NCBI GenBank assembly: GCA_038842485.1
Contig: JAWBSP010000017.1
Location: forward strand, 1-26,658
Length of the DNA stretch: 26,658 bases
DNA from: Candidatus Hadarchaeales archaeon
GTDB lineage: Archaea > Hadarchaeota > Hadarchaeia > Hadarchaeales > JAWBSP01
Direction of reading: 5' to 3'
Shown here piece after piece: positions 1 to 26,658 of this stretch. Positions within the stretch are counted from its first letter, which is position 1. Every line of letters begins with the position of its first letter. The notes under the pieces were generated by a model. That model did not search any database. It was not told where the DNA came from and saw only the letters and a program-made list of their open reading frames with translations. Position numbers and translations under genes: made by a program.

Positions 1-5553: not shown

Positions 5554-7953
5554 ATGCTCGGCGGTTACCTCGGAAGGCTTCTGGAGTTCGATCTTACCTC
5601 GGGTGAGGGAAGAACTCTCGAGTTGAGCAAGTCCCTAGCGTACAATTACCTCGGCGGTCGGGGCGTGGGGATCAAGCTCCTCTACGACCGGCTGCCACCT
5701 CGCCTAGATCCCCTCTCCCCGGAAAACGAGCTGGTCTTCATGACCGGTCCCCTCGCCGGAAGCGGGTTCCCGGGATCGGCCAGAATATCGGTGTGTTCAA
5801 AGTCCCCGCTCACGGGCACCATCTTCCCGAGCTCCATGGGCGGCTCCTTTGGGGCTTTCCTGAAGGCCTCGGGTTTTGACGGGCTTGTGGTGAGGGGGAG
5901 GTCGAATAAGCCTGTCATTTTGGTGGTGGAGGACGGTGAGGCTCGGGTGGAGGATGCCACCGATCTATGGGGGAAATCGACTTCGGAAACGGAGGAGGAG
6001 CTAAGGTCGAGGTACCCGCACGCGGGGATAGCGGAGATCGGTCCCGCCGGCGAAAACCTCTCCCCCCTCGCCTGTATCAACTCGGAGGGCAGGGCGGCGG
6101 GAAGGGGCGGGCTGGGCTCGGTGGCTGGGTCCAAGAGGCTGAAGGCGGTGGTGGTTAGGGGGAGGCAGAGGGTGAGGATATCCCACGAGGAGGCCTTCAG
6201 GAGAATCTGCGAGCGAATCCGCAGAACCATAGAATCCCATCCCGTTTCGGGAAAGGACGGCTCGTTGGCGAGGTTCGGGACGGCCATGCTCGTTCACAGG
6301 ATCACCGCGGCGGGGATTCTGCCCGTGAGGGACTTTTCTGGTGAAAGGGTTGATTTCTCGGGCGTGGACGGTTTTTCCGGCGAGACGATAAGGGAAAGAT
6401 TTCTGGTGAAGAGGAGAGGCTGCTTCGCCTGCCCCACCTCCTGCGGAAGGGTGGTGAGATACGGGGGGCAAGAAGTCAAGGGGGCGGAGTACGAGAGCAT
6501 CGTCATGCTGGGGCCCAACTCGGACTTCTGGGATTATGAGCGCGAAATCCTCCCCCTCTCCCTTCTCTGCGACGAGCTGGGCATGGACACCATCTCGGCA
6601 GGGGTGCTTCTGGGGCGCGCGAGAAGAAAGGGGGAGGTCCGGAACTTGGAGGAGGCCCGAGAATTCCTGAAAAGACTGGCGGTGGGAAAGAGGGTGCCCG
6701 AGGAGCCAGCACTTCCCCAGGTTAAGGGTCTGGGTCTTCCCGCCTACGATCCGAGGGGTGTGTGGGGAATGGCCCTGGCCTATGCCACCTCCACGAGGGG
6801 GGCCTGCCACCTGCAGGCGTATCTCATCGGGCCGGAGATTTTGAGCATTCCAGAGTACGTGAACCCGGCAAGCAGGATAGGAAAGGCAAGACTGGTGAGG
6901 CGGATGCAGGATGCCTTTGCGGTGCTCGACAGCCTTGTGGTATGCAAGTACTACTTCCCGGCTCTCTTCACGAGTCTCGAGTTCGAGCTGGATGAACTGG
7001 CTACCCTGCTCACCGCCCTCACGGGCTGGAGATGGACGGGGGAGTATCTCCACGAGGTTGGTTCGAGGATCTTCGCCACCGAGAGGCTCTTCAACCTGCG
7101 GGAGGGTTTCGGGCCCGAGCAAGACCGTCTCCCAGAAAGATTTGGCATGGACCTCTCCTCCCTTCTTTCAGAGTACTACAGGGAGAGAGGATGGAGCGAG
7201 GAGGGGGTCCCGGCACCCATGCCTGAGCGCGAGCCGGTGGTGGCCGAAAGGGTCGAGTTACCGCTAAGCCCGCTTGAGAGGCTGAGCCCGCCGGAGTTGC
7301 AGGTGGCGCTGGATCTGGATGCGGATCTCCAGACAGTGGTTGAGATAGCCAGGGCAGCATACGAGGGTGGGGCGAGGGTCATCGAGGCCGGAACCCCCAA
7401 CATAAAGAGACACGGGGTGGAAAACCTCCTGCCGGCCCTCCGCTCCGCCTGTCCGGAGGCCGTGCTGGTGGCGGACATGAAGACCATGGATGTGGGGAAC
7501 TTGGAGGCAAGGATAGCCTTCAGGAAGGGCGCGGATGTGGTGGCTGTGATGGGAATTGGCGGAAAGACGAAGATTCTGGAGGCATTCGGCGAGGCGAGCA
7601 GGAGGGAAAAGGCGATCCTCATCGACCTTCTCGACTGTCCAGATCCCCTCTCCAAAATCGAGGAGCTGGTGGGGGAGTTCCGGGGAGGGGAGAAGACGGT
7701 GGCCTTCTGCCTCCACCGTGGGATAAGCGAGCAGCTGAAGGGGAGGGGAATATACGAGCAGACCCAGCTGATAAGGGAGGCAAAGAGGAGGGCGGGAAAG
7801 TTTCTCCTTTTTGTGGCGGGGGGGATAAAGGCGGGCGTGGCCAGAGAGGTGGTGAGGTCGGGGGCGGATGTCTGCATCGTTGGGAGCGCGATTTACAACT
7901 CGGCCGATCCTCGGGAGTCAGCCCGGAGGATTCTTGAGGAGATCAGGGGATGA
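5554..7953 (+). CDS. Aldehyde:ferredoxin oxidoreductase (W/Mo-bis-pterin) fused to a C-terminal 3-hexulose-6-phosphate synthase/KGPDC-family domain
   Basis: AOR: GGRG, KSPLTG, GRGGLG..GSKRLKA, CFACPTSC, EYES, DELGMDTIS, RGACHL, ERLFNLREG. From about 7290: LQVALD, IEAGTP, DMKTMD, LHRGI, VAGGI, IVGSAI. One open frame; the start is taken as ATG 5554, not 5329. Confidence 0.92.
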   Translation: MLGGYLGRLLEFDLTSGEGRTLELSKSLAYNYLGGRGVGIKLLYDRLPPRLDPLSPENELVFMTGPLAGSGFPGSARISVCSKSPLTGTIFPSSMGGSFGAFLKASGFDGLVVRGRSNKPVILVVEDGEARVEDATDLWGKSTSETEEELRSRYPHAGIAEIGPAGENLSPLACINSEGRAAGRGGLGSVAGSKRLKAVVVRGRQRVRISHEEAFRRICERIRRTIESHPVSGKDGSLARFGTAMLVHRITAAGILPVRDFSGERVDFSGVDGFSGETIRERFLVKRRGCFACPTSCGRVVRYGGQEVKGAEYESIVMLGPNSDFWDYEREILPLSLLCDELGMDTISAGVLLGRARRKGEVRNLEEAREFLKRLAVGKRVPEEPALPQVKGLGLPAYDPRGVWGMALAYATSTRGACHLQAYLIGPEILSIPEYVNPASRIGKARLVRRMQDAFAVLDSLVVCKYYFPALFTSLEFELDELATLLTALTGWRWTGEYLHEVGSRIFATERLFNLREGFGPEQDRLPERFGMDLSSLLSEYYRERGWSEEGVPAPMPEREPVVAERVELPLSPLERLSPPELQVALDLDADLQTVVEIARAAYEGGARVIEAGTPNIKRHGVENLLPALRSACPEAVLVADMKTMDVGNLEARIAFRKGADVVAVMGIGGKTKILEAFGEASRREKAILIDLLDCPDPLSKIEELVGEFRGGEKTVAFCLHRGISEQLKGRGIYEQTQLIREAKRRAGKFLLFVAGGIKAGVAREVVRSGADVCIVGSAIYNSADPRESARRILEEIRG

Positions 7954-8700
7954 GGAGAGTTCGGTGAGTCTCCTCACGATGAGGGAGAGGCAATCCGAGA
8001 GGTTTCTCCGGTTATCGAATCGTTCTACAATCCCCTCAAGTTCCCCCATTCTGTGCCGGAGGTCCCTGGCAAACCTCACCATGAGGGGAACGGCCCGAAC
8101 GATGTTGTCCACGATGGTGATGTCGGCCGATAGGGAGGTCCTGGAGAGCGGGTTGAGGTCGATGGCAACAACCTTCTTGCCGAGCTTTTTGAGGGCCTGA
8201 GTCCTGTCCCCATCCTCCAGGGGCACCAGCACCACATCGGCGGCGGCTATCCCCCTGCGGTCCACCCTCCTCCGATTGCTGTGAATCTCCTCGATGGTTG
8301 TCCAGTGCTCCGGATCCACCCCCAGGATGCTCTTCGCTCCATAGCTCCTGAGCAGGCTCGCGATCTTCCGCTCCCTCCGCCGCGAGGAATGAAAGAGATT
8401 GACCTCGAGAGCAGCGTTGCAGAGACTGGCAAGCCTCACGAGTTCTCGGCCCGCTAGGGCGGCAGCGTTACCGTTGATTGAGATGACCGGCTTTTTGGCG
8501 AGTAGGAGAAGGGCGGTTCCAGCCTCCGCCGCTTTTCTGGCAGGTTCGAGCGTTTTCTCCCCCAGTAGATAGTCAAAGGCCTCTCCCCTTCCGTGCGCCG
8601 CCAGTCCCTCGGGAACCACTATGCCCTCCTCGAAGGCTTCAGCGAGTTTCCTCCTTATCCTCAGGGACTCGGCCCGTGGGTGGGCTGGTGAAATCTCCAT
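7918..8700 (-). CDS. pps: 4-phosphopantoate--beta-alanine ligase (archaeal phosphopantothenate synthetase)
   Basis: HPRAESL, AHGRGEAFDYLLGE, SINGN, VPLEDGDR and IDLNPLSRT motifs. Confidence 0.93.
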   Translation of the reverse strand: MEISPAHPRAESLRIRRKLAEAFEEGIVVPEGLAAHGRGEAFDYLLGEKTLEPARKAAEAGTALLLLAKKPVISINGNAAALAGRELVRLASLCNAALEVNLFHSSRRRERKIASLLRSYGAKSILGVDPEHWTTIEEIHSNRRRVDRRGIAAADVVLVPLEDGDRTQALKKLGKKVVAIDLNPLSRTSLSADITIVDNIVRAVPLMVRFARDLRHRMGELEGIVERFDNRRNLSDCLSLIVRRLTELSSSPDLLKNPPG

Positions 8701-8773
8701 TCAAACGGAAGTACTAACCCCCATAAAAAAGAGTTTTTGGCAGTGAAGTTAAAAGCGGAGGAGGAAGAATACG

Positions 8774-9679
8774 ATGACAGTTTCGGTGACGAGGCTGGTT
8801 CTCCTCCTTGCATTCGTTGGGTGTCTGATTGCCGCTGCGAGGGTGGAAGTTCCTGCACAGAGGGCGGTCGCTCTTGCCGCCGCTGTCGTCCTGCTGGCCA
8901 CTCTTTACCTCTACCAGCCCAAGCCACCCCCACTCCCCTCCCAGAGGCTCCCCGTTGAGGACTTCACCGTGTGGGTGGAGACGGGGGGCGCGCTTTCGAG
9001 GCTAGTCGGTTTGGATCCGCAGGAACTCAGGCAGGCGGCCCAGCTGGCGAGGGAGGATTTCCGGGACCTGTCTGCGAACCTGGAACTCTTGGCTTCGAGG
9101 TTGGGCATCTTGGCGGAGAGGGGACACGGGGAGGTCAGCGGTCTGAGGGAGCTGAGCCTCGAGGTGATGAGAAGGGTGGAGGTCCTGTCCAGGGAATTTC
9201 CTGAGTTTCCGGGAAGGGCGCTGGAAAAGAAGGACTTCCTCCTCTCCACCCTAGAGCATTCCTCCACCGACATGGGATATCTTTCAGAGAGACTTTCAGA
9301 ACTCTGCAGGGTCAAGCCACCCGATGTCTCAACCCTCCTCGCCCAGTTGCAGAGGCAGGCGGAAAAAATGAAGGAGAGCTTCCGGGTGGCCAAGTCCAAT
9401 CTAGCATCCCTCCTCGAGAGGGTCAAACCACCTGCTCCCCAACCCGTCCTGCTGGTTCCCCTGCCGGAGGTTCCGAAGCCAGCCCCTCCCCCCGAGGAGA
9501 AACCTGAGGAAAAGCCGTCTCAAGTGGTTGGGCAACCGCCCGAGGCTCCCCCAGAGGCAGCAAAAGCTGGGGAGCAAAAACCAGAGACTCCGTCCGAGGA
9601 AGCGAAGCCCACCTCTGGGGCAAAACCCGAGGAAAAAGAGTCCCAGCAAGCCCCAGCCGAGGTTGCCCTAGGCGGATGA
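8774..9679 (+). CDS. Hypothetical membrane-anchored helical/coiled-coil protein with a Pro/Glu/Lys/Ala-rich disordered tail
   Basis: Two N-terminal hydrophobic helices, a Leu/Glu/Arg-rich core and a low-complexity tail; GGAGG upstream; ATGA overlap with the next gene. Confidence 0.7.
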   Translation: MTVSVTRLVLLLAFVGCLIAAARVEVPAQRAVALAAAVVLLATLYLYQPKPPPLPSQRLPVEDFTVWVETGGALSRLVGLDPQELRQAAQLAREDFRDLSANLELLASRLGILAERGHGEVSGLRELSLEVMRRVEVLSREFPEFPGRALEKKDFLLSTLEHSSTDMGYLSERLSELCRVKPPDVSTLLAQLQRQAEKMKESFRVAKSNLASLLERVKPPAPQPVLLVPLPEVPKPAPPPEEKPEEKPSQVVGQPPEAPPEAAKAGEQKPETPSEEAKPTSGAKPEEKESQQAPAEVALGG

Positions 9680-10911
9680 AACCACACGTAAATCTGGTCT
9701 TCATTGGGCATGTGGATCACGGCAAATCGACCACCATTGGAAGACTCCTCTACGATCTCGGTCTCATAACCGACAAGGATCTTTCTCCGGAGGCGGGGAG
9801 CTCCAGGTTCGCCTGGGTGATGGACAGGGAGAGAGAGGAGAGGGAGAGGGGAGTGACGATCGGGATTGCCTACCAGAAGATAGAGACGGAAAAGAATCTC
9901 ATAACCATCATCGATGCTCCTGGGCACAGGGACTTCGTCAAAAATATGATAACGGGGGCCAGCCAGGCGGACGCGGGGGTTCTGGTGGTGGCGGCAGATG
10001 ACGGCATCATGCCCCAGACCCGGGAGCACGCCGCCCTGGCCTTCACGCTGGGGGTGAACCAGCTCGTGGTGGTGATAAACAAGATGGACCTGGTGGGGTA
10101 CGAGAAGAGTGTGTACGAAAGGCTGAAGGGGGAGGTGGCATCCCTGCTTGCTGGGATTGGGTACAAGGGTGCTGAGAACTTCCCCTTCATCCCCGTGGCA
10201 TCCTTCCACGGGGAGAATCTCGTCAAGCCCAGCCCGAAGATGACATGGTACAGCGGTCCTACCCTGCTTCAAGCCCTAGAGGCACTTCGGGAGCCGGAAA
10301 AACCGGTGGACAAGCCCCTCCGGATTCCCGTGCAGAACGTCTACTCCATCTCGGGTGTCGGGACGGTTCCGATTGGAAGGGTGGAGACCGGGGTGCTGGA
10401 GGTGGGGGATGTGGTGGTTTTCCAGCCCTCGGGGAAGAGCGGGGAGGTGAGGTCTATAGAGATGCATCACCAGCCCAGACCCAAGGCCCTCCCAGGGGAC
10501 AACATAGGTTTCAACGTGAGGGGCCTGACCAAAGCGGATATCTCCAGAGGGGACGTGGCTGGACACCCGGAGAACCCTCCGACCGTGGTCAGGGAGTTCC
10601 TGGCAAGGATAATAGTCCTGACCGTCCCTGGGGAAATCTCCCCCGGTTTCACCCCCAGCATTCATTGCCACACCGCCGATGCCCCCGGAACCATCTCCGA
10701 GCTGCTGAAGAAGATCGACCCCAAAAGTGGGGGTGTTCTGGAGGAGCGGCCGCAAAGCCTGAGGAAGGGGGAGGCAGGGGTGGTCAAAATCTCCCTTCTC
10801 AAACCTATGGTTCTGGAGAGAGTGGCGGAGTTTCCCCAGCTCGGGAGGTTCGCCATCAGACACGGCGGGCAGACCATCGGGGCGGGTATCTGCACGGAGA
10901 TTTTGAGCTAG
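9676..10911 (+). CDS. tuf: Translation elongation factor 1-alpha-like GTPase, probably a divergent paralog
   Basis: GHVDHGKS, RERGVTI, DAPGHRDF, NKMD, EMHH and GDNIGFNV motifs; shortened helix A*/A' region. Confidence 0.9.
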   Translation: MKPHVNLVFIGHVDHGKSTTIGRLLYDLGLITDKDLSPEAGSSRFAWVMDREREERERGVTIGIAYQKIETEKNLITIIDAPGHRDFVKNMITGASQADAGVLVVAADDGIMPQTREHAALAFTLGVNQLVVVINKMDLVGYEKSVYERLKGEVASLLAGIGYKGAENFPFIPVASFHGENLVKPSPKMTWYSGPTLLQALEALREPEKPVDKPLRIPVQNVYSISGVGTVPIGRVETGVLEVGDVVVFQPSGKSGEVRSIEMHHQPRPKALPGDNIGFNVRGLTKADISRGDVAGHPENPPTVVREFLARIIVLTVPGEISPGFTPSIHCHTADAPGTISELLKKIDPKSGGVLEERPQSLRKGEAGVVKISLLKPMVLERVAEFPQLGRFAIRHGGQTIGAGICTEILS

Positions 10912-10943
10912 AACTAGATTACTCGGGTGTCGGTAACTGTTGG

Positions 10944-13787
10944 ATGAGCTCTTTTGACTTATTGGCTCCCCCCATCAGAAGGCTGCTTGCCGAGAGGGGA
11001 TTTGATCAGCCCACCCTCCCGCAGGAGAGGGCGATTCCAGAAATACTGAAGGGAAAAAATGTTCTGCTCATAGCCCCGGCAGGTAGTGGCAAAACGGAAG
11101 CGGCTTTTCTCCCGGTTCTTCACCAGATGCTATACCTTCCGAGGGAGAGGGGGATCAAGCTCCTGTATATTACCCCGCTGAGGGCGCTGAACAGGGACAT
11201 GCTGGAGAGGCTGGAGTGGTGGTGCAAGTCCCTAGACTTCAGGATCTCGGTCAGACATGGGGACACGGAGGCGAGGGAGAGGAGGATCCAAGCGCTAGTG
11301 CCTCCCGACATAATGATAACCACTCCCGAGACCTTCCAAATCCTGCTGCTGGGCAGGAGGCTCAGCGAGTTCCTGAAACCCCTGCGGTGGGTGGTGGTGG
11401 ACGAGGTGCATGAGCTGGCGGAGAGCAAGAGGGGGGCCCAGCTTTCCCTCACGCTGGAGAGGCTGCGGGAGGTGGTGGGGAGGGAGCTGCAGCTTGTGGG
11501 GCTTTCTGCCACCATCGGTTCCCCCGAGGAAGTGGCTAGGTTTCTGGTGGGTGTCGGGAGACCTTGTGAGGTTCTGGATGTGAGCGTGGCCAAGCGCATG
11601 GAAATCGAGGTCGTCTATCCCCGGGTGAGGAAGGAGGATGTCCAGCTGGCGGAGAAACTCTACTCCTTCCCCGAGGTGGCGGCGAGGTTGAGGGCGATGA
11701 GGGAACTCATGGAGGGCCAGAGGTCGGTTCTCATCTTCACTAACACCAGACCCATGGCCGAGATCCTGTCGAGCAGGTTCAGGCTTTGGGATGTGGAGGC
11801 CCCACTGGCTGTTCACCACGGTTCGCTCTCGGGAGCGGTGAGGGTCAGGGCTGAGAAGGCTCTCAAGGCGGGGGAAATTCGGTACCTGATTTGCACCTCT
11901 TCCTTGGAGCTCGGGCTGGACATAGGCACGGTGGATCTGGTGATTCAGTACAACTCACCCAGACAGGTCACCAGGCTGGTGCAGAGGGTTGGAAGGGCGG
12001 GGCACAGGCTGACCGAGGTTTCGAGGGGGAGAATCGTGGCACTAGATCCCGAGGATGCCCTAGAGTCGATTGTTATAGCGGCGAAGGCGCGGAGGGGTGA
12101 GCTGGAACCCGTGAAGGTCCCTGAAAAACCCCTCGATGTTCTCCTGCACTCCCTCGTGGCCCTGCTTGGGGAGAGGAGGACGGTGAGCGTGGAGCAGGCA
12201 CTCAAAATCTTCAGGAGGGCTCATCCCTTCCGCAACCTTACCCGTGAAGACATACTCCGGGTGCTGGAATTCGCCCAGAGTCTGGAGCGGAGGCTGCTGA
12301 GGGTCTCGGATGGAGAATACTCCAGACCCCTGTCCTCCCAACGGACCTTCAACTACTATTACCAGAACCTTTCCATGATTCCGGAGCTCAAGCAGTACTT
12401 GGTGGTGGAGGATGAGACGAGCAACCCCGTCGGAATCTTGGACGAGTCTTTTGTGGCCGAGTACGGGGAGCCGGGAACCAAGTTCATCATGGCAGGCAGA
12501 CCATGGAGGATTCTCCAGATTTTCAGGGACAGGATTTACGTTAAGAAGGAGGAGGACCCGCTGGGATGCGTTCCCACCTGGATAGGTGAGGAAATACCCG
12601 TTCCCTTCTCGGTGGCACAGGAGGTGGGCAGAATCAGGTCTAGGGTGGAAAGGGAGGGGGCGGGGGTTCTGGATCATCTGGCCCAGGAGTACTCGGTTGC
12701 GAAGGAGGTGCTGGAGTCCTCTCTGGGGGAGGTGCTCAAGCAGGCGGAGGAGGGAATCCCGCTTCCCACTGAGAGCAGGATTACGGTCGAGCAGGTTGGT
12801 GAGTTCTGCGTGGTGGGGGCATGCTTCGGTTCCCTAGTCAACCGGACGCTCGCCAGACTGATGGCTCACCTCCTCTCCGAGCTCACGGGGGGAAGCGTTG
12901 CGATAACCACAGACCCCTACAAGATTGTCCTCCGCTCCGAACTTCTGAACCACCAGCAGGTTTTGGAAATCCTCAGGAACAGACCGCTGGAGGAGCTGAG
13001 ATCCGCGCTGAAGGAGGCGGTGGAGCGCAGCCACTTTTTCGCCTGGAGGCTCGTGCAGGTGGCTAAAAGGATGGGGGTGCTGGACAGGGAGGCGGAGATC
13101 ACCGCCCCGGTGGTGCAAAAGCTTCAGACCGCTCTCAGGGCAACCCCAGCCCACCAGGAGGCGTACAGGGAGGTGGTGGAGAAGGACTTGGATGTGGAGC
13201 AGACTTTCAGGGTTCTGGAGAAAATAAGGGAAGGGGAGGTGGAGGTTGTGGATCTCGGGAAGAGGAAGGAACCCACTCCCGTTGCCTCCCTCTTCTGGAA
13301 GCAGCCGGCCTTCTATCTGGAACCGGTCGCACCCAAGCGCATGAGGGCCCTCATCCTAGCCTCGGCTAGGGCCAGATTGGTGAGCGAGGTGAGGGTTCTC
13401 GCCTGTGTGGAGTGCCTCCAGTACGTCGAGGAGAAGAAAATGTACGAGCTGGATGAGAGGCCGAGCTGCCCGCTCTGCGGATCCAGGAGGCTGGGAATGG
13501 CTGACTCCACTGAGGAGGAGGTGAGGGAGGCGCTCGAACTGCGGAGGAAGGGGAGGTCGACCAAGCTATGGAGGGAGCTGCTGGGGAGTGCCAAGTTGCT
13601 CGAAAGGGGTGGGAAGCTTGCGGCGCTAGCGCTGGCTGGGAGGGGGGTGAGACCCGAGGCCGCGCAGCGTATTCTCTCGGCGGCGGGAGAGTTTGGCGAC
13701 AGGTTCATCGAGCTTGTGGTGGAGGAGGAGAGGAGGGCCCTCTTCAGGTCCTTTCTGAGCGGGCGGAGCTCCCTAAAGCCCGAGTAG
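10944..13787 (+). CDS. lhr: Lhr-family SF2 ATP-dependent helicase with a C-terminal Cys4 zinc motif
   Basis: APAGSGKT, TPLRALNRD, DEVH, SAT, HHGSL, SLELGLD, QRVGRAGH, CVEC/CPLC; start taken as ATG 10944. Confidence 0.93.
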   Translation: MSSFDLLAPPIRRLLAERGFDQPTLPQERAIPEILKGKNVLLIAPAGSGKTEAAFLPVLHQMLYLPRERGIKLLYITPLRALNRDMLERLEWWCKSLDFRISVRHGDTEARERRIQALVPPDIMITTPETFQILLLGRRLSEFLKPLRWVVVDEVHELAESKRGAQLSLTLERLREVVGRELQLVGLSATIGSPEEVARFLVGVGRPCEVLDVSVAKRMEIEVVYPRVRKEDVQLAEKLYSFPEVAARLRAMRELMEGQRSVLIFTNTRPMAEILSSRFRLWDVEAPLAVHHGSLSGAVRVRAEKALKAGEIRYLICTSSLELGLDIGTVDLVIQYNSPRQVTRLVQRVGRAGHRLTEVSRGRIVALDPEDALESIVIAAKARRGELEPVKVPEKPLDVLLHSLVALLGERRTVSVEQALKIFRRAHPFRNLTREDILRVLEFAQSLERRLLRVSDGEYSRPLSSQRTFNYYYQNLSMIPELKQYLVVEDETSNPVGILDESFVAEYGEPGTKFIMAGRPWRILQIFRDRIYVKKEEDPLGCVPTWIGEEIPVPFSVAQEVGRIRSRVEREGAGVLDHLAQEYSVAKEVLESSLGEVLKQAEEGIPLPTESRITVEQVGEFCVVGACFGSLVNRTLARLMAHLLSELTGGSVAITTDPYKIVLRSELLNHQQVLEILRNRPLEELRSALKEAVERSHFFAWRLVQVAKRMGVLDREAEITAPVVQKLQTALRATPAHQEAYREVVEKDLDVEQTFRVLEKIREGEVEVVDLGKRKEPTPVASLFWKQPAFYLEPVAPKRMRALILASARARLVSEVRVLACVECLQYVEEKKMYELDERPSCPLCGSRRLGMADSTEEEVREALELRRKGRSTKLWRELLGSAKLLERGGKLAALALAGRGVRPEAAQRILSAAGEFGDRFIELVVEEERRALFRSFLSGRSSLKPE

Positions 13788-14306
13788 TCTGGCCGCTAGG
13801 AGGAGTGAGGCCACCCCCGTGACATCACAGAAGGAGGTGATGAGGGGGGCCACCACGTTATCCGGGTCCAGCCCCTCCCTGAAGGAGATGAAGGCCAGCC
13901 AAGCCGAAACGAAGACGGAGAAGGCGGTCTGGAGGAGGCCAGCCAGTACGAATGCCGGGGCCAGGGACGAAAACCCCAGCGGCCGGAGAAAGAGGAGCAC
14001 CATGCCCACAAGGAGGAAGGAAAGTATTCCGGAGGTAAGCCCCGCCGAAAGGTTGAACCCGAGCTGTTTCCTACCCCCCTTTTCCCCGCTCAGGTGCAGA
14101 ACCGTTCCCATCCTCGACCCCACAATGCATCCAATGCTCCCACCCAGGTTATTGAGGGGCGGAACCAGGGCCACGAGCAGGGAGATCCTCATTATCCGCT
14201 CCAAATTGCCCTGGAGGAGGAAGCCAGCAAGTAGCGAAAAGACGGCAGCTATTAGAAGAATAAAATAGCACTCAAGCACGATTCTCCCTACAGTATAGGG
14301 CTTCAC
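13773..14306 (-). CDS. MgtE/SLC41 membrane-domain divalent cation transporter subunit
   Basis: GSRMGTVLHL and GLDPDNVVAPLITSFCD motifs. Confidence 0.85.
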   Translation of the reverse strand: MKPYTVGRIVLECYFILLIAAVFSLLAGFLLQGNLERIMRISLLVALVPPLNNLGGSIGCIVGSRMGTVLHLSGEKGGRKQLGFNLSAGLTSGILSFLLVGMVLLFLRPLGFSSLAPAFVLAGLLQTAFSVFVSAWLAFISFREGLDPDNVVAPLITSFCDVTGVASLLLAARLLGL

Positions 14307-14851
14307 CAGATCACCACCGCGAGCAGGATGGAAAAGAAGGTAAAGATGTCCCCCAGGGTCGTCATGACGGGTCCCGTGATGTTGTCAGGATCCCAACCCC
14401 TCCTGTAGGAGATGATGGAGAGGAGAACGGTGGTGAAGGTTATGAGGATTCCGGACACCACTGCGGAGAAGGTTGCGATGAAGAGCAAGCAGAGGAGCGA
14501 GACCCCCTGCAGGTCCATCAACAGGCAGAGGAAGCAGGAGAGCAGCCAGACCGTGATCGAGCCCAAAACGGAGAGGATGAGGGAGGAGAGGATGTTGGTC
14601 TTGAGGGCACGTGTCATGGCAAGCTTGGGCTTCACTATCCCGAGGTGGAGGGCGGTCCCCAGCCTGGAGGCCAGGGCCGATCCGATGTTTCCCCGAAGAT
14701 CCACCAAGGGAGGGATCATGACTAGGAGCCCCGGTAGAAGAACGAACTTCTCCTTCATGCTTTCAAGGATCCCCCCTGCGAAAAGCTCGAACAGGGTACA
14801 GAGGAAGAGGACGGGGACGGTCTGGCGGAGGATTTTTCCGGCGGCGTTCAT
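14303..14851 (-). CDS. MgtE/SLC41 membrane-domain divalent cation transporter subunit
   Basis: RGNIGSALASRLGTALHLG and GWDPDNITGPVMTTLGD motifs. Confidence 0.88.
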   Translation of the reverse strand: MNAAGKILRQTVPVLFLCTLFELFAGGILESMKEKFVLLPGLLVMIPPLVDLRGNIGSALASRLGTALHLGIVKPKLAMTRALKTNILSSLILSVLGSITVWLLSCFLCLLMDLQGVSLLCLLFIATFSAVVSGILITFTTVLLSIISYRRGWDPDNITGPVMTTLGDIFTFFSILLAVVIW

Positions 14852-14931
14852 TTCTTACTTGCCTACCTCACAAAACCCTTTACTCGGGCGATCATCCGGT
14901 TCGGCTCTAAACGCTTCCAGAGAAATAATGG

Positions 14932-15951
14932 ATGCCCAAAGCCAAGCGCAGGTTTTCCCCCCGGAAGGTTGCTGTTGTCGCACTTCTTGTGGTTCTCGTG
15001 CTTGGAGGCATGGTGTCGCTTTCCCAGGAGGAACTGGGTGAGATATATAGAGCCACTGTATCAGCTGACCGGGGCTTGGTGCTCTGTGCAATCCTTCTGT
15101 ATTTCTTTGAAGTACTCCTGTGGGCAGGCAGGTGGAGGGTTGCGCTACTGGCATCCGGTTATCAGGTTGACCTCAAGAGCCTCTACCTGATCTCCCACGC
15201 GGGAATGTTCTTCTCGAACATAACCCCGATAAGCAAGAGCGGGGGCGAACCCTTTCGAGCGTATTTCATCAAAAAGACCCACAAGGTTCCCTACCCCGTT
15301 GGTTTTGCCACCATCTTGGCTGAGGGCCTCCTGACCCTACCCCCCATCCTTGGAGTACTTCTGCTGGGCACGATACTTCGCATGTGGCTTTCCCCCTCTT
15401 TGGCGAGTGTGGTACTCCTAGCGGTGGGGGCTCTCTTTCTAGGCAGTCTTCTCCTTCTAGGTTTCCTATTCATCAGGAGAAAGCTGGCGGCTAGGAGCAT
15501 AGTTAGGACTGCCGGTAGAATTGCTAAATTTTTCAAGTTGAGGTTCGACGAGAAAAAAGCTCACGCCTCGATACAAAAATTCTACAGCAGTGCCCAGCGG
15601 GTGCTCAGAGATACGGGGAAAACCTTCCTGATTTTAACCATCGCTACACTTCTTTACATCCTGAGTTCTGTGAGGGTGTTTCTCATTCTTGTCGCTTTGG
15701 GTACCGATCCTCCCTTGGCAGCCCCCTTACTGGCGGTCACTGTCCCGCTTCTAGCCGGATGCATCCCACTCCTACCCGGGGGGTTGGTGCTGTTTGAGGG
15801 CACGATGGTTGCCGTTCTGGTGGGTTGTGGTATTCCCCTGCCGATATCCGTGGCTGCGACCTTGATAGAACGGGGGATATCCTATGTCCTATCCACTCTT
15901 GTCGGGGCTCTTGCGGCTTTATATCTGGGCGTTAGGGGCCTGAAGAGGTAA
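14932..15951 (+). CDS. UPF0104/lysylphosphatidylglycerol-synthase-TM family flippase-like protein
   Basis: RWR, NITP..SGGEPFRAY, PGGL..FE and ERGISY motifs. Confidence 0.88.
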   Translation: MPKAKRRFSPRKVAVVALLVVLVLGGMVSLSQEELGEIYRATVSADRGLVLCAILLYFFEVLLWAGRWRVALLASGYQVDLKSLYLISHAGMFFSNITPISKSGGEPFRAYFIKKTHKVPYPVGFATILAEGLLTLPPILGVLLLGTILRMWLSPSLASVVLLAVGALFLGSLLLLGFLFIRRKLAARSIVRTAGRIAKFFKLRFDEKKAHASIQKFYSSAQRVLRDTGKTFLILTIATLLYILSSVRVFLILVALGTDPPLAAPLLAVTVPLLAGCIPLLPGGLVLFEGTMVAVLVGCGIPLPISVAATLIERGISYVLSTLVGALAALYLGVRGLKR

Positions 15952-16177
15952 CGAGCTGTTTTTCCAGCTGCTTCTTTCTCTGGCGTGCATTCCACAGTTT
16001 TCCAATTTTGAAAAAGAGAAACACCAGCCCTAGGAAGAAGATGGGGTATAGCACCAAAAAAAGAAAAACCTTCAGAAGCCAGTGAAGGCTGGTCAGTTTC
16101 AGGAGGTAGTAGCACAGGAGGGCGGGCGTGAGCCAGATTAAGATACTGTAAATTCTATACCGCGGAAAGTACTTCAT
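15932..16177 (-). CDS. Small two-TM membrane protein
   Basis: MKYFPRYRIYSILIWL...; GGAGG upstream of ATG 16177; overlaps the glycosyltransferase end. Confidence 0.55.
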   Translation of the reverse strand: MKYFPRYRIYSILIWLTPALLCYYLLKLTSLHWLLKVFLFLVLYPIFFLGLVFLFFKIGKLWNARQRKKQLEKQLVTSSGP

Positions 16178-17327
16178 TGTAAACCTCCAAGGTGGAGTCC
16201 ACAACTCTCTCCAAGCTGTACCTCCTCACAGCCTCTTCCCTCGCTTTTCTTCCCATTCTCGTGATGAGCTCCCTGTCGGTGGCTAGCTGCAAGATTCTCT
16301 CCTTCAGGCTGTTGGTGTCTCTCGGTGGCACTAGGAAGCCCGTCCCTTCCACAAAGACTTCATTGAAACCAGAAACATTGGTTGCGATAATGGGTTTCCC
16401 TGATGCCATGGCTTCCACCATCACCAGGCCGAAGCTCTCCGCGCAGATTGAGGGTGCCACTGTAAAATCGCAGGAGGCGAAGTACCTGCTCACCTCTTCA
16501 GGCGGTCTGTACCCGACGAATTTTACAGAATCTTTCAGGTCCAGCTTCCGCGAAAGCTCCATCAGCCGGTTCCTCATGGGGCCGTCGCCGAGGATGACAA
16601 GCTTCATCTCCTTCATTATCTGTAGGGCCTCGCGGAATGCCTGTAGGAGATAGGCCACTCCCTTTCTTTCCGCGAGCCTTCCAGCATATAACAGGAAAAC
16701 GTTCGAACCTATCCCGAGTTCCTTTCTCAGCTCTTCCGATCTCTTGTCGGGTGAAAATTTCTTCGTGTCCACACCTAGGGGGATTTTTCTTATTATTTCT
16801 GGGTTCACCCCCATTCTTTCCACGAATTTCCTGCTGATTTCAGTTGCCACGATGACGCGGTCAGGCTGCGTGCTTCTGACCGTGAAGCGCCCAAAAAAGC
16901 CAAAAAATCTTCTCTCCGCCCACCCGTGATAGGTGTGGTTGGTGGTGATCACACATCTCCTCCTGGGGTGCATGAATTTTGCCACTCCCGTCGCCAAGAT
17001 CGAGAGGGGCGTGAGGAGGTGATGGGTGTGCACCACATCGTAGTTCTCTTTCTTGAAGAGCTCCTTCAATTTGAGGGGTGTCTCCGGATGAAAATAAACC
17101 TTCCATCTGGGCACGATTATGCCTGCCAACCTTCTCACCCTGAGCCCATTTATCACCTCGAACCTATCGGAGAAGGTGAAGGTTTTTGGATAGTTCTCCG
17201 TTATAACCTCAACTTCAATCCCCTTTCTCGAGGCAAGCTCGGATGAGAACGAGTATACAAAGGTTTCAACCCCTCCCAGCTTGGGGGGAAACCAATCGCT
17301 GACCACGGCAACCTTCAATCCGCTCAT
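16155..17327 (-). CDS. GT4 glycosyltransferase (PIG-A/PimA-like)
   Basis: VSDWFPPKLGGVE, DVVHTH, TNHT, AGRLAERKG and ESFGLVMVEAMASG motifs. Confidence 0.92.
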   Translation of the reverse strand: MSGLKVAVVSDWFPPKLGGVETFVYSFSSELASRKGIEVEVITENYPKTFTFSDRFEVINGLRVRRLAGIIVPRWKVYFHPETPLKLKELFKKENYDVVHTHHLLTPLSILATGVAKFMHPRRRCVITTNHTYHGWAERRFFGFFGRFTVRSTQPDRVIVATEISRKFVERMGVNPEIIRKIPLGVDTKKFSPDKRSEELRKELGIGSNVFLLYAGRLAERKGVAYLLQAFREALQIMKEMKLVILGDGPMRNRLMELSRKLDLKDSVKFVGYRPPEEVSRYFASCDFTVAPSICAESFGLVMVEAMASGKPIIATNVSGFNEVFVEGTGFLVPPRDTNSLKERILQLATDRELITRMGRKAREEAVRRYSLERVVDSTLEVYNEVLSAV

Positions 17328-17391
17328 CTGGCAGTTACCTCGCCGCAAATTTAGTTGCACCAGCCGCTATCCCTCTCGCCAAGCGCCTAAC

Positions 17392-18276
17392 TCACGTCCC
17401 GGCTGTTTTTAAAAGAATCCCAGCGAACAGTGGGACGATCAGGTTGTCACTGAAAGCGAGTGGCATGGACTCGAAGATTGCCACGGAGGTAGCGATACAG
17501 GCGGAGAGAAGTGGGTTGGTGAAGAGGAGGAGCAGAACGAAGATGGTCAAGCCCATGGCTATCGATCCCTCAACACTTTTCCCAGGATTGTGCTTCCATT
17601 TGTGCCGGCCGTACTTGAGGCCCACCATGGTGGCGGTGGGGTCGCCGATGGCAAGGGTGAGGATGCTTGCTAAGGCAATCTTCGGCTCCAGAAGGAGAAT
17701 GGGAATGGCCATGCCGATCATCCCAAAGTAGGCTGCCATGAAGAGCTTGCTTTCTTCCTTGGTTCTCTCCCCCGCTCCCAGCCACTGGTTCAGCCACCCT
17801 TGGAAGGTCTCCACGTACCTTCCCGAGAGGGGGGCGTGTCTCAAATAAGTCCCGGCGGTAAAAATGGCGAGGTAAAAGCAGAGGAAAATGAAGGCGAGAT
17901 CAACGTTCACCGCCACAAAATAAGCTATAAGGAGGGCGGCGAAGGCGTGAACAATGTGTCTATATGTTTCCCCTTTCATCCGTCCTGAGAGCTTCCAGTA
18001 GGCCGAGAACTGAACTGCCAGGATTAGAACTCCTAGGAAAAGCCAGAGTTCCTCCGCCGCACAGAGGTTTAAGAAGGCCCGAGTGTCGGAGAGGTAGAGT
18101 GAGAGGTCGAATTTGTAGAAGGGCAGAACGAGCAGAAAGGCGAGGGGCGCGGAAAGGGCGGCGGACAGGCCCTCCCTCCTGCATCGCTTGAGGAGGAGGT
18201 GGAAGAAAAGGAGAAAGCACCCCATGAACCAGACCCACATGGCGCCAGTTCTTCCCATCGGGAGAGTAACTGGCAC
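17392..18276 (-). CDS. CTP-dependent polyprenol/phytol/diacylglycerol kinase (SEC59/DGK1/VTE5 family)
   Basis: ETYRHIVH, LAIGDP.A..VG.KYG, KSVEGS and SDNLIVP motifs; start uncertain. Confidence 0.85.
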   Translation of the reverse strand: MPVTLPMGRTGAMWVWFMGCFLLFFHLLLKRCRREGLSAALSAPLAFLLVLPFYKFDLSLYLSDTRAFLNLCAAEELWLFLGVLILAVQFSAYWKLSGRMKGETYRHIVHAFAALLIAYFVAVNVDLAFIFLCFYLAIFTAGTYLRHAPLSGRYVETFQGWLNQWLGAGERTKEESKLFMAAYFGMIGMAIPILLLEPKIALASILTLAIGDPTATMVGLKYGRHKWKHNPGKSVEGSIAMGLTIFVLLLLFTNPLLSACIATSVAIFESMPLAFSDNLIVPLFAGILLKTAGT

Positions 18277-18374
18277 TAATAACCATTCACCTTGGCTTAT
18301 TTACATTTCACGGGTTCTGACTCGTCACGGCACTTCATCGCCCAACGTGTTTCGATTTTTCTGTGCAAACCGGG

Positions 18375-18449
18375 TGGGGTCGCCGGGATTTGAACCCAGG
18401 TCACCAGCACCCCAAGCTGGTAGGATGGACCAGGCTACCCTACGACCCC
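18375..18449 (-). tRNA. tRNA-Pro(GGG)
   Basis: Canonical cloverleaf; anticodon arm CCAGC TT GGG GT GCTGG. Confidence 0.95.
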
Positions 18450-18493
18450 ATCCATTCCTACGGCTGCTTCTAAAATGTCCAAAGGAAGGAGGA

Positions 18494-19000
18494 ATGGGGA
18501 AGAGGGCGGATTTGGCGGGCGTGCTTTTGCTCGTGTTGGGCGCCTTCGCTCTCCTCCTATACTGGCTAGGCGTGAAACCCTGCCTCCCCCTTCTCTCCCT
18601 CGCTCCCCTCGTTGAGTCAAGGTACGCCATTCCCCTCTGCGTGGAGGTGGGCTATTCTCCCCTGGAAGCGTATCTTCTCTGTATCTCGCTGAACCTTCTG
18701 GTGATCCCGGCCGTCTACGGTTTCATGAACCTTCTCTTCCCTTACTTGAGCCGGAAAGTCGATTTGCTCAGGCGCATAGTTTCGTACGCGGAGGAGAAGG
18801 CGAGAGGGAGAAAGTGGACTTTTCCGTTTCTCGCTCTTTTTGTGGCGGTCCCCCTTCCCATGACGGGTGCCTACACGGGCACGCTGATTGCCTATCTGCT
18901 GCGGCTGGACTGGAGGCGTTCCTCCCTAGCCATCTCCCTAGGTGTGGTTCTTGCCGGGCTGATCACCCTCTCGCTGCAGGCAGGTTTTAGGCTGCTGTAG
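18494..19000 (+). CDS. COG2426 'small multi-drug export' membrane protein
   Basis: PLVESRYAIP and FVAVPLPMTGAYTG motifs; GGAGG before ATG 18494. Confidence 0.85.
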   Translation: MGKRADLAGVLLLVLGAFALLLYWLGVKPCLPLLSLAPLVESRYAIPLCVEVGYSPLEAYLLCISLNLLVIPAVYGFMNLLFPYLSRKVDLLRRIVSYAEEKARGRKWTFPFLALFVAVPLPMTGAYTGTLIAYLLRLDWRRSSLAISLGVVLAGLITLSLQAGFRLL

Positions 19001-19009
19001 GAAGATGGG

Positions 19010-19861
19010 ATGTGGGTCCCGGTCAAGCCACCCTTTGGGGGATTTGAGAGCACTTACGAATCCTCCCAAGTTGCGGTGATGGGGGTGCCGCTGGATCTGA
19101 CCTCCACCTACCGGAGTGGAAGCAGGTTCGCTCCCCAACGGATAAGGGAGGCCTCCTTTAACTTGGAAACCTACATTCCCTCAGCAGGTGCGGATGTTTT
19201 TGAAAAACTCCAGACCTCGGACTTGGGAGACCTCTGGCTTCCCCCCGATTTGCAGGAGGCGGGGAAGCTGATTGAAGGCGAGGTTCGTAGGGTGCTAGGG
19301 GACGGGAAGCTCCCCCTGCTTCTGGGCGGGGAGCACACCCTCACCTATTTCGCCTGCAGGGCCGCTAGGCCTGATTTTGTCCTCTATCTCGACGCTCATG
19401 CCGATCTAAGGGAAGAGTGGGCGGGGCAGACGCTTTGCCATGCCACGGTTGCTAGGAGGCTTCTTGAGTTTCTCCCCCCCACTAGGCTGCTTCTGGTGGG
19501 GCTGAGATCTCTCTCGAGGGAGGAGATGGATTTCATCCGGGGGACCGGGCTCCTCCCAGTTTACGCGGATCGTTTCTCCGACCCCCTCCAGCTGGGCAGG
19601 AAGGTAAAAGAGGAGTGCAGCGGGAAGGTTTACCTGAGTCTGGATATGGACCTCCTCGATCCAGCCTTCGCTCCAGGGGTTTCCTGCCCCGAGCCGGGTG
19701 GTATCTCCACCTCTCAGCTGCTCGAGTTTCTTAGGGGGCTAAGGGGTGTGAGTCTCTGTGGTGTGGACGTGGTGGAGGTTTGCCCGCCTTTCGATTCAGG
19801 TAACTGTGCCTCCTTTGCCGCCGCTAGGGCGATTTACGAGCTTCTTGCCCACTTGGTGTAG
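19010..19861 (+). CDS. speB: Agmatinase (ureohydrolase family)
   Basis: [38 protein letters not shown] and DVVEV motifs. Confidence 0.92.
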
Positions 19862-20363
19862 GCGGGGATTCGACCCTGATCTTGCAGGTGAAGGGAAGCT
19901 TCAGGGAGAACCGCCTGAGCGCCTCTCTAGCTTGGGGTTCGAACTGGGGGAGGGTCCTAACCGTGGCCACCGCTTGTCCTGCTTTCACTCTCGCAGCCGT
20001 TCCCGCCGCTCTCCCGAACGCTAGGCGCATTCCCTCCGAAACCCGGTCAGCCCCAGCACCCACCGCGAGCAGGTGCTCTCTTATTATGTGGTGTGGGTAT
20101 ACTCTTACCTTGAGATGATAGTTGTCCTTGCCGACGGTGGTTTCCAAGTATCGGTTGGCCGCCATCCTGCCGGCCTCTAGGGCGTTGTGTCTGATCTGCC
20201 CGCTTCCCATCACGAGGAGGGAAAGCTGGAGGGGGAAGCTTCCGGCGGGGTTTCCCATGTCAAAGGTCTGGATGCGCATGGCTGGGAAATCCTTGACGTA
20301 ATCCTTTCTAGTGTAGGCTGGCCCGCTGAAGTGCCTGTAGCATCTTCCTGGTCTGAGCGGCAT
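19824..20363 (-). CDS. rpl10e: 50S ribosomal protein uL16 (L10e)
   Basis: [27 protein letters not shown] and [14 protein letters not shown] motifs. Confidence 0.96.
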
Positions 20364-20519
20364 CCAACTCTAAACCCCCGAGCATAATAACTTCATCCCC
20401 GCGTGGGAATAACGCCGGTTTCGGGTTCGGGGCTGTGTTTTGAGCGCAAGTCCTCTTTCATGCTCAATCGGGATTTTCGCCAAAACGTGTTCAGCTATCT
20501 GCACGAATCCCAGGAGGTT

Positions 20520-21437
20520 TTATTTTAGGTGAAACTCTACCACGTCTTTATCCTGTAGCACGTAATCCCTCGGCACCCTCTGCCCCGGAAAGCGCGTGGA
20601 ACCCCAGACCCTTGCAAATTCCAGATTTTCCGCCAGCTCCTCATGTACTCTCCTGGCCGCCTGCAGAACGGTGGAACCCTCCGGCAGGATGAGGGGGCGG
20701 GTGGCGGGATTTTCCCCAGGGCGCTTCGTGTAGACCCTTATCACGTGGAGGAGACGGAAGATTTCCGACGGAAGGGAAGGATCCCCCTCCCTCAAAACCT
20801 TGAAGGGGCAGTTTGGGAATTCACCGCGTTCACGGTCGAGTTTGGTCAGTACCACAGCCGTTCTGGAGGGATCTGGTGTTACCCCTGCCCCCCTAAGCTC
20901 TTTCAGCAGTACCTCAAGCTGCCAAGGCTCCCCGGCATCCACCACCAGCAGGAGAGCATCGGCGGACCGCGCTAGACCGAAGGGGGCAAGTCCGAAACCC
21001 CTTCCCTCGCAGGAGCCCTCCACCACTGCCGGAGACTCGACCAGCTGTACCTGAATGTCCTCGAAATTCATCATGCCGGGGACGGGCTTGGTGGTGGTAA
21101 AGGGATGCTCCCCTATCTCGGGTTTCGCCGAGGTCAGTCTGGAGAGGAGGGTGGATTTCCCCGAGTTTGGCAGGCCGAGCAGGACCACCTGTCCCGCTCC
21201 CTCCTTTTTGACGGCGAAGGATATCCTGGTGCCGAGTTTTTTTGCCTGCTTTTTCTCAATCTCCCCCTTGAGCTTTTTCACCCTCTGCTTCAGCATTTTG
21301 AGGAGCTTTTCGGTTCCCTTGTGCTTGGGAGCGAGCCGGATCAGCTCCTCCGTCAGCCTGAGTCTCTCCTCGGGGGTTTTGGCAAGCCTGTACTTCTCCT
21401 CGACCTTAAAGTACTCGGGGGGGAGGTTGGCCGGCAC
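20520..21437 (-). CDS. OBG/DRG-like GTPase with TGS domain
   Basis: MPANLPPE, PKHKGTEK, GLPNSGKS, PFTT, TKLD, IRVYTK and C-terminal TGS signature. Confidence 0.9.
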   Translation of the reverse strand: MPANLPPEYFKVEEKYRLAKTPEERLRLTEELIRLAPKHKGTEKLLKMLKQRVKKLKGEIEKKQAKKLGTRISFAVKKEGAGQVVLLGLPNSGKSTLLSRLTSAKPEIGEHPFTTTKPVPGMMNFEDIQVQLVESPAVVEGSCEGRGFGLAPFGLARSADALLLVVDAGEPWQLEVLLKELRGAGVTPDPSRTAVVLTKLDRERGEFPNCPFKVLREGDPSLPSEIFRLLHVIRVYTKRPGENPATRPLILPEGSTVLQAARRVHEELAENLEFARVWGSTRFPGQRVPRDYVLQDKDVVEFHLK

Positions 21438-21463
21438 ACTAATTTCCCCCTGCTGAAATTAGG

Positions 21464-21787
21464 ATGTTGAGGTATCTGCTGTACTTCCTGCTGGGAGGGA
21501 GCATCGTGAGCCTAGTGACTTACTTGGGCGCGCGGGGGAGCGGGTGGGCTGCAGCTTTCATCGCCATGTTCCCGGCCGTAACCGTCATCACCTTCGTGAC
21601 GATTTACCTCGAGGCCGGGGCCGAGTCCGTCGGGAGTTACATCAGGGGCCTGTTCCTCGTCCTTCCAGCTTGGATTTGCTACCTCGTGATGGTATACCTC
21701 CTCACTGGAAGAATAGGTCTGTTATCCATTCTCTTGGGCACCCTCGTTTACATGCTTCTTTCCTTCCTTCTCGCCTCGCTCGTCTGA
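21464..21787 (+). CDS. DUF3147/GlpM-like small membrane protein
   Basis: Four TM segments; FLLGGSIV and AAFIAMFP motifs. Confidence 0.7.
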   Translation: MLRYLLYFLLGGSIVSLVTYLGARGSGWAAAFIAMFPAVTVITFVTIYLEAGAESVGSYIRGLFLVLPAWICYLVMVYLLTGRIGLLSILLGTLVYMLLSFLLASLV

Positions 21788-21991
21788 TGCTAACGGGCAT
21801 CGCTCGAGAACGTAGACAATTTTTCAGCGATTCCACGTCAGAAAGGGGACAGGTTATAAAAGCGTGGCGAGAAGACGGCTGGGGGCCGCTGCTGCGCATG
21901 GCAATCGCTCAGCACGCTCTATCCGGTTAGAATCGTCAACTTCCTCGAGCTTCTGTAAAATACCTCCTTTTAATACCCCTCCGACTTTTTG

Positions 21992-23041
21992 ATGCAGAGG
22001 GTCAGCGGGTTCCTAGTTCTCCCTCTTGTGTTGAGCCTACTTCTTTGCCTCTTACCCTCATCCTCCGCCCGACCAGCAGTTCCTGCCCTACTCTGCGGCT
22101 CGAGCAATCCGGGAAGGGTGTACATGTATATGGGCGGGAAGAGCTGGGTTCCCATTTCTCCGGTGTTGGGGTATTCGGTTTTGTGCATGGCGGAATATCG
22201 GGGCGAGCTGTATGTCGGCACGACCTCCGAGTTCGGGATGATGAGTGGTGTTGGGAGGGTATGGAAGTTTGACGGTAGTAAATGGGAGCTGGTGGGGGAT
22301 GGGCTGGATCACAACGTCAATGCCTTGGTTGTATACAAGGGAAAACTGTACGCTGGAACTTCCCTCAACGGGACGAGGGTTTACAGGTACGAGGGAGGGA
22401 AAAGGTGGACCTTGGTGGTCGACTACCACTGGTATCCTTGGGGGAACAACTGGTACGGGGTCAGGTGCATGAGGGAGTTCAAGGGGAACCTGATCATAGG
22501 GGACACCTTCTGGGATCTCATAGCGCTCTGGAACGGGAAGGAATTTTATCCCGTTCAGCCCTATGAAACCGGCTCCTGCATTTACGACCTGGAGGAGTAC
22601 AGGGGGAGGCTTTTCGGCTCGGCCTACAGAGGTCGTATCTGGGTCTCCGAGGACGGGTGGAACTGGAGCCTCATGTGCGATTTCGACTATGGTAAGGGGA
22701 ACATATGGGAGATGGAGGTGTTCAGGGGTAAACTTTATATGGGTTACCAGTCAGGAGAGCTTAGGGTCTGGGACGGTGAAGGGGACGTGAGGGGCGAACT
22801 GGTTTATACCGCGCCAGCCCCCATCATTTCCATGGAGAGCGATGGGGTCAGCCTGTACTTCGGGACAGGTGGGGACGCGGCGGGTTTCGGAGAGGCCCGG
22901 GAGGGTCTGGCGAGCGTCTATCGATATGACGGGGAAAAGGTCGAACTGATTTCAGAAGAGGATCAGTTCGGTTCAGGAGTTCAGGTGTTGTATCGCATGG
23001 AGGGATGGAAAGATTTGCACCCGACCGCACACCGAACCTAG
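21992..23041 (+). CDS. Secreted beta-propeller-like protein
   Basis: Signal peptide, then repeated ~40-50 aa units ((E/V)Y.G.LY.GT...GRV..YDG..W); TTTTAATA about 20 nt upstream. Confidence 0.75.
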   Translation: MQRVSGFLVLPLVLSLLLCLLPSSSARPAVPALLCGSSNPGRVYMYMGGKSWVPISPVLGYSVLCMAEYRGELYVGTTSEFGMMSGVGRVWKFDGSKWELVGDGLDHNVNALVVYKGKLYAGTSLNGTRVYRYEGGKRWTLVVDYHWYPWGNNWYGVRCMREFKGNLIIGDTFWDLIALWNGKEFYPVQPYETGSCIYDLEEYRGRLFGSAYRGRIWVSEDGWNWSLMCDFDYGKGNIWEMEVFRGKLYMGYQSGELRVWDGEGDVRGELVYTAPAPIISMESDGVSLYFGTGGDAAGFGEAREGLASVYRYDGEKVELISEEDQFGSGVQVLYRMEGWKDLHPTAHRT

Positions 23042-24057
23042 ACGCGTAAGATTTCGCTGGAGGCCTCCCGCAGGCGATAGGTGAAGGCTAGCCCAATGCC
23101 GGAAGGTTCAAGGCCTTCGGCTAGGATCACATCGACCTGTTCTTTGTCGAATTCTCTCAGAACTTTAAAGAGTCTAGCTGCGATGAGCCCGGGTTCTGAG
23201 CGGGATCCCACCACCTTCACGACACCGGCACGGTACTTCCCCGCATTCTCCGCGGTTGCTAGAATTCCCACTCTTTTCCCCTCCCTTTGGTATTTTTCTG
23301 CCACCTCCACTATCTTTGAGCACACCTTGTCTGGATTTCCCTCGACCAAGATCAACTTGGATTTTGGTGCATAGTGCCGTTCAAAGTCAGGCCCCTTGGG
23401 GATGTCTACACTCCGGACTACAACCTTCCCGATGACCGCTTCAAGCTCCTCCACCGTGACCGGCCCTGGTCTCAAGAGAGTGGGGGGATCCGAGGTCAGG
23501 TCGAGGATGGTCGACTCGATCCCATATTCAACTTCTCCCCCGTCAATCACGGCGTCTATCTTTCCGCCTAGGTCCTCAAGAACATGCGCGGCCGAGGTTG
23601 GACTTGGTCTGCCGTAAAGGTTGGCGCTCGGTGCGACTAGGGGAACCCCGGCTTCGGTAATCAGCATAATAGATACGGGATGACTTGGCATTCTCATCCC
23701 AACGGTTGGAAGGCCAGCGGTGACCGCATCGGGCACGAGCTGGGATTTGGGCACAAGTAGAGTGAGGGGACCTGGCCAGAATCTCTCGATGAGCCGCTCG
23801 GCTAACGGTGGGGAGGACTTCACCAGTGAGTAAAAAGTATCTTTGTCCGCGATGTGCACGGTTAGCGGGTTGGTGGTGGGTCTACCCTTCACTTCGAATA
23901 CCCTCCTTACCGCTCTCTCAAGCAACGCGTTTGCACCAAGACCATATACGGTTTCCGTTGGAAAGGCTACTAGTCCACCCTCCCGGAGAAGCCCCGCTGC
24001 TTGGCGAATCAGTTCCGCACGTGGTCTTTGGGGATCAACTTTCAGGACTAGGGTCAT
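23038..24057 (-). CDS. sua5: Threonylcarbamoyl-AMP synthase Sua5 (YrdC + SUA5 domains)
   Basis: FPTETVYGL, KGRP..NPL, WPGPLT, APSAN..GRPSPT, GIEST, LRPG and HYAP motifs. Confidence 0.95.
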   Translation of the reverse strand: MTLVLKVDPQRPRAELIRQAAGLLREGGLVAFPTETVYGLGANALLERAVRRVFEVKGRPTTNPLTVHIADKDTFYSLVKSSPPLAERLIERFWPGPLTLLVPKSQLVPDAVTAGLPTVGMRMPSHPVSIMLITEAGVPLVAPSANLYGRPSPTSAAHVLEDLGGKIDAVIDGGEVEYGIESTILDLTSDPPTLLRPGPVTVEELEAVIGKVVVRSVDIPKGPDFERHYAPKSKLILVEGNPDKVCSKIVEVAEKYQREGKRVGILATAENAGKYRAGVVKVVGSRSEPGLIAARLFKVLREFDKEQVDVILAEGLEPSGIGLAFTYRLREASSEILRV

Positions 24058-24286
24058 CCTCAACTACTCCTTCCAGGAAAAGCCCCTGTTCTCACCGTTC
24101 CCTTTTTCGGTTAGCATTGCGGTAAGAGGGTGCGACTGGGGAGGATTTGAGAAGCTTCAGGTTTCGTGATAGTCGGACGCTCTAGGGACGAGCATAACTT
24201 GGGACTGGTGACCCCTGACCCAAACTTCCTGCGATATCGAACGAGTCCTTCAGATGCGAGGATGAATTGAGCTGGATAATAGTGCA

Positions 24287-24678
24287 ATGGTGAAGAAAGA
24301 GATGGAGAGAGAAGCCGAAATCCTTCGGAGAAGGGCGATTGAATTTCTTAAGACGGCTGAATTTCTTTTTTCCCAGAAATCTTTCGATCTAGTAGCTTTC
24401 CACCTTGGGCAGTTCTGCCAGCTGTACCTTAAGTACGCGCTTCTGCGGAAGGTGGGGGATTTCCCAAAAACGCACTCATATGGGAGCTGGCTACCCTGCT
24501 GAAGAAAGTGGGCGGAGAAGCCGTGGAAAAATTTTGCAAGTCAAACGCCAGCACGGTTGGAGGACTTGAGAGAGCATATATAACTTCGCGCTACATCCCC
24601 ATCGAGTTCAAAGAAGAGGAAGTTAAGGAGATGCTTGATTTCTGCAGAAAGCTGAGAGAGCTGGTGAACGGCATATGA
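24287..24678 (+). pseudogene. HEPN-domain gene with a frameshift near 24478
   Basis: ...AFHLGQFCQLYLKY...FPKTHS continues in the -1 frame as IWELATLL...LERAYITSRY...LVNGI*. Confidence 0.85.

Positions 24679-26658: not shown

Follow-up and report, generated by a model that had tools for sequence, protein, structure and literature searches.

The window, by which we mean the whole 26,658-nucleotide stretch of DNA that was analysed, contains at 5554-7953(+) a single stop-free frame that translates into 799 aa plus a stop and that joins an aldehyde:ferredoxin oxidoreductase (AOR) to a barrel resembling hexulose-6-phosphate synthase (HPS). This layout had been claimed in the original prediction and was confirmed by translation and by Pfam (AFOR_N, AFOR_C, OMPdecase); the motifs that had been named were also recovered, these being CxxCxxxC, the pterin-type DELGMDT and DSLVVC motifs of the AOR half, DMKTMD and LHRGI. 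The gene and its features, all on the + strand, are as follows:

5554-7953 (+): AOR-HPS fusion gene, whole; 799 codons, stop codon at 7951-7953 (open reading frame and Pfam)
5572-6162 (+): AFOR_N domain, residues 7-203 (Pfam, 2.1e-74; a second search gave the same coordinates)
6196-7218 (+): AFOR_C, domains 2 and 3, residues ~215-555 (Pfam, 2.2e-83, in two stretches)
6421-6444 (+): CxxCxxxC, C290/C293/C297, the [4Fe-4S] motif by alignment to 1aor; invariant in 27 of 27 fusions
6487-6495 (+): E312-Y-E314; by alignment, E314 is the counterpart of P. furiosus AOR Glu313
6808-6810 (+): H419, by alignment the counterpart of P. furiosus AOR His448; the same in all 27 fusions
6943-6945 (+): C464, the fourth Cys by alignment to 1aor; invariant in 27 of 27 fusions
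7210-7290 (+): Pro/Glu-rich connector with an SPLERL motif, residues ~553-579; motif conserved within clade A (see below)
7291-7932 (+): HPS-like (OMPdecase-fold) barrel, residues 580-793 (Pfam OMPdecase, 2.5e-23)
7474-7491 (+): D641-x-K643-x-x-D646 catalytic motif (DMKTMD), from structure alignments; D641 and K643 invariant
7711-7725 (+): L720-H721-R-G-I724; catalytic His H721 invariant, with the aliphatic HPS-type residue three positions later

The frame extends without a stop as far as an upstream TTG (5329), but an alignment of 27 fusions places the start of the homologues at the ATG ('MLGGY'). The gene is monocistronic, lies divergent from a gene at 4566-5525(-) and overlaps at its 3' end a convergent phosphopantothenate synthetase gene (7918-8700(-)). 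The habitat is hot springs, and two of the sequencing runs, labelled as metatranscriptomic, carry the flag 'probably DNA'.

A frame of this kind could result from two neighbouring genes being joined by an assembly or sequencing error, and there are relatives in which the halves are indeed separated: the frame is split into 679 + 159 aa in one relative genome (G030), whilst in one Bathyarchaeia subclade an in-frame TAG lies between the halves. This TAG-split form was not recovered from a 301-genome sample of a second class, in which the frame of one genome (G119) ends at the contig end. Contigs from four other runs cover the gene of the window with substitutions only and neither indels nor a stop or frameshift, and the junction is crossed by contig pieces from three of these four runs, belonging to three other studies. 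Furthermore, the architecture is not unique to this assembly: AFOR plus OMPdecase was present as an open fusion in 107 of the best 120 database clusters (37-100% identity), in 16 of the 41 genomes of the same order and in 20 of the 301 genomes of the second class. The artefact reading, to which we assign virtually no probability, is refuted for 5554-7953.

The two halves and their connector

Judged from its sequence, the N-terminal half belongs to the aldehyde:ferredoxin oxidoreductase family and is predicted to carry a tungsto-/molybdopterin and a [4Fe-4S] cluster. Both Pfam matches lie above the gathering cut-off (AFOR_N 250 bits, cut-off 29.8; AFOR_C 281 bits, cut-off 27), and P. furiosus AOR (1aor) could be aligned over fusion residues 4-360 and 388-552, with all four Cys of the fusion falling on Cys positions of 1aor. 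The fold is shared with 1aor and with FOR (1b25; target-normalised TM-scores of 0.86 and 0.82), as are the Cys ligands and the Glu/His positions corresponding to Glu313 and His448 in the P. furiosus enzyme, which we take to be the active-site residues next to the metal. The half had been described as compact and this was borne out: at ~555 aa it is shortened in two places when compared to P. furiosus AOR, with ~31 residues fewer between 360 and 388 (1aor 358-417) and ~13 fewer near residue 530. The fusion differs from 1aor and 1b25 in an AOR part shorter by ~50 residues and in the added HPS barrel. Amongst the solved enzymes it scored 376 bits with 1aor, 372 with 9mqx, 354 with 9g7j and 266 with FOR 1b25, and its match to AOR (2.2e-111) is stronger than that to FOR (5.7e-78): AOR proper is the nearer relative, and the sequence gives no indication of specificity for formaldehyde.

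In sequence, the C-terminal domain lies nearer HPS than either KGPDC or OMPDC. The best solved relatives of this half are HPSs (9lj9 1.1e-30, 3ajx 3.1e-27 and further matches at 6e-22), whereas KGPDC structures match far more weakly (1e-4 to 1e-5), and comparison with 3ajx gave a TM-score of 0.93; we thus read the barrel as one of HPS type. D587, E611, D641, K643, D646, H721 and G756-G757 aligned to 9lj9, 3ajx and 3f4w and make up the HPS/KGPDC catalytic set (the QVALD Asp, the E-x-GTP Glu, D-x-K-x-x-D, the His and the GG phosphate loop), which is invariant in 27 fusions except for D646 (at least 90% of rows). In alignments to solved HPSs, residues D691, I724 and A755 are in HPS-like states; these are presumably the positions of the KGPDC E112D/R139V/T169A variant (a variant named in PDB titles). 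The HPS half is divergent in clade A: the score against TIGR03128 (RuMP_HxlA) was 136.4 bits, under the cut-off of 200, and clade-A relatives obtained similar values of 132-145 bits. Over 27 diverse fusions C290, C293, C297, C464, E312, E314, H419 and D345 are invariant on the AOR side and D587, E611, D641, K643, D691, H721, G756 and G757 on the HPS side, and both halves look catalytically intact on this alignment.

The stretch between the halves had been described as a Pro/Glu-rich linker. Its composition agrees with this, but the connector is predicted by AlphaFold2 to be ordered (pLDDT 80-90) and a SP[LI]ER[LI] motif is kept across the clade-A alignment, thus it is not obviously a floppy linker. 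No chain spanning both the AOR and the HPS part was found amongst solved structures. AlphaFold2 predicted the full chain with confidence (pLDDT 90.7, pTM 0.83). When folded as separate chains, the halves reached a score of 0.38 against 0.00 for the best control, which is a weak pass: of 157 solved complexes 116 attain the pass mark, as do 2 of 215 mismatches, and scores of up to 0.60 include only 18 of the passing solved complexes but both of the passing mismatches. The two-chain runs agreed in at least 97% of contacts, with a partner pLDDT of at least 89. These two-chain models hint that channelling between the two halves may take place.

Distribution of the fusion and its relatives

The source names of the fused clusters comprise Hadarchaeota, Bathyarchaeia, Nezhaarchaeota, Hodarchaeota, Thermoplasmata and Thermoprotei. 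In the AOR tree the fusions form two clades (A and B, support 100 each) and four label changes are required, one of which is P0289, an AOR-ferredoxin fusion and not an HPS fusion. The HPS domains of clades A and B fall in separate lineages of the HPS tree, clade A on a long stem (0.88), although a single clade of fused-type HPS domains, a group named post hoc, was not rejected by the AU test (p-AU 0.077). Clade-B HPS domains score 203-283 bits with TIGR03128, above its cut-off, and hence canonical HPS is also fused to the same AOR lineage. A scan of a genome collection with the fusion alignment returned 80 loci, mostly ordinary AOR since AOR-only patterns were used, with a full-length match only at L021. 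Standalone clade-A HPS genes of two genomes (G008 and G012) have no AOR gene adjoining them; G008 (95% complete) has the same HPS type with no AOR at 1e-30, so that the HPS-AOR partnership is not obligatory.

In the source genome (0.94 Mb) the fusion is the only HPS-like sequence, and a standalone PHI (202 bits, cut-off 160) is encoded by a separate gene on contig C1. Searches of this genome, which is 88.9% complete, did not find Fae, Mch, FTHFS, transketolase or 6PGD; FocA was not found in it, nor were RpiA and RpiB. As RpiA is common in relatives (both congeners, 36 of 41 genomes), incompleteness is the likely cause of the RpiA/RpiB gap. Co-occurrence counts overstate the support, as related genomes are non-independent. 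Within the order (41 genomes), PHI was present in 15 of the 16 fusion genomes as opposed to 0 of the 15 HPS-less genomes, whilst Transketolase_N was matched in all 15 HPS-less genomes as opposed to 7 of the 26 HPS-bearing ones; a match was obtained in four of the 16 fusion genomes (G002, G024, G017, G022). HPS plus PHI and transketolase are nearly complementary across the relatives, and replacement of transketolase by HPS plus PHI is the pattern expected for a reverse RuMP route.

These data bear on the possibility that the clade-A barrel is not an HPS at all, acting instead on another sugar phosphate and releasing another aldehyde or none, with the AOR oxidising an aldehyde other than formaldehyde. 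The TIGR03128 score below cut-off, the long clade-A stem and the position of the AOR half outside the FOR clade would all agree with such a barrel. We nevertheless think it improbable, given that the catalytic residues are retained, as are those presumed to set HPS-type specificity, that co-occurrence with PHI is strict, that there is no second HPS in these genomes and that the sister fused clade B carries a canonical HPS.

Most genomes that carry the fusion lack a Fae match. Within the order, Fae occurs in one of the 16 fusion genomes, and in G001 the fusion coexists with Fae-HPS; for the second class the figures are 3 of the 20 fusion genomes versus 177 of the 281 others. Together with the failure to find Fae and Mch in the source genome, this upholds the proposed independence from Fae/H4MPT.

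Proposed function

Many archaea run the RuMP pathway backwards to obtain pentoses, and one formaldehyde is released per pentose. We consider it probable that the fusion serves reverse RuMP pentose synthesis, with the fused AOR oxidising formaldehyde to formate, as a functional analogue of Fae-Hps. The separate PHI would convert fructose-6-P to D-arabino-3-hexulose-6-P, the C-terminal HPS barrel would cleave hexulose-6-P to ribulose-5-P and formaldehyde, and the N-terminal AOR domain would oxidise formaldehyde to formate, passing two electrons to ferredoxin. The very low formaldehyde level maintained in this way would drive the otherwise unfavourable cleavage and avoid toxicity, and the fusion would stand in for Fae-Hps in archaea without a Fae/H4MPT sink. 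Formaldehyde as the substrate, the direction, ferredoxin as the acceptor, the metal and direct channelling are all points that we infer.

The AOR and HPS reactions are both reversible in principle. Run the opposite way, the AOR would reduce formate with low-potential ferredoxin and the HPS would at once condense the formaldehyde with Ru5P, resulting in a formate-assimilating module whose fused form would pull the unfavourable reduction along; a fusion that holds the intermediate low would serve formate reduction equally well. The source genome contains an FdhA-like protein, at 111 bits far below the cut-off of 666, whose gene adjoins HydN-like, NuoC/D-like and sulfhydrogenase-like genes, and these could make or use formate. 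Against this, such a module requires Ru5P to be regenerated, yet neither transketolase nor 6PGD was found in the source genome and transketolase was likewise not found in 12 of the 16 fusion genomes, whilst the presence of HPS plus PHI in place of transketolase across the order points to a role in pentose supply: assimilation of formate appears unlikely to us. We are similarly sceptical of a bolder variant, a true channelling machine that is also reversible and takes formate, reduced at the pterin site, via protein-held formaldehyde to condensation with Ru5P, maybe arising from two independent fusions. If true, it would constitute a natural entry of formate into sugar phosphates, driven by very low-potential ferredoxin that the oxidation of CO or H2 supplies.

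The two halves could also work in parallel on external formaldehyde, one fixing and the other oxidising it, with no hand-over between them. Papers on archaeal MAGs (PMC8065059, PMC11291895) propose that RuMP enzymes and AFOR detoxify formaldehyde, and a hot-spring habitat would be in line with this. Detoxification would, however, leave unexplained the near-complementarity with transketolase, the presence of the fusion as sole HPS in small genomes with a requirement for pentoses, and the negative association with Fae, and we give it little credence.

Returning to pentose synthesis with oxidation of the released formaldehyde, we know of no settled fate for reverse-RuMP formaldehyde other than where Fae/H4MPT exists. 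In no fewer than six source-named archaeal groups, the fusion physically ties HPS and an AOR-family enzyme together; this link names a concrete ferredoxin-linked formaldehyde sink and therefore makes the question directly testable. To our knowledge a substrate has been established for few AOR-family members, and through the fusion a distinct AOR clade, shortened in sequence, would gain a physiological role. Public names of these proteins cover one half only ('aldehyde ferredoxin oxidoreductase C-terminal domain-containing protein', '3-hexulose-6-phosphate synthase' or 'orotidine 5'-phosphate decarboxylase / HUMPS family protein'), and for this reason metabolic reconstructions can miss the HPS or the AOR function. 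We found no description of an AOR-HPS fusion in the running text of the open full-text literature. The fusion is conserved and, apparently, undescribed.

Comparison with known systems

The AOR family is also fused elsewhere, to an Fe-alcohol dehydrogenase in P0279 (1026 aa) and to a ferredoxin in P0289. Both are uncharacterised database proteins whose partners differ from HPS: in P0279 the AOR is joined to the maker of its aldehyde and in P0289 to its electron acceptor. P0279 is another case of an aldehyde-producing enzyme joined to the AOR family, and was counted in favour of the proposed function.

The HPS-PHI fusion (NF041755, Thermococcales and others; solved as 9lj9) belongs to the same pathway and provides the strongest match to the HPS half amongst solved structures. 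It has no formaldehyde-consuming domain, whilst in the AOR-HPS genome PHI is separately encoded; the match of the AOR-HPS protein to NF041755 is limited to profile positions 4-211 of 391, leaving no C-terminal SIS/PHI domain.

The bifunctional Fae-Hps enzyme of methanogens and their relatives is reportedly the subject of work by Goenrich et al. in 2005, which PMC8407382 cites. Fae-Hps (NF009833) likewise combines an HPS barrel with a formaldehyde-removing enzyme for reverse-RuMP pentose synthesis, its HPS domains neighbour clade-A HPS in the tree (support 88, to be read with caution for long branches), and Fae-Hps and AOR-HPS are largely alternative across genomes. The AOR-HPS protein scored 140.6 bits against the Fae-Hps profile, under the cut-off of 274, and differs in having no Fae domain (PF08714), with none found in the genome. 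Unlike in Fae-Hps, the partner of the HPS barrel is an N-terminal pterin/[4Fe-4S] oxidoreductase of ~555 aa, and the sink for formaldehyde would be its irreversible oxidation to formate with reduction of ferredoxin, rather than the condensation with H4MPT that is used by Fae-Hps.

Domain architecture and integrity of the AOR-HPS fusion

The gene at window positions 5554-7953 (+) encodes 799 residues without an internal stop, in which an N-terminal aldehyde:ferredoxin oxidoreductase (AOR) half precedes a C-terminal hexulose-6-phosphate synthase (HPS) half, as reflected in the Pfam matches:

residues 7-203: AFOR_N (2.1e-74)
up to residue 555: AFOR_C (2.2e-83)
residues 580-793: OMPdecase (2.5e-23)

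The motifs named in the original prediction are present in the sequence (CxxCxxxC, 290-297; DMKTMD, 641-646; LHRGI, 720-724). HPS models head the NCBIfam ranking for the C-terminal part (Fae/Hps NF009833, 5.9e-41; TIGR03128, 9.7e-40), with KGPDC and OMPDC models at about 1e-12; the part remains under the cut-off of every HPS model. Against solved structures, the AOR half is closest to P. furiosus AOR (1aor, 2.2e-111), with the AORs 9mqx and 9g7j likewise similar and formaldehyde:ferredoxin oxidoreductase (FOR; 1b25) weaker at 5.7e-78. All four [4Fe-4S] cluster cysteines are present, and E314 and H419 align with Glu313 and His448 of 1aor, active-site residues next to the metal. Compared with P. 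furiosus AOR, the half lacks about 31 residues between positions 360 and 388 and about 13 more around position 530. The best solved relatives of the HPS half are HPSs (9lj9, 1.1e-30; 3ajx, 3.1e-27; 3f4w, 5.9e-22), whilst OMPDC reaches 5e-11 and KGPDC 1e-4 to 1e-5, and its predicted fold matches 3ajx with a TM-score of 0.93. Across 27 diverse fusions that were aligned, these catalytic and cofactor residues are invariant in both halves. AlphaFold2 modelled the whole chain with a mean pLDDT of 90.7 and a pTM of 0.83: the Pro/Glu-rich connector is ordered in the model (pLDDT 80-90) and poor prediction is limited to residues 382-390. Structure comparison found no solved chain spanning both halves.

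AFOR domains together with OMPdecase were found in 107 of the 120 best clusters for the whole protein (37-100% identity), the remaining 13 being unfused AORs, and both the Cys motif and DxKxxD are kept in all 108 fused sequences, the window's counted. Hot-spring metagenomes from seven studies contain the window stretch. A 14.3-kb contig of one run, perhaps sharing a sampling campaign with the window, covers the gene from end to end and differs from it by three substitutions; contig pieces from three further studies run across the junction (7177-7597) free of gaps, and no indels are reported anywhere in the metagenome contigs covering the gene. The fusion is thus not an artefact: it is not confined to this assembly, and other contigs show neither a stop nor a frameshift.

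The fusion gene is a stand-alone gene. On one side, genes for a xylose-isomerase-like TIM-barrel protein and a GH1 protein diverge from it; on the other, a convergent gene for phosphopantothenate synthetase overlaps it at the 3' end. The surroundings of the fusion are usual archaeal housekeeping genes (EF-Tu-like GTPase, Lhr helicase, L10e, Sua5). The element TATATAATA (5546-5553) lies immediately 5' of the fusion ATG; from the divergent gene, whose GTG start is at 5525, it is 21-28 nt away. As a TATA box, its position suits the divergent gene, which may be leaderless, better than the fusion. The Lhr-type helicase, mechanically called as a 1180-aa ORF (10245-13787(+)), overlaps the EF-Tu-like GTPase gene (9676-10911) by about 670 nt and its DEAD domain begins only at residue 259, so that its true start probably lies far downstream of 10245. 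Coenzyme-A pathway genes adjoin the HPS gene, whether fused or unfused, in three of the order's genomes:

window 7918-8700(-): phosphopantothenate synthetase
G012, locus L097:7544-8317(-): phosphopantothenate synthetase
G008, locus L098:4286-5152(-): ketopantoate hydroxymethyltransferase, a C1-using enzyme

This adjacency may reflect synteny alone or hint that the C1 unit has a further use.

Phylogeny and variants of the fusion

Among 1.84 billion representatives, the nearest relatives of the AOR half were three fused proteins and one unfused protein of 562 aa, followed by ordinary AORs at no more than 47% identity. In an AOR-domain tree of 261 rows, the 103 HPS fusions split into two clades, each with a support of 100: clade A, which includes the window protein, holds 64 fused rows and, nested among them as a group, 7 unfused rows, and clade B holds 39 rows, every one fused, with a full-length AOR and nearly no connector. 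With a support of 81, the smallest group containing both takes in 16 further AORs that are not fused. A tree of the HPS domains unites those of clade A on a long stem (support 98) adjoining the Fae-HPS domains and places the clade-B domains, which score above the TIGR03128 cut-off, among canonical HPSs. This sequence comparison suggests two separate fusion events; a single clade of fused-type HPS domains has a p value of 0.077 and is hence not rejected by the AU test.

Within a Bathyarchaeia-type subclade nested in clade A, three loci (L101:4001-6505, L102 and L103) carry AOR and HPS parts in one frame with a single TAG between them. The three contigs are nearly identical: on each, the AOR frame ends in '...RGWV', followed by TAG and by HPS in frame from the next codon, TTG; the unfused AORs of the subclade all (7/7) end at one alignment position ('RGW[VI]'). 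The arrangement could be a conserved split in which translation re-initiates, or else a stop codon that is read through or recoded. Further database proteins show other arrangements: P0094, P0095 and P0111 (about 990 aa) continue beyond the AOR part with two OMPdecase-type stretches, and the same sequence neighbourhood includes fusions of AOR with an Fe-alcohol dehydrogenase (P0279, 1026 aa) and with a 4Fe-4S ferredoxin domain (P0289, 853 aa).

Distribution and genomic context

Our comparison covered 41 genomes of the order, the window's counted, and a 301-genome sample of a second class, centred on one titled Candidatus Bathyarchaeia; co-occurrence counts are read as patterns without statistical tests, related genomes being non-independent. 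In the order, the intact fusion occurs in 16 genomes, a frameshifted one in G030 and only a fragment in G033, stand-alone HPS of the same type occurs in G008 and G012, and HPS is absent from 15 genomes. The G030 copy (contig C14, L099 2089-4577) is split into frames of 679 and 159 aa with the break inside the HPS part, through a frameshift or else a misassembly. 6-Phospho-3-hexuloisomerase (PHI) accompanies the fusion in 15/16 genomes, all but the 70%-complete G027, and is found in none of the 15 HPS-less ones. Transketolase_N, by contrast, was matched in 15/15 HPS-less genomes versus 7/26 HPS-bearing ones; only two of these seven (G002 and G024) have the same short-frame type as the HPS-less genomes, at about 1e-58, whilst the other five matches are weaker and in long frames, a type that may be a different thiamine enzyme, since it also stands beside a true transketolase in G040. 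Four fusion genomes with a Transketolase_N match are counter-examples. The pattern indicates that genomes missing the non-oxidative pathway make their pentoses through HPS plus PHI, and as a replacement for that pathway the route must run in the formaldehyde-releasing direction.

Fae was found in 6/41 order genomes, every time as a 406-442-aa Fae-HPS frame, with only G001, a counter-example, carrying the AOR fusion as well. In the second class, 20/301 genomes have a stop-free open frame with both parts, and Fae is present in 3 of these 20 versus 177 of the 281 others. AOR fusion and Fae-HPS are thereby indicated to be largely alternative solutions to formaldehyde. The AOR partner is dispensable for HPS, since G008 (95% complete) has a clade-A HPS and PHI and no AOR at 1e-30.

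In the window's own genome (943 kb, 27 contigs, 88.9% complete), the fusion is the single HPS-like sequence, accompanied by a stand-alone PHI (202 bits; cut-off 160) and two further AFOR_N genes. Fae, Mch, FTHFS, FocA, Transketolase_N, 6PGD, RpiA and RpiB were not found in this 88.9%-complete assembly; the missing RpiA is probably an assembly gap, because both congeners and 36/41 relatives have it. Contig C10 (16500-21500, L148) carries sulfhydrogenase beta-/gamma-like genes, a HydN-like 4Fe-4S protein, NuoC-/NuoD-like hydrogenase subunits and, at 111 bits (cut-off 666), a 522-aa FdhA-like molybdopterin protein.

Proposed reaction and relation to known fusions

The architecture, the intact catalytic residues of both halves and the genomic patterns are the observations beside which a mechanism can be set: the HPS half would cleave hexulose-6-P, the pterin site would oxidise the formaldehyde to formate and electrons would go to ferredoxin. 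A candidate consumer of this formate, judged by sequence, is the FdhA-like protein of C10, which with its HydN-, NuoC/D- and sulfhydrogenase-like neighbours may form a formate-hydrogen-lyase-like module. Folded as two chains in three runs, the halves scored 0.38 (0.38, 0.22 and 0.49; best control 0.00), a weak pass: the mark is met by 116/157 solved complexes and 2/215 mismatches, and passing scores of 0.60 or less comprise only 18 solved complexes plus both of those mismatches. The runs share at least 97% of contacts, with partner pLDDT of at least 89. This weak pass makes a defined interface between the halves plausible in the models; channelling between them is a distinct, putative property.

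No description of an AOR-HPS fusion was found in the full-text literature consulted, which lies mostly outside subscription journals, and the architecture is apparently undescribed so far. Within those texts, HPS-PHI and Fae-HPS fusions are described, as is AOR as a separate, proposed formaldehyde oxidiser; beside these, the AOR-HPS fusion is a real, widespread variation on the theme of an HPS combined with a formaldehyde sink.
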